Of a stretch of 64,000 bases of DNA, positions 1 through 64,000 are shown one piece after another. The notes under the pieces were generated by a model. The model made no database searches and was not told where the DNA came from. It saw only the letters and a program-made list of their open reading frames with translations. Where the stretch lies: the IMG/VR virus record IMGVR_UViG_3300017917_001798, positions 1,134 through 65,133 of that record. One strand, 5' to 3'. The first letter of the stretch is position 1. Each line of letters opens with the position of its first letter. This DNA is from a virus. Its lineage: Duplodnaviria > Caudoviricetes. The position numbers and the translations under genes are program-made.

Positions 1-1
1 C

Positions 2-220
2 ATCAACGAAGTAAAAGATGAAGATGGAAGAATAACTTCGGCTGAAATGAACCCATCATACATTAAATTTCAGGAAGATTTCTCTAAACTATTAAATGAA
101 ACCGTTGATATTTATGTTAAGGCATTAACTATAGATGAAGTACTTAGTGGTGTAAAATCAAAATCATACCCTAAAGTATTATTCTCATTATTAGAGGAAG
201 ATAGCAAAGATAATGCTTAA
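2..220 (+). CDS. Partial ORF (C-terminal part), hypothetical protein
   Basis: Open frame from window edge INEVKDEDGRITSAEMNPSYIKFQEDFSKLLNE...DNA* with TAA at 218-220, overlapping next ATG. Confidence 0.7.
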   Translation: MNEVKDEDGRITSAEMNPSYIKFQEDFSKLLNETVDIYVKALTIDEVLSGVKSKSYPKVLFSLLEEDSKDNA

Positions 221-446
221 GATAACTGAAATTGTTAAAGCATGGGTTGCTGCATCTAATCCAACACCTGAACAACAAGCACTAGCGGAATATCGCGCTA
301 GTGTTTGTGATTCGTGTGAACATAAAGCCTATGCTAAACACATAGATTTATATTACTGTAATTCATGTGGATGTCCACTTGACACTAAAATATTTAGTCC
401 TCTTTCAGGACCTCAAGCTTGTCCATTAGCTAAATGGAAAAAATAA
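213..446 (+). CDS. Small Cys-rich hypothetical protein (Zn-binding)
   Basis: RxxxCxxC...CxxCGC...K...CPxxKW pattern. Confidence 0.7.
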   Translation: MLKITEIVKAWVAASNPTPEQQALAEYRASVCDSCEHKAYAKHIDLYYCNSCGCPLDTKIFSPLSGPQACPLAKWKK

Positions 447-453
447 CAACGTT

Positions 454-723
454 ATGGCAAAATTAACACAAGAAGAAATACAATCAATCCAAGACCTTCA
501 AGCCCGTTATAATCAAACAATATTTGAAATAGGTGCTGCTGAAGCTCAACTTATCGTTTTTCAAGAACAAATGAACAAACTTAATGAAGATAAGAAAAAT
601 TTAGTATCTGATCTTAAATCAATTGAACAAAAAGAATCAGAATTAGTTAAATCACTTCAGGAAAAGTACGGTCAGGGTAACATAGACATACAAACAGGAG
701 AAATAACACCTATCACACAATAA
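454..723 (+). CDS. Coiled-coil hypothetical phage protein
   Basis: Heptad-rich, C-terminal KYGxGxIDxxTGE, immediately upstream of tail sheath. Confidence 0.75.
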   Translation: MAKLTQEEIQSIQDLQARYNQTIFEIGAAEAQLIVFQEQMNKLNEDKKNLVSDLKSIEQKESELVKSLQEKYGQGNIDIQTGEITPITQ

Positions 724-746
724 CCCGCGTTTTATAATTGTTTTTG

Positions 747-754
747 ATATTTAT
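747..754 (+). promoter_or_regulatory. Putative late promoter ATATTTAT (representative of ~18 copies)
   Basis: Same octamer just upstream of sheath (747), tube (2539), 3108, 4637, 5685, 7809, 14881, 22124, 29344, 31233, 37451, 44457, 57905, 58474, 60160, 62063, 63449. Confidence 0.7.
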
Positions 755-797
755 TGTTAGGTTAATCCTAATTAAATTTCAAAAACAATAATATAAA

Positions 798-2522
798 ATG
801 GCAGAAAAGATTTTATCTCCTGGCGTATTCCAAAATGAATCTGACCAATCGTTAGTTCAAAGAGGTATACAAGGTACAGCGACAGCTATAGTTGGTCCTA
901 CAGTAATGGGTCAACCATTAGTTCCTACCTATGTTACTTCTTATAGTGAGTATGTATCACAATTCGGAGAAACATTTAAAAGTGGTAGCTACTACTACGA
1001 ATACTTTACGTCACAAGCGGCAAAAGAATTCTTCCAAAACGGAGGACAAACATTATTAGTAACAAGAATTATTAGTGGATCAGCTAATGTTAGTACTTAT
1101 GCTAGCGCTACTGTACCTGCTATAATGAACGCTACTTCAGCATCATTCCAACTTGAAACAATAGCTTGGGGTGATCAAATGAACAACACTTCTAGTATGG
1201 TTAGCGGAGCATTAGCAAGCGGTAGTGGAATGAATGTTCGTTGGGAAATTACAAGTGTAAATACAGGAAGTGGTACATTTAACTTAGCAATTCGTGCTGG
1301 TAATGACAATACTGCTCAACCTAATTATATTGAATCTTGGCCTAATTTATCATTAGATCCAGCTCAACCTAACTATATTGCTCGTGTAATTGGTGATCTT
1401 AAACCAGTTTACAGATTAGATACTGATAGTGTTCCGTATATTGAATATACTGGTTCTTACGCTAATGCTTCTCAATATGTACGTGTTAAATCCGTAACAA
1501 TTCCTCAAGTAGACTCAATCGACAACAACGGTGCTTATAAAGCAACACAATACAGTGGTAGCTTACCAGCTGTAGGAAGTGGATCATACGGTGGTTCATT
1601 TGCAGGTGGTGTTGCTGCTACAACAACTGTTCAATTTATGAACGAAAATATCACAACAACCAATATTCAAGGATTTGGTGTTGATGATTATAAAGCTGCT
1701 TTCACTTTATTAAAAAATAAAGACGAATATAAATTTAACGTATTATTAGCTCCTGGTGTTACATTAAATAATGGTGCCGTTTCATCTATGATTTCTACAT
1801 GTGAAGATAGAGGAGATGCTATTGCAGCAATAGATAATGATGTTTTTGGTAAGACAGTAACAACAGCAGCAGCTAATGCAGCTGGTCAATCAAGCAACTA
1901 CGCTGGAACATATTGGCCTTGGGTTCAATTATACAGTTCAGGTTTAGGTAAAGCTATTTGGGCTCCTGCTTCAACAGTAATAGGTGGTGTTTATGCATTC
2001 AACGATCAAGTAGCAGCAAGTTGGTTCGCTCCCGCTGGTTTAAATCGTGGTGGTGTTCCTTCAGTATTAAAAGCTGAACGTAAATTATCTCAAACAGATC
2101 GTGATACTTTATATAATGCAAACGTTAACCCATTAGCTACATTCCCTGGTGAAGGTGTTGTAGTATATGGTCAGAAAACATTACAGAAGAAAGCTACAGC
2201 ATTAGATAGAATTAATGTTCGTCGTTTATTAATAGCATTAAAAGACTATATCGGTCAAGTATCTAATAACTTAGTATTTGAACAAAATACAAACGTTACT
2301 CGTAATAGATTCTTAGCTCAAGTTAATCCATACTTAGAATCAGTAGTACAACGTCAAGGATTGTATGCTTTCAAAGTAGTAATGGATGAAACAAACAATA
2401 CAGCTGATGTGATCGATAGAAACCAATTAGTAGGTCAAATATATATTCAACCAACTAAAACTGCTGAATTTATTATATTAAACTATAACATATTACCAAC
2501 TGGTGCTACATTCCCTGCATAA
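798..2522 (+). CDS. Tail sheath protein (T4 gp18-like)
   Basis: N-terminal SPGV..E.D.S; C-terminal WFAPAGLNRG, GQKTLQ, DRINVRRL, VFEQN, PTKTAEFI motifs. Confidence 0.97.
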   Translation: MAEKILSPGVFQNESDQSLVQRGIQGTATAIVGPTVMGQPLVPTYVTSYSEYVSQFGETFKSGSYYYEYFTSQAAKEFFQNGGQTLLVTRIISGSANVSTYASATVPAIMNATSASFQLETIAWGDQMNNTSSMVSGALASGSGMNVRWEITSVNTGSGTFNLAIRAGNDNTAQPNYIESWPNLSLDPAQPNYIARVIGDLKPVYRLDTDSVPYIEYTGSYANASQYVRVKSVTIPQVDSIDNNGAYKATQYSGSLPAVGSGSYGGSFAGGVAATTTVQFMNENITTTNIQGFGVDDYKAAFTLLKNKDEYKFNVLLAPGVTLNNGAVSSMISTCEDRGDAIAAIDNDVFGKTVTTAAANAAGQSSNYAGTYWPWVQLYSSGLGKAIWAPASTVIGGVYAFNDQVAASWFAPAGLNRGGVPSVLKAERKLSQTDRDTLYNANVNPLATFPGEGVVVYGQKTLQKKATALDRINVRRLLIALKDYIGQVSNNLVFEQNTNVTRNRFLAQVNPYLESVVQRQGLYAFKVVMDETNNTADVIDRNQLVGQIYIQPTKTAEFIILNYNILPTGATFPA

Positions 2523-2572
2523 GGGGATGTGGTTCCTAATATTTATTAATAGCAATTAAAAATTAAAATAAA

Positions 2573-3058
2573 ATGGCAGTATTAGATGCAAATGAAATTA
2601 TGTTTACGGCTTTTGAACCAAAAGTTCAGAATCGTTTCATAATGTATATAGATGGTATCCCAGCATACCTAATCAAAAGTGCAACAGCACCTGGATTTGA
2701 AGCTGGAGAAATCATATTAGATCACATCAACGTTTACCGTAAAGTAAAAGGTAAAGTTAGATGGAATGACATGACTTTAGGATTATACGATCCTGTAACA
2801 CCAAGCGGTGCTCAAGCAGTAATGGAATGGGCTCGTTTAGCACACGAATCAGTAACAGGCCGTGATGGTTATTCTGATTTTTACAAGAAAGATTTAACAT
2901 TAGATATATTAGGTCCTGTAGGTGATGTAGTAGGTGAATGGATTGTTAAAGGAGCTTATGTAAAAACGGCTACTTTTGGAGATTATGATTGGGCAAGTGA
3001 TGCAGCTATTAACTTAAGTGTAACAATCGCTATGGATTATTGCGTCCTCAATTTTTAG
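2573..3058 (+). CDS. Tail tube protein (T4 gp19-like)
   Basis: FEPK..NRF, K.KGK..W, LYDP, YKKD motifs; directly follows sheath. Confidence 0.93.
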   Translation: MAVLDANEIMFTAFEPKVQNRFIMYIDGIPAYLIKSATAPGFEAGEIILDHINVYRKVKGKVRWNDMTLGLYDPVTPSGAQAVMEWARLAHESVTGRDGYSDFYKKDLTLDILGPVGDVVGEWIVKGAYVKTATFGDYDWASDAAINLSVTIAMDYCVLNF

Positions 3059-3096
3059 ACTTAATTAAGAAAATAGCGATCCAAGTCGCATCTTTT

Positions 3097-3137
3097 AACC
3101 CTCTCGTATATTTATCGGTATACAAGAGGGTTTCTTT
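3097..3137 (+). promoter_or_regulatory. Hairpin (terminator-like) containing the late promoter of the endonuclease gene
   Basis: AACCCTCT-CGTATA...TATAC-A-AGAGGGTT followed by TCTTT; ATATTTAT at 3108-3115 inside it. Confidence 0.65.
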
Positions 3138-3917
3138 ATGCTTAAGAAAGATAAAATAATACAAGATAAATACAATGGTATTCATCCAACATGTCAATGT
3201 GGGTGTGGTCAACAAACTCGTTATGAAGCTAAATTAAAAGATTATTGTAAATGGATAAGTGGACACCAATCGCGTGTAGCTGGTCATTTTGGTGACCCCA
3301 AATCTAAAAAACGTGTAAATGCTATTATAAGTACCCGTAAAGCTAAGTTCGCTTCAGGTGAGTATGATCACATATTAGATAAAGTATCGCAGAATCGATC
3401 TGAAGAAACCAAACAAAAAATCAGTGAAGGTGGTACAGGTGTGTCTCGTCCTAAAGCTGATGGGTTTGGAATTGGAAGAATACATAGTCAGGCTACTAAA
3501 GATAAAATGAGTAAAACCGCTATCAAAAATATATTAAAAGATGGTAAAAATAGACGTTCTAAATTAGAATATTTTTTTGAAGGAATATTAGTGTCTTTAA
3601 ATATAGATTATACTCATTCGTATTATGTAGAAAGTATAAATAAAATATATGATTTTTACCTTCCTAAATATAATATACTGATTGAGGTAGACGGAGATTT
3701 CTGGCATTGTAATCCTCAAGAATATGATGTACCTTTATGTAAAACCCAACACATTAATATAGAAAACGACAAATTCAAATCACAATGGGCGGTAGATAAT
3801 GGCTACAAACTATTACGTTTTTGGGAAAACGACATAAATAATAACATCAAACAAGTTAAACAAATATTATTAAATGAAACAACCATCCAACAAAGAAGTA
3901 GTAAAACGTCTTTATAA
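3138..3917 (+). CDS. Free-standing homing endonuclease, DUF559/Vsr-like PD-(D/E)XK domain with NUMOD3-like repeats
   Basis: CQCGCG, SEETKQKIS and HSQATKDKMS repeats, YDF...IEVDGDFWH...GYKLLRFWE. Confidence 0.85.
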   Translation: MLKKDKIIQDKYNGIHPTCQCGCGQQTRYEAKLKDYCKWISGHQSRVAGHFGDPKSKKRVNAIISTRKAKFASGEYDHILDKVSQNRSEETKQKISEGGTGVSRPKADGFGIGRIHSQATKDKMSKTAIKNILKDGKNRRSKLEYFFEGILVSLNIDYTHSYYVESINKIYDFYLPKYNILIEVDGDFWHCNPQEYDVPLCKTQHINIENDKFKSQWAVDNGYKLLRFWENDINNNIKQVKQILLNETTIQQRSSKTSL

Positions 3918-4548
3918 TGAGTATAAAGAACAATATTTAAATGAAATATACGATACTCCATTAAAATATGATAAAGAATCTAATACAAAATATATAGTAT
4001 ATGATAAAGAAGGAAATGAATTAGCTTATTTTCTTTTTAGATTTATGTATGACCTTGATAAGTCTCCTGTAAATTATAAAAAATATAAATTAGACAGATA
4101 TTGGGATGTAAGTTGGTATTGGGTCGACAACTTACATAAAGAACACAAAAATGCTCAAAATTTTATTAGAGTTACATCAACTGCTTTTAAAATTGTAGAT
4201 GATTTTATAACATCTAGTGGTTTTCCTTTATTATTAGGATTTGGAGGTTTAACAAAACAACATGAAACAATATACTCAGATGATCGTTTTATAGAAAGAT
4301 GGAAAGTACTATTTGGGGAAAGATATAAAATAAAATATCAAAACGATAAATTATGGATTATAAACAAAACAATAACGGTAGATGAAACTAAAATATCAAA
4401 AATAGCGGAAATATATGAATTGTCTAACTCAGAAGCATATAGAAAAGAACTATTTCCAACAAAACGCGACGTTAAAGGTATATCACGTCATGACATGATT
4501 AAAGAACAAATTAAAAGAATTATATTAAAACAATTATATTTTAAATAA
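3874..4548 (+). CDS. Hypothetical protein (accessory insertion)
   Basis: 224-aa ORF with AT-rich codons between endonuclease and tail chaperone. Confidence 0.7.
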   Translation: MKQPSNKEVVKRLYNEYKEQYLNEIYDTPLKYDKESNTKYIVYDKEGNELAYFLFRFMYDLDKSPVNYKKYKLDRYWDVSWYWVDNLHKEHKNAQNFIRVTSTAFKIVDDFITSSGFPLLLGFGGLTKQHETIYSDDRFIERWKVLFGERYKIKYQNDKLWIINKTITVDETKISKIAEIYELSNSEAYRKELFPTKRDVKGISRHDMIKEQIKRIILKQLYFK

Positions 4549-4601
4549 TGTAATATTTATTGACAAATGAATCGAAAAAAATCATTTATATTCTTATCTT
4601 C

Positions 4602-4632
4602 AGGTGTCTGCTTTCGCAGGCACTTTTTTTTT
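4602..4632 (+). terminator. Intrinsic terminator
   Basis: GGTGTCTGC-TTTC-GCAGGCACT stem followed by T run. Confidence 0.85.
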
Positions 4633-4666
4633 GCATATATTTATATATACACAAATAAAATAGTTT

Positions 4667-5422
4667 ATGGCAGAATTAAAAATCCCAACAGAAACCGTTA
4701 CTTTACCTTCAAAAGGATTAATGTATCCCGAAACATCACCTCTATCTAAAGGTGAAATTGAAATGTGCTACATGACAGCAAAACATGAAGACATTCTTAC
4801 TAATGTTAACTACATTAATCAAGGCGTGGTAATTGACAAATTATTACAAGCACTAATTGTTACCCCTATCAATTATGATGATTTAGTTGTAGGAGATAAA
4901 AACGCAATAATGATTGCGGCTCGTGTTTTAGGTTATGGTAAAGAATACAACTTCAATTACATCAGTAAAGGTAGAGAATTAAAAGCTACTGTAGATTTAT
5001 CTAAATTAAAAGACAAAGAAATAGATGAATCGCTGTTTAAAAGAGGTGTAAATGAATTTACATTCAATTTACCAAACACAGACAATGTAATTACATTTAA
5101 GTTATTAACACACGGCGATGAGAAAAAAATAGATGCTGAAATAAAGGGATTACAAAAAGTTAACCCACTCCAATCAACAGATGTTACTACGCGTTTAAAA
5201 CATATGATATTATCTGTTAATGGGGATAGAGAGGTAAAATCAGTCCGTGATTTTATAGATAACAACTTCCTAGCGCCAGATGCTAGAGCATTTAGAGAAT
5301 ACTATAGTAAAATATCACCAGATATTAATCTAAAATTTATTCCAGAAGACGATAGCTATGTAGGGGAGGGCATAGATATTCCTATATCTCTTAACTTTTT
5401 TTGGCCTGACGCCGGAATATAG
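4667..5422 (+). CDS. Baseplate hub assembly / tail assembly chaperone (T4 gp26-like)
   Basis: LPSKG..Y, MTAKHEDIL, GDKNAI..AAR..GYG, C-terminal FFWP; between tube and tape measure. Confidence 0.85.
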   Translation: MAELKIPTETVTLPSKGLMYPETSPLSKGEIEMCYMTAKHEDILTNVNYINQGVVIDKLLQALIVTPINYDDLVVGDKNAIMIAARVLGYGKEYNFNYISKGRELKATVDLSKLKDKEIDESLFKRGVNEFTFNLPNTDNVITFKLLTHGDEKKIDAEIKGLQKVNPLQSTDVTTRLKHMILSVNGDREVKSVRDFIDNNFLAPDARAFREYYSKISPDINLKFIPEDDSYVGEGIDIPISLNFFWPDAGI

Positions 5423-5675
5423 ATTATCTGTATTTAGACAAATACACGAAATAGTATTTAATGGTCAGGGTGGGTATACATGGGATATTGTATATGAAAT
5501 GCCTATTTGGTTGCGACGTTTTACTTTTGAAACTCTAAGAGAACATTATGAGAAACAAAAAGAGGAAATGGATAAGCAACAAAATATGTTAAGAAATACA
5601 AATAACAAAGAATTATCACGACCAAATATTGCTCCTAAACAACCAACGTACACTGCAAAGGCGCCTAAAAAATAG
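5396..5675 (+). CDS. Probable frameshift-extended C-terminal part of tail chaperone (G-T style product)
   Basis: +1 frame open from the T7 run (5396-5402): FGLTPEYRLSVFRQIHEIVFNGQGGYTWDIVYEMPIWLRRF...KK*; first in-frame ATG only at 5499. Confidence 0.7.
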
Positions 5676-5683
5676 GCGCTTTT
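5658..5683 (+). terminator. Intrinsic terminator
   Basis: AAGGCGCCTA-AAAAA-TAGGCGCTTTT hairpin. Confidence 0.75.
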
Positions 5684-5710
5684 AATATTTATACTATATA
5701 ATAATGTAAT

Positions 5711-7801
5711 ATGGCTACTTCAACTAATACAGCAGCTGCTCAAAAAGCAATAGACGAACAAAATGTGTACATAAGAGACACGTTGATGTCCATTGCTTCT
5801 AACTATGCTAACGTATTAAAAGATGCTGTTGAAGATGCATTTGATTCAGCTGAAGCCAGTACTATAACTGCTGTAGGTAAAGATTTAACTAGAACCTTTA
5901 CTAAGCTAGCTAAAATGTCTGATGAATTTGCTCATAATCAGAGTAGAATAAGTGCAGGTATTATAAAGGAAAAAGACATAACTAAACAACTACAATCACT
6001 AGATGAAAAAAGAGCTGAACTAAGAGTAAAAAAGTTACATGCTGATATGTTAGGTGTTAAGTTTAGTCAAGAAGATTATGAGGCTGCTAAAAAATCACTA
6101 GACATTCAAAAAGAACAACTTGAAAGTGATCAAAAACAACTTGAATTAATAGAACGAAGATTAGGTTTAACTGGTAAATTAATTGGTGGATTAAATAAGG
6201 TTCCGTTTATTGGTAAGTTCTTCAATACTGAAGAAATTGAAACCAAAATGAGAAAAGTTGCTGCTAATGGTGGTGGTACTTTCAAAACAATGGGAGTTGC
6301 TGCTAGTGAAATAGGAAAACAACTAGGAAAAGGATTAACAGATCCACTTACTATACTTACTTTTTTCTTAACTCAAGCTTTAAAATCAAATAAACAGGTT
6401 GTAGAGTTAGGAAAACAACTAGGAAAGGATTCTTACGATTATAGACAAAATCTAGCATCTGTTGCTCGTTCATCTAGTAATTTAAATGTTACTACTGATA
6501 ATTTAGTAGAAGCCTTTAATGAAATATCTCAAGCTACAGGATACGCATATGAATACACTGCTGATCAGCTTACTACCCAGATTAAATTAACTAAACAAGT
6601 TGGTTTACAAGCAGATGAAGCAGCACAAATACAAAGATTTGGTGTTTTAAATAATAAAACATCAGAACAAACATACAATGCATTTGTTAAGGGATTAGTA
6701 GCAGCTAGAAACCAATACAAAGTAGGTATTAATTTTAAAGCTACATTAGCGGAAGCTGTTAAAGTATCAGGTCAATTAGCAGCAAACTTAGGATATAATC
6801 CTGAACGTATTGCTAAAGCAGTAGTTGCTACTAAAGCATTAGGTATGACTTTAGATCAAGTATCTAAATCAGGTGAATCACTATTAAATTGGGAGTCATC
6901 TATTGATAATGAGCTTAAAGCTGAACTATTAACAGGTAAGCAACTAAATCTAGAAAAAGCTAGAGCAGCAGCTTTAGCTGGTGACCAGGTTACATTAGCT
7001 GAAGAATTAGCTAAAAACGCAGGTTCGGCAGCTGATTTTGCTAAAATGAATGTATTGCAGCAAAAAGCACTAGCTGAATCTGTTGGTATGACTGCAGATG
7101 AGCTTTCCAATACATTAAGAAAACGAGAGGAAGCAATTAAACAAGGTAAATCATTAGCTCAAATTACTGATGATGAAGCTAAACAAGCTATTGAAAGACA
7201 AACAGTACAAGATAAATTCAATGCTGCTATCTTAAAATTACAAGATACTTTAGGAAACTTAGTTGCTGGGCCTTTAGGTAATTTAATTGATGGGTTTGCT
7301 AGTATAGCAAGTAGTGCAACTGCTATTAAAATAGCTATGGGTGCTTTATTAGGAATGTCTATAACTAGATTAGCAACAGGTTTAGCATCATTAGTTATTC
7401 CTTTAGTAACAGGAGCAGCAGCATCAGCAACAATGATGAGTGCTTTAACTTTAGGAATAGGAACTGTGGCTATCTTAGGTAGCATAGCAGGAATTTCAAT
7501 GGCAATGGAAAATGCTAAGAAACAAGCAGCTGAACCTCCTAAATTTGCAAATGGTGGTATTATAACAAGTGAAATTAACAACGCTACTATTGGTGAAGCT
7601 GGTCCTGAAGCTATTATTCCTTTAAGCTCACCAAAAGCAGCAGAAATGTTAGGAGGAAATGTAGATCTAACACCAATGATAGCAGCTATAAATGAAGTTA
7701 AAGCATCTGTTGATAAATTATATAACAAGAACACAACAATTAATATGGACAGTAAGCAAGTAGGTTCAACACTAGTGCAAAGTTCATACAAATTAGCATA
7801 A
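5711..7801 (+). CDS. Tail tape measure protein
   Basis: Long helical Ala/Leu/Lys-rich ORF, LLNWESSI..EL.AELLTGK.LNLEKAR, C-terminal FANGGII...IGEAGPEAIIPL. Confidence 0.9.
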   Translation: MATSTNTAAAQKAIDEQNVYIRDTLMSIASNYANVLKDAVEDAFDSAEASTITAVGKDLTRTFTKLAKMSDEFAHNQSRISAGIIKEKDITKQLQSLDEKRAELRVKKLHADMLGVKFSQEDYEAAKKSLDIQKEQLESDQKQLELIERRLGLTGKLIGGLNKVPFIGKFFNTEEIETKMRKVAANGGGTFKTMGVAASEIGKQLGKGLTDPLTILTFFLTQALKSNKQVVELGKQLGKDSYDYRQNLASVARSSSNLNVTTDNLVEAFNEISQATGYAYEYTADQLTTQIKLTKQVGLQADEAAQIQRFGVLNNKTSEQTYNAFVKGLVAARNQYKVGINFKATLAEAVKVSGQLAANLGYNPERIAKAVVATKALGMTLDQVSKSGESLLNWESSIDNELKAELLTGKQLNLEKARAAALAGDQVTLAEELAKNAGSAADFAKMNVLQQKALAESVGMTADELSNTLRKREEAIKQGKSLAQITDDEAKQAIERQTVQDKFNAAILKLQDTLGNLVAGPLGNLIDGFASIASSATAIKIAMGALLGMSITRLATGLASLVIPLVTGAAASATMMSALTLGIGTVAILGSIAGISMAMENAKKQAAEPPKFANGGIITSEINNATIGEAGPEAIIPLSSPKAAEMLGGNVDLTPMIAAINEVKASVDKLYNKNTTINMDSKQVGSTLVQSSYKLA

Positions 7802-7832
7802 TATTTAAATATTTATATTAAACAACAATACA

Positions 7833-8081
7833 ATGGGATTATTAGATAAATTAAAATCAAGCATTTTAGGCTTAGGTGGTAATAAACCACAACAATTTGG
7901 TGTTAACCCGGTTCCACCGGATTCATTACATCTTAACTATTCAACAGATGGTAAACCGGATGTAACATGGAGAACTATTAGTGGTACTGGTCCAAAACCA
8001 CAACCTTCTAAATTAGATATAGGTGATACTAAAAGTAAATACAAACCTAACTACAAATACTCAGACAATCTTCCTAAATAA
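7833..8081 (+). CDS. Hypothetical structural protein
   Basis: 82-aa ORF behind late motif, coupled (TAATG) to next gene. Confidence 0.7.
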   Translation: MGLLDKLKSSILGLGGNKPQQFGVNPVPPDSLHLNYSTDGKPDVTWRTISGTGPKPQPSKLDIGDTKSKYKPNYKYSDNLPK

Positions 8082-10012
8082 TGGGATTAATAGACCTTAA
8101 GACTAATTTAAAATCAATTAAATACGGACACGATCGCCCAGGTGGTGGTAATAGTGGTCAACCATACATTCAAACAAACATCAATAGACCTGGAGCTAAT
8201 CTTATAGGTAATTTTGATGATGGTTTGGTTAGAGGTGGAATTGCGGGTGCTGCTAAAGCATCAGTAGTTGATACTATTCGTATTGGGAAATTCTTAACGG
8301 ATTTTCCTAAAGGTCCGTTATTTATTGTTAAGCAAGTAGGTCTACAATTATCTAATCCTAAACTAGAATCTAAAGCAGTTTCAACTGGTATAGGATTTAT
8401 AGATAGAATAGCAACTTCAATAGGTAAAATAGGTATAGGACCAACCCGTACCTACAATTTAGGTATTAATACAATAGCCCAAGTACCTGTAAATGCATTT
8501 GGTATACATTTCAATAGGCATGGTCTGTTACCTGTACAGGACGATAACACCAAATATTTAGCTGTAGCTCAAGAAAATAATAAAAATTACGGAGCTAATA
8601 ACAGATTAGTAGGATACGCTAAGAGACTACTACCTCAAACTCAACCACAACCAACAAAGGCACTAAGTGTAGCGCAATCATTATTATCATTAATACCAGG
8701 AGCATCTAATTTTATTACTCCTCAGCAACAAATGATAGATCAATATATTGGTGGGCCTGGGTCTGTTTATGGTATTGGTAAAACATTTATTAGACGTTAT
8801 GATTACACTCAAAACGGTGTAAATAAACAACAACCACAGGAAAAGGGTAAAATAAACTATGCTGGGTTATTAGGATTATCAAGTAAATATTTTGATTCTT
8901 CCTTAATTAATGAAAAAGTTAAAACAAATAATCCACTTACACAACGTTTATTACGTGGAGGGATAATAGCAGGAGTAACAGATATTAATACTTTACCTGC
9001 ATTATCTTTACAACCTCAGATAGCGGATTATGATAATATAGATCTTAATAATCCAACTGTTGTACCTTCCCAAATAAATCAAAATGTTGTTAGTTATAAT
9101 ACTAGAACGTATCAAGAACTAAAGGCACAAATAAATAAACAACAAAGTGACTACAGTATATTATATGGTAATGCTAAACCATCAACTGATAAATCAGGAT
9201 CTGTTAAATTTGTAGGAGAACAATTACCAACATCTACAAGCATGCCAGAATACAAAAATGGCTTTGGTGAATCATTTAAGATAAACATGTCTTGGAATAA
9301 AGCTACTAGAGAAGTAAGAGTTGGTAGTGGTAGAACAGATTTAATAAATTTAACACCAATATTTTCAGATAATGGTGGTAGTATAAATGATACTGTATCT
9401 AAACTAAAAATACCTGGAAACCCAGATAAAAATATAAACGATTTAGTTAAATTCAGAATACAAGCCATAAACGGAAATGACCCCGGCATATCAAATTGGA
9501 TGATATTCAGAGCATACTTAACCCAATTCTCAGATAGCGTAGATGCATCATGGAATGAAATTAAATATGCCGGTCGTGGAGATAAATTCTATGTATACGA
9601 TGGGTTTAGTCGTAAAATAAACATTGGTTTTAAAGTAGCAGTATTATCTGCTGGTGAAATGGAACCAATATACCAAAAATTAAATTATTTAATGGGTAAT
9701 TTAATGCCCGATTATAATGAAGATAGTTTAATGAGAGGACCATTAGTAAAGATGACAGTGGGTAACTGGATAGATGGACAACCGGGCATAATAAATAATT
9801 TATCATATACAGTACCTCAAGATTCACCTTGGGAAATAGGATTAGGAGATGAAATGTTAATATTACCTCATATTGTAGAGGTAAATATGACGTTTACTCC
9901 TATTGGATCTCAAACACGAGATGTTAATAAAATATCTTCAAAATCTCAAAATACATCTCATATAGCTCAGAACTATAATGGTAAGAGTGAATTAAATTAT
10001 ATTAAACCATAA
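8081..10012 (+). CDS. Baseplate / tail-tube initiator-like structural protein
   Basis: C-terminal FRAYL..FSD...W....YAGR...FYVY.GF.R...KLNYL...P.Y...RGP..MTVG domain; position in tail module. Confidence 0.7.
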   Translation: MGLIDLKTNLKSIKYGHDRPGGGNSGQPYIQTNINRPGANLIGNFDDGLVRGGIAGAAKASVVDTIRIGKFLTDFPKGPLFIVKQVGLQLSNPKLESKAVSTGIGFIDRIATSIGKIGIGPTRTYNLGINTIAQVPVNAFGIHFNRHGLLPVQDDNTKYLAVAQENNKNYGANNRLVGYAKRLLPQTQPQPTKALSVAQSLLSLIPGASNFITPQQQMIDQYIGGPGSVYGIGKTFIRRYDYTQNGVNKQQPQEKGKINYAGLLGLSSKYFDSSLINEKVKTNNPLTQRLLRGGIIAGVTDINTLPALSLQPQIADYDNIDLNNPTVVPSQINQNVVSYNTRTYQELKAQINKQQSDYSILYGNAKPSTDKSGSVKFVGEQLPTSTSMPEYKNGFGESFKINMSWNKATREVRVGSGRTDLINLTPIFSDNGGSINDTVSKLKIPGNPDKNINDLVKFRIQAINGNDPGISNWMIFRAYLTQFSDSVDASWNEIKYAGRGDKFYVYDGFSRKINIGFKVAVLSAGEMEPIYQKLNYLMGNLMPDYNEDSLMRGPLVKMTVGNWIDGQPGIINNLSYTVPQDSPWEIGLGDEMLILPHIVEVNMTFTPIGSQTRDVNKISSKSQNTSHIAQNYNGKSELNYIKP

Positions 10013-10014
10013 TA

Positions 10015-10323
10015 ATGAATCGCTACGAAAATACACCTATATTAAAAACAGATTATACTGATCGTCCATATTACAAAGGTAAAATGTACCCAAACATTCC
10101 TTTGTCAGAATCGGATGTATATGTTATAACTACTGTAGGAGATAGGCTTGATTCCCTAGCTTATTCTTATTATAATGATGCTACATTATGGTGGATAATA
10201 GCAATGGCTAACAACAATATTACTAAAGGTGCTTTATATCCAACACCGGGAACACAATTAAGAATACCAACAAACATAAGTGAAATTTTAAGTTTATATA
10301 ATAAATTCAACCAAGCTAGATAA
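10015..10323 (+). CDS. LysM-like baseplate wedge protein (gp53/tail X-like)
   Basis: GDRLDSLAY.YY.D..LWWIIA.AN...G.QLRIP. Confidence 0.88.
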   Translation: MNRYENTPILKTDYTDRPYYKGKMYPNIPLSESDVYVITTVGDRLDSLAYSYYNDATLWWIIAMANNNITKGALYPTPGTQLRIPTNISEILSLYNKFNQAR

Positions 10324-10328
10324 AAGTT

Positions 10329-13073
10329 ATGTCAATATTTAAAGATTCATTTAAAGAAGGTGTACAAAATCAGTTAAAATTAAGACAAAAATCTATTGCT
10401 GACCGTACCCCTAATTCAATCCAATATTTCAATTCAAGAAATGCTTGGATTAGAATGACATCTAGCGTTAATGTTGGTAACGATAATGGTGATTTAGCCA
10501 ATAAGTATGTACTATTAGGTGGTGTTTTATATGATAAAAAATTAAAATCAGGTGTAGGAAAAACAACAAAAGATGCCTATAGTACAATTACAGCTGATGG
10601 TAAAGAACATATGCTTGGTATTCGTCCAATGCCTGGTATTACCTCGATTGATGTTAAATCTAAATCAGCATATGGTTCATTAAGAGAAGTAACAGTAAAC
10701 TTTCAATGCTGGGATATTAAACAATTAGAAGAACTAGAACTATTATATATGCGCCCCGGTTACTCAGTATTAGTAGAATGGGGTTGGACTCCATATTTGA
10801 AATCTGATAAAAACGGAAATGCAATATTAGAAACAAATATTAAATTCTATGATGATGTATTAAAAGGAACAGCAACTAAAGAAACAATATGGGCCTCTAT
10901 ATTTAATAAAGCATCTGCTGATGGTAATTATGAAGGACATTATGGATTTATAAAAAATTATAGCTGGTCTGCTAGAACAGATGGTGGATACGACTGTACT
11001 ACTACTGTTATTTCTATGGGTGAAGTTATAGAATCACTAAAAATAAACTACGGAGACTATATTGTAAGCAATAAAGGATCCTATGGATATTTCTCCAATA
11101 TGAGTTCCGTAGTATCTAAGGCGTATAGTGAAAATAAAATAGCAGGAATATGTGCTGAATTATCTGAAATAATATTAAATAAAAAAAATAGCAATGATAA
11201 AGTACAAGAAGTAATATTTAACGGATATACTTTTTTTGTACTTGCTTTATCAACATCATCTAATAATAACAAACCTGTGTTAGGGGTTGGGGCTCAAATA
11301 TATATTACTTTAAAAGATTTTATTTCTGTACTTAATGATAAAGTTTTATTAAGAGATTCTAAATCAAACAAACCTATACCTGAATTATCTATGTATTGTG
11401 GAGCCCACAATGGAGGTGAAACAACACCTTTATTATGTTTAGGAGCAATACAACAATTGTCTGTTGACCCCACAGTATGTCTTATAAAAAATAAAAATTG
11501 GACTAATCCTTCTTATTTAGGCTTAGAAAATGTTTTATCACCTAGCGATCTTGAAACAACGACCAATATAATTAATACTTTATCTCAAGATTATTGGTAT
11601 GAAGGTGATTATGTAAATCAACAATTAGCAGTTATAGGAAATATATATATTAATTTAAATTATATATATTCTTTAGTAACAGATCCTAATATAGCTTCTC
11701 AAGATAAAAAAGAAAAAAACGATATTTCTTTATTTGATTTTCTTAAAAACATGATGTTAGGAGTTTCAACGGCTATAGGAAATACATCTAATTTTGAAAT
11801 ATTCTTAGACCCAACAGATAATAAAGCTAGAATAATAGATATAAATTACACTGGTAATAGACAAAAAGATAAGGAAGCATTCACTATAGAATTACAAAAC
11901 ACAAAATCAGTAGTTAGATCATACAAACTAGAATCTCAAATATTCCCAGAACAAATAACAACAGTAGCTATAGGAGCTCAAGCACAAGGAGGAGCATTAG
12001 CATCTAATGTAAATACATTAATTGATTTTAATCAAAATTTAACAGATAGGATTATACCTAAAAAAGATATACCTTCATTAAATAATACTGTTGATTCTGA
12101 AGAAAAAGAAAAACAACAGTTACAAGAATTAAAAAATAATTTAGGTATAATAGTAAAGTATATTAAAGAACTAAATCCTGGTTGGTTTGGGTTTGATAGT
12201 TTTGATACTAGCGATGTTCCCAAATATACAAACGCTTTAAAAGATATAATTAACTATTACAATAGTATAGTTGCTGTTGATTCTAAAAATAGAGCTATAA
12301 TCCCTACTAAATTATCTCTACAAATAGATGGTTTAGGAGGAGTAGTAATAGGAAATCTATTCAAAATACCAGAAAAATTCTTACCTAGAGGGTATAAAGG
12401 AGGAGGAGCAGGCCCTAGAGAAATAGCATACGTTGTTACAGGTTTAGGACATTCAATACAAAATAACGATTGGGTAACTAATATAGATTCTCAATTTATT
12501 ATTTTGGATGAACCCAGAGGTATATCATCACCGTTAGCAGCTACTGTTGTTGCTTTAAACAAAGCAGTTACTAATTCAAATGATGTAACAAACGTTAATA
12601 CATCTTCACATATATATAAAGTTGCTCCTAAAGAAACACCATCGGGATTACGTTATCCATTTGAAGGAACTTATAGAGTATCATCACCTTTCCTACTAGA
12701 AAGAACAATAGATGATGTTACAAGACCACATAAAGGATCAGATTTAGCTATACCCGTTAATACTCCTATATACGCTGTTGAAGAAGGTAATGTAGTATAC
12801 GCTGATTGGGAGGTTCGCAATAGTCCAAAAAGTGGAGGTGGACAATATGTTAAAATTAACCATAGAGGAATTATAGATGGTAAAACAACATTAAGTATGC
12901 ACCTTAATAGAATTGAAGTAAAAGTAGGACAATATGTTAAAAAAGGAGACTTAATAGGCTACTCAGGAAATACAGGACATTCTACAGCTCCTCACTTACA
13001 TTTTGAACTTAGAGAAACAAAAACACAAACAGCAATAGATGCATCAATCTATTTTCCTGATTTTAAAATATGA
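10329..13073 (+). CDS. Baseplate hub-like protein with C-terminal M23 peptidase
   Basis: N-terminal RPMPGITS...YMRPGYSVLVEWGW hub domain; HKGSD...AVEEG.V...MHL...GQ.V..G..IG.SGNTG.ST.PHLHFE. Confidence 0.88.
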   Translation: MSIFKDSFKEGVQNQLKLRQKSIADRTPNSIQYFNSRNAWIRMTSSVNVGNDNGDLANKYVLLGGVLYDKKLKSGVGKTTKDAYSTITADGKEHMLGIRPMPGITSIDVKSKSAYGSLREVTVNFQCWDIKQLEELELLYMRPGYSVLVEWGWTPYLKSDKNGNAILETNIKFYDDVLKGTATKETIWASIFNKASADGNYEGHYGFIKNYSWSARTDGGYDCTTTVISMGEVIESLKINYGDYIVSNKGSYGYFSNMSSVVSKAYSENKIAGICAELSEIILNKKNSNDKVQEVIFNGYTFFVLALSTSSNNNKPVLGVGAQIYITLKDFISVLNDKVLLRDSKSNKPIPELSMYCGAHNGGETTPLLCLGAIQQLSVDPTVCLIKNKNWTNPSYLGLENVLSPSDLETTTNIINTLSQDYWYEGDYVNQQLAVIGNIYINLNYIYSLVTDPNIASQDKKEKNDISLFDFLKNMMLGVSTAIGNTSNFEIFLDPTDNKARIIDINYTGNRQKDKEAFTIELQNTKSVVRSYKLESQIFPEQITTVAIGAQAQGGALASNVNTLIDFNQNLTDRIIPKKDIPSLNNTVDSEEKEKQQLQELKNNLGIIVKYIKELNPGWFGFDSFDTSDVPKYTNALKDIINYYNSIVAVDSKNRAIIPTKLSLQIDGLGGVVIGNLFKIPEKFLPRGYKGGGAGPREIAYVVTGLGHSIQNNDWVTNIDSQFIILDEPRGISSPLAATVVALNKAVTNSNDVTNVNTSSHIYKVAPKETPSGLRYPFEGTYRVSSPFLLERTIDDVTRPHKGSDLAIPVNTPIYAVEEGNVVYADWEVRNSPKSGGGQYVKINHRGIIDGKTTLSMHLNRIEVKVGQYVKKGDLIGYSGNTGHSTAPHLHFELRETKTQTAIDASIYFPDFKI

Positions 13074-13552
13074 AAGTACCAGCAAACATAATATCAACAG
13101 GTAAATACACTCAAGGAAATGAATTTATGTATTCAGATAACTATGAAAGTTATCAAGGATACTATTATGAAATAAATAATAAAACATTTGCTGGGAAAGA
13201 ATTTAATACTAATGCTAGAGAAATAATTAAATTAGATTCTAGTAAGGTTAATAAATTAAAATCAAATCCTGAAACATCTACATACGGGTTCTTATCTAAT
13301 AATACAATTGAAGAGAATAAAGCTAGTGGTATAGTTTATTTAGGAGAAGATATTATAAGGTATTTTGCTAAGAAATTAAATAATAATCCTGCTCTAATTA
13401 GAGAAATAGATAAGAATACATTTGAAATGTTAAAAACAGATCCTATATATCAGACTATAGCTGTTAATATCCCTGCTAGTGAAGAAACATCTCTTGAATT
13501 AGAACAAGCAGATAAACAAATGCCTGGGTTAAAAGACTTTTTGTTAGGCTAA
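13070..13552 (+). CDS. Hypothetical protein (tail module)
   Basis: YT.GNEF...Y.GYY...FAG motif; overlaps previous stop. Confidence 0.75.
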   Translation: MKVPANIISTGKYTQGNEFMYSDNYESYQGYYYEINNKTFAGKEFNTNAREIIKLDSSKVNKLKSNPETSTYGFLSNNTIEENKASGIVYLGEDIIRYFAKKLNNNPALIREIDKNTFEMLKTDPIYQTIAVNIPASEETSLELEQADKQMPGLKDFLLG

Positions 13553-13570
13553 AAACATACAATATATTCA
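13541..13570 (+). promoter_or_regulatory. Bacteroidota-type sigma70 promoter, TTG-N19-TATATTCA
   Basis: Same TTG-N19/20-TAnnTT(T/C)A spacing recurs at 17623, 26741, 36677, 38454, 61420, 61998, 63622, 63842. Confidence 0.7.
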
Positions 13571-13590
13571 TCTTATAAAGGTTATGAGAT

Positions 13591-14880
13591 ATGAGTTTTT
13601 ACATTATAGAACGTCCAGATCAACTTGAAAGATTAGGATCAATGAACGATTGCTTTGTTCATTTTATTCCCAAAAACAACAGATTCCATCCATTATTAAC
13701 TACATTAAGTTTAGTGTATGTTAGACCACTTGATGGAAAAAAAGGATTTATGCTATGTGTAAATCATAGTGAATCATTTAGTTTAGATATAAAAGACGTG
13801 CTGTGGTTTCTACTAAATAATACTCAACGATTGTTCGTTTTAGATAAAAAACAAGCGCGTTATTGGTTTGATCATCCCCAAAAATTATTTGATGTTAATT
13901 TTATTAAACATATAACACCTACATCAACGTCGTGTACTGATTATTATTATAGCACTAACGGTTATCTACCTAATATTAACTGTTTGATCCCTATTAGCAA
14001 ACACTATGAGGAATGTGAAAACATATTTAATGATGTAATACCATTACTAACAGGAAATTGGCAAACACCTCAATTTAGTTTTAATAATGATCATACATCT
14101 AATGTATTCTATCAGCTCGAATCAAACGGTATAAAACTAGATAAAGACAATTTCATCACCCATTACAGTAGTAGCATTCCCCACCCTGAATTCAATTTAT
14201 CTCGCGGAAAAGTATACACACATTATAATCTATACACAACAACATCCCGCCCATCTAACACATTTAATAGTATAAACTTTGCAGCATTAAATAAAGATAA
14301 TGGGGAAAGGATGAGCTATATACCAGAAAATGATAAATTTATTGAAATCGACATTCAAGGTTACCATCCGCGATTGATTGGTGAGTTAATTAATTTTCCG
14401 TTTTTAAACACTAGAAACACATATGAAACCTTAGCGACTATATTAGATGTTACCCCGCAAGACGCAAAAGAATTAACATTTAAACAGTTATACGGTGGTG
14501 TTTGGTCTGAATATCAATACAAACCATTTTTTAAAGAAGTTGGTATCTTCATAGATGATATGTGGGACACGTATCAATATGGCAAATATTATGAAACCGA
14601 AAATAAAATATTTACACTTGATAGTGACCTATCCCAAACTAAACTATTTAATTATATAATCCAGAGTAAAGAAACATCAACTAACGTTAAAATATTAGAA
14701 CGTTTATTGGATTATTTAAAAGATAAAAAAACAAAAATAGTACTATATACTTATGATGCGTTTTTGTTAGACTATAGCGAAGAAGATGGCAACAATATAT
14801 TAAAAGATATAATAAATATAATACAATACCCAGTAACTATTAAACAAGGTAAATCGTATCACGGTTTAGAAAAAATTTAA
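13591..14880 (+). CDS. Compact family-A DNA polymerase-like protein
   Basis: TTTSRPSN, motif A EIDIQGYHPRL, motif B AKELTFKQLYGG, NYIIQS, motif C LYTYDAFL. Confidence 0.85.
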   Translation: MSFYIIERPDQLERLGSMNDCFVHFIPKNNRFHPLLTTLSLVYVRPLDGKKGFMLCVNHSESFSLDIKDVLWFLLNNTQRLFVLDKKQARYWFDHPQKLFDVNFIKHITPTSTSCTDYYYSTNGYLPNINCLIPISKHYEECENIFNDVIPLLTGNWQTPQFSFNNDHTSNVFYQLESNGIKLDKDNFITHYSSSIPHPEFNLSRGKVYTHYNLYTTTSRPSNTFNSINFAALNKDNGERMSYIPENDKFIEIDIQGYHPRLIGELINFPFLNTRNTYETLATILDVTPQDAKELTFKQLYGGVWSEYQYKPFFKEVGIFIDDMWDTYQYGKYYETENKIFTLDSDLSQTKLFNYIIQSKETSTNVKILERLLDYLKDKKTKIVLYTYDAFLLDYSEEDGNNILKDIINIIQYPVTIKQGKSYHGLEKI

Positions 14881-14889
14881 ATATTTATT

Positions 14890-15309
14890 ATGGAACAATA
14901 TAATCTATTCGACCAATTGAATAAACTATTCGCAACATTTACGTCTTACGATGAGTTAGAGAACACAATATCAACTATTAATCGTAAATATTCAATATTA
15001 TTCGGTAAAATATTCGTATTAGAATCGCCTCAAAGTGATGAATTAATATGCACATATAATATCGATACGGGCAACGTATCTGATTTACCGTTATCTAATA
15101 CAATATTATTACACCGCAAGAAAGAATCAAACACCCTATACACAATTAATGCTTTAAATACATTAATTAAGTCGTTGAATGGTGGGAGATTAGATAAAAA
15201 TTATATGGTAGATTGGACTCAATATAAAAACAGCATATTATTAACCAATGGTCCTGACTTGCGTAAATTAGATACATCTATACATAAAATTATAGATCTG
15301 AATAAATAA
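14890..15309 (+). CDS. Hypothetical phage protein
   Basis: 139-aa ORF (NKLFATF...TYN...HRKKESNTLYTINALN) behind late motif. Confidence 0.8.
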   Translation: MEQYNLFDQLNKLFATFTSYDELENTISTINRKYSILFGKIFVLESPQSDELICTYNIDTGNVSDLPLSNTILLHRKKESNTLYTINALNTLIKSLNGGRLDKNYMVDWTQYKNSILLTNGPDLRKLDTSIHKIIDLNK

Positions 15310-15328
15310 CTAGTATTTATAAAGTACA

Positions 15329-15574
15329 ATGAAAAAAACTAACGAGATAAAAAGAATGCAGCAATTAGCTAGTGTGACAAACGAAGGTATTGATCCTCTT
15401 TTTTCTCTAACTGATCAAGAAAAAACATATTTAAAAAACAGAACAGAAGCATTTATTAATACCGCTGTACTTAACTCAGATATAGTAGCTAATGATTTTG
15501 AATATATGTCCCCTGCTAAAGAGAAAGCAGCAATTCAGTTTATTGTAGATATTTTAAAAGCAAAAATATCCTAA
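15329..15574 (+). CDS. Hypothetical protein with E.KRMQQLA N-terminal motif (candidate head-internal protein)
   Basis: N-terminus shared with 37487 ORF; preceded by GTATTTAT. Confidence 0.75.
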   Translation: MKKTNEIKRMQQLASVTNEGIDPLFSLTDQEKTYLKNRTEAFINTAVLNSDIVANDFEYMSPAKEKAAIQFIVDILKAKIS

Positions 15575-16353
15575 TGATCAAATTAATTGATATATTAAGA
15601 GAAAGTAATATACTTATTCCTCGCCGTTCTAAAGAGGAACGTCAAAAAAACTATTTAATCGCTACACAAAAAAAGATAAAGAAATACATCGAAAATGGTA
15701 GTGTAGGTAACTTAGATTTGTATAAGGCTCCAATTACATCTTTACCTGCCAACTTAGAAGTTGGAGGTGGTTTAAATTTAAATTATGCTAAAATCGCCTC
15801 TTTACCCGATAACCTAAAAGTTGTAGGTGACTTAGATTTGTATAAGGCTCCAATTACATCTTTACCTGCCAACTTAGAAGTTGGAGGTGGTTTAAATTTA
15901 GGTAATACTAAAATCACATCTTTACCCGATAACTTAAAAGTTGGAGGTGGTTTAAATTTAACTAGTACTCCAATTACATCCTTACCTGATGGTTTAAAAG
16001 TTGGGGGTAGTTTAATCTTAAGTTATACTAAAATCACATCTTTACCCGATAACTTAAAAGTTGGAGGTGATTTAGATTTAACTAGTACTCCAATTACATC
16101 TTTACCCGATAATCTAAAAATTAAAGGTAATTTAAGTTTAGGTAACACTAAAATTACATCTTTACCTGATAATTTAGAAATTGGAGGTAATTTAAATTTA
16201 AATTATGCTAAAATCGCCTCTTTGCCTTATAGCTTAAAAGTCGGAAACAATTTACATTTATTTGACACTCCAGTCGCTTCTAAATACACTAAAACACAAA
16301 TAAAACAAATGGTACCTGGTGTTAGAGGTGAACTTTACGGTGTTAAAGGTTAA
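15574..16353 (+). CDS. Leucine-rich-repeat protein with MIKLIDILRE N-terminus
   Basis: About nine 20-aa repeats LxLxxTxITSLPDNLKVGG. Confidence 0.9.
   Translation: MIKLIDILRESNILIPRRSKEERQKNYLIATQKKIKKYIENGSVGNLDLYKAPITSLPANLEVGGGLNLNYAKIASLPDNLKVVGDLDLYKAPITSLPANLEVGGGLNLGNTKITSLPDNLKVGGGLNLTSTPITSLPDGLKVGGSLILSYTKITSLPDNLKVGGDLDLTSTPITSLPDNLKIKGNLSLGNTKITSLPDNLEIGGNLNLNYAKIASLPYSLKVGNNLHLFDTPVASKYTKTQIKQMVPGVRGELYGVKG
15709..16260 (+). repeat. Tandem 60-bp coding repeats (LRR units)
   Basis: 15711-15780 identical to 15831-15900; further 60-nt-periodic copies. Confidence 0.9.
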
Positions 16354-16377
16354 CTTTACATGTAATATACAAACAAC

Positions 16378-17163
16378 ATGAATTTAAAACAATCAAAAAT
16401 CCTAAAAGAAAATTTAGTGTATATTGCTGAGAACATTAAATTAGCTAAACAATTATTTGATCAAGGTAAAATATCAAAAGAAGATTTTGAATCACTACTT
16501 AAAGCAGATCCGACTCCTCAGAAGAAATACTCTGGGTGGATGGTTAAAATGTTCATTCAAGATAAAGTTTCAATAGATAACCTAAGAAATACAATTGAAG
16601 AATTTGACACTTTTTTAAAAAAAGGAAAAGCAAAAACAAAAGATATTAACGCTTTTAAATCCTTTAAAGAACTTCGTGCTGAAGTAGAAGAATTAAATCA
16701 ATCTGGCGAAGGAGTATCAGCAAAAGAATTAGAGAACGATTATGAAGTAATAATAAATAACGCAGATTTGTATATTGCTGTACCTCATACTCACGAAGCT
16801 TCTCGTAAATTAGGTCTTTCAAAATTTGCTTTTAGGGATTGTGAAGGTGGAGGCAAAGATTCAGCTTGGTGTACAACCTATAAAGCACCTGATCATTTTG
16901 ATGATTATTATTATAATCAGAATATTACTTTTTACTATATTAGAGTGTTATCTAAAGAATTAATTGCAAAATTAAAAAAAGCATTTCCTTCAAAATACAA
17001 AGAATTGATAGTTGTAGCATTAGCTGTGAAAGAAGATGATCAAACTGACGGATATGACGATTATGACGATATTGATGGTCAAATAGACGGTTACGATGGG
17101 CTTGATAATCAAATACCCCCAAGAGATATAGAAAAATATACTAAAATTATAGGAATATCCTAA
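16378..17163 (+). CDS. Hypothetical protein (ADPT..KKY..W and WCT motifs)
   Basis: 261-aa ORF, N-terminus MNLKQSKILKE. Confidence 0.8.
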   Translation: MNLKQSKILKENLVYIAENIKLAKQLFDQGKISKEDFESLLKADPTPQKKYSGWMVKMFIQDKVSIDNLRNTIEEFDTFLKKGKAKTKDINAFKSFKELRAEVEELNQSGEGVSAKELENDYEVIINNADLYIAVPHTHEASRKLGLSKFAFRDCEGGGKDSAWCTTYKAPDHFDDYYYNQNITFYYIRVLSKELIAKLKKAFPSKYKELIVVALAVKEDDQTDGYDDYDDIDGQIDGYDGLDNQIPPRDIEKYTKIIGIS

Positions 17164-17621
17164 TGATTAAATTAATAGACATATTACGTGAAATATCTAC
17201 CCAATTCAATAATTGGAAGGTACCATCCCCACAACAATTAACAGCTGAATATCGCATAGAACATGAATTAAAAGGTAATGATTTCTTTGATAGTGAAGCG
17301 GAATTTATCGATGCTGTGCGTAATGGAGAAATAATAACAGTTACACCACAAATAGATGCTTCTATAGATTACAGAAGCGGAACTGACTCGTACGATGAAT
17401 TATTAAATTTAATTAAATCGTATCGTTCATATCCTAAATATAGAAACGAAGATACATTGAAAGACATGTATGATGCTTTCAAAACAAACAAACCAATGGA
17501 TCTACCCATAATAATACAATTCCCCAGTGGGTATAAACGCATATTCTCAGGCAATACTAGAATGGACATTGCTTTCCAGTTAGGAATCAATCCTAAAGTT
17601 TTATTAATAAAAGCTAAGTAA
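17163..17621 (+). CDS. ParB/Srx-like domain protein with MIKLIDILRE N-terminus
   Basis: PIII...IFSGNTRM resembles the ParB-N core. Confidence 0.65.
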   Translation: MIKLIDILREISTQFNNWKVPSPQQLTAEYRIEHELKGNDFFDSEAEFIDAVRNGEIITVTPQIDASIDYRSGTDSYDELLNLIKSYRSYPKYRNEDTLKDMYDAFKTNKPMDLPIIIQFPSGYKRIFSGNTRMDIAFQLGINPKVLLIKAK

Positions 17622-17677
17622 TTTGGCGGTCCAAATTAAGGTTATTACGTTCAAGGAAACAATTAAACAGTTATAAA

Positions 17678-18511
17678 ATGGATTTAAATCTAGCAAAACA
17701 AAAGCTAGCTGCAGCCCAAAATAAGGGTGGACAGCAACGCGAAAAAATTGACTACAGTAAGATCTACTGGAAACCAAAACCGGGTACATACCAAATCCGC
17801 ATTTTACCAAGCAAGTATGATAAGTCTTGGCCTATCCGTGAAGTGCATTTTCACTATGGTTTCTCTAAGGGACCTATCTTAGCATTATCTAATTGGGGTG
17901 AATCAGATCCTATTACTGACTTCGCTAAGAATCTTCGCAAATCATCTGATAAAGAAGATTGGCAATTAGCTAACAAAATTTCTCCTAAATCTCGTTACTT
18001 TGCAGCTGTAATAGTAAGAGGTGAAGAACACTTAGGTGCTCGTTTATGGGAGTTTGGTAAGCTAACTAATGATCAGTTATTAGGTATTGCTGCTGATGAT
18101 GATTATGGTGATTTTACAGACATCACAGATGGTAGAGATTTCACTATTGATGCTACTGATGATACTGTAGCAGGTAGAAAAGTAGTAAAATGTACTCTTC
18201 GCATTAAACCAAAAACAACACCTATATCAAGTGATGCTGCGTTAGTAGAGAAAGTACTAAACGAACAACCTGATATTTTAGCTATTAATCGTAGATACAC
18301 TTACGATCAGCTTAAAGAGGTATTATCTAAATGGTTAAACCCAGAAGAAGAAGCTGCAGCTACTGAAGCACCAATTGCATCAGTAAATGAAGATGACGAG
18401 GAAGGTGATGATTTCTTAAAGGAAATGAATAAACCTATCCAGGCGTATACAGTAGAAGAAAAAGCAACTAAAGCGAGTAACGCTGATAAGTTTAACGACT
18501 TATTTAACTAA
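17678..18511 (+). CDS. Single-stranded DNA-binding protein (gp32-like)
   Basis: WKP..G...IRILP, HY, D.TD...GRD, acidic C-terminal tail ending DLFN; upstream of recA. Confidence 0.85.
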   Translation: MDLNLAKQKLAAAQNKGGQQREKIDYSKIYWKPKPGTYQIRILPSKYDKSWPIREVHFHYGFSKGPILALSNWGESDPITDFAKNLRKSSDKEDWQLANKISPKSRYFAAVIVRGEEHLGARLWEFGKLTNDQLLGIAADDDYGDFTDITDGRDFTIDATDDTVAGRKVVKCTLRIKPKTTPISSDAALVEKVLNEQPDILAINRRYTYDQLKEVLSKWLNPEEEAAATEAPIASVNEDDEEGDDFLKEMNKPIQAYTVEEKATKASNADKFNDLFN

Positions 18512-18519
18512 TTAACATT

Positions 18520-18560
18520 GAACACAGCCTCCTCTTTAAGAGGTGGCTTGTGTTCTCTTT
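18520..18560 (+). terminator. Hairpin after ssb
   Basis: GAACACAGCCTCCTCT-TTA-AGAGGTGGCTTGTGTTC followed by TCTTT. Confidence 0.6.
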
Positions 18561-18578
18561 CACTTAATAGAAAATAAA

Positions 18579-19682
18579 ATGGCTAAAAGTAAAGACGCTA
18601 GTCTAACAGCAGTAGTCTCTGACTCACTGAAGAAATCATTTGATATAAATGCGTTTAAGAAATCTAAATTCTTAGACCAGTCGTCAAAATTTAAAAAGCA
18701 AAGATGGATTCCATTCTCCCCAGCGGTAAAAGATGCACTTTCTATTCCTGGTATTCCTATGGGACAAGTAGTAATAGCTAGAGGAGGATCTGATACAGGT
18801 AAAACAACACTATTAATTGAAGCAGCAGTAACTGCTCAAAAAATGGGAGTACTACCAGTATTCATTATCACTGAAATGAAATGGGATTTTGCTCACGCTC
18901 AAACAATGGGATTAGAGTTAGAAGCTATACCAGATGAAGAAACAGGTGAAGTAATGGATTATAAAGGTTTCTTCTTATATGTTGATAGAGCATCTCTAAA
19001 CACAATTGAAGATGTATCTGCGTTTATAGCGGATATATTGAGTGAACAAAAGAAAGGTAAATTACCTTACGATCTATTGTTCTTATGGGATTCAGTAGGT
19101 TCTATTCCATGTGAAATGAGTGTTAAACAGGGTAATAATAATCCAATGTGGAATGCAGGTGCTATGGCAACACAATTTGGTAATTTTATCAACCAACAAT
19201 TTCCATTGTCGCGTAAGGAAAATTACCCATACACTAATACATTCTTTGTAATTAATAAAACAGGAGTGCAACCAGCGTTAACGCCTATGTCTCAACCCAA
19301 GATGACTAATAAAGGTGGTAATGCTATGTATTGGGATGCTGCAATCGTTATTACATTTGGTAATATAACCAATAGTGGTACAAGTAAAATTCATGCGCAA
19401 CATAAGGGTAAAAAGGTAGAATTTGCTAAGCGTACTAAGGTAGCAATTGATAAAATACACGCCGATTGTGGAGTAGCAACCTCCTCTACTGTGATTGTAA
19501 CACCACATGGATTTATTCCTGATAATAAAGATGAAGAGAAAGCTTACAAAGCAGCTCATGCTCATGAATGGTTTGGAAAAGATATTAATGTAGATGAGAT
19601 TCAGATCACTGAAGATAATAGTGAGTGGGAAGAAAGCAGTAAAATATCTCCAATGGTGGAAATAGATAATAATGAAGAATAA
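18579..19682 (+). CDS. recA: RecA/UvsX-like recombinase
   Basis: Walker A GGSDTGKTT, LWDSVGS, KGG.A motif; ATG at 18579 preferred over GTG 18543. Confidence 0.9.
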   Translation: MAKSKDASLTAVVSDSLKKSFDINAFKKSKFLDQSSKFKKQRWIPFSPAVKDALSIPGIPMGQVVIARGGSDTGKTTLLIEAAVTAQKMGVLPVFIITEMKWDFAHAQTMGLELEAIPDEETGEVMDYKGFFLYVDRASLNTIEDVSAFIADILSEQKKGKLPYDLLFLWDSVGSIPCEMSVKQGNNNPMWNAGAMATQFGNFINQQFPLSRKENYPYTNTFFVINKTGVQPALTPMSQPKMTNKGGNAMYWDAAIVITFGNITNSGTSKIHAQHKGKKVEFAKRTKVAIDKIHADCGVATSSTVIVTPHGFIPDNKDEEKAYKAAHAHEWFGKDINVDEIQITEDNSEWEESSKISPMVEIDNNEE

Positions 19683-19684
19683 AT

Positions 19685-20710
19685 ATGAATGAGAAATATG
19701 CTCAACTTATATCTAACATACAACCAGATATTCGTAAAGAATTAAATTCAATTCTAATTGTAGATGGCTTAAATACATTTTTAAGAGCATTCACAATGAT
19801 AAATCACTTAAATCCAGATGGCCATCACATTGGTGGCCTTACTGGATTTTTAAAATCAGTAGGTTATGCTATTCGCATATCCGATCCAACTAAAGTAGTT
19901 ATAGTATTTGATGGTGTTGGTGGTTCAAACGCTAGGAGAAATTTATATCCTGACTACAAGGCAAATAGAAATAACAACCGTATGACTAATTACTCTATAT
20001 TTTCATCTAAAGATGAAGAGCAAGAGAGTATTAATAATCAGATGGAACGTTTAATTCAATATCTTCAATGCTTACCTGTTACAGTAATTAGTATTGAAGG
20101 ATTAGAAGCAGATGATGTTATTGGATATTTAACTAATAAATTTCAGGTGTATGATGATACTCAACAAGTAACTATAATGTCAGCTGATAAGGATTTCCTT
20201 CAGTTAGTATCTCCTAAAGTACAAGTATATTCTCCTGTTAAAAAGAAAATATATGGTCCTAAAGAGGTAAGAGAAGAATATGGTGTTAGCTATGATAATT
20301 TTATTAATTATAAAATATTATTAGGAGATTCATCCGATAATATTCCTGGTATTACTGGTTTAGGTCCTAAAAAATTACTTAAACTATTCCCTATGCTTTT
20401 TCTACTGAATAGAGTTCCATTAAGTGAAATTATAGATCTAGCTGCTAAAAATATAGATAAAAATAAATTATATTTATCTGTTGTGGAAAGAAGACATCAA
20501 TTAGAAATTAATGAAAGGTTGATGACTTTGGATGGAAGCTTCTTATCACCGGAGAATAAACAATTAGTGAAAGACGCTTTTAATAATTCTTATGAATTGA
20601 ATATACCTATGTTTCTGCAGTTATATTATAACGATAAACTAGGAGAAAGTATACCAAATGCATCAGCGTGGTTGGCTCAACTCTTTAATTATCTTAATTC
20701 GTTCAAATAA
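19685..20710 (+). CDS. 5'-3' exonuclease / T4 RNase H-like
   Basis: VDGLN, FDG, Y..YKANR, EADDVI, SADKDFLQL, GDSSDNIPG..G.GPK. Confidence 0.93.
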   Translation: MNEKYAQLISNIQPDIRKELNSILIVDGLNTFLRAFTMINHLNPDGHHIGGLTGFLKSVGYAIRISDPTKVVIVFDGVGGSNARRNLYPDYKANRNNNRMTNYSIFSSKDEEQESINNQMERLIQYLQCLPVTVISIEGLEADDVIGYLTNKFQVYDDTQQVTIMSADKDFLQLVSPKVQVYSPVKKKIYGPKEVREEYGVSYDNFINYKILLGDSSDNIPGITGLGPKKLLKLFPMLFLLNRVPLSEIIDLAAKNIDKNKLYLSVVERRHQLEINERLMTLDGSFLSPENKQLVKDAFNNSYELNIPMFLQLYYNDKLGESIPNASAWLAQLFNYLNSFK

Positions 20711-20732
20711 ATACAATAAAAATAGGTTATAA

Positions 20733-22109
20733 ATGACAACTCTCTCAAAACTCAATCAATACGGTACAACATTTCAAATAAAAGTATTAGGTGCATTATT
20801 AACACAACGACAGTTCCTAATCAATATTATTGATTCTTTAGATGCAGAATATTTTGAATCATCTGCACATAAATGGGTTGTTGAATATATTCAAAAATAC
20901 TTCTCACAATACCATACTACACCAACAATAGAAACAATGTCTATTGAAGTGAAGAAAATTGAAAATGAAGTATTAAGAATATCAATAGTAGAAGCACTAA
21001 AGGAAGCATACAAAATGGCTGACCAAAGTGACTTAGAATGGGTTGAATCTGAATTTGCTTCGTTTTGTAGAAACCAACAAGTAAAATCAGCTATCCTTAA
21101 TTCAGTACAATTATTAGAAGTAAATGACTTTGATAGTATACTTCAACTTATAAGCAAAGCAGTAAAATCAGGTGAAGATAAAACAATAGGTTTAGATTAC
21201 AATTTAGACATTGAAGCCAGATATCGTGAAGATGATCGTAATGCAATTCCATTCCCTTGGCCAGTATTTAATGAAATGACACAAGGTGGCTATGGTAAAG
21301 GCGATTTGGTGTTAGTATTTGGTAATCCTGGAGGTGGTAAGTCATGGGCTGTAACGGCAATGGGTGCTTATGCAGCGGCTTTAGGATACAATGTAGTACA
21401 CTATTCATTAGAATTAGGAGAAGGGTACGTAGGAAAACGTTACGATTCAGTATTCTCTGGTATACCAGTAGATAAATTAAAAGATCACCGTAAAGAAGTG
21501 GATGAAATAGTTGGTAAGATAAAAGGTAAAGTTATTATTAAAGAATACCCACCTAAACGAGCATCGTTTGATGTTATTGAAGCACATCTACAACAACTAG
21601 AACATCAAAATGATTTTAAACCTGATTTAATTATTATTGACTATTTAGATTACATGCGTACACGCTCAAGAAAAGATCGTAAAGAAGAAATAGACGATGT
21701 GTACGTAGCTGCTAAAGCATTTGCTAAAGAAAGAGGTATACCATTGGTATCACCATCTCAAGCAAATAGAGGTGCGGCTAAGTCAGATATTATTGAAGGT
21801 GATAATGCAGCTGGTTCATATGAAAAAATTATGATTGGGGATATAATTATATCCTTAGCTCGTAAGCGTAAAGATAAAATTGAGGGTACTGGTAAATTTC
21901 ACTTTATGAAAAATAGATACGGAGCAGACGGAATAACGTTCCGAGCCAAAATAAATACATCAAACGGTTATATAGAAGTAGACGAAAACCCAATAGACGA
22001 TGATGACTTGGATACAGGCAGTAATACAAAACCAACAAATAACTTTTCAAACGTTGATGTAGAAGAAAGACAACTACTTCAAAAGAAATTTTTTAAACTT
22101 GAAAGTTAA
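20733..22109 (+). CDS. dnaB: Replicative DNA helicase (DnaB/gp41-like)
   Basis: GNPGGGKS, SLEL, IIIDYLD, SQANR, KNRYG. Confidence 0.93.
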   Translation: MTTLSKLNQYGTTFQIKVLGALLTQRQFLINIIDSLDAEYFESSAHKWVVEYIQKYFSQYHTTPTIETMSIEVKKIENEVLRISIVEALKEAYKMADQSDLEWVESEFASFCRNQQVKSAILNSVQLLEVNDFDSILQLISKAVKSGEDKTIGLDYNLDIEARYREDDRNAIPFPWPVFNEMTQGGYGKGDLVLVFGNPGGGKSWAVTAMGAYAAALGYNVVHYSLELGEGYVGKRYDSVFSGIPVDKLKDHRKEVDEIVGKIKGKVIIKEYPPKRASFDVIEAHLQQLEHQNDFKPDLIIIDYLDYMRTRSRKDRKEEIDDVYVAAKAFAKERGIPLVSPSQANRGAAKSDIIEGDNAAGSYEKIMIGDIIISLARKRKDKIEGTGKFHFMKNRYGADGITFRAKINTSNGYIEVDENPIDDDDLDTGSNTKPTNNFSNVDVEERQLLQKKFFKLES

Positions 22110-22150
22110 TTGAAGTATATACTATATTTATAGCCCCAAAATAAAAATTT

Positions 22151-22408
22151 ATGATAAAAGTAACACGATACACGGCGGCTTGGTGCCAACCGTGCAAGCA
22201 ATTGGCTCCTTTATTTGAGCAGTTAAAAACAGAATACCCCAATATTATGTTTGAAACAATAGATGTGGATATGAATAAAAACGCAGCTATTGAAAATGGT
22301 GTAACAAGTATACCAACAGTTATAATTGAAAAAGATGGAGTAAGTGTAAACAGATTTCAAGGAGTAAATCCAAAATCTACATACACAAATGTATTTAAAT
22401 CGCTTTAA
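22151..22408 (+). CDS. trxA: Thioredoxin
   Basis: WCQPCK active site, IDVD, SIPT. Confidence 0.93.
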   Translation: MIKVTRYTAAWCQPCKQLAPLFEQLKTEYPNIMFETIDVDMNKNAAIENGVTSIPTVIIEKDGVSVNRFQGVNPKSTYTNVFKSL

Positions 22409-22418
22409 ACAAATAAAA

Positions 22419-22970
22419 ATGAAGTATAGACGATTTGATTTAAATCGATGGATAGAGTTATCTTTTATAAATGATTGTAAGATATTACAAGAATCTAAGT
22501 CATTAGATAAATACTACGATAAAGCTAATACGGGTCTATATGAATTTCTAAACCCAGATCTGTCATACCCATATGAAGCATATGATGCTTCTGATGAACA
22601 AAAGATGTGGAAAATAGAAAAACAAAATAATGATCCTACAATGGTAGTGACTTTGAAAAAAATGGGTTTAGAAAATAAGTATTGGATATTGGACTTCTAC
22701 TTTCCTGAAACTGAAAAAGGATACGCTAAAGGACAAACATTAAGAGGGGAACATTATCTTGATACAGTATCTAAAATAGTTAGAGATGAAGTATTACCAT
22801 ATTTTGAACAATCAGAATTAGATATATTATTTTTCAAAGCATACACTAATGACGGAGCCGGAAAAATGAGAAAAAGTCTATTTCAACGTTTGATTAATAA
22901 ATTTGTTCCTAAAGACAAATTTGATATTAAAGTAGAAAATTTAACATTTATAATAACTAAAAAACAATAA
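22419..22970 (+). CDS. Hypothetical protein (accessory insertion)
   Basis: ORF between trx and nrdJ; ATG 22419 preferred. Confidence 0.7.
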   Translation: MKYRRFDLNRWIELSFINDCKILQESKSLDKYYDKANTGLYEFLNPDLSYPYEAYDASDEQKMWKIEKQNNDPTMVVTLKKMGLENKYWILDFYFPETEKGYAKGQTLRGEHYLDTVSKIVRDEVLPYFEQSELDILFFKAYTNDGAGKMRKSLFQRLINKFVPKDKFDIKVENLTFIITKKQ

Positions 22971-22973
22971 GAA

Positions 22974-24824
22974 ATGGATGTAACACAAGAAATCCTCAGT
23001 GAGATAACAACTTACATGAAGTATAGTAAGTACGTACCTGAGAAGAAGAGAAGAGAAACATGGCACGAATTAGTTACGAGAAACAAAGAAATGCATCAAA
23101 CTAAATTCCCGCAATTAAAAGATGAAATTGAAGAGGCTTATAAACTGGTATACGATAAGAAAGTATTACCGTCTATGCGTTCGCTACAGTTCGCAGGTAA
23201 ACCCATTGAGCTTAATAATGCTCGTATATTTAACTGTTCTTTTTTGCCTATTGATGACTGGCGTTCTTTTAGCGAAATAATGTTCTTATTATTAAGCGGA
23301 TGTGGAGTAGGATATAGTGTACAAACACACCATATTGAACAGTTACCTGAAATTAAGATACCAACTAAACACAAAAGATACTTAATAGGCGACAGTATTG
23401 AAGGATGGGCAGACGCCGTTAGAATGCTTTGTAAAGCGTATTTTACAGGTGCTCCTTTGCCTTTATTTGATTTTAGAGACATTAGAGCTAAAGGCGCTCA
23501 ATTGATTACTGTAGGTGGTAAAGCACCTGGTCCTGAACCATTAAAAGAATGTTTATTTAACTTACAAAAGATATTTGAACGTAAACAAAATGGTGAAAAA
23601 CTAACATCAGTGGAAGCCCACGATATGGCTTGTCATATTGCTGATGCTGTATTAAGTGGTGGTATTAGACGTGCAGCATTAATTTCATTATTCAATTTAG
23701 ATGATGAAGCGATGTTAACGTGTAAATTTGGTAATTGGTGGGAAGAAAATCCACAACGTGGTAGAGCAAACAACAGTGCTGTTGTAATGCGTCATAAAAT
23801 TGATGAAGAAGAATTCTTCAAATTATGGAAGAAAATTGAATTAAGTGGATCTGGTGAACCAGGTATTTACTTTAGCAACGATAAAGATTGGGGTACTAAC
23901 CCATGTTGTGAAATTGCTTTACGTTCTTATCAGTTCTGTAACTTATGTGAAGTGAACGTTTCAAACGTTGAATCACAAGAAGATCTAAATGAAAGAGTAC
24001 GTGTTGGTGCCTTTATCGGTACATTACAAGCAGCATACACTGATTTCCATTACTTAAGAGATGTATGGCGCAAAACAACTGAAAAAGACGCTTTATTAGG
24101 TGTCGGCATGACAGGTATTGGATCCGGCGCTATATTAAATTATGATTTAAAGAAAGCAGCGGATTTAGCTAAAGAAGAAAACGCTCGTGTTGCTGAAATA
24201 CTTGGTATTAATAAAGCAGCCCGTGTAACTACAGTTAAACCATCGGGTACTTCATCATTAGTATTAGGTACATCTAGTGGTATTCATGCTTGGCACAATG
24301 ATTTCTATATTAGACGTATTCGTGTAGGTAAAAACGAAGCAATATACACCCACCTTGCAATACATCACCCTGAATTAGTTGAAGATGATTTCTTCAAACC
24401 AACAATACAAGCAGTAATTTCTGTTCCACAGAAAGCACCAGTTGGTTCTATTTTAAGAACAGAAAACGTAATGGATATGCTTGAGCGTGTTAAGAAATTC
24501 AACATGCAGTGGGTTAGAAAGGGACACCGCAAAGGAGCCAATACGAACAATGTATCAGCTACAGTATCAATTCAGGAAGGTGAATGGGAAGCAGTAGGAA
24601 AATGGATGTGGAGCAACAAGGATACATTTAATGGTCTATCAGTATTACCTTACTTTGGAGGTACATATAAACAAGCACCGTTTGAGGACATTACTGAAGA
24701 GCAATTTAATGAAATGGAGAAACATTTACATAATATTGATTTATCTCAAATTATAGAGTTTACTGATGATACAGCATTAATGGATCAAGCCGCTTGTGCT
24801 GGTGGTGCCTGTGAAATAGTATAA
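22974..24824 (+). CDS. nrdJ: Class II (B12-dependent) ribonucleotide reductase
   Basis: RRETW, PSMR, NC, GGIRRAA, TNPCCEI, CNL, KPSGT, C-terminal CAGGACE; no beta subunit nearby. Confidence 0.92.
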   Translation: MDVTQEILSEITTYMKYSKYVPEKKRRETWHELVTRNKEMHQTKFPQLKDEIEEAYKLVYDKKVLPSMRSLQFAGKPIELNNARIFNCSFLPIDDWRSFSEIMFLLLSGCGVGYSVQTHHIEQLPEIKIPTKHKRYLIGDSIEGWADAVRMLCKAYFTGAPLPLFDFRDIRAKGAQLITVGGKAPGPEPLKECLFNLQKIFERKQNGEKLTSVEAHDMACHIADAVLSGGIRRAALISLFNLDDEAMLTCKFGNWWEENPQRGRANNSAVVMRHKIDEEEFFKLWKKIELSGSGEPGIYFSNDKDWGTNPCCEIALRSYQFCNLCEVNVSNVESQEDLNERVRVGAFIGTLQAAYTDFHYLRDVWRKTTEKDALLGVGMTGIGSGAILNYDLKKAADLAKEENARVAEILGINKAARVTTVKPSGTSSLVLGTSSGIHAWHNDFYIRRIRVGKNEAIYTHLAIHHPELVEDDFFKPTIQAVISVPQKAPVGSILRTENVMDMLERVKKFNMQWVRKGHRKGANTNNVSATVSIQEGEWEAVGKWMWSNKDTFNGLSVLPYFGGTYKQAPFEDITEEQFNEMEKHLHNIDLSQIIEFTDDTALMDQAACAGGACEIV

Positions 24825-24890
24825 AATGACACACGATAATTTAGTTCAAAACATAATAAATGGGTTTTATTACATTGTAAAAAATAATAG

Positions 24891-25234
<344 letters not shown>

Positions 25235-25248
<14 letters not shown>

Positions 25249-25447
25249 CATTGAAGCTTTACTTACCGTTATCGGAGTAGTAACATTAGTCGTATTGTTG
25301 TTTGGGTATCCATTAATGTGGTTATGGAATTGGTTAATGCCTAGCCTATTTAATCTACCTATTATTACGTTTTGGCAAGCTGTAGGATTAAATGCTTTGT
25401 CTAGCATATTGTTCAAATCATCAACAACTTCAGTAAAAAAAGACTAA
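25235..25447 (+). CDS. Small membrane protein
   Basis: Hydrophobic, LWNWLMP.LF.LP.ITFWQA.G. Confidence 0.75.
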
Positions 25448-25448
25448 T

Positions 25449-26009
25449 ATGAAAAAACAGTATATCACACGTAAAGGATCATTTGATTCTGGTCATAGAG
25501 TTATGAATGAGCGAATGAAGTGCTTTAACATTCACGGTCATACTTACTTATATGAACTGAATTTTGAATTTAATGAAATGGAGGAAATCGGTTATGCAAT
25601 TGACTTTAAAGAAATCAAGCGCGTAGGATGTCAATGGATTGATGATATTCTAGACCATGGTATGATTTTAAATCCACAAGATACAGCATTAATTGAAACT
25701 ACTAAATCATATGGTAGTAAATTATGGTTAATGTCTCTAAATGGAAAAGATCAATATTGTAACCCCTCAGTAGAAAATATTGCTAAAGAAGTATTCTTAG
25801 CTATGATGGTTTTATTTCCACCAACAGCTTATCCTAATCTTAGAATACACAATGTTACTATTTATGAAACACCAAATTGCTCCACTATATGCTCTAGAGA
25901 ATCTATCTCAGACGCTGAAGCAGCAGCTTGGATGACTAATAGATATACTGAAGTAAATAAATATGCCCAAGATAAAGGTGTATTTGAATACGATGATAGA
26001 AAAATTTAA
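25449..26009 (+). CDS. queD: 6-carboxytetrahydropterin synthase
   Basis: FDSGHR, C..IHGHTY, IDF, LDH, NPSVENIA, YETP. Confidence 0.93.
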   Translation: MKKQYITRKGSFDSGHRVMNERMKCFNIHGHTYLYELNFEFNEMEEIGYAIDFKEIKRVGCQWIDDILDHGMILNPQDTALIETTKSYGSKLWLMSLNGKDQYCNPSVENIAKEVFLAMMVLFPPTAYPNLRIHNVTIYETPNCSTICSRESISDAEAAAWMTNRYTEVNKYAQDKGVFEYDDRKI

Positions 26010-26017
26010 ATTAACAT

Positions 26018-26803
26018 ATGATAGTTTCGCACGAGTTACCTTTATCGTTAATGCATTATGGATATGAGTTTAACGATTATGATTATTGTTTACCCCATCT
26101 ACTTGATAAGTATGATCAATACAGAATATACTTTCAAAAGGCACGTTTAAATAAACGTTTCATTATAATGGATAATGGGTTATTTGAAGGTGTAACACAC
26201 ACAACGGAAGATTTATTAGATAAAATTAATCTAATACGTCCCAATGTATTTATTGTTCCTGACGCTTGGGATGATGCTACAACAACATTAGTAAATGCTA
26301 AAAGTTGGATGATAAACTACAAACAAACACTACCAGAAGAAACAAATCTTATGGCTGTATGTCAGGGAGAATCATTAGGTGAATTAATAACGACGTACCA
26401 AACGTTAGTTGATTTAGGTTATGATCATATTGCCTTTAATCATTCTAGTTGTGCTTACATGGAAATGTATCCCGGCTTAGACCCATTAAAACGCCAAATG
26501 TATGGAAGAATGGAGTTTATACGTAAATTAGTACAAACAGACACTATTAGAAAAGATGTATACCATCATCTATTGGGATGTTCATTGCCTCAGGAGTTTA
26601 TGTCGTATAGTGATTTTCCATTTATTGAATCTGTAGATACATCTAATCCAATTCTAGTTGGAGCCGAAGGACACCGTTATACTGATAGTGGAATAAATTG
26701 GAAGCCAAAGGAAAAGCTTGAGCATTATTTTGAAAAAGATTTGAGCGGGCAGATAGAAGATATTATCTTTAATGTAAACAAATTTAAACAATATATAAAA
26801 TAG
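26018..26803 (+). CDS. TGT-fold (DpdA-like) 7-deazaguanine transglycosylase candidate
   Basis: MDNGLFE, VPD, V.QG, HLLG, SVDTS motifs echo the TGT barrel; located between queD and queC. Confidence 0.6.
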   Translation: MIVSHELPLSLMHYGYEFNDYDYCLPHLLDKYDQYRIYFQKARLNKRFIIMDNGLFEGVTHTTEDLLDKINLIRPNVFIVPDAWDDATTTLVNAKSWMINYKQTLPEETNLMAVCQGESLGELITTYQTLVDLGYDHIAFNHSSCAYMEMYPGLDPLKRQMYGRMEFIRKLVQTDTIRKDVYHHLLGCSLPQEFMSYSDFPFIESVDTSNPILVGAEGHRYTDSGINWKPKEKLEHYFEKDLSGQIEDIIFNVNKFKQYIK

Positions 26804-26808
26804 AAGTT

Positions 26809-27066
26809 ATGATTTCATTGTACGATTATTTAGGAAAAGCAGCCGGTAATGATTTAGGTAAACAAGTATCGGATTACGCTAAAATTAGAAAAGCTAAGTT
26901 TGGAACTAGAAAGGTATCTAACCCAAAATATAGTGGGATAGTCCACATATATGAAAGTGCATTCTTAGATGAATTCTTCGCTGTGCAAAAGGTATTTAGT
27001 TCTCCTGATTATACTGAAGTAAATACTGTTTTAGAGCAAGATAGTTTAAAAGAAACCCGGTTATAA
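26809..27066 (+). CDS. Hypothetical protein
   Basis: SLYDYLG.AAG..LG..V...Y.G.V..Y..FL motif. Confidence 0.75.
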   Translation: MISLYDYLGKAAGNDLGKQVSDYAKIRKAKFGTRKVSNPKYSGIVHIYESAFLDEFFAVQKVFSSPDYTEVNTVLEQDSLKETRL

Positions 27067-27117
27067 AGCTAATCGGTATACAAAATAATACGCTTTATAA
27101 ATTTAATTGTTTTAAAA

Positions 27118-27996
27118 ATGAAAAAACAAGCAGTACTAAGTCTATCTGGTGGGATGGATTCTAGTTCATTACTACTCCACCTATTAGCTAATGGTTATGA
27201 AGTAACAGCTCTATCATTTGATTACGGTCAAAAACATAGAGTAGAATTAGAACGTGCTACTGAATTAGTTAAATACATTAACGACAATCCTATGAGAGTA
27301 ACTCATACCGATCATGTTGTTGGTGGTTTTGATGAAGCATATTCTATAATAACACATCAAATCATTAAATTAGATGGTTTATCTCAATTGCTTAACTCAG
27401 CATTAGTAACAGGTGGAAACGATGTCCCTGAAGGTCACTACGAGCAGGACAACATGAAAGAAACAGTAGTACCTAACCGTAATAAGATATTCAGTTCAAT
27501 CATACAAGCAGTAGCATTGTCACTTGCTACTAAAGGTGAAAAACAAGAATGCGCTATTGCAATGGGAATCCATGCTGGTGATCATCAGATTTATCCAGAT
27601 TGCCGTCAAGAATTTAGAGATGCAGATATGGAAGCCTTTAAAATTGGTAACTGGGATTCTGAATTAGTAACAGTATACACTCCGTATCTTGAAGGTAATA
27701 AATTTACTATATTGCAAGATGGATTAGAATGTTGTGAAAAATTAGGGTTAGATTTTGATGAAGTGTATAAGCGTACTAACACAAGTTATAAGCCTATTAA
27801 ACATTACTATCGCCCAGAAACTAATGCTTTCAGATGGTATTCCGACTATAAATCAGCAGCATCAGTAGAGCGTATTGAAGCATTTATTAAATTAGAACGC
27901 CCTGATCCTGTAGCTTATGCTAACGAAACAGGACCAGTAACATGGGAAACAGCTAAAGCACACGTAGAACAAGTATTAGCTGAATACAACAAGTAA
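27118..27996 (+). CDS. queC: 7-cyano-7-deazaguanine synthase
   Basis: SGGMDS, FDYGQKH..E, VPNRN, YPDCR.EF. Confidence 0.95.
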   Translation: MKKQAVLSLSGGMDSSSLLLHLLANGYEVTALSFDYGQKHRVELERATELVKYINDNPMRVTHTDHVVGGFDEAYSIITHQIIKLDGLSQLLNSALVTGGNDVPEGHYEQDNMKETVVPNRNKIFSSIIQAVALSLATKGEKQECAIAMGIHAGDHQIYPDCRQEFRDADMEAFKIGNWDSELVTVYTPYLEGNKFTILQDGLECCEKLGLDFDEVYKRTNTSYKPIKHYYRPETNAFRWYSDYKSAASVERIEAFIKLERPDPVAYANETGPVTWETAKAHVEQVLAEYNK

Positions 27997-28015
27997 TTAA
28001 AACCCAAATATAGTT

Positions 28016-28231
28016 ATGTCAAACAGACTAAACAAAACAGCAAAATTAGCATTTTACACAGCACGTAGTCGTAAAGGCGATACAGCTCGTTTAGCAGAAA
28101 ACACAGGTTACACAACTCGTTTTGTGAACTATGTAAAATCTGGTGAAAGAAGTGTTAATGACACTTTAGCAAACGCCATGTATAACTTAACTCGTAGACG
28201 TGTTAAGAACAGTGAACTGTCAAATGCCTAA
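28016..28231 (+). CDS. Small basic, HTH-like putative DNA-binding protein
   Basis: GD..RLAE.TGYT..FV.YV..GER; Arg/Lys-rich. Confidence 0.6.
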   Translation: MSNRLNKTAKLAFYTARSRKGDTARLAENTGYTTRFVNYVKSGERSVNDTLANAMYNLTRRRVKNSELSNA

Positions 28232-28242
28232 TTAAACACCCC

Positions 28243-28275
28243 AAGATCTCCTATCTACGGATGGGAGATCTTTTC
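28243..28275 (+). terminator. Intrinsic terminator
   Basis: AAGATCTCCTATC-TACG-GATGGGAGATCTT followed by Ts. Confidence 0.85.
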
Positions 28276-28288
28276 TAAATTTTAAGTT

Positions 28289-28423
28289 ATGAATGAATTA
28301 CTACATACAATAGAACATATTTTAGGATTTTGTGGGGAAAGACATATTAGTCTTATAACAGCAATAACTGAATGGCCAAATTTAGGTTATATATTCAACT
28401 ATATTAAATCATTATTCAAATAA
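28289..28423 (+). CDS. Small hypothetical protein (44 aa)
   Basis: MNELLHTIEHILGFCGERH...LFK*; fills intergenic gap. Confidence 0.55.
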   Translation: MNELLHTIEHILGFCGERHISLITAITEWPNLGYIFNYIKSLFK

Positions 28424-28427
28424 AAAC

Positions 28428-28631
28428 ATGGAGGAAACTATGAAGTGTATCAAAAACAAAAAAACAGGTAATATTATTCGAGTAGACAATGAACAAGCGA
28501 ACCAAATGGTTGGGTCATCTTGGGAATATGTATCTAAATCTGAGTGGAAATCATCAGTACGACCTAAAGTTGTAGAAGAGCAAACAACTGAACCTGCTGT
28601 AGATAATGCAGTTAAAAAACATAAAAAGTAA
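28428..28631 (+). CDS. Hypothetical protein
   Basis: MKCIK...IIRV...A...V...WEYVSKSEWK. Confidence 0.7.
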   Translation: MEETMKCIKNKKTGNIIRVDNEQANQMVGSSWEYVSKSEWKSSVRPKVVEEQTTEPAVDNAVKKHKK

Positions 28632-28634
28632 AGT

Positions 28635-28700
28635 ATGAGTAAAATAGACCCAAATAAACTACTTATATCCAGTGACTTCTACTCTGTTCAAGGTAAATAA
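28635..28700 (+). pseudogene. queE: Orphan 5' fragment of queE (21 codons)
   Basis: Encodes MSKIDPNKLLISSDFYSVQGK*, versus MSKIDPNKLLISSDFFSVQGE at 30214. Confidence 0.9.
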
Positions 28701-28707
28701 CATAATA

Positions 28708-28782
28708 AACCGAGTGGTGTAAAAGTAGCACAGCATCCGACAGGGATGGAGGTCGACAACGATTCAAGTTCAGCCTCGGTTT
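28708..28782 (+). ncRNA. Degenerate tRNA-like element
   Basis: Acceptor-like stem AACCGAG/CTCGGTT, TG, D-arm GTGT/GCAC, stem CATCC/GGATG; non-canonical anticodon loop and T-arm. Confidence 0.45.
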
Positions 28783-28797
28783 CAAAACAAACAACAT

Positions 28798-29073
28798 ATG
28801 TTCGATAAAAAATACGACTTAAACGGACCTGAATTTATTAAACCTGATAAAAGCTGGGAAGGTATTATTAAATTAGGTGAAATAGATGGTGTTAATGTAT
28901 TTTACGACCAATACCACCCAGACCAGACTCTTACAGTTGAATTAAATAAAGATAAGACGGAGATGATTTATATAATTGGACCCTACGATGATATTTCAAT
29001 ATATGAAGGTATTAGAAAAAACATCATTGTGTCTGAGAAATCAACTAATATGATTAAAAAAGTAAGTATATGA
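28798..29073 (+). CDS. Hypothetical protein
   Basis: 91-aa ORF in ORF track. Confidence 0.65.
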   Translation: MFDKKYDLNGPEFIKPDKSWEGIIKLGEIDGVNVFYDQYHPDQTLTVELNKDKTEMIYIIGPYDDISIYEGIRKNIIVSEKSTNMIKKVSI

Positions 29074-29297
29074 CATACGGAGAAGCAATACAAAAATCAT
29101 TAACTGTAAAATGGAAAGTTGATACTTGTGACCAAGGTGAAGAATGTTGGTGTAGGGTAATTAGATGTGAAGAGCCTTTAATGTATAAAGAAAGAGAAGA
29201 CTCTGATGAAGAAGAATATTGGCCTGTTAGAGCAGGAGAAGTAGGTAAAGATACAGTTGAACATATTGTTAAAATACATAACAATACGGTCCAATAA
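29070..29297 (+). CDS. Hypothetical protein (C..G..CWC)
   Basis: 75-aa ORF coupled to previous one. Confidence 0.7.
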   Translation: MTYGEAIQKSLTVKWKVDTCDQGEECWCRVIRCEEPLMYKEREDSDEEEYWPVRAGEVGKDTVEHIVKIHNNTVQ

Positions 29298-29356
29298 GGA
29301 GTAACTTCTGTTGAATTAATCGAATAGAAATCACAATCTGTCAATATTTATTATAA

Positions 29357-30226
29357 ATGACAGATATGAATAACATACATTATGTTTATAAGATTACTAA
29401 TCTAAAAAACAGTAAAATTTACATAGGAGTAAGAACACATCCTAATCCTGAACAAGATACCTACATGAGCAGTAGCAACATTATAGCAAAGTTAATTGAG
29501 ATTGAAGGTGTCAAAAACTTTAAAAAAGAAGTACTACACGTCTATTCTACGCGACAAGAGGCTGAGCAAAAAGAAAAAGAGTATCTAACTGAAGAGTTCT
29601 GTAATGATCCTAATACATATAATATAAATAGTAACTCAAGTTTACAGGGTGATGTTCATGGATTTAGAAAAGATTTATGGTACGACTATTATGACACTAT
29701 TAGAGAAAGGTATCAAAATGGGGAACCGGCTAAAGAGTTGGGCAAGTACTATAGATGTGACACAGGTACTATTAGGAAGATAGTAGAGGATATAAAGCGA
29801 ACTAGATCTGAGACACAGAAATTAAGATATGAAAAATATACCACATCAGGTGCTCGTGATTTTGAATTTGATGAAAAGTATTTAAGTGAAGTACTCAAGC
29901 TCTACTGTGAAGATAAATGGAGTGTAAATAGAATAGCTAAGTACTTTAACAAAAGTACAGCATTTATACACACAAGACTAAATGAAAATAAAATATCAAT
30001 TAGACCTCGTAAAGAAAACAATGAAAAGGCCATTAGAAAACTTAGACCAGAAGTTTGGAAAGACGAGGCTAAAATAGTATCTTTATATCAACAAGGTTAT
30101 ACAATATCCGATCTAATTAAGAAGTATAAATGTAACGGAGGATTGATTAGGCAGGTACTAGTAAAACACAATATTAAAATACGTAATAAAACAGAAAATA
30201 AACTTTTAAAATTATGTCAAAAATAG
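29357..30226 (+). CDS. GIY-YIG (Seg-like) homing endonuclease with HTH repeats
   Basis: YVYKITN..N.KIYIG, Y.SS, F.KE.L, YN; C-terminal repeated helix-turn-helix units; overlaps queE start. Confidence 0.9.
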   Translation: MTDMNNIHYVYKITNLKNSKIYIGVRTHPNPEQDTYMSSSNIIAKLIEIEGVKNFKKEVLHVYSTRQEAEQKEKEYLTEEFCNDPNTYNINSNSSLQGDVHGFRKDLWYDYYDTIRERYQNGEPAKELGKYYRCDTGTIRKIVEDIKRTRSETQKLRYEKYTTSGARDFEFDEKYLSEVLKLYCEDKWSVNRIAKYFNKSTAFIHTRLNENKISIRPRKENNEKAIRKLRPEVWKDEAKIVSLYQQGYTISDLIKKYKCNGGLIRQVLVKHNIKIRNKTENKLLKLCQK

Positions 30227-31050
30227 ATCCGAACAAGTTACTCATAAGCTCAGATTTTTTTAGCGTGCAGGGAGAAGGAATTTCATCAGGAGTGCCCTCT
30301 TACTTTGTTCGCCTTGGTATCTGTAATCTCACCTGCGGTATGTCTCGCAAGTTTGCTAATCAACTAGCTAAAGAACAAAAATTAGAAGACGGAGAAATAT
30401 TTGTAGGTGATCTTCATGCTGAAGGTAAAGCAACCTGGACTTGTGATTCTACTTCACAGTGGTTATGGAGAGGTGAAGATAAAGAATTTCAATATCTGAT
30501 TGATAGGTGGAAAGAACAAGGTATCTACGATGATATCTTAAATGGTGTTATTCACATTATTTGGACTGGTGGTGAACCAACAATTAAAGGTCATCAAGAA
30601 GCTATTGTTAATTTCACTAATTATTGGTTGTCAAGACATTTAGATGAAACTGTTAATCCGTATTATGAAATTGAAACAAATGGTACAGTAGTGATTGATC
30701 AACCACTATTTAAAATGATTGACCAAATAAACTGCTCACCCAAGCTGTCTAATTCAGGTATGACTGAGAAACAACGTATTAATCCAGAAGCTATTAAGCG
30801 TATTATGGAACATAAAAATTATCAATTTAAATTCGTTATATCAAATGAAGAAGATGTACAGGAATTATTTCGCGATTTTGTCGTACCATTTAGCATACCT
30901 CTTAAAAATGTAGTTTGTATGCCTGGTTTAGATGATGCTGATGATTTTGAAGAGCGTACTAGATTCTGTCTTGAAATGGCTAAGAAATATCGCTTCCGCG
31001 GTCTTACACGTTTGCATATTGCAGCGTGGAATAAAACATTAAACGTATAA
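30214..31050 (+). CDS. queE: 7-carboxy-7-deazaguanine synthase (radical SAM)
   Basis: F.SVQGEG...G.P..FVRL..CNL.C...CD, TGGEP, IETNG, SPKL, RLH. Confidence 0.95.
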   Translation: MSKIDPNKLLISSDFFSVQGEGISSGVPSYFVRLGICNLTCGMSRKFANQLAKEQKLEDGEIFVGDLHAEGKATWTCDSTSQWLWRGEDKEFQYLIDRWKEQGIYDDILNGVIHIIWTGGEPTIKGHQEAIVNFTNYWLSRHLDETVNPYYEIETNGTVVIDQPLFKMIDQINCSPKLSNSGMTEKQRINPEAIKRIMEHKNYQFKFVISNEEDVQELFRDFVVPFSIPLKNVVCMPGLDDADDFEERTRFCLEMAKKYRFRGLTRLHIAAWNKTLNV

Positions 31051-31052
31051 TT

Positions 31053-31253
31053 ATGGAAGAATTATTTAAAACATATGAAGAATATAAACAATATGTTAAC
31101 GAAGAATGGGAACAAGGGTATATAAATGAACTATATGAAAGTGGATTAATAGTTGAAGTAAAGGAATCATTTGATTATGAATGTGAGTCTAAACAAATAA
31201 ACTATCGTAAACTAACAGAAGAAGAATTTAAAATATTTATGTCAAATAATTAA
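31053..31253 (+). CDS. Hypothetical acidic protein
   Basis: 66-aa ORF starting in junction repeat 1. Confidence 0.6.
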   Translation: MEELFKTYEEYKQYVNEEWEQGYINELYESGLIVEVKESFDYECESKQINYRKLTEEEFKIFMSNN

Positions 31254-31256
31254 AAT

Positions 31257-31694
31257 ATGATAAAATTAAGTGACATTTTAGAAAATTTAAACCTTAAAGC
31301 TAGTAGGGTTTACCCTGAAGTAGAATTAGTTCCCTACGATGATAGTTTTCGTAAACTTATGGGAGATGGATTTGTTATAATAGATAAAAAATCATCCAAT
31401 AAGATAGGTGCTGTATCTATTAGAAACATAGATGGGATAAATAATGTTGTGTATTCTATTCATATACATGACGAATTTAGAGGAAAATCATTTGCTGTCT
31501 CTACATATGTTGAATTAGCTAAAATTTTAGGTAGTGTATGCTCAGGTGAATTTCGAGAAAATGGTACACCAACTTCATTTGTTAGTAATGAAGCCAACAA
31601 TGTTTGGAAACGTCTAAATGAGATTTTTAAAATTGAAAAAATACCAATACAAGGAGACAAATTCAGATATTGTCTTAAAAAAGAAAATATATAG
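31257..31694 (+). CDS. GNAT-like protein with MIKLSDILE N-terminus
   Basis: I.IHDEFRGKSFA...Y acetyl-CoA-binding-like motif, S.EA..VW..L; late motif at 31233. Confidence 0.65.
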   Translation: MIKLSDILENLNLKASRVYPEVELVPYDDSFRKLMGDGFVIIDKKSSNKIGAVSIRNIDGINNVVYSIHIHDEFRGKSFAVSTYVELAKILGSVCSGEFRENGTPTSFVSNEANNVWKRLNEIFKIEKIPIQGDKFRYCLKKENI

Positions 31695-31718
31695 AGTAAA
31701 AACATTAAACGTATAATT

Positions 31719-31901
31719 ATGGCATTTGGAATTAATTTTACAGAAGAAGAAGCAGAAGAAGATAGATTTCATTATGAAGTTCATAAAAGAGTTACAGAAG
31801 AATGGGAAAAAGAAAAGAAACAGAGACTTAAACAAGACAATAAAATTAAATCTTTAGTAAAGTCTTTAGTTAAAAATCTAAATAAAACATTAAACGTATA
31901 A
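31719..31901 (+). CDS. Hypothetical protein ending in the QueE C-terminal hexapeptide
   Basis: Ends NKTLNV*, as QueE does. Confidence 0.55.
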   Translation: MAFGINFTEEEAEEDRFHYEVHKRVTEEWEKEKKQRLKQDNKIKSLVKSLVKNLNKTLNV

Positions 31902-31904
31902 ATT

Positions 31905-32144
31905 ATGGCAAAAGATCATTGTGTAATATGTGGTGTAGAAACACCGTATGATTACGAAACTCATATTGATATGAGAATAGGTTATATCGAAGGTGCTGGA
32001 CAACTATGTAAAACATGTTATGACGGAGATAGCAATAAACGTTATATTACTATATCTGAAAAACTAGTTGAAAAATATCCTAACGATCAAATACTGGGAG
32101 GCAAGGTAAGAGAATTATATTGGGAAAATAAAATAAATAAATAA
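31905..32144 (+). CDS. Small Zn-finger-like protein
   Basis: C..CG..T.Y....HID.R.GY.EG.GQLC..C; PND..LG..VR. Confidence 0.75.
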   Translation: MAKDHCVICGVETPYDYETHIDMRIGYIEGAGQLCKTCYDGDSNKRYITISEKLVEKYPNDQILGGKVRELYWENKINK

Positions 32145-32779
32145 TGGAATTATTAAAAAAATCAAACGGTAGTATGGCTCGTACTCCCGAAGAAGTAGAG
32201 CAAATGATAGCAAAGGCAGCTAATGCTTATGGGCAGTTTCTCAATGCAGTTGGATTCGATTATACAGCCGATAGACAAACAGTCGATACTCCTCGTCGTG
32301 TAGCAAAAGCATGGCTTAAAGATCTCATTGTAGGTAGTATATCAGATGAACCAAATATTACAGTATTTCCTAATGATGAACAGTATGATGGACTAGTAAT
32401 CCAATCAGGTATTCCTATCGTTAGTATGTGTGCACATCATAATTTAGCATTTACTGGATATGCTACTGTAGCATACGTTCCTGATGAAAACGTTATTGGA
32501 TTATCAAAATTAAATCGTATTGTTGAATGGTTTAGTCGTCGTCCACAAATGCAAGAATCGTTAACTACACAAATTCACGATTATATTGCTGATAAGATGG
32601 AATGCGAATCAGTAGCTGTAAGTATTGCTTGTAAACATACATGTTGCTCACACAGAGGTATTAAGCATGGTTCTGTAATGACAACAAATAAATTTAGTGG
32701 TGTGTTTATGGAAAAGGACAACTTAATTAGAGAAGAGTTCTTACACGCTATTGAAGTGAATGGTACACCTTTAAAATAA
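32144..32779 (+). CDS. folE: GTP cyclohydrolase I
   Basis: TP.RVAK, SMCAHH, GLSKLNR, RRPQMQE, H.C...RG. Confidence 0.96.
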   Translation: MELLKKSNGSMARTPEEVEQMIAKAANAYGQFLNAVGFDYTADRQTVDTPRRVAKAWLKDLIVGSISDEPNITVFPNDEQYDGLVIQSGIPIVSMCAHHNLAFTGYATVAYVPDENVIGLSKLNRIVEWFSRRPQMQESLTTQIHDYIADKMECESVAVSIACKHTCCSHRGIKHGSVMTTNKFSGVFMEKDNLIREEFLHAIEVNGTPLK

Positions 32780-32784
32780 TTAAT

Positions 32785-33372
32785 ATGACAATAACAGAAA
32801 AATTTTACACCATTACTGGTGAGCCTAAAGAAGATGAAATAGATAATCTTACCTACGGTTTACAAAACCTAACAGCAGAACAACAAAAACAAGTAGAAGA
32901 ACTACTAAAAGATCTTATAGGTTTTGGTAAAATAGAGTGGATAGAATTACCTACTGCATTGACTAAAAACAGTAAAGGTGAGGACGTAACGGTAGCAGCT
33001 AAGACTAGAAAAATTGATGACAATGGGGATAACCATGCAGAATTTCTCAAAGGTAAAACTTGCTATCTATACCAGATAGTATACTCACCTGTACTTTACG
33101 ACCCAAGTATTGTAAACATCCCAGTAAAAGACGGCTGTGTATTTGCTCCTACAATTTATAATCCTGAAACATTTGAGCCGACACAAAGTATTACATTAAC
33201 TTGGTCACCTGACTTTCCTCAAGATATTGATGCACCTGAAAGAACATATGAAGATGACAAACAAATGATTCGTGATATGTTAGAGAAGGTATTAGCTAAC
33301 CCAAAAGAATACAAACCAAAAGGTAAAAGAGGATTAATGATTCGATATGCTTTAGATAAAACAGAAGAATAA
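32785..33372 (+). CDS. Hypothetical protein
   Basis: 195-aa ORF. Confidence 0.7.
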   Translation: MTITEKFYTITGEPKEDEIDNLTYGLQNLTAEQQKQVEELLKDLIGFGKIEWIELPTALTKNSKGEDVTVAAKTRKIDDNGDNHAEFLKGKTCYLYQIVYSPVLYDPSIVNIPVKDGCVFAPTIYNPETFEPTQSITLTWSPDFPQDIDAPERTYEDDKQMIRDMLEKVLANPKEYKPKGKRGLMIRYALDKTEE

Positions 33373-33373
33373 T

Positions 33374-33544
33374 ATGCAACCAAAAGAATCAAAATCAAGC
33401 TGGCACTTCACTGTCAGTTTGATTAAATCATTTATAAGAATATTTGCCGGTATTGCTTTAATGTATGGAGATCAGTGGTATTTAAATGCTGCTGGTGGAA
33501 TGTTAATTGGAGCTGAAGTACTTGGTATTGTAGAAGAATTTTAA
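33374..33544 (+). CDS. Small membrane protein (56 aa)
   Basis: HF.VSLIKS.IRI.AG...AEVLGIVEE; two hydrophobic segments. Confidence 0.65.
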   Translation: MQPKESKSSWHFTVSLIKSFIRIFAGIALMYGDQWYLNAAGGMLIGAEVLGIVEEF

Positions 33545-33558
33545 TAAATTTAAATAAT

Positions 33559-34068
33559 ATGTTAAACGCAAAACAAATCGTAGATGAAGGTCTACTACTA
33601 TTAGAACGAACACAAGGTAAGTCAGCTCAAGTGGGGTATGATATTACTATTAAACAAGTAAATAAGATAGGAACACAAAACGGAAATGGTAAGGTTGGTA
33701 GGGTTTTAAAAGACAAAACCGAACTAACAACATACACACCCTATCCTTTAATGAATTTAGATGGAGTAAACGGATGGATGTTATATCCTGGAGTATATGA
33801 TATTACATTTAATGAAGGTTGTAAACTACCTGATAATCGTGTAGCATTCATAAAACAAAGATCATCACTGTATAGAAACGGAGCTATAATTAATAGTCCT
33901 GTATTTGATCCTGGATTTGAAACTGAATTTATGGGTACATTGATGTATGTTCATGAAACCATATTCATTGAAGAAAATGCTCGTGTAGCACAAATTTACT
34001 TTCATGAATGTGAACCTGCAGAAAAGTACGATGGGCAGTGGCAAGGTGATAAACAAAGAAATCAATAA
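33559..34068 (+). CDS. dCTP deaminase / trimeric dUTPase family
   Basis: GYDI, RSSL.R.G, DPGF, RVAQ, YDGQWQ. Confidence 0.85.
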   Translation: MLNAKQIVDEGLLLLERTQGKSAQVGYDITIKQVNKIGTQNGNGKVGRVLKDKTELTTYTPYPLMNLDGVNGWMLYPGVYDITFNEGCKLPDNRVAFIKQRSSLYRNGAIINSPVFDPGFETEFMGTLMYVHETIFIEENARVAQIYFHECEPAEKYDGQWQGDKQRNQ

Positions 34069-34107
34069 TAAAGTGGGGGTTCAAAACCCCCATCTTACAT
34101 TTAACTT

Positions 34108-36684
34108 ATGTATCAAACAATATTCTACGACGGAAAACCAAATTATTCATTTCATTTAAGAGATGATAAAAATGGGTGGACCGAATTTAAATATAATCCT
34201 CCTAGATATCAGATTGACGCAAACGGTCAATATCCTACATTAGATGGTAAACGCGCTAAAGCTGTTACTAAATATGAATGGAACGACAATCATCTATATG
34301 AATCTGATATTGATAGACTTACAGCCGTTTTAATTGATAAATATAAAGACAGCGATGATGCTCCTGAATGGCATAATATAGTTTACTTTGATATTGAGTG
34401 TGAAATAGGTGGAGCATTAACATCTGAATATATTAAATCAGCGCCAATGAAGATTACTTCAATCTCATTGTATGATGCTACAGCTAAAAAATATTACTGT
34501 CTTATATTAGATGAAAAAAACGAATTAACATCTATTAATGAAGAAGACAAGCAAGTAGTACCTTGCTCTAGTGAGACTGAATTATTACAATTATTCCTTA
34601 CATTATGGGAAAGTGTTGATCCAACTATTATCACAGGATGGAATAGTGGCTTCTTCGATGTACCTTATCTATATTATAGATTATGTAATGTGTTAGGTAA
34701 AGATGAAGCATCTCGCCTATCACCTATTCGTAAATTTAAATTTACTGAGTGGGATCAAAGCCAACCTATTGAGATAGGAGGTATTAATCATCTTGATTAT
34801 TTATTACTTTATAAGAAGTACAATCCTAAAAACGAACCATCATATAAGCTAGGTGATATAGGAACTAAATATGTTAAATTAGGTAAGATAGAATATGAGG
34901 GTAATTTAGATCGTTTATTTAGAGATGACGTAAACAAATATATAGAGTATAACATTCGCGACGTTGAAATTATTATTGAATTAGAAAAGAAATTTAAATT
35001 TATTGAACTAACAGTAGCGATATGTCACCTATGTCATGTACCATATGAACAAATTTATTTATCTACTGTATTAAACGATGGAGCTATATTAACATATCTA
35101 AAACGTAATAATATAGTTTCACCTAATAAACCAACTACTGTTAATCCCTCTCTTAAAGAGGCATATGAGGAATACGCAGGTGGGTATTTAAAAGACCCAG
35201 TACCTGGACTTTACGAATGGGTTATTGACTTAGACTTTACATCGTTGTATCCGTCTATTATACGTTCTTTAAATATTGGTATTGAAACATTTGTAGGTCG
35301 TATTGTAAATAAAAACAAATACGATAATAATTGGACATTGACTGATTTAAAACAAATGGATCCTGATGAAAGAATTACAATTGAAAGATTAACAGACAAA
35401 TATACTACACAACAGACAATTGTAAAAGTAGACACATTGATATCTTTAATTGAGGAAAATAACTGGTTAATTGCAGCATCTGGAGCTATGTTCAGAACAG
35501 ATCGTCCCTCAGTAGTATGTGATGTATTAACTGACTGGTTCAATAAACGTGTTGAATATAAGAATAAAATGAAGAAAGCATATAAGTCAGGTGATGCTGT
35601 CAAGGGTGAATTTTATAATAGACGACAACACGCTTATAAAATTAAACTAAATGACGTTTATGGTTGTTACGCTATTAATGGTTGGCGCTATACTGATGGA
35701 CATAAAATGCTATCCAAAGCAATTACGTTAACTGGTCAGCGATTAGATCAAGAATCTATTAAGTTCGTAAATAAATGGATGAATGAACAATTAGATACAG
35801 AAGACAAGGATTACGTAGTAACTGCTGATACAGATTCACTGTTTATTAATGTTAAAGATTTAGTATTACAACGATATCCCGAAACTAAAACTAAGGATGA
35901 ATATATTAAAGCAGTATTAGAGATTGCTACAGAAATACAAGCAGCAGCAAACGAATATATTAATACTTTTACTAAAATTGCGCTTAATGTTAAAGAACGC
36001 CCCCATTACTTTGAATTAAAGCAAGAGGTTATTATTGAAAGGGGATATTTTGCAGGCAAACGCCGTTATGCAATGTATATTGTAAATAAGGAAGGTGTTA
36101 CAGTTGATGAATTAGATATGAAGGGTTTAGATCTAATGAAATCAAATATGACTCCAATGTATTCTAAGTTTGGAGAGAAATTGATTCAAGATATTATGTT
36201 TGGTAAGCCTAAAGCAGAAATTGATCAACAAATAATTGACTTTAAAAAATATGTTAAAAATATTCCTATTGAAGATGTAGCAAAACCAACAGGAGTTAAA
36301 AACATAGAATCATATATTGAACGCACACCTAAATCAGGTGAAATATTCAGTACATTAAAATTAAAATGTCCTATTAATACTAAAGCAGCTATATATTACA
36401 ACGATTTACTTAAATTCAAAAAAGCACAAAATAAATACCCTTTATTTATGGCTGGAGATAAAATGAAGTATATTCAATTAAAAACAAATCCATATAATAT
36501 TGATGTTATTGGATTTACAGGTAATGATCCTGACTTTATAGTTAAATTAATTGATGAGTTTGCTGATAGGGAAGAGGGATTTGAATCAACGTTACTAAAT
36601 AAATTAAAATCAATCTATGAAGATTTAGGTTGGTCGTTTCCTAGCTTAAATGATAAAGTAAATAAATTCTTTAAATTTGTTTAA
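34108..36684 (+). CDS. Family B DNA polymerase (gp43-like)
   Basis: Exo DIE, GWN...FD; pol DFTSLYPS, KIKLN..YG, DTDS, KRRY. Confidence 0.97.
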   Translation: MYQTIFYDGKPNYSFHLRDDKNGWTEFKYNPPRYQIDANGQYPTLDGKRAKAVTKYEWNDNHLYESDIDRLTAVLIDKYKDSDDAPEWHNIVYFDIECEIGGALTSEYIKSAPMKITSISLYDATAKKYYCLILDEKNELTSINEEDKQVVPCSSETELLQLFLTLWESVDPTIITGWNSGFFDVPYLYYRLCNVLGKDEASRLSPIRKFKFTEWDQSQPIEIGGINHLDYLLLYKKYNPKNEPSYKLGDIGTKYVKLGKIEYEGNLDRLFRDDVNKYIEYNIRDVEIIIELEKKFKFIELTVAICHLCHVPYEQIYLSTVLNDGAILTYLKRNNIVSPNKPTTVNPSLKEAYEEYAGGYLKDPVPGLYEWVIDLDFTSLYPSIIRSLNIGIETFVGRIVNKNKYDNNWTLTDLKQMDPDERITIERLTDKYTTQQTIVKVDTLISLIEENNWLIAASGAMFRTDRPSVVCDVLTDWFNKRVEYKNKMKKAYKSGDAVKGEFYNRRQHAYKIKLNDVYGCYAINGWRYTDGHKMLSKAITLTGQRLDQESIKFVNKWMNEQLDTEDKDYVVTADTDSLFINVKDLVLQRYPETKTKDEYIKAVLEIATEIQAAANEYINTFTKIALNVKERPHYFELKQEVIIERGYFAGKRRYAMYIVNKEGVTVDELDMKGLDLMKSNMTPMYSKFGEKLIQDIMFGKPKAEIDQQIIDFKKYVKNIPIEDVAKPTGVKNIESYIERTPKSGEIFSTLKLKCPINTKAAIYYNDLLKFKKAQNKYPLFMAGDKMKYIQLKTNPYNIDVIGFTGNDPDFIVKLIDEFADREEGFESTLLNKLKSIYEDLGWSFPSLNDKVNKFFKFV

Positions 36685-36711
36685 ACCAAATAAAAATCAT
36701 ACATTCATAAT

Positions 36712-37443
36712 ATGGAAAAACTATTATTAACATCAATTATTGAAAAATACCACCTTGGTGGATTACATGAAAAAGTAAAATGGACTGTAAAAGACAATAA
36801 AGTAAATATACTTTTCACATCTCCAACTAAAGACTTAGCAGGTTCAATTGAAGCTGACGGTTTTGAAGTAGATGATTGTATTTTAGGAGTTTACGATACT
36901 GAAAAATTACTTAAAATAATCAATATTACTAATCAATTTATTACGTTAACTGTAGAAACTAAGAACAACGTTGCTACTAAAATGTTAATAGCAGATAACG
37001 AATACGACTTAGTATACCATTTAGCCGATTTAAGGATGATGTCTACGGAAACAATGGTATTAGATGAATCTTTAATTGATTTTGCTTATTCGTTTACTAT
37101 TGATAAGGAATTTATTGATAGATACAATAAAGCTAAAAAAGCATTAGGTAGTGATGAAGTAAAAATACAAGCGTTAATTAATGAAGAAGGTAACAAAGGT
37201 ATTTACTTTACGCTTGGCGGTAAGACATCACATGATAATAAAATAAGCTTTCAAGCGCCCGCCGATAAAATGGAAATACCATCATCCGAATTCTTATTTA
37301 ATGCTAATTATTTATTAGAGATATTCGCTACTAATAAGGGAGCAACAGGAACAGGATATTTTGATGAGAATGGTATTTTAAAGATAGAGTTTATAGACGA
37401 AAAAAATATTAAAAGCTTATATTATTTACCACCAAAAAACTAA
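36712..37443 (+). CDS. Sliding clamp (gp45-like)
   Basis: 243-aa beta-rich ORF directly after PolB; size and synteny. Confidence 0.7.
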   Translation: MEKLLLTSIIEKYHLGGLHEKVKWTVKDNKVNILFTSPTKDLAGSIEADGFEVDDCILGVYDTEKLLKIINITNQFITLTVETKNNVATKMLIADNEYDLVYHLADLRMMSTETMVLDESLIDFAYSFTIDKEFIDRYNKAKKALGSDEVKIQALINEEGNKGIYFTLGGKTSHDNKISFQAPADKMEIPSSEFLFNANYLLEIFATNKGATGTGYFDENGILKIEFIDEKNIKSLYYLPPKN

Positions 37444-37486
37444 TCTATATATATTTATCAATAGATAATATTAAAATAAAAACATA

Positions 37487-37762
37487 ATGAAAAAACAACT
37501 TAACGAAATGAAAAGAATGCAGCAATTAGCTGGAATTACTAATGAAGCCTTTAATCTATTTCTAGATACTGAAGAAGGTGGATATATGAGACAATACATT
37601 GATGATGTAGTTGAAGACAGTATGAATGAACCAGAATCATTAAATTTAGAGTATCGCTCTGATTTTGATATAGCTTTTGATGAAGCACTAGCTCGTTTAA
37701 GAAATGATCATCCTGAATTGGATTTTAATGCTATTATAGCTAATAAAGAAAGTTTCTTTTAA
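37487..37762 (+). CDS. Acidic hypothetical protein with E.KRMQQLAGI N-terminus
   Basis: MKKQLNEMKRMQQLAGITNE; late motif at 37451. Confidence 0.75.
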   Translation: MKKQLNEMKRMQQLAGITNEAFNLFLDTEEGGYMRQYIDDVVEDSMNEPESLNLEYRSDFDIAFDEALARLRNDHPELDFNAIIANKESFF

Positions 37763-37877
37763 TAGTAATACTTTTACTTTTTACATACGTATATACGACA
37801 TAACAATAAGATACTTGACAGGTCTTCATATTATTAATTAACCGCTCACCTTAGGGGAGCACAAAAACAAAAACAAA

Positions 37878-38450
37878 ATGAGTAAAACTACAGACGTGTT
37901 CGTAGTAACGAACGGAACAACAACAACAGGCACATTAACAAATAGCCTTACCCTATCAGGTACAACAAGTGCTTTTAACACAGGAGGTTATGTATCTAAT
38001 AACTTCGCTAATTACAATTATCCCACTTACAATGACTTTTGGAAATTTGATGAAGAATTTGATCTTCTATGGAAATCATTCTTTTCAAATGATGGTTACA
38101 AACCAATCAAAGAAAAAGTAGCAGGTGTCCCTTGCGACATTCAAGAAACAGACAACGGCCTACGCATTGAGCTTGCAGCAGTAGGCCTTGAAAAATCAGA
38201 TATCGACATTATTATTGATTCAGAAACGCTTCGTGTGGCTTATCGTAAAAGTGATAAAGAAGATGAAGCAGAAAAGAATGAGTACAGATATCTATTACGC
38301 TCAATTAAAAAATCAAGTTTTGATCTTGCTTGGAAAATTTCAAGTAAATATAATCTCCAAGAGCTAGAAGCTAAATTGGATAAAGGATTATTGACTTTGG
38401 ATATCCCATTTGCAAAAGAAAATAAACCAACAAAGGTTACAATTAAATAA
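37878..38450 (+). CDS. Small heat-shock protein (Hsp20) with Thr/Asn-rich N-terminal extension
   Basis: P.DI.E...IELA..G..K.DI.I, A.L..GLL...IP alpha-crystallin domain. Confidence 0.9.
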   Translation: MSKTTDVFVVTNGTTTTGTLTNSLTLSGTTSAFNTGGYVSNNFANYNYPTYNDFWKFDEEFDLLWKSFFSNDGYKPIKEKVAGVPCDIQETDNGLRIELAAVGLEKSDIDIIIDSETLRVAYRKSDKEDEAEKNEYRYLLRSIKKSSFDLAWKISSKYNLQELEAKLDKGLLTLDIPFAKENKPTKVTIK

Positions 38451-38504
38451 GTTTTGAAAACCGAAGACCTGTCATTATCTTCATTAAACAAAAAAAAATA
38501 GTTT

Positions 38505-38744
38505 ATGAAAGTAACAATTGATAAAATTCTAAATTTAGATGGAACATGGCAAGGATACAAACTAACTCCTTGGACTGCTTATGGAAAATATGAATGGAAA
38601 AATCCTGGTAAGCAATTTCAAACATTAGATGAAATAATTGAATATTATCAATTGCAAAATATACGCGAATTGGGTACAAGATATTCTTATGATAATAAAG
38701 ATAGAAAATATGGTATTGAACAATACGAAGCAATTTTAAATTAG
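38505..38744 (+). CDS. Hypothetical protein
   Basis: 79-aa ORF between hsp20 and groES. Confidence 0.6.
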   Translation: MKVTIDKILNLDGTWQGYKLTPWTAYGKYEWKNPGKQFQTLDEIIEYYQLQNIRELGTRYSYDNKDRKYGIEQYEAILN

Positions 38745-38751
38745 TAAAAAT

Positions 38752-39042
38752 ATGAAAATAAAACCGTTACACAACCACGTTGTAATTAAACAACAAGATG
38801 AAACTGAGACAATGTATGGAAACATTGTAGTCCCCGATTTAGGAAAGGAAAAACCACTTATGGGTGAAGTTATTGCTGTAGGACCCGGAATGTATTCCGT
38901 AACCGGGACATTTATTGAAAATAAAGTGCAAGTAGGGGAAACAGTAGTATTTCCTGCTTTTGGTGGAACCAAAATGACTATTGAAGGGGAAGAATACGTT
39001 GTAATGAAAGAACAAGATTTGTTAGCAATTTTAGAAAAATAA
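38752..39042 (+). CDS. groES: Co-chaperonin GroES
   Basis: IKPL...V, G.I..P, GEVIAVGPG, E.DLLAI. Confidence 0.96.
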   Translation: MKIKPLHNHVVIKQQDETETMYGNIVVPDLGKEKPLMGEVIAVGPGMYSVTGTFIENKVQVGETVVFPAFGGTKMTIEGEEYVVMKEQDLLAILEK

Positions 39043-39045
39043 AAT

Positions 39046-39237
39046 ATGACCTCCTACGATATAGACATAGAATGTCCAAAATGTGGTGTTGTAAATGAAG
39101 TTAATTATGGGCAATACGATGGAATGGGAGGGTGTTTTAATAATATGCCTAATACAAATTGTTGGAATTGTAAAGAACTTATACAATTAGATTTAAATGA
39201 AAACGAATACAAAATAAAGGAAACAAAATATGAGTAA
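39046..39237 (+). CDS. Small Zn-ribbon protein inserted between groES and groEL
   Basis: CPKC...CWNC. Confidence 0.6.
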   Translation: MTSYDIDIECPKCGVVNEVNYGQYDGMGGCFNNMPNTNCWNCKELIQLDLNENEYKIKETKYE

Positions 39238-40849
39238 AATAATAAGTTTTAATCGCGAAGCGAAAGAAAAACTACAAACGGGTATTGATAAAATCAATAA
39301 CGCTGTAGCAGTTACAATGGGTCCTTATGGACGTAATGTGTTAATTGAAAAAGAACACGGACAAGTAGTATCTACTAAAGACGGTGTTACTGTAGCTAAA
39401 ACCATTACGTTGGAAGATCCAATTGAAAATATGGCAGCAACTGTAATTAAGCAAGCAGCATCTAAAACAGTAGATGCAGCAGGTGATGGTACTACTACAT
39501 CAACTGTATTAGCGCACTCTATTGCATCCCGAGCATTACAAGCAACATCTTACCCTTCAGTTAATACTACCCAAGTAAAACGTGGTATTGAAGATGCAGT
39601 TAAAACAGTAGTAGCTGAATTGAAAAAATTATCAATTGATATTACAGATGAAAAGCAAATTAAACAAATTGCTACGTTATCAGCTAATGGAGATGAAGAA
39701 ATTGGTGAATTGGTAGCTACAGCTATTGATAAAGTAGGACGCGATGGAGTAGTAACAGTAGAAGAATCTCGTTCTGGTGAAACGTTGCTTGAAATAGTAG
39801 AAGGATTACAATTTGATAGAGGATATAAATCACCTTATATGGTGACAGATAACAATTCAATGCAAGCTATATTGGATAAAGCGTTGATATTATTATTTGA
39901 TGGTAAAATAAGTGCTGTGAAGGATTTATTACCTATTTTAGAACGTGTATCTCAAGAAAATAAATCTCTATTGATTATTGCTGAAGATATCGATGGTGAA
40001 GCTTTATCTACTCTTATTGTTAACAAAATGAGAGGAGCATTAAAGGTAGTAGCTGTTAAAGCACCTGATTTTGGAGAACGTAGAACACTTATTTTAGAAG
40101 ATATAGCTACTGTAACTGGTGGTACTTTAGTTTCACCTACTAAAGGTATGAAATTAGATAAATTTAATATGGATTGGTTTGGTGAGGCTAGAACAGTTAC
40201 TGTAGGTAAGGAAACAACAACTATAGTTGATGGTAAAGGTGATGTTGAGAAAATTGACGCTCGTATTTTAGAATTAAAATCTCAAATTGAAGGATCTAAT
40301 TCACCATATGAAATCGAACGTTTACAAGATCGTTTAGCTAAAATGATTGGTGGTGTTGCTATTATTAATGTAGGTGGTGGTACTGAAATTGAAATGAAAG
40401 AGAAAAAAGACCGCATTGATGATGCTTTACAAGCTACTAAAGCAGCACTTGAAGAAGGTATCTTACCGGGTGCTGGTGTAGCGTTATTACATGCTAGAAA
40501 GGCTATCACTAATACAGACAATACAGATTATGGTAAAGGAGGTAAAATAATATTTGAAGCTTGCTATGCTCCACTTGAACAAATTCTTAATAATGCTGGT
40601 GAAAAACCAATTTATTGGGCAATGAGTATTCATCAAGATGAAAATCCTTCTGCAGTACCTATGATAGAAGCTCAACAACTGGTAGATGCATATGAAGCGG
40701 GTATCATCGATCCAACTAAAGTAGTACGTTGTGCTTTAGAAAATGCAGCCGCAGCAGCTATTACGTTACTAATGACTGAATGTGTTATTCACGACAAACC
40801 AAATGAAAAGAAGAAAGATGAATTTGATATGTCAGCATTAGGAATGTAA
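39230..40849 (+). CDS. groEL: Chaperonin GroEL
   Basis: TMGP.GRNV, TKDGVTVAK, GDGTTT, FDRGY.SPY, KAP.FG.RR, GIIDPTKV.R. Confidence 0.98.
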   Translation: MSKIISFNREAKEKLQTGIDKINNAVAVTMGPYGRNVLIEKEHGQVVSTKDGVTVAKTITLEDPIENMAATVIKQAASKTVDAAGDGTTTSTVLAHSIASRALQATSYPSVNTTQVKRGIEDAVKTVVAELKKLSIDITDEKQIKQIATLSANGDEEIGELVATAIDKVGRDGVVTVEESRSGETLLEIVEGLQFDRGYKSPYMVTDNNSMQAILDKALILLFDGKISAVKDLLPILERVSQENKSLLIIAEDIDGEALSTLIVNKMRGALKVVAVKAPDFGERRTLILEDIATVTGGTLVSPTKGMKLDKFNMDWFGEARTVTVGKETTTIVDGKGDVEKIDARILELKSQIEGSNSPYEIERLQDRLAKMIGGVAIINVGGGTEIEMKEKKDRIDDALQATKAALEEGILPGAGVALLHARKAITNTDNTDYGKGGKIIFEACYAPLEQILNNAGEKPIYWAMSIHQDENPSAVPMIEAQQLVDAYEAGIIDPTKVVRCALENAAAAAITLLMTECVIHDKPNEKKKDEFDMSALGM

Positions 40850-40858
40850 ATTTAATAC

Positions 40859-41164
40859 ATGATAAAATTATATTTAGACGATATCCGCACTCCTAAAACA
40901 GAGGGGTGGGATATCGTTCGTAATTACGATGATTTCGTAGCGTGGATTGAATTAAATGGAATCCCTAATGAAGTATCCTTCGATCACGATTTGGGAGAAA
41001 ATACAGAAAAAACAGGTTATGACGCGGCTAAATGGCTAGGACAATATTGTATAGACAATGGCCTTCCACTCCCTAAACACAATGTCCACTCAGCAAATCC
41101 TGTTGGTAAGGCCAATATAGAAGCGTACCTTAATAATGTAATTAAACATCAAAATAAGTTATGA
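40859..41164 (+). CDS. Cyclic-phosphate-processing receiver-domain protein
   Basis: LYLDD.R, SFDHDLG, TGYD, HSANPVG. Confidence 0.8.
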   Translation: MIKLYLDDIRTPKTEGWDIVRNYDDFVAWIELNGIPNEVSFDHDLGENTEKTGYDAAKWLGQYCIDNGLPLPKHNVHSANPVGKANIEAYLNNVIKHQNKL

Positions 41165-42081
41165 AACAACATACTCTTTGGATTGAAAAATTTAGGTCTG
41201 AAACATTAGAACAGTACATTGGTAACGATGCTGTTAAAACTCGCATCGCTGATTGTATTTCTAAAAACGATATACCCCATTTTTTATTCGCTGGTAGCGC
41301 AGGAACAGGGAAAACTACCCTCGCGAAGTTAATAGTTAGGAATATCCAATGTGATTATCTCTATATTAACGCCAGCGATGAGAATGGAATTGATATTATT
41401 AGAGATAAAGTAAAAACATTTGCTTCTACCTCCACTTTTAAACCGCTTAAAGTAGTTATATTAGATGAAGCTGATTTCTTAACTCAACCAGCTCAAGCGG
41501 CATTACGTAATTTAATAGAAGAATACTCAATTACTACTCGATTTATACTTACTTGTAATTATATTGAACGTTTAATTGAACCTATTCAATCAAGATGTGA
41601 AATACATTTATTAAAGCCCCCATCTAAAGCAGATGTAGCTAGACACGTATGTACTAACATATTAGATGTAGAAAATATAGAATATAATATTAAAGATGTA
41701 GCATTACTTATTAATGAATATTATCCTGATGTTCGTTCTATTATTAAATATCTTCAAGCTGGTGTAAAAGATAATAAGTACGAATGGATATCATTAAATA
41801 CAGATTGGTTAGCTAATGTAGTAACAGTATTAAAATCAAGAGATGCTAAAGCATGGTATACTATTCGACAAATTGTAGCAAATGCTCAAGTTGATGATTT
41901 CCAAGTAGCTTATCGCTATATGTTTGATAATCTAAGCGAATTTAGTTATGGACACGATGCTGAATTATCAGTTATATTAGATGACTTTATATGGAGATCA
42001 GGTGTAGTACCTGATAAAGAAATTAACTTTGCTGCTGCTATATCTAAAATATTAGACACAATTAAAAAACAAATAATATAA
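41161..42081 (+). CDS. Clamp loader large subunit (RFC/gp44-like AAA+)
   Basis: LW.EKFR, GSAGTGKTT, NASDENG, LDEAD, QSRC. Confidence 0.95.
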   Translation: MKQHTLWIEKFRSETLEQYIGNDAVKTRIADCISKNDIPHFLFAGSAGTGKTTLAKLIVRNIQCDYLYINASDENGIDIIRDKVKTFASTSTFKPLKVVILDEADFLTQPAQAALRNLIEEYSITTRFILTCNYIERLIEPIQSRCEIHLLKPPSKADVARHVCTNILDVENIEYNIKDVALLINEYYPDVRSIIKYLQAGVKDNKYEWISLNTDWLANVVTVLKSRDAKAWYTIRQIVANAQVDDFQVAYRYMFDNLSEFSYGHDAELSVILDDFIWRSGVVPDKEINFAAAISKILDTIKKQII

Positions 42082-42311
42082 TGGAACAACCACAATTAAA
42101 CATCGGTTTAGATAAAACAACTGAAATAACATGTGATAGATGTTTAAACCCAACATTTAAACAGGTAGTATTACTTCGTAAAGCTTCTCGCTTTGTAACT
42201 GGAACAACACAAGATGCTCTTATTCCTATTCCTCTATTTGCATGTGATGTTTGCGGTCATATAAATGAGGATTTCTTACCTACTCAATTAAAAAATAAAG
42301 ATGAAGAATGA
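42081..42311 (+). CDS. Zn-ribbon hypothetical protein
   Basis: C..C...F...C..CGH. Confidence 0.75.
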   Translation: MEQPQLNIGLDKTTEITCDRCLNPTFKQVVLLRKASRFVTGTTQDALIPIPLFACDVCGHINEDFLPTQLKNKDEE

Positions 42312-42588
42312 TAATATTCTATTCAATATATTTGGTTTAAAAGAATTATTTAATATACAAAAACTAAAAATGACAAAACAACAATTAGAACAGGAAAACG
42401 AACAACTTAAAGCTCAAATAGCAGGTCTATCATTTAATTTAAAAACAACAGATGATAAAATAGCTATGTTTATGCAAGCTTTAGAAGCATACAAAGAAAG
42501 AACAACAGCTTTGGAAGACGAAATAAGATTACTTAGAGTAAATAATCAAGCAGCTAAACAATTTAACGATCAAGAAAGAAATTACTAA
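42301..42588 (+). CDS. Coiled-coil hypothetical protein
   Basis: Heptad pattern; true start may be internal. Confidence 0.65.
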   Translation: MKNDNILFNIFGLKELFNIQKLKMTKQQLEQENEQLKAQIAGLSFNLKTTDDKIAMFMQALEAYKERTTALEDEIRLLRVNNQAAKQFNDQERNY

Positions 42589-42968
42589 TGAATATATTTG
42601 ACCATATTAAAAATATTACTACAACTAAGGGTCCATACCTAGGTGATGAGGGATGGAATAATTGGATGGTCAATCGTTACCTAAGTATGGATCCTGATTA
42701 TTGTGAAGTTGTTAATTATGTTCAAAAGAATACTTGGCAAATGAAGGGAGAATTCTTATATAATTTATATAAAGATATCATCCCTAAACAATATAAGTAT
42801 CTTAAATACATTAAACCAACTAACAAAAAAGAATATAAGCTCGAAGATATAGAAGCAGTACAATTGTATTTTGAAATTTCTAAAAAAGAAGCTAAAGAAT
42901 ATATTGATATGCTACCTAAAGAGGAATTACAAACAATTAAACAACAAATATATGGCGTTTCTGATTAA
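42588..42968 (+). CDS. Clamp loader small subunit (gp62-like)
   Basis: F.....I, ..MVNRYLS, KY.KYIK, YF..S..EA.EY..L; near large subunit. Confidence 0.75.
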   Translation: MNIFDHIKNITTTKGPYLGDEGWNNWMVNRYLSMDPDYCEVVNYVQKNTWQMKGEFLYNLYKDIIPKQYKYLKYIKPTNKKEYKLEDIEAVQLYFEISKKEAKEYIDMLPKEELQTIKQQIYGVSD

Positions 42969-43215
42969 ATTTGTATTAGTACTAGTTGCTATGTTTTTAA
43001 CAGATGTATGTTGGACAATGTATTTTATTTATACAGAGCAACGTAAGTCTATTTTAGCTGGGCTTTGGGGTTCTGCTATTCTTCTGTTTGGGGCTGTAGT
43101 TACTCTTAACTATGTTGAAGATCATAGATTATTAATAGCAGCAGCAATAGGTTCATTTTTAGGAGTTGTTGCTACTATTGAATATAAAAAACGTAAAGAA
43201 AATAAAAATGGATAA
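42952..43215 (+). CDS. Small membrane protein
   Basis: Three hydrophobic segments; ATG 42952. Confidence 0.7.
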   Translation: MAFLIKFVLVLVAMFLTDVCWTMYFIYTEQRKSILAGLWGSAILLFGAVVTLNYVEDHRLLIAAAIGSFLGVVATIEYKKRKENKNG

Positions 43216-43528
43216 GTGCATTTTTCATCCTTGGGCTACTGACGAATGTGGTATTTGTTGGAAATGTAACGAGTTAAAAGAAAATACAATAATTAAAACA
43301 CAAATGGTAGAATATACAACCCCTAAATTAGATTCAATTGTTACATCTATTATAAAGCAATTTGTTAGTAGAGCAGAACAAGGTAAAACAAAGTACGGTG
43401 TTGATCTTGATCGTACAGATTTAACCTTGTTAGAATGGATTGAACATGCTAAACAAGAGCACATGGATGCTATCTTGTATTTAGAAAAAATTAAACAAGA
43501 GATCAGTGGCAAAGAAAAAATTATCTGA
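43208..43528 (+). CDS. Hypothetical protein (G..KYG..LDR.DL...W..HA.QE..D..LY)
   Basis: Motif reminiscent of all-alpha NTP pyrophosphatase-like phage proteins. Confidence 0.7.
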   Translation: MDKCIFHPWATDECGICWKCNELKENTIIKTQMVEYTTPKLDSIVTSIIKQFVSRAEQGKTKYGVDLDRTDLTLLEWIEHAKQEHMDAILYLEKIKQEISGKEKII

Positions 43529-44447
43529 GATTGAGCAACGGATCAAGAACTTCACTCCCCCAGAAATAAATTATGCACTTCATAGAAATGTATCCTACTC
43601 TCAGTTTTCAATGTGGTCTGCATGCCCACACAGATGGGCTTTAAAATACATAGAGAAAAAAGAACCATATACCGCTAGTATTCATACTGTATTTGGAACT
43701 GCCTTTCACGAAACATTACAAAAGTATATTGAAGTAATGTACAATGAAAGTGGAGCTGCCTCTGATAAGATGAATTTAATATCTTTATTCCAAGAGCGAT
43801 TTAGAGAAATATATGCAAAAGAATATAAAGCAGCAGGAACACACTTTACAAATGCTGAAGAAATGGGGGAGTTCTTTGATGACGCTTCGGCTATACTAAA
43901 CTGGATTCAAAAACGCAGAAATAAATTATTTACTATTAGAAAAGTAAAGTTATTAGGTATTGAAATACCTTTAGTATTAAAAATGACTAATAATGTTTAT
44001 TATCAAGCATTCATTGATTTCGTTTTATATGATGAAGAATTAAATAAAATTTACATATATGATATCAAAACATCCACGCGTGGTTGGTCTGACAAAGAGA
44101 AAAAAGACGAGGACAAAGTCGCACAAATCATCCTATACAAAGAATACTTCTCTAAACAATTTGGTATTGAAGTGGACTCTATTGAAGTTGAATTCTTTAT
44201 CGTTAAACGAAAAATATGGGAAGAATCAGAATACCCCATTCCACGTGTCCAAAGTTTTAAACCAGCTAGTGGAAAGAATAAACGATCACAAGCCACAGAA
44301 CGATTTAGAGAATTCATTGAAGATTGTTTTGATGAAGTTGGTAAACCCAAAATAAAGTCGTATATTAAGAATGTAGGTGAAAGTAGTTGCAAATGGTGCC
44401 CTTTTAATGATAAACCAGAGCTCTGTAACAAGAATGCATCTTCTTGA
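43506..44447 (+). CDS. PD-(D/E)XK nuclease (RecB/Cas4-like exonuclease)
   Basis: SYSQ...CP, FGT.FH, FID, IYDIKTS, Q..LY, C.WCPF...C. Confidence 0.85.
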   Translation: MAKKKLSEIEQRIKNFTPPEINYALHRNVSYSQFSMWSACPHRWALKYIEKKEPYTASIHTVFGTAFHETLQKYIEVMYNESGAASDKMNLISLFQERFREIYAKEYKAAGTHFTNAEEMGEFFDDASAILNWIQKRRNKLFTIRKVKLLGIEIPLVLKMTNNVYYQAFIDFVLYDEELNKIYIYDIKTSTRGWSDKEKKDEDKVAQIILYKEYFSKQFGIEVDSIEVEFFIVKRKIWEESEYPIPRVQSFKPASGKNKRSQATERFREFIEDCFDEVGKPKIKSYIKNVGESSCKWCPFNDKPELCNKNASS

Positions 44448-44482
44448 TTATAGTATATATTTATATCAAAATATAAATTATT

Positions 44483-44683
44483 ATGGCAAAATCAAACATG
44501 CAATTAACTAGTGTAAAAATCCCTGAGGATTTATTTGAAGATTTTAAAATCGCTTGTGTTAAGCACAAGTTTAGTGTTCAAAAATTAACAGAACGAGCTA
44601 TGTTTCTGTATTTAACAAATGATGAATTTAGAAAACAAATGCACAATCAATTAGACACAACATTAACAAAAACAGAAGAATAA
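44483..44683 (+). CDS. Small ribbon-helix-helix-like protein
   Basis: LTSVKI...LF..FK..C......QKL..R...LY; behind late motif. Confidence 0.65.
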   Translation: MAKSNMQLTSVKIPEDLFEDFKIACVKHKFSVQKLTERAMFLYLTNDEFRKQMHNQLDTTLTKTEE

Positions 44684-44691
44684 ACTAATTT

Positions 44692-46155
44692 ATGGTAAAA
44701 GAAGGTTATATTCCACAAGAACAACGTAAAAAGATCCTTTTAATGTGTGATGATATCAGAATGACTTCTGGTATATCCACAATGGCTAGAGAAATAGTTA
44801 TAGGAACTGCTCATCGATTCAATTGGGTAAACTTAGGTGGAGCTATCTCTCATCCTGATAAAGGTAAAAGATTTGATCTTAACAATGATACTAATGCGAA
44901 TGCTGGTATAAATGACGCTAGTGTGTACTTATACCCCATAGACGGATACGGAACACCAGACTTGATTAAACAAATGATTCAAATTGAAAAACCGGATGTT
45001 ATTATGATATTTACTGATCCAAGATACTGGATCTGGTTATTTCAAATTGAACAAGAAATAAGAAAACAAGTACCTATTGTTTATTTAAATATATGGGATG
45101 ATTTACCTTATCCAATGTATAACAAACCATATTACGAGTCATGTGATGCTTTGCTTGCAATAAGTAAACAAACTGAAAATATTAATAAAGTAGTATTAGG
45201 TCCTGAGTTAGCAGCTGAAAAAGTAATTAAATATGTTCCTCATGGAATTAATGAAAACTTCTTTTTTCCAATAAATAGTGAAAACACTGAGTATTTAACC
45301 TTACAAGAATTTAAAAAACAATTATATGGAGAAAAGACTTACGATTTTACTTTACTATATAATGCGCGTAACATTCGTCGTAAATCTGTACCTGATTTGA
45401 TGTTAGCATGGAAGATATTTATTGATAATCTTCCAAAAGACAAAGCAGAAAAATGTGCTTTAGTACTTCACACACAAATAAGAGATGAAAACGGTACTGA
45501 CTTACAAGCTGTAAAGGATATGTTATTTGGCAATTTACCTCAGTATAATATTATATTTGATGAAGGTAGATATCCAACAAACGTAATGAATTTACTTTAT
45601 AATGCTACTGATGGCTGTGTTTTAATTTCATCTAATGAAGGTTGGGGATTATCATTAACTGAAGCAATGATGTGTGGTAAACCAATTATAGCAACAGTAA
45701 CAGGCGGTATGCAAGATCAAATGCGTTTTGAAGATGAAGATGGTAATTGGATTAAGTTCACTGAAGAATTTGGTTCAAATCATAGAGGTAAGTATAAAAA
45801 ATGTGGCGACTGGGCATTTCCTGTATTTCCATCTAACTTATCATTAGTTGGATCTATACCTACACCTTACATATTTGATGATAGAGCTGAACCATTTCAT
45901 ATTGCTACTCAAATAGAAGCATTATATAAAACCAAAACTACAGCTCCGGAACTATATGAAAAATATTGCAAAGCAGCTCGTGAGTGGGTTACTTCAGATG
46001 AATCAATGATGTCAGCTAGATGGATGTCTAAAAACATAATTGACGGTGTTGAAGAAACATTAACTAAATGGCAACCAAGACATTTATTTGAATTAGTTCA
46101 AGTAGAACCTTTAGAACAACCAAAACACTTTATAAAACACGTTATATCAAAATAA
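44692..46155 (+). CDS. Glycosyltransferase (GT-B/GT4-like)
   Basis: VPHG, RNIRRK, EGWGLS..EAM..G.PII. Confidence 0.9.
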   Translation: MVKEGYIPQEQRKKILLMCDDIRMTSGISTMAREIVIGTAHRFNWVNLGGAISHPDKGKRFDLNNDTNANAGINDASVYLYPIDGYGTPDLIKQMIQIEKPDVIMIFTDPRYWIWLFQIEQEIRKQVPIVYLNIWDDLPYPMYNKPYYESCDALLAISKQTENINKVVLGPELAAEKVIKYVPHGINENFFFPINSENTEYLTLQEFKKQLYGEKTYDFTLLYNARNIRRKSVPDLMLAWKIFIDNLPKDKAEKCALVLHTQIRDENGTDLQAVKDMLFGNLPQYNIIFDEGRYPTNVMNLLYNATDGCVLISSNEGWGLSLTEAMMCGKPIIATVTGGMQDQMRFEDEDGNWIKFTEEFGSNHRGKYKKCGDWAFPVFPSNLSLVGSIPTPYIFDDRAEPFHIATQIEALYKTKTTAPELYEKYCKAAREWVTSDESMMSARWMSKNIIDGVEETLTKWQPRHLFELVQVEPLEQPKHFIKHVISK

Positions 46156-46156
46156 A

Positions 46157-47452
46157 ATGAAACCTTACTTAGTATTTTACGGTGCAGTAGACACATTTTC
46201 GGGTTATGGTAGTAGAGCAAGAGATTTAGTTAAATCATTAATTAAATCAAACAAATACGATATACAAATAATATCATGTAGATGGGGACAAACCCCAACC
46301 GGATTTCTCAAACCAGAAGATCCTGAACATAAACAAATAATAGACAGAATAATACCAGGACAATTAACAAGACAACCAGATGTTTGGATAATGAATACCA
46401 TTCCATCTGAAATGCAAAAAGTAGGTAAATATAATATTCTAATAACTGCTGGTATTGAAACAACATTATGTGATGTTAGTTGGATTGAAGGATGCAATAG
46501 AGCAGATTTAGTGCTTGCATCTTCCAACCACGCTAAGCAAGTATTTGAAGATAGTAAATTTGAAAAAAGAAATGCTCAAACACAACAAATAGAATCTATA
46601 ATTGGTTTAACAACACCTGTAGAAGTATTATTTGAAGGAATTGATACTAATATCTATCAAAAAATAGATGCCATAAATGAAAGTGAAGTGTGGAATGTTT
46701 TAGATGATATCAAAGAAGACTTTAACTTTCTATTTGTAGGACATTGGTTACAAGGTGATATAGGTCAAGATAGAAAAGACGTAGGTATGTTAATTAAGAC
46801 ATTTCTTGAAACTTTTAAGGGTAGAAAAATAAAACCTGGTCTTATTCTTAAAGTATCATCCGGTAACTATTCTATTATGGATAGAGAAAGTATATTGGAT
46901 AAGATTAGACAAATTGAAGAAGTAGTAGGAGATGATTTACCTAGTATTTATTTATTACATGGTGAATTATCTGACAGTGAAGTAAATGAATTATATAATC
47001 ATTCTAAAGTAAAAGCGCATGTATCATTTACTAAAGGTGAAGGATACGGTAGACCATTAATAGAAGCGTCTATTAGTCAGAAACCCGTTATAGCACCTAA
47101 TTGGAGTGGTCATATTGATTTCCTTCACCCTGAAATGTCTATTCTTCTCCCAGGACAAATAACACAAATTCATCCATCGGCTGCAGTAAAAGATATGCTA
47201 CTACCAGAATCAGGTTGGTTTACTGTTGATTATAAGAAAGCATCTGAGATATTAGAAGATGTTTATAAAAATTATAAAAAATATGTTGATGGGGCAAAAA
47301 GACAATCTTACCGTTCACGTACTGAATTTAATTTAGATAAAATGAGTGAACGTTTGATTAACATATTGGATGAGAAAGTTCCTAAACAAGTTCCATTAAA
47401 ATTACCTCAATTAAAGAAAATTGAATTACCTAAACTTAAAAAAGTAGAGTAA
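46157..47452 (+). CDS. Glycosyltransferase (GT-B/GT4-like)
   Basis: SGYG, FLFVG, RK, GEGYGRPLIEA...KPVIA..WSG..DF. Confidence 0.9.
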   Translation: MKPYLVFYGAVDTFSGYGSRARDLVKSLIKSNKYDIQIISCRWGQTPTGFLKPEDPEHKQIIDRIIPGQLTRQPDVWIMNTIPSEMQKVGKYNILITAGIETTLCDVSWIEGCNRADLVLASSNHAKQVFEDSKFEKRNAQTQQIESIIGLTTPVEVLFEGIDTNIYQKIDAINESEVWNVLDDIKEDFNFLFVGHWLQGDIGQDRKDVGMLIKTFLETFKGRKIKPGLILKVSSGNYSIMDRESILDKIRQIEEVVGDDLPSIYLLHGELSDSEVNELYNHSKVKAHVSFTKGEGYGRPLIEASISQKPVIAPNWSGHIDFLHPEMSILLPGQITQIHPSAAVKDMLLPESGWFTVDYKKASEILEDVYKNYKKYVDGAKRQSYRSRTEFNLDKMSERLINILDEKVPKQVPLKLPQLKKIELPKLKKVE

Positions 47453-47511
47453 GATGATGCAGACTAATACAGGAGCAATAATTTATACTTACCAAAACAA
47501 TACAGAAAACT

Positions 47512-47907
47512 ATGAAAGAATTATATACAGTATGTCCTAGATGTAATGGAAATGCTTGCCAGGAAGTATCTAATGACAAATTTACTATTTGGAGTTGTTT
47601 TGGATGTGGTTTCACATCCAATTCAACATCTACAGATGAAAATTTAGAAAATATTGAATCTGTAATGCCTCAACTATATAAAGATCTTAAATTTAAAGAT
47701 GAAAATGGTTATTATTGGTATCCAAATAGCGTAATGCTAGAAGATAAATCAATGGTGTTTGCTGATGGAAGATCAGTAGATGAATGGGCTTGGGCAGGTG
47801 TACAATCAAAAGATGGAAAAGCAGATATGTCTACTGTAAAGTATTTTGAAGAAAAAGATTTTATGGAGGCTTTAGATTATATAGGTTTCTTTGAAAAACA
47901 AAAATAA
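47512..47907 (+). CDS. Zn-finger hypothetical protein
   Basis: CPRC...C..CGF. Confidence 0.75.
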   Translation: MKELYTVCPRCNGNACQEVSNDKFTIWSCFGCGFTSNSTSTDENLENIESVMPQLYKDLKFKDENGYYWYPNSVMLEDKSMVFADGRSVDEWAWAGVQSKDGKADMSTVKYFEEKDFMEALDYIGFFEKQK

Positions 47908-47912
47908 CATTC

Positions 47913-48521
47913 ATGTCTACAATCAGTTATGCTATTACGGCATGTAATGAACATGTTGAATTAGACCGTTTATTAAATCAATTAGCTAGAAATATTCGTC
48001 GTGAAGATGAAATAGTAATACAATTAGATACAACAGCAACTCCTGAAGTAAAATATATAGTTGATAGTTGGTCTACTATGAAACGAGTTGATTTTCCTTT
48101 AAACAATGACTTTGCATCGTTTAAGAATAATCTTAAAAGTCACTGCACTAAAGATTATATCTTTCAGATCGATGCTGATGAATATTTATCAGATCAATTG
48201 ATGGGATGGTTACCTGCTATATTAGAGACAAACAATGAAGTTGAAATGTTTTCTGTTCCTCGTATTAATACAGTTGAAGGTTTAACTGAAGATCATATTA
48301 AACAATGGGGTTGGAATGTAAATGAAAATGGTTGGGTTAATTATCCTGATTACCAAAATCGTATATTTAAAAATAAACCTGAAATACATTGGGTAAATAA
48401 AGTACATGAGAAAATAATTGGCGCTAAAGTAATATCACAAATACCTTTTGAATTTGATTTAATACACCCTAAAACAATAGAAAGACAAGAAAAACAAAAC
48501 CAATTTTATGGAACTATATAA
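47913..48521 (+). CDS. Glycosyltransferase family 2
   Basis: YAI...NE, DF..FKN, IDADE, PDYQ.R, VHE. Confidence 0.9.
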   Translation: MSTISYAITACNEHVELDRLLNQLARNIRREDEIVIQLDTTATPEVKYIVDSWSTMKRVDFPLNNDFASFKNNLKSHCTKDYIFQIDADEYLSDQLMGWLPAILETNNEVEMFSVPRINTVEGLTEDHIKQWGWNVNENGWVNYPDYQNRIFKNKPEIHWVNKVHEKIIGAKVISQIPFEFDLIHPKTIERQEKQNQFYGTI

Positions 48522-49113
48522 AATAAAAAATTACTTTGAACCCAACAGGATATTAGACATAGGGGCTAATGTTGGTCAGTTCCATCAAATGTGTAGATAT
48601 AACTTTCCTGATAGTTATATCTTTTCAATTGAAGCTTCTGATGAATGTGCTCCTTATTTGAAAGCTATAACTGATAACTTTTATATTGGTTTATTAGCTA
48701 AAGATGATTTAGAATACAATTTTTATACTAATAAAGATAATCCTGTAAATACTGGAAATTCTATATATAAAGAATTAACAGATGTTTATAAAGATGATGT
48801 ACTTAAAATAGTAAAAAAAAGAGGTATTAAATTAGATGATTTATTTAAAAACAATGAAGAATTTGATTTAATTAAAATTGACACCCAAGGGTCAGAGTTA
48901 GATATTATCTCTGGAGGAATTAACATATGTAATAAAGCTAAAGGAATATTATTGGAAGTATCTATAAATGAATATAATGAAAATTCTCCTTTATATGGAG
49001 AAGTAATTCAATTTATGTTTAATTTAGGTTTTAAACCAGTGGAAATATTAGAAATACATAAAGTAGAGTCAGTAAATTTACATCAACAAGATATATTATT
49101 TATAAAACAATAA
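48508..49113 (+). CDS. FkbM-family methyltransferase
   Basis: LDIGANVG, LDD, IKIDTQGSE..I..G. Confidence 0.92.
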   Translation: MELYKIKNYFEPNRILDIGANVGQFHQMCRYNFPDSYIFSIEASDECAPYLKAITDNFYIGLLAKDDLEYNFYTNKDNPVNTGNSIYKELTDVYKDDVLKIVKKRGIKLDDLFKNNEEFDLIKIDTQGSELDIISGGINICNKAKGILLEVSINEYNENSPLYGEVIQFMFNLGFKPVEILEIHKVESVNLHQQDILFIKQ

Positions 49114-49114
49114 C

Positions 49115-50404
49115 ATGGTATTAAAAGAGAACATCCAAACATTATTAGGTAATCACGTATCACCTTACGTTTATAATGCTAAAAATTTTGAACCCGGCAA
49201 AACACCTGTTTATTATTCAGGCCCATATTGGGATAATAAAGAAACAGAAGCAGCTATGGATTCATTTCTAAATGGAAAATGGATTACAGCTGGTGAGAAA
49301 GTACATAAATTTGAAAGTGAATTTAGTAAAAGATTTAATACTAAACATTCTCATATGGTTAACTCAGGCAGTTCAGCTAATTTAATTTTAATTGCTGCTT
49401 TAAAAAGAAGATTCAACTGGAAAGATGGTGATGAAATTATTGTGTCTCCAGTAGGATTTGCTACTACTATCTCTGTATTGTATCAGAATAGATTAAAACC
49501 GGTATTTGTAGATATTGAATGGGATACATTGAATTTTGATATTAATCAAATTGAATCAAAGATAACATCTAATACAAAAGGAATATTTATCTCTCCTGTT
49601 CTAGGTAATCCTCCTGATATGGATGCTTTATCAGCAATAGCTGAAAAACACAATATTCTTTTAATTGGAGATAATTGTGATAGTTTAGGTAGCAGATGGA
49701 ATGGTAAATTATTAACTGACTACTATATAGCTTACTCTAACTCATTCTATCCAGCTCACCATATCTCAACGGGTGAAGGTGGTATGGTTTGTACTAATGA
49801 TGATGAACTAAAAAAGTTATTTGTTAGTTTATCATGGTGGGGAAGAGATTGTTATTGTGTGGGCTCAGCTAACTTATTATCTTGTGGTACCTGTGGAAAT
49901 AGATTTGATAAATGGTTAGAAAATTACGATGGTGTAATTGACCATAAGTATGTCTTTAGTGAGATGGGATATAACCTAAAACCTCTTGATTTACAAGGTG
50001 CTATTGGTTTAGTTCAATTAGATAAGTTGGATGAAATAGAAACAAATAGAAAACGCTCTAATGAAACTATATCTAAAATATTTACTGATGCAATACCTGG
50101 ATTGAGAACACCTGTTGTTTTAGAAAAAGCCCTCCCTTGTTGGTTTGGTACTCCTTTTATTTGTGAAGAAGAAGGATTAAAACATAAATTAGTAGCATAT
50201 CTAGAAGCAAATAAAATCCAAACTAGAAATTATTTTGCAGGTAATATTTTAATGCATCCTGGATATTCTAATTTAGATGATTATACTTTATATCCTGAAG
50301 CAAATAAAGTGTTAGATAAAGTATTTTTTATTGGAGCCGCTCCTCACTATACTGAACCCGTATTTGAATATATTAAAAATGTAGTAAATGGATTTACAAT
50401 CTAG
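49115..50404 (+). CDS. rfbH: CDP-4-keto-6-deoxyglucose 3-dehydratase-like (DegT family, His-type)
   Basis: VNSGSSAN, D.CD.LG, SFYPAHHISTGEGG (His at PLP-Lys position), WGRDCYC...TCG.RF, DHKY. Confidence 0.85.
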   Translation: MVLKENIQTLLGNHVSPYVYNAKNFEPGKTPVYYSGPYWDNKETEAAMDSFLNGKWITAGEKVHKFESEFSKRFNTKHSHMVNSGSSANLILIAALKRRFNWKDGDEIIVSPVGFATTISVLYQNRLKPVFVDIEWDTLNFDINQIESKITSNTKGIFISPVLGNPPDMDALSAIAEKHNILLIGDNCDSLGSRWNGKLLTDYYIAYSNSFYPAHHISTGEGGMVCTNDDELKKLFVSLSWWGRDCYCVGSANLLSCGTCGNRFDKWLENYDGVIDHKYVFSEMGYNLKPLDLQGAIGLVQLDKLDEIETNRKRSNETISKIFTDAIPGLRTPVVLEKALPCWFGTPFICEEEGLKHKLVAYLEANKIQTRNYFAGNILMHPGYSNLDDYTLYPEANKVLDKVFFIGAAPHYTEPVFEYIKNVVNGFTI

Positions 50405-50594
50405 TGTTAAAAAACAAGGTCAGTGGGTTACTCAAATAATCCACTTTATGGGAGGTGAAAAACGTACATTTGAAAACATAAACTCAGAATCTATTAAGCA
50501 AGGTCAATTTACAAAACTTCAAACTAAAGATGGTAGAATGATTTTAATTAATGATAAAAACGTATTATGCATAGAAGTATTCCCTCAATTGTAG
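50388..50594 (+). CDS. Small hypothetical protein
   Basis: 68-aa ORF overlapping neighbours. Confidence 0.65.
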   Translation: MDLQSSVKKQGQWVTQIIHFMGGEKRTFENINSESIKQGQFTKLQTKDGRMILINDKNVLCIEVFPQL

Positions 50595-51274
50595 TACTAG
50601 GAGATGGACTGTTGGGTTCTGAAATAATAAAACAAACGGGATGGGATTACATTTCAAGAAAGAAAGATGACTTTGATATAACCAAACCCGAAACATTTAG
50701 TAATTTTTTACATAAGTATGACACTATAATAAATTGCATTGCTAATACTAATACTTATTCTGTAGATCAACAAGCAATGAAGCAAACTAATTATTACGGA
50801 GTTGTAAATCTATCAGATTTTTGTTTAAAAAATAATATTAAATTAGTCCAAATATCATCTGATTATGTTTATGCCGAGTCAAATAGTTTTGCTAGTGAAT
50901 TAGATTTACCTTTAATATCACCAAATTGGTACACTTATTATAAAGTTATAACTGATGAATATGTTTCAAGTAATTCATTTGATTCTTTAATTTGTAGATG
51001 TTCATTTAAACCAAATCCATTTCCTTATGATTATGCTTGGGATGATGTAATTGGTAACTTTGATTCAGTAGATGTAATTGCTAGTTTAATTATTAAATTA
51101 ATAAATAAAAAAGCTACTGGTATATTTAATGTTGGAACAGAAGTAAAATCAATTTATAATTTAGCTTTACGTTCAAATCCAAATGTTCAACCTATTAAAT
51201 CACCAATCCATGTTCCTAAAAACATAACAATGGATTTAACTCGAATGAAAAATGTTATTGAAGGAATTAATTAA
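50567..51274 (+). CDS. dTDP-4-dehydrorhamnose reductase-like SDR
   Basis: LG.GLLG, INCIA.T, ISSDYV, Y...K. Confidence 0.8.
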   Translation: MHRSIPSIVVLGDGLLGSEIIKQTGWDYISRKKDDFDITKPETFSNFLHKYDTIINCIANTNTYSVDQQAMKQTNYYGVVNLSDFCLKNNIKLVQISSDYVYAESNSFASELDLPLISPNWYTYYKVITDEYVSSNSFDSLICRCSFKPNPFPYDYAWDDVIGNFDSVDVIASLIIKLINKKATGIFNVGTEVKSIYNLALRSNPNVQPIKSPIHVPKNITMDLTRMKNVIEGIN

Positions 51275-52049
51275 TAAATCTGTTTACGGAACAATAGGTT
51301 ATATTTCATCTCAAAAAGATTTAGACTTATTAGAACAATACATTACATATAATCTTCCTGTTTTGAAGGAATTTAAACAAATATATGTAGCAACAAATTA
51401 TAAAAATTATCCTGAATTTGTAGATGAGAATACTAAATTATGGAAAACTTATTTTCCTAAATGTGTTTTAATTGATTTAAAAGAAAATAGAGGTCATAAT
51501 CATGGTTATACTGATTTAGACAATGCTGTGTTTGATTGGTGTAAACAAAATAATATTGAGTGGCTTTGTAAAGGAGCTAATGATGTTATATTTCAAGAAT
51601 CAATATTAAATAAAGAAATAGGCGAAGCTGATTTTTATTATTTAAATGGTATTGGGTATGGAGGGATGGCTAATTATAATTTTGACTTTAATAGAATAAT
51701 AGCAGAAGATTTTTATCCACAAACTAATTTTTATTTTATAAATGTATCTAAAACAGATTATTTAAACGATAAAACGTACTTAAATCAAACATACGAACAC
51801 ATACAAAAAATAGAAAATTATAATGGACGAATATGGGAATACATACCTGGTTGGTCATGTGAAGATTTTTTAAAGCAATGTGTTGAAAGAAATAAATTAA
51901 TTAAAGAACATTTGATCCCTCAGGATAAATTCAATACATTACTGAATGTAATAAGAGACTACAACATACATGATTGTAGTCATAAAAATATAATGATTGA
52001 AGGAATATGTCATTTTCCTTATCCTGAACAACAAATAATAGAAATATGA
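51252..52049 (+). CDS. Hypothetical protein, possible glycosyltransferase
   Basis: NRGH..G...D in glyco cluster. Confidence 0.55.
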   Translation: MLLKELINKSVYGTIGYISSQKDLDLLEQYITYNLPVLKEFKQIYVATNYKNYPEFVDENTKLWKTYFPKCVLIDLKENRGHNHGYTDLDNAVFDWCKQNNIEWLCKGANDVIFQESILNKEIGEADFYYLNGIGYGGMANYNFDFNRIIAEDFYPQTNFYFINVSKTDYLNDKTYLNQTYEHIQKIENYNGRIWEYIPGWSCEDFLKQCVERNKLIKEHLIPQDKFNTLLNVIRDYNIHDCSHKNIMIEGICHFPYPEQQIIEI

Positions 52050-52987
52050 AAACTGTTGTATTTTTTGATAGACAAATAAACGAAAGAGGAACTAGTGTAG
52101 CAACATATAATTATGCTCACTATAATGAAGTTATATTGGGGAATAAATCCATTATAGCGTCCTATAAAAATGCTCCTCTTACTAGTTATGATAAAGTAAA
52201 AGCTAGATTTGGGGATGTTATTTTAGTTGATGACTTTAAAGAATTAACAAATACTAAATGTGATTACATATATGATCAAAAATTTGGTTATAATGACGGA
52301 AATGTAATCCCAACAGCAAAAATATTAGTTCAATGTGCTTTTAAATCATATGAACCACACGGAGATGTTTACTCTTATGTCTCTAAATGGTTAGCTGAAG
52401 ACACTAAAAAAACATATAACTTAACAGAAGATTTACCTTATGTTTCATACATGGTAGATTTACCTGAGGTTAATGAGGACTTCAGAGAACATTTCAATAT
52501 ACAGAACAAGTTAGTTATAGGATGGTACGGCGGAAATAATTTTCACATGCCCTTATCTCGACAAGCTGTAATTGATGTAGCTAAAAAAAGAAAAGATATT
52601 GTGTTCCTGTTTATGAACTCAGAAACTTTTTGTAATGAAGAAAATGTAATATTTGTAGAAGGAACTACAGACATGGAACAAAAAGTAGCATTTATCAATA
52701 CATGTGATGCTATGATTTATGCTAGAGAACGAGGGGAAACTTTTGGATTAGCAATAGCAGAATTTTCTAGTAAAAATAAACCCATAATATGTCATTCTTG
52801 GGCACCTGAACGTTTTCATATAGAAACATTAGGAGACAAAGGCATATATTATGATGATTACAATTCATTAGTTAACATATTAATGAACATTCAGCATTCA
52901 GATATAAAAGGAAAGGAATGGAATTGCTACCAAGAATATACCCCAGAAAAAGTAATGGAACAATTTAATAAAATTTATTTAATATGA
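52046..52987 (+). CDS. Glycosyltransferase (GT-B-like)
   Basis: RGT.VA.Y.YA, FINTCDAM..AR..GETFGLAIAEF. Confidence 0.8.
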   Translation: MKTVVFFDRQINERGTSVATYNYAHYNEVILGNKSIIASYKNAPLTSYDKVKARFGDVILVDDFKELTNTKCDYIYDQKFGYNDGNVIPTAKILVQCAFKSYEPHGDVYSYVSKWLAEDTKKTYNLTEDLPYVSYMVDLPEVNEDFREHFNIQNKLVIGWYGGNNFHMPLSRQAVIDVAKKRKDIVFLFMNSETFCNEENVIFVEGTTDMEQKVAFINTCDAMIYARERGETFGLAIAEFSSKNKPIICHSWAPERFHIETLGDKGIYYDDYNSLVNILMNIQHSDIKGKEWNCYQEYTPEKVMEQFNKIYLI

Positions 52988-53874
52988 AAATATTATTCGT
53001 AACAAATTATATGTCCGTTGCTCAAGCATCAGGAGGATTTATTAATGATTTTATAAATGATGCTACTTTTTTTGGTCTAAGAGAAATATTTGGAAATAAT
53101 GTCGTAGATAGTACAAAAATAATTTCTTTGTATAAAGAATATGAAGGCAAAATTCACCCACAGAATTTATGGGGTGGAATGACTCTATTTTGGTTAATTG
53201 ATGAAGATGATATTGATAGAACAGATATTGAAGAAAAAATAAAAAATAGATACTATGACATAATAATTTATGGGGCTATAAAGCGCTGCAAAGATTATTA
53301 TGATTTAGTAACGCAATATTATCCTGATAATAAAATTATTTGTATTGATGGAAATGACGAATCTGAATTAGATCCTTTATATTTAAAACACTTATATTTT
53401 AAAAGAGAACTACATATAGAACATCCTAATTTAAGACCTATGTCTTGTAGTATCCCTGGATGTAAAATAACAACTAAATTTTTAGAAAAAACTCAAGAAT
53501 ATGGGACTGTAATTCCTGGTCGAAGAGAAACATATATATTTACAAATGAACAAGAATATTATGACGATTATAATAGATCATATTACGGTGTTACAACTAA
53601 AAAAGCAGTTACTGGATGGTGGGAATCAATGAGAACTTTAGAAATATTAGCAAACCATTGCGTACCATATTTCCCTGAATTAGAAAATTGTCCTAAAAAT
53701 ATATTAACTCATTTACCTAAGGAATTATTATTAGAAGCAAGAGAATTAGCAAATAATTTTGATGAGCAAAAATATTTTATTATATTGAACAAATTGTTTG
53801 AATATACTAAAGAACATTTAACAACACGAGCAATGGCTCATTATATAATAAACGAAATTAATAAACAAATATAA
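52984..53874 (+). CDS. Glycosyltransferase-like protein
   Basis: IDG.D, YFKRE, Y..Y..S.Y..T.KK..W...R..EILAN.C.P.F. Confidence 0.65.
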   Translation: MKILFVTNYMSVAQASGGFINDFINDATFFGLREIFGNNVVDSTKIISLYKEYEGKIHPQNLWGGMTLFWLIDEDDIDRTDIEEKIKNRYYDIIIYGAIKRCKDYYDLVTQYYPDNKIICIDGNDESELDPLYLKHLYFKRELHIEHPNLRPMSCSIPGCKITTKFLEKTQEYGTVIPGRRETYIFTNEQEYYDDYNRSYYGVTTKKAVTGWWESMRTLEILANHCVPYFPELENCPKNILTHLPKELLLEARELANNFDEQKYFIILNKLFEYTKEHLTTRAMAHYIINEINKQI

Positions 53875-53878
53875 ACAA

Positions 53879-56449
53879 ATGGAAAAAATAGTAATTACAG
53901 GAGGTTTAGGTTACATCGGTAGTGAACTATGTAAACTTTATTCTGGTGAAACTAGATTTAAAAACATTGTTGTAGTAGACAACAGGTTTATCTCTGAGCG
54001 TGTTAAACAATTAAGAGATTGGGGTTTTGAATTTATACAAGCCAGCGTTACAGATAAAGATAAAATGAAAGAAATATTAGTAGATGCTGATATTGTACAT
54101 CATTTAGCTGGTATTACAGATGTTGCTTATACTAAATCTGAATCTAATGAAGTAAAAGATCAACAATTAATTACAACAGCTATAGAAGGAACTAATAATA
54201 TTCTGAATTTTACTCCAGCTCATTGTAAAATTATATTCCCATCAACTCACGTTGTATACGAAGGATTTGATGAAGTTAAGTTTGATATTACAGAAGATAC
54301 TCCAACTACTCCTGTACTAGCTTATGCTAAAAGCAAAAACCAAAACGAAATAGATATTAAAGCATCAGGTAAAGATTATGTTATATTGCGTTTATCTTCT
54401 GTTTATGGTTATTCTACAGATACTATGAGGATTGGTATTTTACCTAATTTGTTTTCTAAAATGGCATCTCAAAATGCTACTATTAAATTATTTGCTGGTG
54501 GGGTACAATATAAAAGTTTAATTGGATTAATTGATGTAGTTAGATGTTTCAAATTTATGGCTGAGTCAAGTATTAAAAATGAAACATTCCATTTATCAAA
54601 TGAAAAAACAACTGTAAAAGAAGTAGCCGATTTAGTAAAAAAATATAAATCTGATGTTAATATTGTAAGTACAGATGATGAAATCCCTAACTTGGGATAT
54701 ACTATGTCTAATGTAAAGTTATTAGCAACTGGATTTAAATTTTTAGGTTCTTTAGATGTTAGTATTAAAGAAATGATAGATAATTGGTCTGTTAAAAATA
54801 TTAATCCTGAATTAGAGTATATTTTAAGAGGTGGAAAGGAATATATTGATGATAGAGGTAAAATTAGTAACTATGAATTAACTGAACCTATTAACTTAAT
54901 TGGTTATATTGAATCTAAGAAAGGATCTGTTAGAGCAAATCACTATCATCCAATTCAAGAACAAAAATGTTTACTAATTACAGGTAAATATGTTAGTGTT
55001 ATTAAAGATTTAGCTGATCCTAAAGCAATAACTAAAACACAGATTATTGAACCTGGAGATATTGCTGTGATTAAACCTAATGTTGCTCATACAATGGTGT
55101 TTTTAGAAGATTCAATTTTCTTAAATTTAGTAAGAGGTGAACGTGAACATGATAATTATGGAGTTACACACACTATTCCTTATATTTTAGTAGATGAAGA
55201 ATTTAGAAAAGGTATAATGGAGTGTTATTCTTCTAAAGATAGAAGTGGTGGGGGTGATAATTTAGAACCCGTTATTTCATTAGGTTTATCTCCATTAGCT
55301 AATAATTTATTAGATTCAATGGACGATAAAGACGAATTATTCCCATTAGAAATGATGTATTGCCCAGAAAGTCACAACTGTCAATTATCATATGTAGTTC
55401 CAGCAGGAAAAATGTTTGATCATTATTTGTATGTTTCTTCTACAGCTAAAAGCTTTAGAGATCATTTCGAAGTAGCAGCAGAGAAGTATACTAAAGAATT
55501 TAATTTAGGACCTGGTTCATTAGTAGTTGATATTGGTTCTAATGATGGAATTGCTCTTAAACCACTTAAGGAAAAAGGAGTAATGGTAGTAGGAGTAGAA
55601 CCAGCAAAAAATATAGCTGAATTAGCTAATGCTAATGGAATTAATACTCTCAATAGATATTTTGATAAGAATGCAGTAGATTATATATACAATGAATATG
55701 GGTCAGCAGATGTTATTACTGCATCTAATGTGTTTGCTCATGCTGATAAATTAGATGAAATAGCTAAATTAGCGTTTACGTTACTAAAACCAAATGGTAG
55801 ATTTATTATTGAAGTACAATATCTGTTAGATACAATTAAAGATTTAACATTTGATAATATTTACCATGAACACGTTAATTATTGGAGTGTTATTTCACTT
55901 AGAAATTTCTTTAATCGTTTAGGTTTTGTAGTTGCTAAAGTAGAACATATTAACACACATGGTGGTTCTATTAGAGTTTATATCGGTCACCCTGGAGCTA
56001 GTGTTAATAGTAGCGTTAATGAATTTATTTCGAACGAGTTAGAATTTGGTTTAACAGAATACAAAACATATTTAGATTTTGCTAAACGTGTTGAACAAGC
56101 TAAAACAACAGTAAATAAAAACATTAAAACACTCAAAGATAAAGGTTTAACTTTAGTAGGATACGGTTCACCAGCTAAAGCAACTACATCATTAAATTAT
56201 TACGGTATTACATCTAATGAAATTGAATATATAGTTGAAGATAATCCACTAAAACATAATAAAATTCTACCAGGTGTTAAAATTCCTATCTATGCTAAAG
56301 ATAAATTAAATGAAAAATTACCTGATGTTATAGTTGTTATGGCCTGGAATTTTATTGAAGAAATAAAGAAAAATAATCAAGACTTAATTAATAAAGGAGT
56401 TAAATTTATAAGTATTAAAGAACTACAAAATGATTCATTTAGTTTATAG
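53879..56449 (+). CDS. Three-domain sugar-nucleotide enzyme: NAD epimerase/dehydratase + cupin + sugar C-methyltransferase
   Basis: TGGLGYIG, Y...K; RANHYH...AH cupin; LG.SPLAN, DIGSNDG, IYHEH, HGGS.R, GYG..AK. Confidence 0.88.
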   Translation: MEKIVITGGLGYIGSELCKLYSGETRFKNIVVVDNRFISERVKQLRDWGFEFIQASVTDKDKMKEILVDADIVHHLAGITDVAYTKSESNEVKDQQLITTAIEGTNNILNFTPAHCKIIFPSTHVVYEGFDEVKFDITEDTPTTPVLAYAKSKNQNEIDIKASGKDYVILRLSSVYGYSTDTMRIGILPNLFSKMASQNATIKLFAGGVQYKSLIGLIDVVRCFKFMAESSIKNETFHLSNEKTTVKEVADLVKKYKSDVNIVSTDDEIPNLGYTMSNVKLLATGFKFLGSLDVSIKEMIDNWSVKNINPELEYILRGGKEYIDDRGKISNYELTEPINLIGYIESKKGSVRANHYHPIQEQKCLLITGKYVSVIKDLADPKAITKTQIIEPGDIAVIKPNVAHTMVFLEDSIFLNLVRGEREHDNYGVTHTIPYILVDEEFRKGIMECYSSKDRSGGGDNLEPVISLGLSPLANNLLDSMDDKDELFPLEMMYCPESHNCQLSYVVPAGKMFDHYLYVSSTAKSFRDHFEVAAEKYTKEFNLGPGSLVVDIGSNDGIALKPLKEKGVMVVGVEPAKNIAELANANGINTLNRYFDKNAVDYIYNEYGSADVITASNVFAHADKLDEIAKLAFTLLKPNGRFIIEVQYLLDTIKDLTFDNIYHEHVNYWSVISLRNFFNRLGFVVAKVEHINTHGGSIRVYIGHPGASVNSSVNEFISNELEFGLTEYKTYLDFAKRVEQAKTTVNKNIKTLKDKGLTLVGYGSPAKATTSLNYYGITSNEIEYIVEDNPLKHNKILPGVKIPIYAKDKLNEKLPDVIVVMAWNFIEEIKKNNQDLINKGVKFISIKELQNDSFSL

Positions 56450-57158
56450 AATATCAAATGCAGGTTTTAGCAAAGTAAAACCAGAATACATTTCAAATGA
56501 AAATTGTCTAAGGAACGCTGTTGAAGCGTTCCCTTTAGATAAGCATAACTGGGAAGTTATTGCTGATAGTATTGATGAAGATACAAGAGCAATGATTAGT
56601 AAATACATTCCATCAACACAAGTAACAGAGGTTTCTATTAAAAATGGCCCTGGTTATCCCTTTATGTATGCTTTAGATAAACTACTTAAGCAACCACAGG
56701 ATGCAGATAATGAAATAATTTATTTTGTTGAAAATGATTACCTACACAAACCAGGTTCAGATGTTATCTTACAAGAAGGATTTGATTTAGGAGCTGATTA
56801 TGTTACGTTATACGATCATCCTGATAAGTATATTAATGCTGAAGATGGTGGTAATCCATTTATTGAAAACAAAGGAGAAATAGCTCAAATATTTTTAAGC
56901 AACTCTTGCCATTGGAAATTAACAAATTCTACTACAGGTACTTTTGCTGCTAAAATAAAAACATTAAGAGAAGACTATGATACAATTGATAGATATGCCA
57001 ATAACCCTTACTGGAATGACTTTCATATGTTTTTGGAATTAAGAGCAAAAGGACGTACATTAATATCGTCAATCCCAGGATATTCAACTCATGGTGAAAC
57101 AGCTTGGCTAACCCCTTTAACTAACTGGAATGATATCAGTCGTAATACCAACATATAA
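56430..57158 (+). CDS. Glycosyltransferase-like protein (GT-A)
   Basis: YFVENDYLH, YDHPD. Confidence 0.7.
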   Translation: MIHLVYRISNAGFSKVKPEYISNENCLRNAVEAFPLDKHNWEVIADSIDEDTRAMISKYIPSTQVTEVSIKNGPGYPFMYALDKLLKQPQDADNEIIYFVENDYLHKPGSDVILQEGFDLGADYVTLYDHPDKYINAEDGGNPFIENKGEIAQIFLSNSCHWKLTNSTTGTFAAKIKTLREDYDTIDRYANNPYWNDFHMFLELRAKGRTLISSIPGYSTHGETAWLTPLTNWNDISRNTNI

Positions 57159-57897
57159 AGAACCAGAAGCATTAGATCTATGCTTACGGTCAGCAATTGA
57201 AGGACAATTTAGTAAAAATGAAATTATTGTTGTTGTAGATGGTTTCTATGATGAAAATAAAGAAGTATTAGATAAATGGGGTCCTCACATATTAATTTTA
57301 GACCTACCTGAAAATGTAGGGATGATAAGAGCTATGAATTTAGGACATTATAATGCTTCTAATGATTTGGTTTTTCATGTTCAAGATGATAATGTATTTC
57401 CTAAAGGATGGGATCAGTCTTTGTTATTTGATTACAAACCTAATACAGTTCTAACTCCAAATCAAATTGAACCTACTCCTAGTATGTTTAAACAGTTTGT
57501 AATATCGGATTTAGGAAGAGATCCTAAAACATTTGATTTACAGTCGTTTTGGGAATTTGAAAAATCTGTATCACGAAAAGAAAAAGATGAGTGTGGTTCA
57601 ACCTTTCCTTTTTTAATTAATAAAAATGATTATTTAAGAATAGGAGGATTTGATGAATCGTACCCAGGACCTTGGGTAGTAGATTGGGAATTTTTTATGA
57701 AATGTGAAATGGGAGGATTGAAAATGGTACGTACATACAATTGCCATTTTTATCATTTTGTATCGTTGGGTACTAAATCACCTGAACAAATAACATCGGC
57801 TCGCAGTGTAGAACAACAATGTCATGAATATTTTTATTACAAATGGAATACTTCTGCAAAACATAACCCGTTAAATAATTCAAAGTTGATTACTTAA
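57130..57897 (+). CDS. Glycosyltransferase family 2
   Basis: ISVVIPTY, VVDG, N.G...A.N.G, DD, GGFDE, D. Confidence 0.9.
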   Translation: MISVVIPTYKEPEALDLCLRSAIEGQFSKNEIIVVVDGFYDENKEVLDKWGPHILILDLPENVGMIRAMNLGHYNASNDLVFHVQDDNVFPKGWDQSLLFDYKPNTVLTPNQIEPTPSMFKQFVISDLGRDPKTFDLQSFWEFEKSVSRKEKDECGSTFPFLINKNDYLRIGGFDESYPGPWVVDWEFFMKCEMGGLKMVRTYNCHFYHFVSLGTKSPEQITSARSVEQQCHEYFYYKWNTSAKHNPLNNSKLIT

Positions 57898-57930
57898 ACT
57901 ATTTATATTTATATAAGAAAATGTAAATTT

Positions 57931-58467
57931 ATGGGTTTATCTTCTAAAAAATTAAATAAGCTAAGTCGAATTCTAACATTAGGTGAAATTGATGCTGAAT
58001 CTGTAAATAACATCATAGGTCTTATATATGAAATAAATGATGAGGACATCAAAAAAACGCAAGTAGAACCGATAAAACTCATAATCAACTCATTTGGAGG
58101 GGAATTATATAGTGGATTAGCCTTAATAGATGTAATTGATAATTCGCAGACTCCCGTTTATACAATATGTCATGGCTCCGCAATGTCTATGGCTATGATA
58201 GTATACGCAGCTGGACATAGTAGATTTGCAAGCAAATATGCTACATTTATGTACCATGAAGCGTCATATCCAGTTGAAGGTAAAGTATTACATCATAAAC
58301 AAGAATTAAAAGAAGTTGAACGTACCGATGCACTGTGCGATTCTTATTTAATTTCTAAAACTAAATTTACTGCTAAACAATTAAAAGACATTAAAGATAA
58401 AAGAAGTGAATGGTATTTTGATACAAAAGTAGCTCATAAATATGGTTTGGTAACAGAAATCATTTAA
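57931..58467 (+). CDS. clpP: ClpP-like protease subunit
   Basis: INS.GG, G.A.SMA (catalytic Ser), FM.H, A..YGL. Confidence 0.85.
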   Translation: MGLSSKKLNKLSRILTLGEIDAESVNNIIGLIYEINDEDIKKTQVEPIKLIINSFGGELYSGLALIDVIDNSQTPVYTICHGSAMSMAMIVYAAGHSRFASKYATFMYHEASYPVEGKVLHHKQELKEVERTDALCDSYLISKTKFTAKQLKDIKDKRSEWYFDTKVAHKYGLVTEII

Positions 58468-58496
58468 AATTATATATTTATACATAAACGCATATA

Positions 58497-58817
58497 ATGG
58501 CAGAAATAAAACCAAAGTTAAGAGTAGACGTGAATCATAACCCGACTAAAAAGGGTATTAAAGTACAATTTGTATTGCCTCAAACAATTGAAGGTGATGC
58601 TAAAGCAGCAGCTACTCAAAAATTACAAAGTAAATTAAATCAAGGATTATCCCAATATAATTTAACTGTGAGCCAAGATACTGATGTTCCATATTCAAAC
58701 GTTATTGGATTTTTAATCCCTATAGCTGATTTTAAATTATTTATAAAAGATGCTATTAGTGGAAATATGGGAGATAGTATATCTAATGAACAACCAGCAG
58801 AGACCCCAGATATTTAA
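58497..58817 (+). CDS. Hypothetical protein
   Basis: 106-aa ORF behind late motif 58474. Confidence 0.75.
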   Translation: MAEIKPKLRVDVNHNPTKKGIKVQFVLPQTIEGDAKAAATQKLQSKLNQGLSQYNLTVSQDTDVPYSNVIGFLIPIADFKLFIKDAISGNMGDSISNEQPAETPDI

Positions 58818-58818
58818 T

Positions 58819-59118
58819 ATGACTAAAAAAGCAAAACGTAAAGTACCAGTAATAAAAATTAATATACCTTACGACCAATTTAGTGAAATACCTGAAGTTA
58901 AACAGGTAGTTATTGAAGAGGTAGTTTATGCTATTAAAGAAGGAATAAATGAAAATAAAAAAAAGATTTCTTTATTTGAAATAGCTGGATCTGAATATTA
59001 CATCGATTTAGAAAAAGACCAATGGAAATCTTCTTTAGAAAAAGCAATAGAATATTTTGTTGAAAAAGAAGAATACGATAATTGTATAGAATGTAGAGAT
59101 TTAATTAGTAAACTTTAG
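58819..59118 (+). CDS. Hypothetical protein with UVR-like C-terminus
   Basis: L..A..YF...EEY..C...RDL; ATG 58819. Confidence 0.65.
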   Translation: MTKKAKRKVPVIKINIPYDQFSEIPEVKQVVIEEVVYAIKEGINENKKKISLFEIAGSEYYIDLEKDQWKSSLEKAIEYFVEKEEYDNCIECRDLISKL

Positions 59119-59120
59119 TT

Positions 59121-59552
59121 ATGAGGGAAGAACAAGATCAACATGCAGAGGGGGTTAAACAATCAATAGAAAGTATTATAGGTACTAACACCGTTTTAAG
59201 ACGTAAGAAAAAGTCTGAAGAAGATATCAATAAAGAAACATTTGAGAAAATTATTCGCACAATAGAAGAAATACAGGTACGCTCAGCTTTACTACACTCT
59301 GAATTAGGATTAGATTATGCTAATTATGATGAAAAATTTTATGAAATAATAGATAATTTAATTGTTATGTATTTTGGAAAAGAAGCGTCAGAATTAATAT
59401 TTTATTACATATATGAAAGAATAAGTCCTAATGGTTCTATAAATGAATTAATTGATCAAAACGATCAAGTTGTACCTCTTAACAATGTAAATGATTTATG
59501 GGTATTAGTAAACCATATAAAAAATAAAACTAATAAAATAAAGAAAAAATAG
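59121..59552 (+). CDS. Hypothetical protein
   Basis: 143-aa ORF. Confidence 0.75.
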   Translation: MREEQDQHAEGVKQSIESIIGTNTVLRRKKKSEEDINKETFEKIIRTIEEIQVRSALLHSELGLDYANYDEKFYEIIDNLIVMYFGKEASELIFYYIYERISPNGSINELIDQNDQVVPLNNVNDLWVLVNHIKNKTNKIKKK

Positions 59553-59554
59553 TT

Positions 59555-60160
59555 ATGGCTCCTCCCTCAAAAACATATAGTAGGGATGACATTCTTAGAG
59601 CTATGCGCTTTACAAAATCAAATAGAGCAGCGGCCAAATATTTAGGATGTTCATACCAGCATTACAAACCTTATGCTAAATTATATAGGTTAGACGAAAA
59701 TGATCATACCTCCCCTACGTTATTTGAAGTCCATAAAAATCAAAGCGGTAAGGGTATTCCCAAGTTTTTACCTAACAGACGTAGAGAACCTAATGTTAAA
59801 AATATAATAGAAACAGGAACGGGTTGGGAATCATTCTCACCTGAAAAAATAAAATCAAGACTAATTGCTGAAAGTTACCTAAAAGAAGAATGTTATGCGT
59901 GTGGTTTTTGTGAACGTAGAGTAACTGATTATAAAATACCATTATTATTAAATTTTAAAGATGGTAATAAAAATAATTATTTATTAGACAATCTTGAATT
60001 ATTATGTTATAATGATTATTTTCTGTTAGTTGCTGATCCACTAACACCTGATCAAGTACGCCACATTGAAGACAACCAGGGCGTTAAGGCTGTACAACAT
60101 CATTGGGATGTAGATGAAAGGGAATATTTAGACAATATGAGAGCTTTAGGTATTCTGTAA
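59555..60160 (+). CDS. HTH + degenerate HNH-like protein
   Basis: AAA.YLG.SY..YK; C..CG...LNFKDGN..N..L.NLELLCYND (catalytic His absent). Confidence 0.65.
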   Translation: MAPPSKTYSRDDILRAMRFTKSNRAAAKYLGCSYQHYKPYAKLYRLDENDHTSPTLFEVHKNQSGKGIPKFLPNRRREPNVKNIIETGTGWESFSPEKIKSRLIAESYLKEECYACGFCERRVTDYKIPLLLNFKDGNKNNYLLDNLELLCYNDYFLLVADPLTPDQVRHIEDNQGVKAVQHHWDVDEREYLDNMRALGIL

Positions 60161-60171
60161 TATTTATATAT

Positions 60172-61269
60172 ATGCGAATATTTTTAAGTGAAATTATAGA
60201 TGAAATTTTAGGTGTTCCTGAAGGATTATTAGATATATCTGAAGAAGTCTACAGGGGCATTGTAAGTAATTTAGAAGGAGATACAACAAATGTCACTTTA
60301 ATTCCTAAACGAATGAATATAAATGGCAATTTTAATATATCTGACTATAAGTTCAATACAGTTGAAGTAGAAATTAATGCTAATCTTAATTCTGATTATG
60401 ATATAGAATGGTTATCTATGGGTGTTTCTGGTGAAATGTCTACAACTAAACCATATAAAAGATTAAGTTATGTAAAAAATAATAAAGTATATTTAATAAT
60501 AAATTTAGTTTGTGGTTATGATAAAAAATGGAATGATGTGGCTGATTTCTTTAAAGGAAATAAAAAGAAAGAATTAATTTCTAGTATAGCCCATGAATTT
60601 AAACATAGTTACGATAATTATAAAAAAGGTTCTGATAAAGCTTCATCAATATTTAAATATGTGAGAGTATCTAGTGGGAATATTGGTTTACCTCAATTAG
60701 ATAAATTTACATTTTATATATACTATACAGACGCAATAGAAAATTTAGTTAGACCTGCAGAAGTAGCATCTTATTTAAGAAATAGCAATGTAACTAAAGC
60801 AAATTTTTTGGATATTTTGAAAGAAACTAATGTATATAAAAATTTAAAAGAAGCTCAAAATATAAGTTATGATGGTATGGTAAAAGAAATAATTAATGAT
60901 TCTAGAACGGTACCATCAATAAAAAATTTCTTTGAAAAGAAAGGAGAAAACACAGACAATCTATCAGACGAGGAAATAGTTAAAAAATTTTTACAATATC
61001 ACTTTAAACACTATAAATCAGCTTTAAAGGCAGATTATGCAAACCAAGTAATGAGATCAAATATAGCTGGTAATTTATTTTCATTTTTAAAGGTTCCCGG
61101 ACGTGAAATAGATTATAATAAGAAAAAAGCTATAGAAGATTTTAATAGAGAAGTAGAAAGATTTAGTGATAGTGATTTTGAAAAATTTTATAAATACGAA
61201 GAAAAGAAAATACATTTTGAGGCAAATAGAGCTTTAAAAAAAGTGGCAAAACTTTATGCTTATATTTAA
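60172..61269 (+). CDS. HExxH-containing protein with MRIFLSEIIDE N-terminus
   Basis: IAHEFKH...E motif; late motif at 60160. Confidence 0.7.
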   Translation: MRIFLSEIIDEILGVPEGLLDISEEVYRGIVSNLEGDTTNVTLIPKRMNINGNFNISDYKFNTVEVEINANLNSDYDIEWLSMGVSGEMSTTKPYKRLSYVKNNKVYLIINLVCGYDKKWNDVADFFKGNKKKELISSIAHEFKHSYDNYKKGSDKASSIFKYVRVSSGNIGLPQLDKFTFYIYYTDAIENLVRPAEVASYLRNSNVTKANFLDILKETNVYKNLKEAQNISYDGMVKEIINDSRTVPSIKNFFEKKGENTDNLSDEEIVKKFLQYHFKHYKSALKADYANQVMRSNIAGNLFSFLKVPGREIDYNKKKAIEDFNREVERFSDSDFEKFYKYEEKKIHFEANRALKKVAKLYAYI

Positions 61270-61472
61270 TATTATGCAAATAAATAAAGACATATTAGAC
61301 AATAATAAAGAAAATCTTGAAATAAATTTCAATTCAGAAACTAGTAAACATATTAGGAAACTATTAAATAGAATCTTTATAATTAAAAAACCTAAGTCTA
61401 AGAAAAGTTGTAAATAAATTTGATTCGGTCAAAGTTCTTTTGTATATTTAGTTTACAAATAAAATAAAAAAT

Positions 61473-61766
61473 ATGAGTTTTGAATTAGCACAAAAATTTG
61501 CAGATTACCAACTTCCTGATGCAGTTAAAGAAGCATTTAAAAAAGGATTACCAATGATTGGTTCATTGAATTTCACTAAAATGATGTTATTCGCCAATGA
61601 GGTTCAATTAACAAACGATAACATTGATTATTACATGAATATACCTCCTCGTAGAATGGAAGGTGAAACTAAAGAAGAAATGAAACTTAGAGGTAAATTT
61701 GCAAACGCTTTATACAAATATAGAGCTTATCTATACGATTATTCAGTATTTGAAAAACAAAATTAA
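61473..61766 (+). CDS. Hypothetical protein
   Basis: P.R.EGET.EE.K.R; behind promoter 61420-61450. Confidence 0.7.
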   Translation: MSFELAQKFADYQLPDAVKEAFKKGLPMIGSLNFTKMMLFANEVQLTNDNIDYYMNIPPRRMEGETKEEMKLRGKFANALYKYRAYLYDYSVFEKQN

Positions 61767-61780
61767 TAAAATTAATAATT

Positions 61781-61996
61781 ATGGGACAATATTTCCAAGT
61801 AAAAGTTCAGTTTAAATCTGAAGAAGGTAAAAAAACAAGTGTAAATTATTTAGTAGACGCTCAATCAGTAACTGAAGCTGAAGCAAGAACAGTAAAGTTT
61901 TTAGTAGATAACGATGAACAGTCTTTTGAAGTTAAAGCAGCATCCGCGTCGAACATAGTTCAAGTAATACTAGAATCAGAACCAGAGTCAGAATAA
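61781..61996 (+). CDS. DUF4494-like protein
   Basis: YLVDA.S.TEAEAR motif typical of Bacteroidota DUF4494. Confidence 0.75.
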   Translation: MGQYFQVKVQFKSEEGKKTSVNYLVDAQSVTEAEARTVKFLVDNDEQSFEVKAASASNIVQVILESEPESE

Positions 61997-62078
61997 TTTG
62001 GTTCGGGCAAAATAAAGTCGTATATTTACTTTATAAAAAATGCAGGGAATTAAAATTTACATATATTTATAGACGCAA

Positions 62079-62201
62079 ATGAAAAATCAATACCAACATA
62101 TTAGCAAATTTAACAGTCGCTCGCAAGCAGCGATTTGGCAAGTGGTATGCTTTAAAAACAAACCGCAAACAACAGGGCTAAAAGATATTGATTTAGGATA
62201 A
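62079..62201 (+). CDS. Putative attenuator leader peptide 1 (40 aa)
   Basis: MKNQYQHISKFNSRSQAAIWQVVCFKNKPQTTGLKDIDLG*, directly after ATATTTAT; contains CAGGGCT complementary to terminator 5' arm. Confidence 0.7.
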   Translation: MKNQYQHISKFNSRSQAAIWQVVCFKNKPQTTGLKDIDLG

Positions 62202-62224
62202 TAAATATAATCAAATATAAATTT

Positions 62225-62255
62225 AAGCCCTGATCTAAAAAATCAGGGCTTTTTT
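62225..62255 (+). terminator. Intrinsic terminator directly upstream of tRNA array (attenuator 1)
   Basis: AAGCCCTGAT-CTAAAAA-ATCAGGGCTT followed by T run; 3 nt before tRNA-Phe. Confidence 0.9.
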
Positions 62256-62258
62256 AAT

Positions 62259-62331
62259 GGTGCTCAAGCTAACTTGGTAGAAGCGGAAGACTGAAAATCT
62301 TCAGGACTCGGGTCGGAACCGAGGTGCACCA
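62259..62331 (+). tRNA. tRNA-Phe(GAA)
   Basis: Cloverleaf; anticodon arm GAAGA-CTGAAAA-TCTTC; atypical T loop GTCGGAA. Confidence 0.85.
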
Positions 62332-62332
62332 C

Positions 62333-62488
62333 ATGACAAAAAAACAAATAACCGATCAGATAAATGCTATTAGAAAAGTAGTAGCAGAGATTGGAAACGA
62401 TAAAAATAAAGCAAACCAATTCTTGTTAGATGCAGGAATTATAAAAAAGAAAAAATATGTACATACCAACAGATTTAGCAGTAATTGA
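62333..62488 (+). CDS. Small ORF within tRNA array (51 aa)
   Basis: MTKKQITDQINAIRKVV...FLLDAGII...*. Confidence 0.45.
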   Translation: MTKKQITDQINAIRKVVAEIGNDKNKANQFLLDAGIIKKKKYVHTNRFSSN

Positions 62489-62596
62489 TGTTTATTATAA
62501 AAAAGGTCATCCCTTTTTGAGATGTCTAAAATATAAACGTATTATGCGAAAACGAAAACAGAAGTAAACTTCCTCTTGAGTGAGAGGGAGTAATAA

Positions 62597-62670
62597 TCCC
62601 TTGTAGCTCAATTGGCTAGAGTAACCGGCTTTTACCCGGTGGGTTGTAGGTTCGAATCCTACCGGGGGAA
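62597..62670 (+). tRNA. tRNA-Lys(UUU)
   Basis: ACCGG-CTTTTAC-CCGGT; GTAGG-TTCGAAT-CCTAC. Confidence 0.95.
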
Positions 62671-62682
62671 CAAAAGTAAAAT

Positions 62683-62753
62683 ACAGGTGTGGTGAAACGG
62701 TATCATTCTGGTCTCCAAAACCATCGTTCGAGGTTCGAATCCTCGCATCTGTG
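62683..62753 (+). tRNA. tRNA-Trp(CCA)
   Basis: Loop CTCCAAA; CGAGG-TTCGAAT-CCTCG. Confidence 0.92.
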
Positions 62754-62767
62754 CAGAACGCTCTTAT

Positions 62768-62840
62768 AGTTCCTTAGCTCAGAGGCAGCAGCGCTTGGCT
62801 TACATCCAAGAGGACGAGATTTCAAAATTCTCAGGAACTA
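62768..62840 (+). tRNA. tRNA-Val(UAC)
   Basis: AGTTCCT/AGGAACT; CTTGG-CTTACAT-CCAAG. Confidence 0.88.
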
Positions 62841-62847
62841 CATATAT

Positions 62848-62919
62848 TGTCCTCTGGTGTAACGGTCAGCACAAGTGGTTTTGGTCCACTTAGTCGGGGT
62901 TCGAATCCCTGGAGGACAT
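62848..62919 (+). tRNA. tRNA-Gln(UUG)
   Basis: TGTCCTC/GAGGACA; AGTGG-TTTTGGT-CCACT. Confidence 0.95.
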
Positions 62920-62925
62920 CAATAA

Positions 62926-63011
62926 GGAAGGTTGGCAGAGTTGGTCGATTGCACTAGTCTTGAAAACTAGAAGCTGTAACAGGTTCATGAGTTCGAATCT
63001 CATACCTTCCT
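62926..63011 (+). tRNA. tRNA-Ser(UGA)
   Basis: CTAGT-CTTGAAA-ACTAG; long variable arm. Confidence 0.95.
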
Positions 63012-63017
63012 CAGTAT

Positions 63018-63089
63018 GGTGTTTGAAGCATTAAGGTGATGCACTGGTTTGTGAAGCCAGGGAAGACGGTTCGATACCGTCCTTATACC
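63018..63089 (+). tRNA. tRNA-His(GUG)
   Basis: CTGGT-TTGTGAA-GCCAG; G-1 and C73; U-U mismatches in acceptor stem. Confidence 0.85.
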
Positions 63090-63090
63090 C

Positions 63091-63198
63091 AAAAGATTTA
63101 TCTTAGGCGGTGAAACCGTGTGATGGTCGATGAATGAAAGTAATGCACTTATGACCGTGGCCCGTTAGGGGATAAAATATTCATCTGATAAATCTTTT
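63091..63198 (+). ncRNA. Unidentified structured RNA between tRNA-His and tRNA-Ser
   Basis: 12-bp closing stem AAAAGATTTATC/GATAAATCTTTT with internal hairpins and potential pseudoknot. Confidence 0.65.
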
Positions 63199-63203
63199 AA
63201 TTT

Positions 63204-63289
63204 GGAGAGTAAAACGATAAGGTTGTCGTCACCGCCTGCTAAGCGTGTGGTACCCTAAAAAGGTATTTGCTTCGATGCAATGCTCTCCG
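63204..63289 (+). tRNA. tRNA-Ser(GCU)
   Basis: GGAGAGT/GCTCTCC; loop CTGCTAA; long variable arm. Confidence 0.85.
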
Positions 63290-63291
63290 CA

Positions 63292-63347
63292 GACCCAGTA
63301 CGACGCACATCTTGGCCCGAGTGTGATGGAAAGCTGGTATCGGGCCC
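63292..63347 (+). ncRNA. Small GC-rich pseudoknot-capable element between tRNA-Ser and tRNA-Ile
   Basis: CCAGT/GCTGG, CGCAC/GTGTG, GGCCCGA/TCGGGCC pairings. Confidence 0.45.
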
Positions 63348-63350
63348 TAT

Positions 63351-63423
63351 GCTTATGTAACTCAATGGTGAGAGTACCGACCTGATACGTCGGAGGTTAC
63401 AAGTTCGAGTCTTGTCATAAGCA
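63351..63423 (+). tRNA. tRNA-Ile(GAU)
   Basis: CCGAC-CTGATAC-GTCGG; GCTTATG/CATAAGC. Confidence 0.95.
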
Positions 63424-63483
63424 CTTTTATGGTTTTTGATATCTTTATATATTTATAGACACAAAACAATAATAAAACATTCA

Positions 63484-63564
63484 ATGCAACTAACGTATAC
63501 ATACAATACCTTGATAAGCCTAAATTTAGGTGAGGGAAGAGATATGGATACCTCAGGAGCATAA
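63484..63564 (+). CDS. Putative attenuator leader peptide 2 (26 aa)
   Basis: MQLTYTYNTLISLNLGEGRDMDTSGA*, after ATATTTATAGAC; ends in TCAGGAGC complementary to terminator 5' arm. Confidence 0.7.
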   Translation: MQLTYTYNTLISLNLGEGRDMDTSGA

Positions 63565-63592
63565 TGAAAAATAAAATATTATTTTAAAATTT

Positions 63593-63628
63593 AAGCTCCT
63601 GAAATAAAAAATCAGGAGCTTTTGTTTT
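63593..63628 (+). terminator. Intrinsic terminator upstream of second tRNA group (attenuator 2)
   Basis: AAGCTCCTGA-AATAAAAAA-TCAGGAGCTT followed by TTGTTTT. Confidence 0.88.
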
Positions 63629-63668
63629 GGGCAAAATAAAATCGTACATTTAATGTATACGAGAATAA

Positions 63669-63740
63669 GGGTTGGTAGCTCAGAGGCAGAGCGGTTGTTT
63701 GTTAAACAACGGGTCAGGATTTCGAAATTCCTCCTTCCCT
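63669..63740 (+). tRNA. tRNA-Asn(GUU)
   Basis: GTTGT-TTGTTAA-ACAAC; U-U mismatches in acceptor stem. Confidence 0.87.
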
Positions 63741-63748
63741 CATAACAA

Positions 63749-63828
63749 GCCGACGTCGCATAGTGGCAATTGCTCGTGACTGTAAATCACGTCCTTCGGG
63801 TTCAGAGGTTCGAGTCCTCTCGGCGGCA
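63749..63828 (+). tRNA. tRNA-Tyr(GUA)
   Basis: CGTGA-CTGTAAA-TCACG; variable arm CCTTCGGG; AGAGG-TTCGAGT-CCTCT. Confidence 0.95.
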
Positions 63829-64000
63829 CAGAAAAAATAAGTTGATTGGGCAAAGTAAAAATTGTATCTTCAATTTATAAAAGAATAAAAAGATCTTTGA
63901 AATGGTTAATATGATGGGGAAGAAGTTTAATAAACTCGCTGTTTAAAATATTCTTCGGTAACGATAGTCAATCTAACAGTTACATCGGTAAAACATCTAA

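Follow-up and report, generated by a model that had tools for sequence, protein, structure and literature searches.

The closest known parallel to the element found here in the 5′ end of a viral queE gene is that of the mORFs of fungal mitochondria, which, in the passages of PMC3630166 that describe them, form 'gene hybrids' in atp6 of Allomyces macrogynus and in atp6, atp9, cox2 and nad3 of Glomus sp. In both systems an endonuclease ORF (LAGLIDADG or GIY-YIG in mORFs) lies in a protein gene with no intron, a diverged gene end has been imported and is used while the native one remains alongside, and the differences between the two copies are largely synonymous (same passages of PMC3630166). 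The native end of mORF-bearing genes is 91–98% identical to relatives at the nucleotide level, and the inserted copy 64–81% (same passages of PMC3630166). However, the mORFs of these passages replace the C-terminal end (PMC3630166), whereas the present element replaces the N-terminal start and must therefore also supply translation initiation. The setting differs as well: mORFs are mitochondrial and their nuclease ORF often shares the reading frame of the host gene, whereas the present element resides in a virus of bacteria, with a counterpart in HCTV-1, a virus of archaea, and its nuclease ORF is separate from the queE frame and not fused to it, the native start opening a longer ORF only in HCTV-1 and at locus L097. 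Several unrelated nuclease families occupying one slot, and passenger ORFs and an RNA element between the orphan start and the nuclease gene, further distinguish it from mORFs as these passages present them.

The Seg and Mob endonucleases of T4-type phages share other traits with the present system. In the passages of the review PMC2988022 devoted to them, they include, as here, a GIY-YIG nuclease whose DNA-binding part is C-terminal, are encoded by free-standing genes adjoining their target gene, and supplant one another at one site, some overlapping neighbouring ORFs; their spread relies on double-strand-break repair that co-converts the flanks, a route to which that of the present element may be likened. 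These passages describe insertion between genes or the splitting of a gene into two working pieces, as by mobE in nrdA of Aeh1 and mobA in the T4 topoisomerase gene, and describe no duplicated, replaced start; the word stem 'duplicat' has 0 occurrences in the review (PMC2988022). A literature search that took in passages of PMC2988022 and PMC3950731, with supplements and subscription journals outside its scope, found no report of a start-replacing nuclease in phages.

Besides introns and inteins, such an element would represent a third route into coding DNA, in which a selfish nuclease gene swaps the start of its target for an escape copy. Prophages and islands (e14, phage 21 in icd) restore the gene with their own, partly synonymous end, so that the old end persists as a pseudogene fragment; these elements carry integrases and att sites, and it is the 3′ end that is replaced. 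Unlike them, the present element has no integrase, the nuclease being its only enzyme. Its layout is also a natural mirror of engineered cleave-and-rescue (ClvR) drives, whose rescue copy is recoded. Both link a nuclease that destroys the wild-type allele, or here would do so, to a copy of the target that escapes cleavage, an escape that is putative here (abstract of PMC6442612 on ClvR). Unlike ClvR as presented there, the present element is protein-guided, lies inside the target locus, rescues only the first ~22 codons and probably spreads by homing rather than by toxin–antidote dynamics.

The window, the whole 64,000-nucleotide stretch of viral DNA analysed here, carries phage features such as sheath, PolB and other phage genes, and phages of this group are highly mosaic. 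Megablast of positions 27000–32000 against phage records gave no match, and protein-level matches to named phages are all <34% identical. Within the window, queE is clustered with QueD, QueC and GTP cyclohydrolase I. The intact gene (30214–31050, + strand) encodes a 278-residue 7-carboxy-7-deazaguanine synthase-like radical SAM protein (phrog_2076, QueE-like, E = 7e-39), the N-terminus of which reads directly as MSKIDPNKLLISSDFFSVQGEG. An orphan native queE start lies upstream at 28635–28700 (+ strand) and consists of codons 1–20 followed by a Lys codon and a stop, translating as MSKIDPNKLLISSDFYSVQGK-stop. As an earlier note on this DNA had stated, the orphan duplicates the intact start mostly in other codons: 19 of 20 residues are shared (the sole mismatch being Y16 in the orphan versus F16 in the intact gene) but only 36 of 60 bases, different codons are used at 15 of the 19 common residues, and all four Ser codons swap between the AGY and TCN families. 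The resemblance is not due to chance, the pair standing out with E = 1.3e-9 when the 30 residues at either end of 78 ORFs were compared with the whole window by tblastn, where the only other hit beyond 0.001 is a pair of small paralogous ORFs. Two further statements of that note hold: the intact start overlaps the 3′ end of the GIY-YIG endonuclease gene (by 13 bases), and its codons are rare in this genome, with a geometric mean relative codon frequency of 0.219 that falls below all 3127 twenty-codon windows taken from the long ORFs of the analysed stretch, compared with 0.299 (about the 3rd percentile) for the orphan. As in mORFs, a duplicated gene end, here the used start at 30214, supplants the native one at 28635–28700.

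Comparison with relatives identifies the orphan as the native-type sequence. Searches retrieved 208 queE relatives in viral contigs, and 80 of these 208 loci were compared. A single queE start and no nuclease are found at 75 of them; a second start occurs at only 5, all with a nuclease upstream of queE, and at 0 of the 75 nuclease-free loci. A relative of the window enzyme is present at 4 of the 80 loci, the fifth double-start locus, L064, carrying a DUF559 nuclease, so that one site is polymorphic for presence and absence among close relatives (4 of 80 loci, together with the empty-site contigs described below). The orphan shares on average 47.4 of 60 bases with 60 distinct nuclease-free starts and ranks near their median (31 of the 60 score lower), the native starts differing among themselves to a similar extent (mean pairwise identity ~47/60), whereas the new start averages 39.8/60 against the same 60 sequences and all four nuclease-linked starts score 39.3–41.1, below every native one. 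As the earlier note had anticipated for relatives lacking the endonuclease, 73 of 75 native starts are nearer the orphan than the copy at 30214, with a tie at L064, and this greater closeness of the native remnant to relatives again resembles mORFs. Tyr16 is kept at 75 of 75 nuclease-free loci and is replaced by Phe or Met in the window and at all 5 nuclease-bearing loci. Such putative escape changes (Y16 to F or M, and the switches of Ser codon family) hint at which bases these enzymes read. A reading of the orphan and the downstream gene as the two halves of one native gene was set aside: the identity of relatives to the orphan correlates only weakly with their identity to codons 21–45 (Spearman 0.31–0.34, p = 0.015 at 0.31), and the correlation vanishes further downstream. 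A group I intron or an intein was likewise rejected, as no Rfam family was matched at E up to 1 over 27900–31200 and queE is a complete ORF aligning end to end with its 80 relatives.

The gene immediately upstream of intact queE (29357–30226, + strand) encodes a 289-residue protein with an N-terminal nuclease domain and C-terminal helix-turn-helix repeats. Residues 6–79 match the GIY-YIG families PF19835 (SegE_GIY-YIG, 28.8 bits for a cut-off of 25) and PF01541 (23.0 bits for a cut-off of 22.6), and the protein matches the 'homing endonuclease' family phrog_314 with E = 3e-22. Residues Y9, Y11, Y22-I23-G24, R26, E79, E80 and N89 do not vary among 11 relatives (50–98% identity), and we take their catalytic roles to be those established in work on I-TevI. 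A separate DNA-binding domain is indicated by HTH_58, HTH_7 and HTH_23 matches at residues 178–259 and by the similarity of the C-terminal part to the tandem-HTH chain 2lvs_A (E = 4e-5 in a PDB profile search); this profile search returned HTH chains only, with none to the N-terminal domain, and a PDB sequence search with the enzyme gave no match. These features fit the free-standing Seg-like GIY-YIG homing endonucleases, and the enzyme would be expected to cleave the nuclease-free allele site-specifically, with preferential inheritance of its gene. The gene is preceded by a conserved leader (29312–29356, + strand; aligned by eye across 10 loci). A promoter scan returned 12 promoter-like sites for 9.9 expected, a number not above that of shuffles, and a terminator scan of the region found none. 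Close relatives of the enzyme are encoded at 15 viral loci as well as on additional metagenome contigs, and queE is always the next gene where the locus reaches beyond the nuclease gene, including at loci with a different queE type. More distant GIY-YIG relatives (L120–L135) lie alongside other genes than queE and show no queE-type duplicate, and were not retained as the same system.

The replacement start travels with this gene. Codons 1–20 of the replacement share 0.57–0.75 identity with nuclease-free relatives and 0.93, 0.82 and 0.78 with nuclease-bearing L029, L037 and L080, respectively; the four nuclease-linked alleles diverge past codon 22, the shared tract ending at about codons 22–30, and the re-spelled codons 1–22 are at 30214–30279 (+ strand). 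Compared with L029, identity is 0.87–1.00 per 60-base step from ~29345 to 30300, with 0.77 for the leftmost step; it drops to ~0.8 after 30300, and the sequences are unrelated before the left edge. Logan contigs from three other metagenomes (runs X2, X3 and X6) cover 29300–30308 at >=90% identity, and in X2 and X6 the flanks to the left differ and the match to the window begins at 29300. Contigs from two samples represent empty sites, colinear from orphan-like codons into the downstream gene, the joints being supported by sides of 21–30 letters. In that of run X1 the orphan match extends to 28663 and the intact gene resumes at 30271, the 28 intervening letters being exactly codons 10–19 in frame; in that of run X6 the sequence passes from 28694 to 30289 with 15 letters between them, corresponding to codons 21–25.

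Taken together, these data point with good probability to a mobile homing-endonuclease cassette resident in the 5′ end of queE, whose start it replaces, with homing and immunity as its presumed properties. The cassette would extend from ~29300 to ~30280–30308 and comprise a 12-base scar (codons 13–16), the leader, the GIY-YIG gene and replacement queE codons 1 to ~22. Because the replacement joins the resident gene in frame, queE is whole with neither intron nor intein, and the resident's own first 20 codons would remain upstream as the orphan. The enzyme is predicted to cut uninterrupted queE near codons 16–21 (the DNA for F-Y-S-V-Q-G-E-G), and in a mixed infection a genome bearing the cassette would serve as template for repair of the break, with the right crossover in queE just past the re-spelled tract and a left side that may use, or merely leave behind, the queE start of the recipient. 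The re-spelled start, including Y16F, would no longer be a substrate, nor would the truncated orphan. Insertion into queE together with a recoded 5′ end, restoring the gene without splicing, had been proposed in the earlier note and agrees with the starts of relatives and with the empty-site contigs; the cleavage immunity that it attributed to the recoding is putative.

The main competing explanation, which we consider unlikely, is that a free-standing intergenic gene homed in the ordinary intron-less manner, the new start being the co-converted start of the donor and the orphan an accident of one-sided illegitimate repair, with no homology-arm role and no selection for re-spelling. Indeed, the new start (~40/60) is only moderately more diverged than native starts, which are themselves diverse, and might simply be how a distant donor lineage normally spells this start, with no selection for immunity; some nuclease-linked starts, as at L085, even have native-like spelling of codons 14–20. 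However, every nuclease-linked start is further from the natives than any native, and substitutions of Y16 are confined to nuclease-linked alleles, with a further case in the used start of HCTV-1. The gene upstream of queE varies widely (upstream ORFs of the 80 loci), so that left flanks would often lack homology and illegitimate joins would be favoured, and the 3′ end of the orphan shifts slightly from one lineage to another, falling at codon 16/17, at codon 18 or one base past codon 19. Set against such accidental joining, the junction that fuses codon 16/17 to the leader is conserved across this enzyme lineage, being the same for enzymes only 60–72% identical and in both the long and the short subfamilies. 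Orphans accompany the lineage at L029/L030, L037, L080, L084, L085, L096, L097, L098, L100 and L103, with only a scar and no full orphan at L102, and they are intact, native-like and undecayed, that of L029 being one base off the native starts of L056 and L061. None is recognisable at L086, L087, L088/L089, L090 and L091/L092 (four or five nuclease-bearing lineages), an absence that agrees with an accidental origin and indicates that the orphan is dispensable.

The same observations make it highly improbable that the orphan functions as a small upstream ORF, its 21-residue product being a leader peptide that regulates the following genes. It does keep its ATG, placed right after the stop of the upstream gene, and L097 and HCTV-1 use this start to begin a longer ORF, but its length (12 to 20 codons) and end vary among loci, it is missing from several nuclease-bearing lineages and its sequence follows that of native queE starts.

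The slot and layout are not restricted to this enzyme. A GIY-YIG/NUMOD3 nuclease occupies them at L137, L152 and L153, a DUF559 nuclease at L064 and L145, and an HNH gene in the published halovirus HCTV-1 (an isolate genome of an archaeal virus). Compared with the queE start of HCTV-16, the HCTV-1 orphan matches at 59/60 bases and the used start of HCTV-1 at 42/60. The annotated 'HNH protein' of HCTV-1 opens with 20 codons of queE, an example of the mis-annotation to which orphan starts and the nuclease ORFs that borrow them are prone. HCTV-1 and HCTV-16, cultured isolates on Haloarcula californiae, offer a tractable test system. Chance recombination of two diverged phages, with the endonuclease gene as an unrelated neighbour, would be in keeping with the mosaicism of these phages, but it is scarcely credible given a second start at 5 of 5 nuclease-bearing and 0 of 75 nuclease-free loci and a layout that recurs with nucleases of four unrelated families, one of the cases being an archaeal virus. 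An assembly artefact, conceivable for a metagenome-derived virus record, can be dismissed, since an independent Logan contig spans 28637–30360 with zero differences and many other, independently assembled sequences, as well as the isolate genome of HCTV-1, have the layout.

The recurrence of one design with four nuclease families at a single ~16-base region suggests strong, repeated selection. It is tempting, though tentative, to go beyond the cassette itself and regard the F-Y-S-V-Q-G-E-G DNA as a shared homing hotspot where nucleases of two GIY-YIG types, of the DUF559/Vsr-like kind and of the HNH kind, together at least four unrelated families in bacterial and archaeal viruses, may have independently adopted the own-start design. 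The orphan might then act as a left homology arm that frees the cassette from the hypervariable upstream region, the whole forming a self-contained natural cleave-and-rescue drive, and the gap between orphan and nuclease gene might be a slot through which passenger genes are spread together with a structured RNA. More speculatively, cutting the queE of a competitor could be a weapon in mixed infections, queE being needed for 7-deazaguanine modification of phage DNA.

The region between the orphan and the nuclease gene is more complex than the simple model of the cassette. A second native queE remnant, codons 13–16, lies at 29300–29311 (+ strand), at the left end of the shared cassette. The earlier note had taken the 'GVTS' piece at ~29298 for a continuation of the old start, that is, codons 26–29; the piece is real and conserved, but it corresponds to codons 13–16, as simple loci show (L080, L085, L096 and L100), where nothing separates it from the orphan on one side or from the nuclease leader on the other. 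It is kept just upstream of that leader at L029, L037, L097, L101 and L137. Since codons 13–16 are present twice, a simple splitting of a single old start by cargo, as that note had envisaged, is not what happened, although cargo ORFs do lie between the two pieces; the simple model does not explain codons 13–16 on either side of the cargo. The intervening RNA element and small ORFs may be passengers acquired in later events. The RNA candidate (28707–28782, + strand) has a cloverleaf-shaped predicted fold (−21.6 kcal/mol, z = −2.3), but the tRNA-like identity first given to it was abandoned: ARAGORN finds 9 tRNAs in the window and none at 28707–28782, Rfam gives no tRNA match there, and the predicted loops have 5 and 4 nt instead of the 7 of tRNA. 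Its structure is only putative, as the 2 compensatory pairs, among 22 pairs in 3 homologues, are equalled by 69 of 500 shuffles. The candidate is seen only in the window, L037 and L137, and neither the window nor the loci examined contain another copy. Upstream of the orphan, a 67-residue neighbour gene (28428–28631, + strand), given here as context, has a weak DUF7302 match (PF23976, 22.1 bits, under the cut-off of 24.9). The two cargo ORFs belong to no family. The second (29070–29297, + strand; 75 residues) gives way to different small ORFs in relatives, and the first (28798–29073, + strand; 91 residues, no Pfam or PHROG match) is common to L037 at 85% amino-acid identity, L137 carrying a 91-residue ORF in the same place that is visibly similar by eye.

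The window contains two versions of the start of queE. An orphan start (28635–28700) consists of ATG and 19 codons followed by Lys and a stop, and the intact queE gene (30214–31050) encodes 278 aa. The two agree at 19 of their first 20 residues, the sole mismatch being Tyr16 in the orphan versus Phe16 in the intact gene, and yet share only 36 of 60 bases. Different codons are used at 15 of the 19 common residues, and each of the four serines (4/4) has an AGY codon in one copy and a TCN codon in the other. A search of the full window with 30 residues from each end of 78 ORFs gave E = 1.3e-9 for this pair. The new start has a geometric mean relative codon frequency of 0.219, and none of the 3127 twenty-codon windows taken from the long ORFs of the window is as low; the orphan value is 0.299. 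The duplicated, re-spelled start, its 15 recoded residues and the rare codons of the intact copy, all claimed in an earlier note from the sequence alone, are thus confirmed.

Between the two starts lies a GIY-YIG homing endonuclease ORF (29357–30226; 289 aa), which matches SegE_GIY-YIG and GIY-YIG above the Pfam cut-offs, PHROG 314 ‘homing endonuclease' and, in its C-terminal half, helix-turn-helix motifs. Its 3′ end extends 13 bases into queE, confirming the overlap that the same note had reported. The surrounding 65-kb virus record encodes a tail sheath, a family B polymerase, a helicase, a chaperonin and sugar genes, and queE belongs to a QueD-QueC-QueE-GTP cyclohydrolase I cluster. This deazaguanine cluster also contains a 261-aa ORF (26018–26803) with no Pfam match and a strong match to PHROG 19058, of unknown function; judging by its position, it may be the pathway's DNA-modifying transglycosylase.

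Scanning of viral contigs for queE relatives gave 208 stretches, the best 80 of which were analysed. Among these 80, four loci (L029, L030, L037 and L080) encode a relative of the enzyme, and five, the same four and L064, have a second queE start; the remaining 75 have a single queE start preceded by small, highly varied genes. Compared with 60 distinct nuclease-free queE starts, the orphan shows a mean identity of 47.4/60, close to the median rank (31 of the 60 natives are lower), and the window's new start shows 39.8/60, lower than every native, as do the new starts of L029, L037 and L080 (39.3–41.1 of 60). The note had proposed comparison with endonuclease-free relatives, and the outcome favours its reading: of 76 loci initially taken as nuclease-free, 73 are closer to the orphan, two (L025 and L062) are slightly closer to the new copy and one is tied, this last being L064, since removed from the set. 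Within the best 80 of 208, Tyr16 is present in 75/75 nuclease-free loci, and residue 16 is Phe or Met in the window and in all five nuclease-bearing loci. Some new-type codons occur in the nuclease-free starts of L025, L062, L004 and L040 (TCA at codon 2; AAG and CTC in L025), and could be traces of a cassette since lost.

Contigs from two public runs, X1 and X6, matched to the window at a likeness of at least 90%, read as uninterrupted queE genes with an orphan-like start and the rest like the window's gene; the chief reservation is that the sides of the joint are short (21–30 letters). The X1 contig follows the orphan as far as 28663 and intact queE from 30271, and the 28 intervening letters supply codons 10–19 exactly and in frame, with Tyr at residue 16. 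In the X6 contig the match breaks off after 28694 and picks up at 30289, the 15 intervening letters corresponding to codons 21–25. In X1, the only contig covering the cassette has a depth of 12.7; summed depths of contigs matching the orphan region and the queE sequence downstream run into the hundreds or thousands, totals that mix relatives and are not frequencies.

The enzymes of the window and L029 are 98% identical, and their DNA is 0.87–1.00 identical per 60-base step from ~29345 to 30300 (0.77 in the left-edge step), falling to ~0.8 downstream of 30300 and being unrelated upstream. Over queE codons 1–20, identity to the window is 0.93 for L029/L030, 0.82 for L037 and 0.78 for L080; past codon 20 it drops to that of any relative, and codons common to all four nuclease-linked alleles end at codon 22. 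Similarity to the window starts at 29300 in X2 and X6 contigs, whose left flanks differ from the window's, and ends at 30308 in X6; X3 contigs cover part of the cassette. These contig limits agree with the identity tract, and the cassette is therefore ~1 kb long, comprising a 12-base scar, a leader, the nuclease gene and ~22–30 codons of replacement queE.

Close relatives of the enzyme occur in 15 viral loci as well as in other metagenome contigs, and queE is the next gene in every locus that extends beyond the nuclease, including other queE types (L091, L092 and L106). Distant GIY-YIG relatives (L120–L135) neighbour genes other than queE. Two large ORFs flank these relatives in L122–L124 (734–4755) and L120 (1736–4776); by eye, the ORFs resemble the leading and trailing parts of a single large phage gene, perhaps that for the terminase large subunit. 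In L080, L085, L096 and L100 the orphan extends to the end of codon 16, where the conserved leader follows without a gap; L084 has the same junction with an internal deletion, L098 and L103 have it two bases later, and L102 retains only codons 13–17. In the window, L029/L030, L037, L097 and L101, codons 13–16, with the first base changed, immediately precede the leader (29312–29356), small ORFs lie upstream of this scar (29300–29311 in the window), and a longer orphan precedes them, except that the L101 contig stops short of any orphan. The ‘GVTS' piece noted earlier at ~29298 therefore exists but is not a continuation of the old copy, since it represents codons 13–16; these codons thus flank the cargo at either end, and one insertion event is not enough to account for the layout. 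L086, L087, L088/L089, L090 and L091/L092 have no recognisable orphan. In L097 (306–914) a 13-codon orphan is fused, in frame, with a 202-aa ORF lacking a family match; the nuclease downstream is 96% identical to the window's. Immediately after the window's orphan stop lies a 76-nt cloverleaf-shaped RNA candidate (28707–28782), with copies in L037 (~2442–2521) and L137 (~1491–1571, minus strand). The three copies show compensatory A-U to U-A changes in two helices, a covariation that is not significant (69/500 shuffles of the three sequences do as well). Neither ARAGORN nor Rfam calls it a tRNA, contrary to its earlier description as tRNA-like.

Other nucleases occupy the same slot. L137, another 65-kb virus record, carries on its reverse strand (1384–3025) a different GIY-YIG enzyme with a NUMOD3 motif, unrelated to the window's, and a different new start; its orphan, RNA element and scar are as in the window, and its 91-aa ORF is visibly similar. 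L152 (~2190–3000) and L153 (~1306–2120) encode the L137-type enzyme, with a 12-codon orphan fused to its leader and, again, a different new start. Retention in this slot of the same scar and of the first bases of the window-type enzyme's leader suggests that one nuclease gene was swapped for another within an existing cassette. In L064 (5208–6060) and L145 (1395–2250) a DUF559 (Vsr-like) nuclease precedes queE, lying between the two queE starts in L064; both have an orphan and a new start reading DFM, in which Met replaces Tyr16. The window's layout recurs with a different nuclease family in a published, cultured archaeal virus, the halovirus HCTV-1 (L140, KC292029.1; 1845–3286), whose annotated ‘HNH protein' opens with 20 native queE codons. 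These are identical at 59/60 bases to the queE start of HCTV-16 (L143, 1183–1971), a relative without a nuclease at this position. In the true HCTV-1 queE the start is re-spelled (42/60 identical to the orphan; N2K, Y15F, V17I and two Ser family switches), and the gene matches HCTV-16 exactly again from codon 19 on. Across these loci the orphan ends between codons 16 and 21 in window numbering, and four nuclease families appear to converge on one short region of queE. HCTV-16 also has a different HNH endonuclease gene (1968–2582) directly 3′ of queE, overlapping its stop.

Sequence comparison establishes the layout, the strict nuclease association, the native-like orphan, the foreign new start, the empty sites and the shared cassette. 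The core interpretation of the earlier note, insertion of an endonuclease element into queE with a recoded 5′ end, gains support from the relatives' orphan-type starts and the empty sites. On this reading, an uninterrupted queE would be cut near codons 16–21 and the break repaired from a cassette-bearing genome, the re-spelled start escaping cleavage. The orphan may serve as left homology, an attractive role because the upstream neighbourhood is hypervariable. A strong version, ‘designed recoding', is weakened because native starts already differ by ~20% and because some nuclease-linked starts retain native-like codons 14–20.

The closest known match is with the fungal mitochondrial mORF ‘gene hybrids' (PMC3630166), in which a diverged copy of a gene's C-terminal end, with mostly synonymous changes, arrives with an endonuclease ORF and the native end stays beside the inserted copy; those hybrids replace the C-terminal end, whereas the window's element supplies the queE start. 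T4-type Seg/Mob elements share its enzyme type and repair-based spread but are described, in passages of a review (PMC2988022), as intergenic or gene-splitting, and words beginning ‘duplicat' are absent from that review. In open-access text, including passages of PMC3950731, no account was found of a phage gene whose start had been duplicated or replaced.

Elsewhere in the window, ORFs at 15574, 17163 and 31257 (259, 152 and 145 aa) have nearly identical first residues, MIKL-x-DIL. Ten identical residues, as well as the bases preceding the ATG, are common to the ORFs at 15574 and 17163. The three may have a start module in common or form a small family of paralogues.

What the first reader, a model, noticed from the sequence alone, without database searches (positions are those of the whole stretch)
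62061..63423. Candidate tRNA-sensing translational attenuator controlling a phage tRNA array (module 1)
Seen: promoter motif ATATATTTATAGAC (62061), then an unannotated 40-codon ORF (62079-62201), then a strong terminator (62225-62255), then nine tRNAs starting 3 nt later. Codons 32-34 of the ORF contain CAGGGCT (62173-62179), a copy of the terminator 3' arm. It can pair with the 5' arm AGCCCTG (62226-62232), extended by ATATTGATT/AATCAAATAT pairing, to give a mutually exclusive antiterminator. Each of the nine downstream tRNAs (Phe, Lys, Trp, Val, Gln, Ser-UGA, His, Ser-GCU, Ile-GAU) has a cognate codon within the first 25 leader codons, including rare TGG, CAT, TCG and GTG. Twenty of codons 2-30 are read by these tRNAs, while the common residues L, T, G, E, D are absent there. 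Established: this is the geometry of trp/his-type attenuators. Inference: a ribosome that finishes the leader masks the antiterminator (tRNAs off); stalling on any depleted or nuclease-cleaved tRNA frees it (tRNAs on). This would be a multiplexed sensor supplying backup tRNAs against host tRNA-destroying defences. I know of no description of this for phage tRNA arrays.
Basis: partly seen in the sequence, partly recalled or inferred. Interest (0 to 1): 0.96.

Follow-up and report, generated by a model that had tools for sequence, protein, structure and literature searches.

The report
Leader-peptide switch gating phage tRNA genes
A tiny translated gene wired to a stop/go RNA switch sits in front of this lake phage's tRNA genes and is written mostly in the amino acids those tRNAs carry, so the phage probably makes more tRNA when ribosomes decode slowly, a control I could not find described in print for tRNA genes.

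Summary
The box (62061), the 40-codon ORF (62079-62201), the arm copy CAGGGCT (62173), the terminator (62225-62251 plus T-run) and tRNA-Phe (62259) are all there. Eight of the nine tRNAs are called by tools. The ninth (Ser-GCU) is only a syntenic, cloverleaf-folding candidate.

Comparative data support the attenuator reading. At least 12 other uncultured freshwater phage contigs carry the same cassette in front of tRNA-Phe. The stop codon lies 21-28 nt before the terminator. The arm copy, 5' arm and 3' arm change together. In 14 of 14 cassettes the nascent RNA folds as antiterminator. Only 2.4% of 543 other terminator-like hairpins have such an upstream partner.

In relatives the array holds 21-24 tRNAs for all 20 amino acids, and 26 of 33 leaders contain all 20 (null about 1.6%). 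The window's leader is a diverged member (19 kinds, no Glu). It is enriched for its own block's amino acids (20 of 29, P about 0.002).

An unrelated phage (G053) has three blocks, each with a leader matching only its own block.

Nothing shows expression. The sensing of tRNA supply and the anti-defence role are inferred.

This scan reported the same design earlier on other DNA. I found no published account.

The parts
62005..62031 (+). First of three copies of a promoter-like motif (GGGCAAArTAAA .. TAyATTTA), called 'P2' here. The other copies start at 63629 and 63848.
   Evidence: Direct-repeat family D1; positions. A similar motif lies upstream of the box in L288, L290/L291 and L295 and after the terminator in L278. 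Promoter function is inferred only.
62061..62074 (+). Box ATATATTTATAGAC: a phage promoter-type motif 4 nt before the leader's ATG, implying a leaderless or near-leaderless mRNA.
   Evidence: Two exact copies in the window. In 47 relatives' records, 39 matches with up to 1 mismatch against 25 for the reversed control, all on each record's gene strand. Most lie just after a hairpin plus T-run and 0-30 nt before an ATG of ordinary genes. The box also precedes the leader in L288, L291, L295, L284, L282 and L278.
62079..62201 (+). Leader ORF 1: 40 codons, 19 kinds of amino acid (no Glu).
   Evidence: The C-terminal 15 residues align to the family profile (hhalign probability 82%). The position is the same as the 39-48 codon leaders of relatives.
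62173..62179 (+). Segment 2: a copy of the terminator's 3' arm inside codons 32-34. It pairs with the terminator's 5' arm to form the antiterminator.
   Evidence: I10. RNAduplex gives -13.8 kcal/mol against -8.7 +/- 2.0 in 300 shuffles, P 0.017. It forms in the nascent-RNA fold, -14.7 kcal/mol.
62185..62218 (+). Inner hairpin of the antiterminator (ATATTGATT / AATCAAATAT). It encloses the leader's stop codon (62199-62201).
62225..62257 (+). Intrinsic terminator: arms 62225-62234 and 62242-62251, 7-nt loop, then a T-run.
   Evidence: Hairpin alone -14.4 kcal/mol. Across 13 cassettes 98.1% of cells pair and 6 of 8 pairs show compensatory change; 0 of 500 shuffles reach this.
62259..62331 (+). 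tRNA-Phe(GAA), the first gene behind the switch. There is no room for a promoter in between.
   Evidence: Rfam 42.4 bits. ARAGORN misses it. The same tRNA follows the terminator by 3-12 nt in relatives.
62333..62567 (+). Two overlapping short ORFs (62333-62488 and 62457-62567). The last 8 codons (62544-62567, MRKRKQK) match a mini-ORF kept in relatives between tRNA-Phe and tRNA-Lys. A hairpin follows at 62572-62587.
   Evidence: Variant contigs replace 62447-62566 by 28 letters that carry the mini-ORF (tables 5 and 5c).
62597..63090 (+). tRNA-Lys(UUU), Trp(CCA), Val(UAC), Gln(UUG), Ser(UGA), His(GUG).
63204..63289 (+). Probable divergent tRNA-Ser(GCU).
   Evidence: Not called by ARAGORN or Rfam. 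Cloverleaf fold and synteny with Ser(gct) of L295 and L302.
63351..63424 (+). tRNA-Ile(GAU), the last tRNA of block 1.
   Evidence: 73.6 bits.
63447..63628 (+). Cassette 2: box 63447-63460; leader ORF 2 at 63484-63564 (26 codons); segment 2 TCAGGAGC at 63553-63560, abutting the stop codon; terminator arms 63593-63602 and 63612-63621. A P2 motif (63629), tRNA-Asn (63669) and tRNA-Tyr (63749) follow.
   Evidence: (I24, I7). Duplex -14.8 kcal/mol, reached by 0 of 300 shuffles. Nascent fold is the antiterminator.

Best explanation
Region 62061-62257 is a ribosome-mediated (leader-peptide) transcription attenuator that gates read-through from phage promoters into the tRNA block that starts at 62259.

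Proposed working:
- Transcription starts at or near the box, and probably also at the P2-like motif upstream.
- The 40-codon leader is translated at once.
- As RNA polymerase makes the terminator's 5' arm, segment 2 (62173-62179) can pair with it and, with an inner hairpin, form an antiterminator. Transcription then runs on into the tRNA genes.
- A ribosome that keeps pace with the polymerase unwinds segment 2 and the inner hairpin on its way to the stop codon (62199). The 5' arm is then free to pair with the 3' arm, and transcription ends 3 nt before tRNA-Phe.
- Slow decoding of any leader codon, for want of charged or intact tRNA, therefore raises tRNA synthesis. This is a negative feedback on decoding capacity.

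The leader samples the amino acids served by the tRNAs behind it: all 20 in relatives with complete arrays, and mainly the block-1 kinds in this window, where a second cassette heads the next block.

Shown: the sequence parts, their conservation, the joint changes of the three segments, the fold preference, and the composition statistics.

Inferred: promoter use, translation, coupling, stalling as the signal, and the benefit (supply for late genes or backup against tRNA-cleaving defences).
For: Conservation. A 21-base stretch of the window's tRNA-Phe found 16 viral loci. 11 have the cassette directly upstream. 1 (L278) has it before a promoter-like motif and tRNA-Cys. 4 do not. A peptide-motif scan confirmed 15 of 24 stretches and added L293, L296/297 and L298/299.

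Geometry. In 14 of 14 cassettes the stop codon lies 21-28 nt before the terminator, and segment 2 ends 0-18 nt before the stop.

Pairing.
- Segment 2 against the 5' arm beats 300 dinucleotide shuffles at P <= 0.04 in 13 of 14 cassettes.
- The nascent RNA folds as antiterminator in 14 of 14, and in 7 of 14 this is even the full-length optimum.
- Of 543 other terminator-like hairpins in all fetched DNA, 2.4% reach -12 kcal/mol, against 14 of 14 family cases.
- The three segments change together: GCCCTGG, GTCCTGG (L301), CTCCTGG (L284, cassette 2), GCCCCG (L299), GCCTC with shifted register (L297).
- Terminator: 6 of 8 pairs compensatory.
- The segment 2 nucleotides are kept although the reading frame over them differs (Pro-Gly against Asn-Gln-Asp).

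Translation. Mean pN/pS is 0.57 over 36 pairs.

Composition.
- 26 of 33 distinct leaders hold all 20 amino acids and 7 hold 19. The null P(20) is 1.6% at 45 residues.
- The divergent L278 (40 aa) and L282 (39 aa) still hold 20.
- Arrays behind the leaders carry 21-24 tRNAs for all 20 amino acids.
- The leader is absent from 7 of 7 near-complete relatives, which have 1-9 tRNAs.
- Window leader 1 against block-1 kinds: 20 of 29, P 0.0017. Leader 2 against the distal kinds inferred from relatives: 20 of 25, P 0.002.

Independent phage G053. It has three blocks, each with a leader, antiterminator and terminator. Own-block matches are P 0.026, 0.0018 and 1.7e-5; all off-diagonal values are P >= 0.5. 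L273 is a further case at P 0.034.

Precedent. In the whiB7 uORF attenuator the uORF's amino-acid content decides which starvations are sensed (PMC10274678, abstract and section 7 read).
Against: - There are no expression data of any kind.
- The closest relatives by polymerase (G001, G005) put a tRNA 6-8 nt after the upstream gene's stop, with no cassette. The cassette may travel with the big array as one unit, so its conservation could partly be shared descent.
- The window's leader lacks Glu. By the differences listed, a close variant strain also loses its only Tyr.
- 9 of 29 codons (N, Y, R, A, C, P) have no tRNA in block 1.
- In cassette 2 and in L278 a promoter-like motif follows the terminator, so those tRNAs may not depend on the switch.
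- On an unsupervised alignment the antiterminator's covariation is weak: 84.5% paired with 44 of 500 shuffles as high, and double changes 3 cells with 16 of 500 as high. Three informative rows are misaligned there.
- Main-family peptides keep more positions than composition alone demands (11 invariant columns in 7 sequences), which leaves room for a function of the peptide itself.
- In the window, segment 2 ends 18 nt before the stop, so a ribosome resting on the stop codon would not cover its core. Masking would have to happen in transit.
- The composition tests are post hoc, and the distal set for leader 2 is inferred from relatives because the record ends at 64000. Against the two tRNAs actually seen (Asn, Tyr) it is 4 of 25, P 0.33.
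Confidence: 0.6

Rival explanations
1. The switch is real and translation-coupled, but it reads general translation capacity or transcription-translation coupling (ribosome availability, host shut-off, infection stage), not the supply of particular tRNAs. The leader's broad composition is then incidental or only makes it an 'average' message.
For: The default state without a ribosome is read-through, so any loss of coupling opens it. Main-family leaders are not enriched for any one kind (composition). Tandem promoter-like motifs suggest stage-dependent input.
Against: Block-specific composition holds in G053 (3 of 3 on the diagonal, none off it), in the window's leader 1 and in L273. A generic coupling sensor does not predict this. 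Nor does it predict that all 20 kinds are kept in shortened or diverged leaders.
Confidence: 0.18
2. The ORF encodes a small protein with a job of its own, with its own promoter and a leaky terminator. The tRNAs are made by leak-through or from other promoters. The upstream arm copy tunes mRNA 3'-end formation or stability.
For: The peptide is under purifying selection (pN/pS 0.57), with 11 invariant positions in 7 sequences. Promoter-like motifs follow the terminator in cassette 2 and L278.
Against: The N-terminal 25 residues of the window's leader and of L278 are not recognisably related to the family, yet the ORF, its length class, its end point, segment 2 and the terminator are kept. In 12 cases tRNA-Phe starts 3-12 nt after the T-run with no room for a promoter, so read-through is needed. 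No Pfam or PHROG family was found for neighbouring small ORFs, and none of the 26 HMM hits is longer than 81 aa apart from one unrelated repeat protein.
Confidence: 0.12
3. The conserved peptide (W-Q-x-E-R .. L-G-Y-C-F) is an arrest peptide. It stalls the ribosome in response to a small molecule or factor, as TnaC or SpeFL do (recalled from memory), and so opens the switch.
For: The positional conservation of the core motif in the main family.
Against: The motif is absent from the window's leader, from L278, and from the three G053 leaders, which have the same RNA design.
Confidence: 0.04
4. The terminated approximately 180-nt transcript is the product: a small RNA acting in trans. The ORF and the arm copy are by-products.
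For: Discrete promoter-to-terminator units occur twice in the window. Attenuator-derived small RNAs are known (rnTrpL, PMC6614838, abstract seen in a search listing).
Against: Substitution patterns fit coding sequence: synonymous changes are in excess in divergent pairs. The ORF's end point relative to the terminator is fixed within 8 nt in 14 of 14 cassettes.
Confidence: 0.04

Closest known systems
Leader-peptide transcription attenuators of enterobacterial amino-acid operons (trpL, hisL, pheL, and the multivalent thrL and ilvL); textbook knowledge, recalled
   Same: A short translated leader whose 3' part overlaps one strand of an antiterminator that competes with an intrinsic terminator. 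Ribosome position decides between the two. The leader is enriched in codons tied to the product of the controlled genes.
   Different: The controlled genes are tRNA genes, not biosynthetic enzymes. There is no run of one regulatory codon but single codons of many or all kinds. No protector (1:2) hairpin was found, so no translation means read-through. The setting is a phage and the mRNA is probably leaderless.
whiB7 (wblC) uORF attenuator of mycobacteria (PMC10274678; abstract and section 7 read)
   Same: A uORF with a broad amino-acid repertoire (the M. smegmatis uORF has every kind except Cys) coupled to an antiterminator and terminator. Depletion of many amino acids, tRNAs or synthetases opens it. 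The uORF's content sets what is sensed. A tRNA-cleaving toxin (VapC5) is reported to trigger resistance pathways (PMC10287673; only the title and the start of the abstract were seen in a listing, which do not name whiB7).
   Different: The output there is a transcription factor of a stress regulon in Actinobacteria, and the uORF is Ala-enriched and variable. Here the output is the tRNAs themselves, which closes a direct feedback loop. No sequence relationship was tested or is expected.
Stress-induced long tRNA array (trn operon) of Anabaena PCC 7120 (PMC8421152, passages read; TrcR repressor, PMC10272220, listing and start of abstract)
   Same: An extra, array-encoded tRNA set that is switched on when translation is impaired.
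   Different: Control there is at the promoter, through direct repeats and a repressor. The words 'attenuat', 'leader' and 'terminator' do not occur in that paper's main text.
T-box riboswitches (recalled)
   Same: Antiterminator/terminator choice that reports on tRNA status.
   Different: T-boxes bind uncharged tRNA directly, have no ORF, and control synthetase or amino-acid genes. No T-box match appeared in the Rfam scan of 60000-64000.

Membership tests
Leader-peptide (ribosome-mediated) transcription attenuators | A short ORF upstream of the controlled genes that is translated | tested here: inconclusive
   The ORF is present and kept in position in 12 or more contigs, with pN/pS 0.57. Translation itself cannot be shown with these tools, and no RNA run was listed.
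Leader-peptide (ribosome-mediated) transcription attenuators | An intrinsic terminator between the leader and the controlled genes | tested here: met
   (98.1% paired, 6 of 8 pairs compensatory).
Leader-peptide (ribosome-mediated) transcription attenuators | A mutually exclusive antiterminator, one strand of which lies in or next to the leader's 3' end | tested here: met
   The formal covariation on an unsupervised alignment is weak.
Leader-peptide (ribosome-mediated) transcription attenuators | Leader codons enriched for the amino acids tied to the controlled genes | tested here: met
   20 of 29, P 0.0017. All 20 kinds in 26 of 33 relatives whose arrays are complete. G053 diagonal.
Leader-peptide (ribosome-mediated) transcription attenuators | A protector/pause hairpin (segments 1:2) that gives termination when the leader is not translated (trp type) | tested here: not met
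   In the fold of 62075-62262, segment 2 has no upstream partner. Nascent folds go straight to the antiterminator.
Leader-peptide (ribosome-mediated) transcription attenuators | Read-through responds to ribosome stalling | not testable with these tools
   Needs reporter assays, Term-seq or Ribo-seq.
All-20-amino-acid leader family of freshwater phage tRNA arrays (defined here; also reported by earlier notes of this scan) | Homology and synteny: box, ORF, segment 2, terminator, tRNA-Phe | tested here: met
   C-terminal 15 residues align to the profile, probability 82%. The 3' 30 nt of the ORF are near-identical to L300.
All-20-amino-acid leader family of freshwater phage tRNA arrays (defined here; also reported by earlier notes of this scan) | The leader holds all 20 amino acids | tested here: not met
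   The window's leader has 19 (no Glu) and only 17 in its first 33 codons.
whiB7/wblC uORF attenuator | Controls a WhiB7-type regulator in Actinobacteria | tested here: not met
   The downstream genes are tRNAs.
Rfam Thr_leader (RF00506) and T-box | Match at the family's gathering score | tested here: not met
   Thr_leader scores 23.6 bits against a gathering score of 55, E 0.27, over the terminator region only. No T-box hit.

The most novel reading that the evidence does not exclude
Phages gate each block of their tRNA genes with a programmable 'codon-sampling' leader peptide: a multiplexed sensor whose amino-acid content evolves to match the tRNAs behind it. It holds all 20 kinds for complete arrays and subsets for split arrays, as in this window and in G053. 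Loss of any one tRNA species, by starvation, codon demand of late genes, or host anticodon nucleases, then switches on exactly the block that replaces it.
Probability: 0.5. Interest if true: 0.92.

Novelty: new variant of a known kind. Interest (0 to 1): 0.85.

Why it matters
How phages regulate their own tRNA genes is largely unknown, and tRNA genes in general are thought to be controlled at promoters.

A leader-peptide attenuator in front of tRNA genes would be a direct feedback from decoding speed to tRNA supply. It would be the first use of this classic mechanism for tRNA genes that I could find.

A leader that samples many or all amino acids would show that one attenuator can multiplex up to 20 inputs.

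It also gives a concrete, testable link between phage tRNA arrays and host defences or stresses that deplete tRNAs. The short, self-contained part might serve as a sensor of decoding capacity.

Tried and rejected
- Relatives by the 365-aa upstream protein. A single-protein scan of viral contigs found none. The phage collection had no match for it or for the 71-aa protein. Its family (19 proteins; 80 of 227 viral loci kept; 80 of 441 metagenome loci kept) is only 25-43% identical. 70 of the 80 viral loci had no tRNA by ARAGORN, and none of the loci led to the cassette. The metagenome loci were not scanned for tRNAs. This route was dropped.
- A box-to-terminator DNA pattern found nothing in viral contigs.
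- blastn of 61700-64000 against phage records hit only tRNA genes of unrelated phages.
- The DNA polymerase route gave close relatives, but most lack the cassette.
- No homologue of leader 2 was found, so the block-2 claim rests on one sequence.
- No RNA holder was listed among the sequencing runs.
- Laid contigs gave only strain variation.
- The Thr_leader hit is far below threshold.
- My first terminator structure string was two columns out of register. It was corrected.
- The automatic survey of terminator-to-tRNA junctions (18 junctions, 16 with a short ORF) splits complete arrays at gaps and misses tRNA-Phe. I use it only for L273 and G053, not as a rate.
- The column-shuffle test of completeness (11 of 12 against 3.84 +/- 1.39, 0 of 20000) is confounded by relatedness and alignment. 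I give it little weight.
- A codon-to-anticodon test was not run. From the anticodons listed I judged that the phage tRNAs read nearly every sense codon, so it would have no power.
- Supplements of the papers were not opened. Those of PMC10274678 list the uORFs of many species and may bear on how often uORFs hold nearly all amino acids.


Full report
WHAT THE WINDOW IS. The window is nearly all of a 65,133-base IMG/VR virus record that CheckV rates 39% complete. All large ORFs lie on the + strand. They include a tail sheath, a family-B DNA polymerase, a DnaB-like helicase, a ribonucleotide reductase and a chaperonin, so this is a large tailed phage. Relatives with 87-90% identical polymerase have complete genomes of 173-183 kb. 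Pond and lake metagenome runs hold parts of the stretch, and a close variant strain was laid from two of them. The host was not determined.

THE OBSERVATION.
- Seven tRNAs of the block are called by ARAGORN. tRNA-Phe is called only by Rfam, at 42.4 bits.
- The claimed Ser-GCU (63204-63289) is called by neither tool. It folds as a cloverleaf and is the positional homologue, with shared flanks, of tRNAs that ARAGORN calls Ser(gct) in two relatives.
- The block is not a tight array. Two short ORFs separate Phe from Lys, and a 108-nt element closed by 12 perfect base pairs (63091-63198) follows His.
- The codon counts are right: 20 of codons 2-30 belong to the block's amino acids, against a background of 0.39, empirical P 0.0017.

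A SECOND COPY OF THE DESIGN. At 63447-63628 there is an exact copy of the box, a 26-codon ORF, TCAGGAGC abutting its stop codon, and a terminator whose arms are AAGCTCCTGA / TCAGGAGCTT. The arm copy has changed together with both arms relative to cassette 1. Here a promoter-like motif (GGGCAAAATAAA...), which also occurs at 62005 and 63848, follows the terminator and precedes tRNA-Asn and tRNA-Tyr.

RELATIVES.
- The nearest genomes by polymerase (G001, G005) keep the two upstream genes at about 70-73% DNA identity. They place a tRNA 6-8 nt after the stop codon, with no box, leader or terminator.
- The box itself recurs on the gene strand of relatives (39 matches against 25 for the reversed control in 47 records). 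It usually lies right after a terminator and 0-30 nt before the ATG of ordinary genes. I read it as a phage promoter class that gives leaderless or short-leader mRNAs. This is an inference.
- One exact box in G018 led to a homologous cassette.
- A 21-base stretch of tRNA-Phe then found 16 viral loci, and a peptide-motif scan found 15.
- Taken together, 12 loci besides the window were analysed, 11 with distinct leaders.

CONSTANT GEOMETRY AND A CONSERVED SWITCH.
- In 14 of 14 cassettes the stop codon lies 21-28 nt before the terminator, and the best partner of the terminator's 5' arm lies inside the last codons of the ORF, ending 0-18 nt before the stop.
- That pairing beats 300 dinucleotide shuffles at P <= 0.04 in 13 of 14 (L278: 0.083).
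- Folded without the 3' arm, all 14 nascent RNAs form the antiterminator, -13 to -24 kcal/mol. In 7 it remains the optimum even with the 3' arm present.
- Among 543 other terminator-like hairpins in everything I had fetched, the median of the same measure is -5.5 kcal/mol and 2.4% reach -12. The 14 family cases are all at -12.4 or better.
- The three segments change together in several lineages.
- On an unsupervised MAFFT alignment the terminator is 98.1% paired with 6 of 8 pairs compensatory, reached by 0 of 500 shuffles.
- The antiterminator on the same alignment is 84.5% paired with two compensatory pairs, but is not clearly above shuffles. The three most informative rows are misaligned there.
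- The segment 2 nucleotides are kept even where the frame over them differs. That points to selection on the RNA.

THE ORF LOOKS TRANSLATED.
- Among nine main-family leaders, non-synonymous differences run at about half the synonymous rate: mean pN/pS 0.57 over 36 pairs, with dN/dS 0.15-0.4 in the more divergent pairs.
- The peptide is not uniformly conserved. Only the last 15 residues of the window's leader align to the family profile, and L278 is as divergent.
- What persists in all is an ATG just after the box, a 39-48 codon frame, and its end point inside the antiterminator.

COMPOSITION.
- The arrays behind the cassette hold 21-24 tRNAs in a conserved order (Phe Lys Trp Arg Cys Pro Ala Val Gly Gln Ser His Ile Asn Tyr Glu Asp Met Met Thr Gly Arg Leu) and cover all 20 amino acids (with Phe).
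- The leaders do the same. An HMM search of 1.84 billion representatives gave 26 hits. I dropped one unrelated 173-aa repeat protein and one N-truncated entry, and trimmed one mis-started entry. Adding 9 leaders read from loci gave 33 distinct leaders. 26 hold all 20 amino acids and 7 hold 19.
- Random stretches of these phages' proteins do so in 1.6% of trials at 45 residues and 0.5-0.6% at 39-40.
- 22 of 33 already have 19 or more kinds in the first 33 codons (null 1.0%).
- L282 lost the Glu-Arg-Arg stretch yet has Glu, Arg and Ala elsewhere. L278 has Trp, Tyr and Phe at other places. On the other hand, three leaders that lost the usual Glu did not regain one.
- The leader occurs in 6 of 52 records searched and in 0 of 7 near-complete relatives, which carry only 1-9 tRNAs.

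THE WINDOW'S OWN LEADERS.
- Leader 1 has 19 kinds (no Glu). Its codons ahead of segment 2 are drawn mostly from the kinds served by block 1.
- Leader 2 (MQLTYTYNTLISLNLGEGRDMDTSGA) is drawn 20 of 25 from Asn, Tyr, Glu, Asp, Met, Thr, Gly, Arg and Leu. These are the kinds that follow Ile in relatives' arrays (P 0.002). Each leader is depleted in the other's set.
- This fits a split of one complete array into two separately gated blocks. But the record ends 170 bases after tRNA-Tyr, so the distal set is inferred. Against Asn and Tyr alone the match is not significant.
- A close variant strain changes leader 1 at N3T, Y5N, F11V, N12S and N27S, with one silent change. It changes leader 2 at T9N, L10W, I11L, S12N and L13I, with three silent changes. 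None of the listed differences falls in either segment 2 (173 further differences were not shown).

AN INDEPENDENT TEST. One of the tRNA-Phe loci without the cassette (L285) belongs to a different 125-kb phage (G053). Its tRNA region has three blocks, each headed by a short ORF whose 3' part pairs with the 5' arm of a terminator 25-30 nt downstream of the stop.
- Leader A goes with Lys, Arg, Arg, Gly, Glu, Met, Ile, Val: 15 of 24, P 0.026.
- Leader B goes with Leu, Leu, Ser, Tyr: 12 of 26, P 0.0018.
- Leader C goes with Pro, Asp, Asn, Asp, Thr, Phe, Gln, His, Trp: 20 of 27, P 1.7e-5.
- The six off-diagonal comparisons all give P >= 0.5, and every tRNA kind of a block occurs in its own leader.
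- L273 gives a fourth, weaker case (10 of 24, P 0.034).

HOW IT MOST LIKELY WORKS. See Best explanation. First, with no ribosome the RNA goes to the antiterminator, so the resting state is ON, and termination needs a ribosome that keeps up with the polymerase. Second, in the window the core of segment 2 lies 20 nt before the stop codon, so it is unwound in transit rather than covered by a ribosome resting on the stop codon. The resting ribosome would instead hold open the inner hairpin.

WHAT IS KNOWN. Four full-text searches found no account of attenuation or leader peptides in front of tRNA genes, in phage or cell.
- The nearest published system in logic is the whiB7 uORF attenuator. There the uORF's amino-acid content sets which starvations are sensed, and the M. 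smegmatis uORF holds every kind but Cys (PMC10274678, abstract and section 7).
- The nearest in purpose is the stress-induced tRNA array of Anabaena, which is controlled at its promoter (PMC8421152, passages).
- Earlier notes of this scan report the same design on other DNA, including all-20 leaders in T4-like freshwater phages and multi-cassette phages. I reached the all-20 finding before reading them. I took from them the leads to the two papers.

VERDICT. The sequence features are real, conserved and non-random. An antiterminator/terminator switch overlapped by a translated leader is well supported. That it senses the supply of the tRNAs it controls is the best reading of the composition data, but it is untested.

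Noticed in passing
L293 and L294 5503-5916; L297 5313-5811; L299 5182-5676; L295 10345-10770; L302 (reverse strand) 1980-2508: A GOLLD RNA (236 bits) lies directly upstream of the leader cassette in two relatives. A tmRNA gene lies directly upstream in two others, and within or after the array in two more. The cassette thus opens a large island of structured RNA genes.
   Followed up: no
window 62544-62587: A mini-ORF (MRKRKQK in the window; MKRK... of 4-11 codons in relatives) followed by a G+C-rich hairpin lies between tRNA-Phe and tRNA-Lys in nearly all relatives. In the window it is fused to a longer 36-codon frame. Variant contigs replace 62447-62566 by 28 letters that carry the short form. 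It could be a second, Lys/Arg-rich leader or an RNA motif.
   Followed up: partly
window 63091-63198: A 108-nt element closed by 12 perfect base pairs lies between tRNA-His and the Ser-GCU candidate. In variant contigs it is replaced by 128 other letters. Earlier notes of this scan describe such stem-closed RNAs between phage tRNAs.
   Followed up: no
window 62005, 63629, 63848: Three copies of a promoter-like motif (GGGCAAArTAAA followed by TAyATTTA-like). One lies before box 1, one after terminator 2, and one after tRNA-Tyr. A similar motif also lies upstream of the two genes preceding the array in relatives G001 and G005.
   Followed up: partly
L302 (reverse strand) 4136-4576: A 146-aa Cys-rich HNH-type endonuclease gene sits inside a relative's tRNA array behind the same box motif. 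This recalls homing endonucleases in the T4 tRNA region (recalled).
   Followed up: no
window 60172-61269: The 365-aa protein upstream belongs to a large family of freshwater phage proteins with an invariant H-E-x-x-H .. D motif. 227 viral and 441 metagenome stretches were confirmed. No Pfam or PHROG name applies beyond a weak tape-measure hit. It may be a metallopeptidase.
   Followed up: no
window 53879-56449: An 856-aa multi-domain protein with PHROG matches to a nucleotide-sugar epimerase, a tRNA methyltransferase and a cupin-type dioxygenase lies a few kb upstream of the tRNA region.
   Followed up: no
L038, L039, L047: Distant phages that carry the 365-aa family also carry a tRNA with anticodon CTA (reported by ARAGORN as Pyl), a possible amber suppressor.
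   Followed up: no

What the first reader, a model, noticed from the sequence alone, without database searches (positions are those of the whole stretch)
63447..63828. Second copy of the attenuator; the two leaders partition the genetic code
Seen: same ATATATTTATAGAC(A/G)CAAA upstream motif, a 26-codon ORF (63484-63564) whose last codons contain TCAGGAGC (63553-63560), and a terminator AAGCTCCTGA...TCAGGAGCTT. The stem sequence differs from module 1 but the three-arm logic is identical, which acts as internal covariation. Leader 2 is made of L, T, G, D, E, M, Y, N, with varied synonymous codons (CTA/TTG/TTA; ACG/ACA/ACC; TAT/TAC; ATA; AGA), and lacks K, F, W, V, H, C, P. The two leaders together cover all 20 amino acids. 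The next tRNAs are Asn and Tyr, both sampled twice. Inference and prediction: tRNAs beyond the window end should include Leu, Thr, Gly, Asp, Glu, Met, Arg(UCU) and Ile2(CAU). Caveat: a host-type promoter (63622-63652) overlaps the terminator tail, so Asn/Tyr may also be transcribed independently.
Basis: partly seen in the sequence, partly recalled or inferred. Interest (0 to 1): 0.9.

Follow-up and report, generated by a model that had tools for sequence, protein, structure and literature searches.

The report
Second leader-peptide switch inside phage tRNA array
A tiny reading frame wired to a stop/go transcription switch sits in the middle of this lake phage's row of tRNA genes and is spelled mostly in codons read by the tRNAs expected behind it, so the phage probably tops up each half of its tRNA set separately when ribosomes decode slowly.

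Summary
Module 2 lies between tRNA-Ile and tRNA-Asn. It has a promoter-like box, a 26-codon ORF, an 8-nt copy of the terminator's 3' arm ending 1 nt before the stop, and a 10-bp terminator.

The three-arm design is not chance. In IMG/VR phage loci, 16 of 54 tRNA-preceding terminators carry such a third arm of 7 nt or more, against 0.83 in shuffles. The stem sequences differ between lineages.

Leaders are enriched in residues of the tRNAs behind them: 206 of 395 against 135 expected, and only in the ORF frame. Two other two-module arrays (L208, L222) show each leader favouring its own sub-array.

For this window the distal tRNAs beyond Asn and Tyr cannot be seen, because the contig ends at 64000. 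Synteny in relatives gives the predicted set, and 18 of 25 leader-2 codons match it.

Limits:
- "Partition" is a bias, not a strict split.
- Module 2 is missing at this junction in 7 of 10 related arrays.
- A promoter-like element follows its terminator.
- No expression data exist.

This scan has reported the same kind of element before, on module 1 of this window and on other genomes. Six paper searches found no published account.

The parts
63351..63424 (+). tRNA-Ile(GAT), the last gene of the proximal sub-array
   Evidence: ARAGORN; Rfam 73.6 bits
63447..63465 (+). A/T-rich box shared with module 1. I infer it to be a Bacteroidota-type -7 promoter element or a 5'-leader signal.
   Evidence: Two exact copies in the window. 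The same box stands before the leaders of relatives. In L222 it lies 20 nt after a TTTG.
63484..63564 (+). Leader ORF of 26 codons plus TAA
   Evidence: In variants from runs X1, X2 and X8 every listed change inside the ORF is a substitution that adds no stop, and in X1 TAA becomes TAG; that table is truncated. The ORF alone is not significant.
63553..63560 (+). Third arm: a copy of the terminator's 3' arm that can pair with 63595-63602 to form the antiterminator
   Evidence: The nascent RNA up to 63611 folds into this helix as its minimum-energy structure.
63568..63585 (+). Inner A/U hairpin that shortens the antiterminator loop
   Evidence: ViennaRNA folds. Module 1 has an equivalent hairpin.
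63593..63628 (+). Intrinsic terminator: 10-bp stem, 9-nt loop, T tract
   Evidence: Hairpin energy about -14.7 kcal/mol.
63622..63652 (+). Promoter-like 31-nt element (TTG, 20 nt, TA..TTTA) that starts at the terminator tail
   Evidence: Four copies, all between 61420 and 63872. Similar elements occur inside the arrays of relatives.
63669..63741 (+). tRNA-Asn(GTT), the first gene behind module 2
63749..63829 (+). tRNA-Tyr(GTA)
62061..62255 (+). Module 1 (box, 40-codon leader 62079-62201, third arm 62173-62179, terminator 62225-62251), given for comparison

Best explanation
Module 2 is a second leader-peptide transcription attenuator placed inside the phage's tRNA array. Transcripts come from the proximal array or from the module's own promoter-like box, and they carry a 26-codon leader.

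If ribosomes read the leader quickly, a ribosome covers the third arm (63553-63560), which ends 1 nt before the stop, just as RNA polymerase makes the terminator. The 10-bp hairpin then forms and transcription stops at 63621-63628.

If decoding is slow, or no ribosome loads, the third arm is free. It pairs with the 5' arm as soon as that arm emerges, helped by the inner hairpin. This blocks nucleation of the terminator, and polymerase runs on into tRNA-Asn, tRNA-Tyr and the distal tRNA genes.

The leader is biased towards codons read by the distal tRNA set, so the distal half of the array is probably tuned to shortage of its own tRNAs, while module 1 does the same for the proximal half.

Shown: the anatomy, the alternative pairing, its recurrence with different stems, and the composition bias across phages. 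Inferred: translation of the leader, the direction of the switch, the identity of the distal tRNAs in this phage, and the share of Asn/Tyr transcription that passes through the switch rather than starting at 63622-63652.
For: 1. Anatomy at the stated coordinates.

2. The two folds are close in energy: -16.9 kcal/mol with the antiterminator enforced and -18.3 with the terminator enforced. The nascent RNA up to 63611 adopts the antiterminator.

3. A third arm of 7 nt or more occurs in 16 of 54 unique tRNA-preceding terminators, against a mean of 0.83 (maximum 4) in 200 shuffles. Counting redundant loci, terminators followed by a tRNA carry one in 21 of 65 cases, and other terminators in 21 of 315. 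Stems differ completely between lineages while the third arm follows them. In L036 and L040 the arm lies in a different reading frame from the P-G frame of relatives, which points to a constraint on the RNA.

4. Geometry: in 23 modules the stop codon lies 17-45 nt before the 5' arm, mostly 19-28 nt. Module 2 has 28.

5. In 14 modules with partial arrays, 206 of 395 leader residues belong to the downstream tRNA set, against 135.0 expected. The other two frames give 228 of 683. Permuting the sets reached the observed value in 0 of 20000 trials. At codon level the figure is 177 of 395 against 106.4 expected. Without L223 and the window it is 158 of 344 against 97.5. Synonymous choice is 61 of 91 against 47.3.

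6. Two-module arrays: L208 gives 15 and 4 against 3 and 23 (p 7e-6). L222 gives 19 and 8 against 3 and 11 (p 0.007). The window gives 20 and 12 against 2 and 18 (p 1.9e-4), with the distal set taken from synteny.

7. In L223 and L208 a second module stands 5 nt before tRNA-Asn. Its third arm also ends 1 nt before the stop, and its leader has a similar C-terminal stretch.

8. Contigs of three runs from three studies span module 2 at roughly 90% identity. The ORF stays open, TAA becomes TAG in one, two synonymous changes lie just before the arm, and no listed change falls in the three arms (that table is truncated).
Against: - Only Asn and Tyr are seen behind module 2. Against that observed set the leader matches 4 of 25 codons, with 12% expected.
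- The distal set is inferred from relatives, because the contig ends at 64000.
- A promoter-like element (63622-63652) lies between the terminator and tRNA-Asn, so these tRNAs may be made regardless of the switch.
- Module 2 is absent at the Ile-Asn junction in 7 of 10 same-clade arrays, where the gap is 4-9 nt. It is therefore dispensable.
- An ORF of this length in this place arises in 9.2% of shuffles.
- The leader has no tandem runs of one codon, unlike classical attenuators, so its sensitivity is uncertain.
- No upstream segment that would restore termination without translation was found.
- Peptide similarity to the L223 leader is weak (E 0.056 for a single comparison). DNA similarity to the window's own module 1 is also weak (E 0.22).
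- The class statistics rest on my own heuristic module finder and on loci fetched through tRNA patterns, which are not a random sample.
Confidence: 0.6

Rival explanations
1. Module 2 is simply the end of the proximal tRNA operon. A plain terminator is followed by a fresh promoter for Asn, Tyr and the rest. The upstream ORF and third arm would be a decaying relic of a duplicated module 1 with no regulatory role today.
For: A promoter-like element starts at the terminator tail. Most relatives do without module 2. The ORF alone is not significant. Relative L043 has only a hairpin and a promoter-like element at this junction.
Against: The 8-nt third arm covers the loop-proximal part of the 5' arm, and the two folds are near-isoenergetic. 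Variants in three studies keep the ORF, a stop codon and, as far as listed, all three arms. The stop-to-terminator spacing fits the class. Leader 2 avoids proximal-set codons, with 2 of 25 against 29% expected.
Confidence: 0.2
2. The switch is real but works through RNA alone. The third arm and terminator respond to a bound factor, such as a tRNA, a protein or a small molecule, rather than to a ribosome, and the ORF is incidental.
For: Alternative pairing needs no ORF in principle. Nothing here shows translation. The host group lacks Shine-Dalgarno signals that could be scored (recalled, not tested here).
Against: The match between leader composition and downstream tRNAs holds only in the ORF frame: 52% against 33% in the other frames. 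Synonymous choice leans to the downstream anticodons. Stop codons sit at a steady distance from the terminator. No Rfam riboswitch or T-box match was found in 61000-64000 at E up to 1.
Confidence: 0.1
3. The ORF encodes a small functional protein with its own terminator, and its position in the array is incidental.
For: Leaders of the module-1 family are conserved as peptides, with synonymous changes in the G-Y-C-F stretch.
Against: Leader 2 shows no convincing peptide similarity to that family. In close variants, five non-synonymous changes fall in five adjacent codons. A search with a module-1 leader found only 2 proteins.
Confidence: 0.05

Closest known systems
Leader-peptide transcription attenuators of amino-acid operons (trp, his, leu, phe; the multivalent thr and ilvGMEDA leaders). 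Textbook knowledge, recalled.
   Same: A short ORF lies before an intrinsic terminator. An alternative helix shares one strand with the terminator. Ribosome position decides which helix forms. Leader codons reflect what the operon supplies. Like ilvGMEDA and thr, several residues are sampled.
   Different: The regulated genes are tRNAs, not biosynthetic enzymes. There are no tandem runs of one codon, and about ten residue types are sampled. No 1:2-type anti-antiterminator was found. The element sits inside a gene array and is followed by a promoter-like element. It is phage-borne, with a probable Bacteroidota host. No Rfam leader family matches module 2.
Module 1 of the same window (62061-62255) and its family upstream of tRNA-Phe in related IMG/VR phages
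   Same: It has the same 19-nt box, three arms, inner hairpin and stop-to-terminator spacing. nhmmer aligns module 2 to the L036 homologue over its full length.
   Different: The module-2 leader is shorter (26 codons against 40-49) and lacks the conserved peptide of the family. Its third arm abuts the stop codon instead of ending 16-21 nt before it. It is followed by a promoter-like element rather than directly by a tRNA.
Second modules before tRNA-Asn in L223/L208 and L222 (unnamed IMG/VR phages)
   Same: They take the same position ahead of tRNA-Asn. In L223 and L208 the third arm also ends 1 nt before the stop and the leader has a similar E-G-x-x-M-D-T stretch. The leaders are rich in residues of the distal tRNAs.
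   Different: The stems and tRNA orders differ, and there is no promoter-like element after the terminator (gap of 5-6 nt). In L222 the third arm is only about 5 nt including a G-U pair, and my finder did not call it.
The trn L-array of Anabaena sp. PCC 7120, induced under translational stress (PMC8421152, PMC10272220; passages read)
   Same: An accessory tRNA array is switched on when translation is impaired.
   Different: [quoted passage not shown] The words attenuat-, leader and terminator do not occur in the main text of PMC8421152, and attenuat-, leader peptide and terminator do not occur in that of PMC10272220.
T-box riboswitches (recalled)
   Same: A terminator/antiterminator choice is tied to tRNA status.
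   Different: T-boxes bind uncharged tRNA directly and need no ORF. There is no T-box match here, and the frame-specific composition signal points to translation.

Membership tests
Leader-peptide transcription attenuator (trp/his/thr type) | Short ORF immediately upstream of the regulated genes | tested here: met
   26-codon ATG ORF at 63484-63564. Its presence alone is not significant (9.2% of shuffles).
Leader-peptide transcription attenuator (trp/his/thr type) | Intrinsic terminator between the leader and the regulated genes | tested here: met
   10-bp stem with a T tract at 63593-63628, -14.7 kcal/mol.
Leader-peptide transcription attenuator (trp/his/thr type) | Antiterminator helix that excludes the terminator and overlaps the region a translating ribosome covers | tested here: met
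   63553-63560 pairs with 63595-63602. The nascent-RNA minimum-energy fold adopts this helix, and the arm ends 1 nt before the stop.
Leader-peptide transcription attenuator (trp/his/thr type) | Leader enriched in codons tied to the product of the regulated genes | tested here: inconclusive
   Against the observed Asn and Tyr: 4 of 25 (expected 12%). Against the distal set inferred from synteny: 18 of 25 codons (expected 45%, p 0.006). The class-level enrichment is strong.
Leader-peptide transcription attenuator (trp/his/thr type) | Upstream segment (1:2 type) that restores termination when the leader is not translated | tested here: not met
   No such pairing appears in the folds of 63462-63628. 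Only a weak local hairpin lies inside the ORF.
Leader-peptide transcription attenuator (trp/his/thr type) | Read-through that responds to translation of the leader | not testable with these tools
   This needs reporter assays or 3'-end mapping.
Phage tRNA-array leader modules (class defined here and in earlier notes of this scan; not in print by my searches) | Terminator within 90 nt of a tRNA gene, with an upstream copy of its 3' arm | tested here: met
   The gap to tRNA-Asn is 47 nt, and the third arm is 8 nt long, 32 nt before the 5' arm.
Phage tRNA-array leader modules (class defined here and in earlier notes of this scan; not in print by my searches) | Stop codon of a small ORF about 17-31 nt before the 5' arm | tested here: met
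   28 nt in module 2. 21 of the 23 modules lie within 17-31 nt.
Rfam leader and riboswitch families (Thr_leader, T-box and others) | Score at or above the family's gathering threshold | tested here: not met
   Nothing matches module 2 at E up to 1. Module 1 scores 23.6 bits against the 55 needed for Thr_leader.

The most novel reading that the evidence does not exclude
Phages with large tRNA arrays split them into sub-operons that are attenuated separately. Each sub-operon sits behind a leader peptide written in the codons of its own tRNAs. The phage would then measure decoding speed codon set by codon set and replenish only the tRNAs that run short, for instance after codon-usage mismatch with the host or after host nucleases cut particular tRNAs. 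Module 2 of this window would be the gauge for the Asn/Tyr-led distal set.
Probability: 0.45. Interest if true: 0.9.

Novelty: new variant of a known kind. Interest (0 to 1): 0.75.

Why it matters
Leader-peptide attenuation is a classic mechanism, but it is known for amino-acid and related operons. Six full-text searches found no account of it controlling tRNA genes. If it works as inferred, phage tRNA genes are not passive cargo. They would be under feedback from the very process they serve, with separate gauges for separate codon sets.

That would bear on why phages carry tRNAs at all, whether for codon-usage matching or for replacing tRNAs lost to host defences. It would also offer compact, codon-specific sensors of translation speed, and explain why terminators sit directly in front of tRNA genes in many uncultured phages.

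Two-module arrays such as this one are the sharpest natural test, because the two leaders serve as each other's control.

Tried and rejected
- **Downstream sequence.** The window ends at the contig end. A metagenome scan with a stretch of leader 2 found nothing. The search for related loci with the 365-aa neighbour found no relative. blastn of the window's last 379 nt against all fetched loci found only L063 for the final 95 nt, in a different array position.
- **Phage collection.** Distant blastn of 61900-64000 matched only tRNA pieces. The nearest isolate by one protein is Flavobacterium phage immuto at 27% identity, and it has only 3 tRNA matches.
- **Proteins.** The PHROGs call failed on a wrong coordinate and was not repeated. 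A search with a module-1 leader gave 2 proteins. Aligning leader 2 with 11 module-1 leaders showed no convincing similarity. BLASTP against the L223 leader gave E 0.056.
- **RNA.** No Rfam family matches module 2.
- **Expression.** No RNA holder was listed for this stretch. The one run guessed to be RNA covered only tRNA-like parts.
- **Promoters.** The sigma-70 scan found 10 sites against 9.3 in shuffles, which is uninformative for this host type. One degenerate promoter pattern was too rigid and found 1 copy; a looser regex found 4.
- **Terminator-stem scan.** A scan of viral contigs gave mostly unrelated terminators, plus L228 and L070.
- **Formal pair counting.** I aligned ten modules but did not run the count of structure pairs. 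An extra base in all three arms of two rows, and one misaligned row, put the paired columns out of register. The shuffle test stands in its place.
- **Rejected idea.** A pyrBI-like logic, in which the ribosome itself blocks the terminator, does not fit. The stop lies 19-28 nt before the 5' arm in most modules, beyond a ribosome's reach (footprint size recalled).

Full report
**What is there**

The window is the 3' part of a 65,133-nt IMG/VR viral contig estimated to be 39% complete, and base 64000 is the contig's end. Its last 2 kb hold a tRNA array:
- tRNA-Phe (Rfam only, 62259-62331), Lys, Trp, Val, Gln, Ser, His;
- a 260-nt stretch without a called tRNA;
- Ile (63351-63424);
- the finding;
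- Asn (63669-63741) and Tyr (63749-63829).

- the 19-nt box, 63447-63465, which has exactly two copies in the window;
- a 26-codon ATG ORF, 63484-63564;
- an 8-nt copy of the terminator's 3' arm, 63553-63560, ending 1 nt before the stop;
- a 10-bp terminator with a 9-nt loop and a T tract, 63593-63628;
- a promoter-like element, 63622-63652, which begins at the terminator's tail.

That promoter-like element has the form TTG, 20 nt, TA..TTTA. It is one of four 31-nt copies, all on the + strand between 61420 and 63872. The shape fits what I recall of Bacteroidota -33/-7 promoters. The nearest cultured relative by one protein is a Flavobacterium phage at 27% identity, so a Bacteroidota host is likely but not shown.

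**Is the three-arm design more than chance?**

Folding supports a switch. The nascent RNA up to 63611 takes the third-arm/5'-arm helix as its minimum-energy structure. This helix is closed by an inner A/U hairpin at 63568-63585. With the whole element present, the best fold with the antiterminator enforced is -16.9 kcal/mol and the best with the terminator enforced is -18.3. The third arm covers the eight loop-proximal bases of the 5' arm, which is where a terminator hairpin must nucleate. Module 1 behaves the same way.

Comparative evidence is stronger. Using tRNA-derived patterns I fetched about 280 loci from IMG/VR and scanned them with my own script.
- Of 54 unique terminators followed within 90 nt by a tRNA, 16 have an upstream exact copy of 7 nt or more of their 3' arm. 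Shuffles of the upstream 80 nt give a mean of 0.83 and a maximum of 4.
- Counting redundant loci, terminators not followed by a tRNA have such a copy in 21 of 315 cases, against 21 of 65 for those followed by one.
- The stems are unrelated between lineages, and the third arm changes with them.
- Within the module-1 family, L036 and L040 carry the arm in a different reading frame from their relatives. This argues for a constraint on the RNA rather than on a peptide.

**Is module 2 a copy of module 1?**

Yes, but a distant one.
- nhmmer aligns module 2 over its full length (15-200 of 244) to the module-1 homologue of L036, which has the same stem, at E 8e-4 in 1.4 Mb. It aligns to the window's own module 1 at E 0.22.
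- The leader peptide shows no convincing similarity to the conserved module-1 peptide family.
- The geometry differs in one respect. In module-1-type leaders the arm ends 16-21 nt before the stop. In module 2 it ends 1 nt before the stop.
- In both kinds the stop lies at a steady distance from the 5' arm: 28 nt in module 2, and 17-45 nt, mostly 19-28, in 23 modules.

**Is module 2 conserved?**

At this junction it is usually absent. Ten distinct same-clade arrays cover the Ile-Asn junction:
- seven have a gap of 4-9 nt (L017, L018/L032, L020, L027/L041, L030, L070, L063);
- L043 has a hairpin and a promoter-like element;
- L039 has a 50-codon ORF;
- L038/L222 has a box, a 21-codon ORF and a terminator 6 nt before tRNA-Asn, though with only a weak third arm.

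In another lineage (L223, L208) a second module stands 5 nt before tRNA-Asn. Its third arm ends 1 nt before the stop, and its leader shares E-G-x-x-M-D-T with leader 2 at the same distance from the stop. BLASTP gives E 0.056 for that one comparison, which is weak.

Close variants of the window phage do keep module 2. Contigs from three runs of three studies span 63348-63788 at roughly 90% identity.
- The listed changes leave the ORF open.
- The stop changes from TAA to TAG in one run.
- Changes include three synonymous ones, two of them just before the arm.
- Five non-synonymous changes fall in codons 9-13.
- None of the listed changes lies in the three arms.

That table shows only the best-supported differences, so the last point is not proof.

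**Do leaders mirror their tRNAs?**

I took every module my finder called: a terminator, a tRNA within 90 nt, a third arm of 6 nt or more, and the longest ATG ORF of 15 codons or more ending between the arm and the terminator. This gave 23 unique modules. I kept the 14 whose downstream tRNAs, up to the next module or the locus end, cover 2-12 residue types.
- Residue level: 206 of 395 leader residues are in the downstream set, against 135.0 expected from each locus's long ORFs (z about 8). The other two frames of the same DNA give 228 of 683. Permuting the sets among the leaders reached the observed value in 0 of 20000 trials.
- Codon level, with simple wobble rules: 177 of 395 against 106.4 expected. 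Without L223 (a homologue of L208) and without the window it is 158 of 344 against 97.5.
- Synonymous choice: among residues that have both decodable and non-decodable codons, 61 of 91 leader codons are decodable, against 47.3 expected.

Single modules vary. L033, L178, L223 and both L208 modules are individually strong. L036, L066, L200 and the window's module 2 (with its truncated set) are not.

These figures rest on a heuristic finder, on ARAGORN calls that miss some tRNAs, on arrays cut by locus ends, and on loci fetched by tRNA patterns.

**The partition claim**

Three arrays carry two modules. Counting codons read only by the proximal set or only by the distal set:
- L208 gives 15 and 4 for leader 1 against 3 and 23 for leader 2 (Fisher p 7e-6);
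- L222 gives 19 and 8 against 3 and 11 (p 0.007);
- the window gives 20 and 12 against 2 and 18 (p 1.9e-4).

For the window, the distal set is taken from the order conserved in relatives: Asn, Tyr, Glu, Asp, Met/Met or Ile(TAT), Thr, Gly, Arg(TCT), Leu, Leu. Against that set leader 2 matches 18 of 25 codons, with 45% expected (p 0.006). It matches only 2 of 25 codons of the proximal set, with 29% expected. Against the two tRNAs actually seen it matches 4 of 25, with 12% expected.

It is not a clean partition: leader 1 has 19 of the 20 residue types and shares 12 with leader 2. Behind Tyr the window shows only another promoter-like element and the start of an odd tRNA-like gene.

**Mechanism**

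The most likely reading is translation-coupled attenuation. A ribosome that keeps pace with RNA polymerase covers the third arm as the terminator is made, and transcription ends. A ribosome delayed on leader codons, or none at all, leaves the arm free to capture the 5' arm, and polymerase continues into the distal tRNA genes.

The frame-specific composition, the lean in synonymous choice and the steady stop-to-terminator spacing all point to a ribosome as the sensor, not a bound factor.

Open points:
- there is no anti-antiterminator;
- no codon is repeated in tandem;
- the promoter-like element after the terminator could make Asn and Tyr independent of the switch, leaving module 2 mainly as a brake on read-through from the proximal operon.

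**Known or new?**

Six full-text searches listed nothing on leader-peptide attenuation of tRNA genes, in phages or in cells. I saw only the listings and abstract openings, except for two papers.

The nearest published case is the Anabaena trn array, which is induced by translational stress through promoter repeats and the repressor TrcR. I read passages of PMC8421152 and PMC10272220. The main text of PMC8421152 does not use the words attenuat-, leader or terminator, and that of PMC10272220 does not use attenuat-, leader peptide or terminator.

Earlier notes of this scan report the same kind of element on module 1 of this window and on other genomes. I treated those as leads and ran my own tests.

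I class the finding as a new variant of a known kind: classical attenuation logic applied to tRNA genes, here in a second, internally placed copy.

Noticed in passing
window 63913-64000 (runs off the contig end); L063 7120-7270: This is the start of an odd tRNA-like gene behind the fourth promoter-like element. Its homologue in L063 is 94% identical over 95 nt and has acceptor-like ends about 130 nt apart. It has a tRNA core at 28 bits (gathering score 29), with what reads as a GAA anticodon in an 8-nt loop. A GIY-YIG-like ORF follows it in L063.
   Followed up: partly
window 62259-62331: Rfam finds this tRNA-Phe(GAA) at 42.4 bits, but ARAGORN misses it here and in several relatives. It starts a few bases after module 1's terminator.
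   Followed up: partly
window 62683-62841 compared with relatives: The window's array lacks Arg(ACG), Cys, Pro and Ala, which lie between Trp and Val in relatives. Leader 1 still carries CGC, TGC, CCG, GCA and GCG codons.
   Followed up: no
window 61420-61450, 61998-62028, 63622-63652, 63842-63872: Four copies of a 31-nt promoter-like element share a conserved inner G-G-C-A-A-A stretch. All lie in the last 2.6 kb of the window. Similar elements sit inside the tRNA arrays of relatives.
   Followed up: partly
window 63091-63350: No tRNA is called in this 260-nt gap. By eye, 63199-63290 looks like a degenerate tRNA-Ser(GCT), which is where G001 has that gene. Variants in three runs lack 63291-63347. 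Rfam gives nothing for 63091-63198.
   Followed up: no
leaders in L017, L018, L020, L084, L113/L282, L209 and others: Leaders of several phage lineages begin with a similar M-K-T-x-x-L-H stretch, whatever tRNAs follow.
   Followed up: no
L283 (G009) 1408-4872: Here one leader is followed by many copies of tRNA-Asn, Tyr and Asp, the queuosine-type anticodons. Further on there is a tRNA with a CTA anticodon.
   Followed up: no
L017 5445-5868; L084 1028-1383; L026: Relatives encode a tmRNA next to the tRNA array.
   Followed up: no
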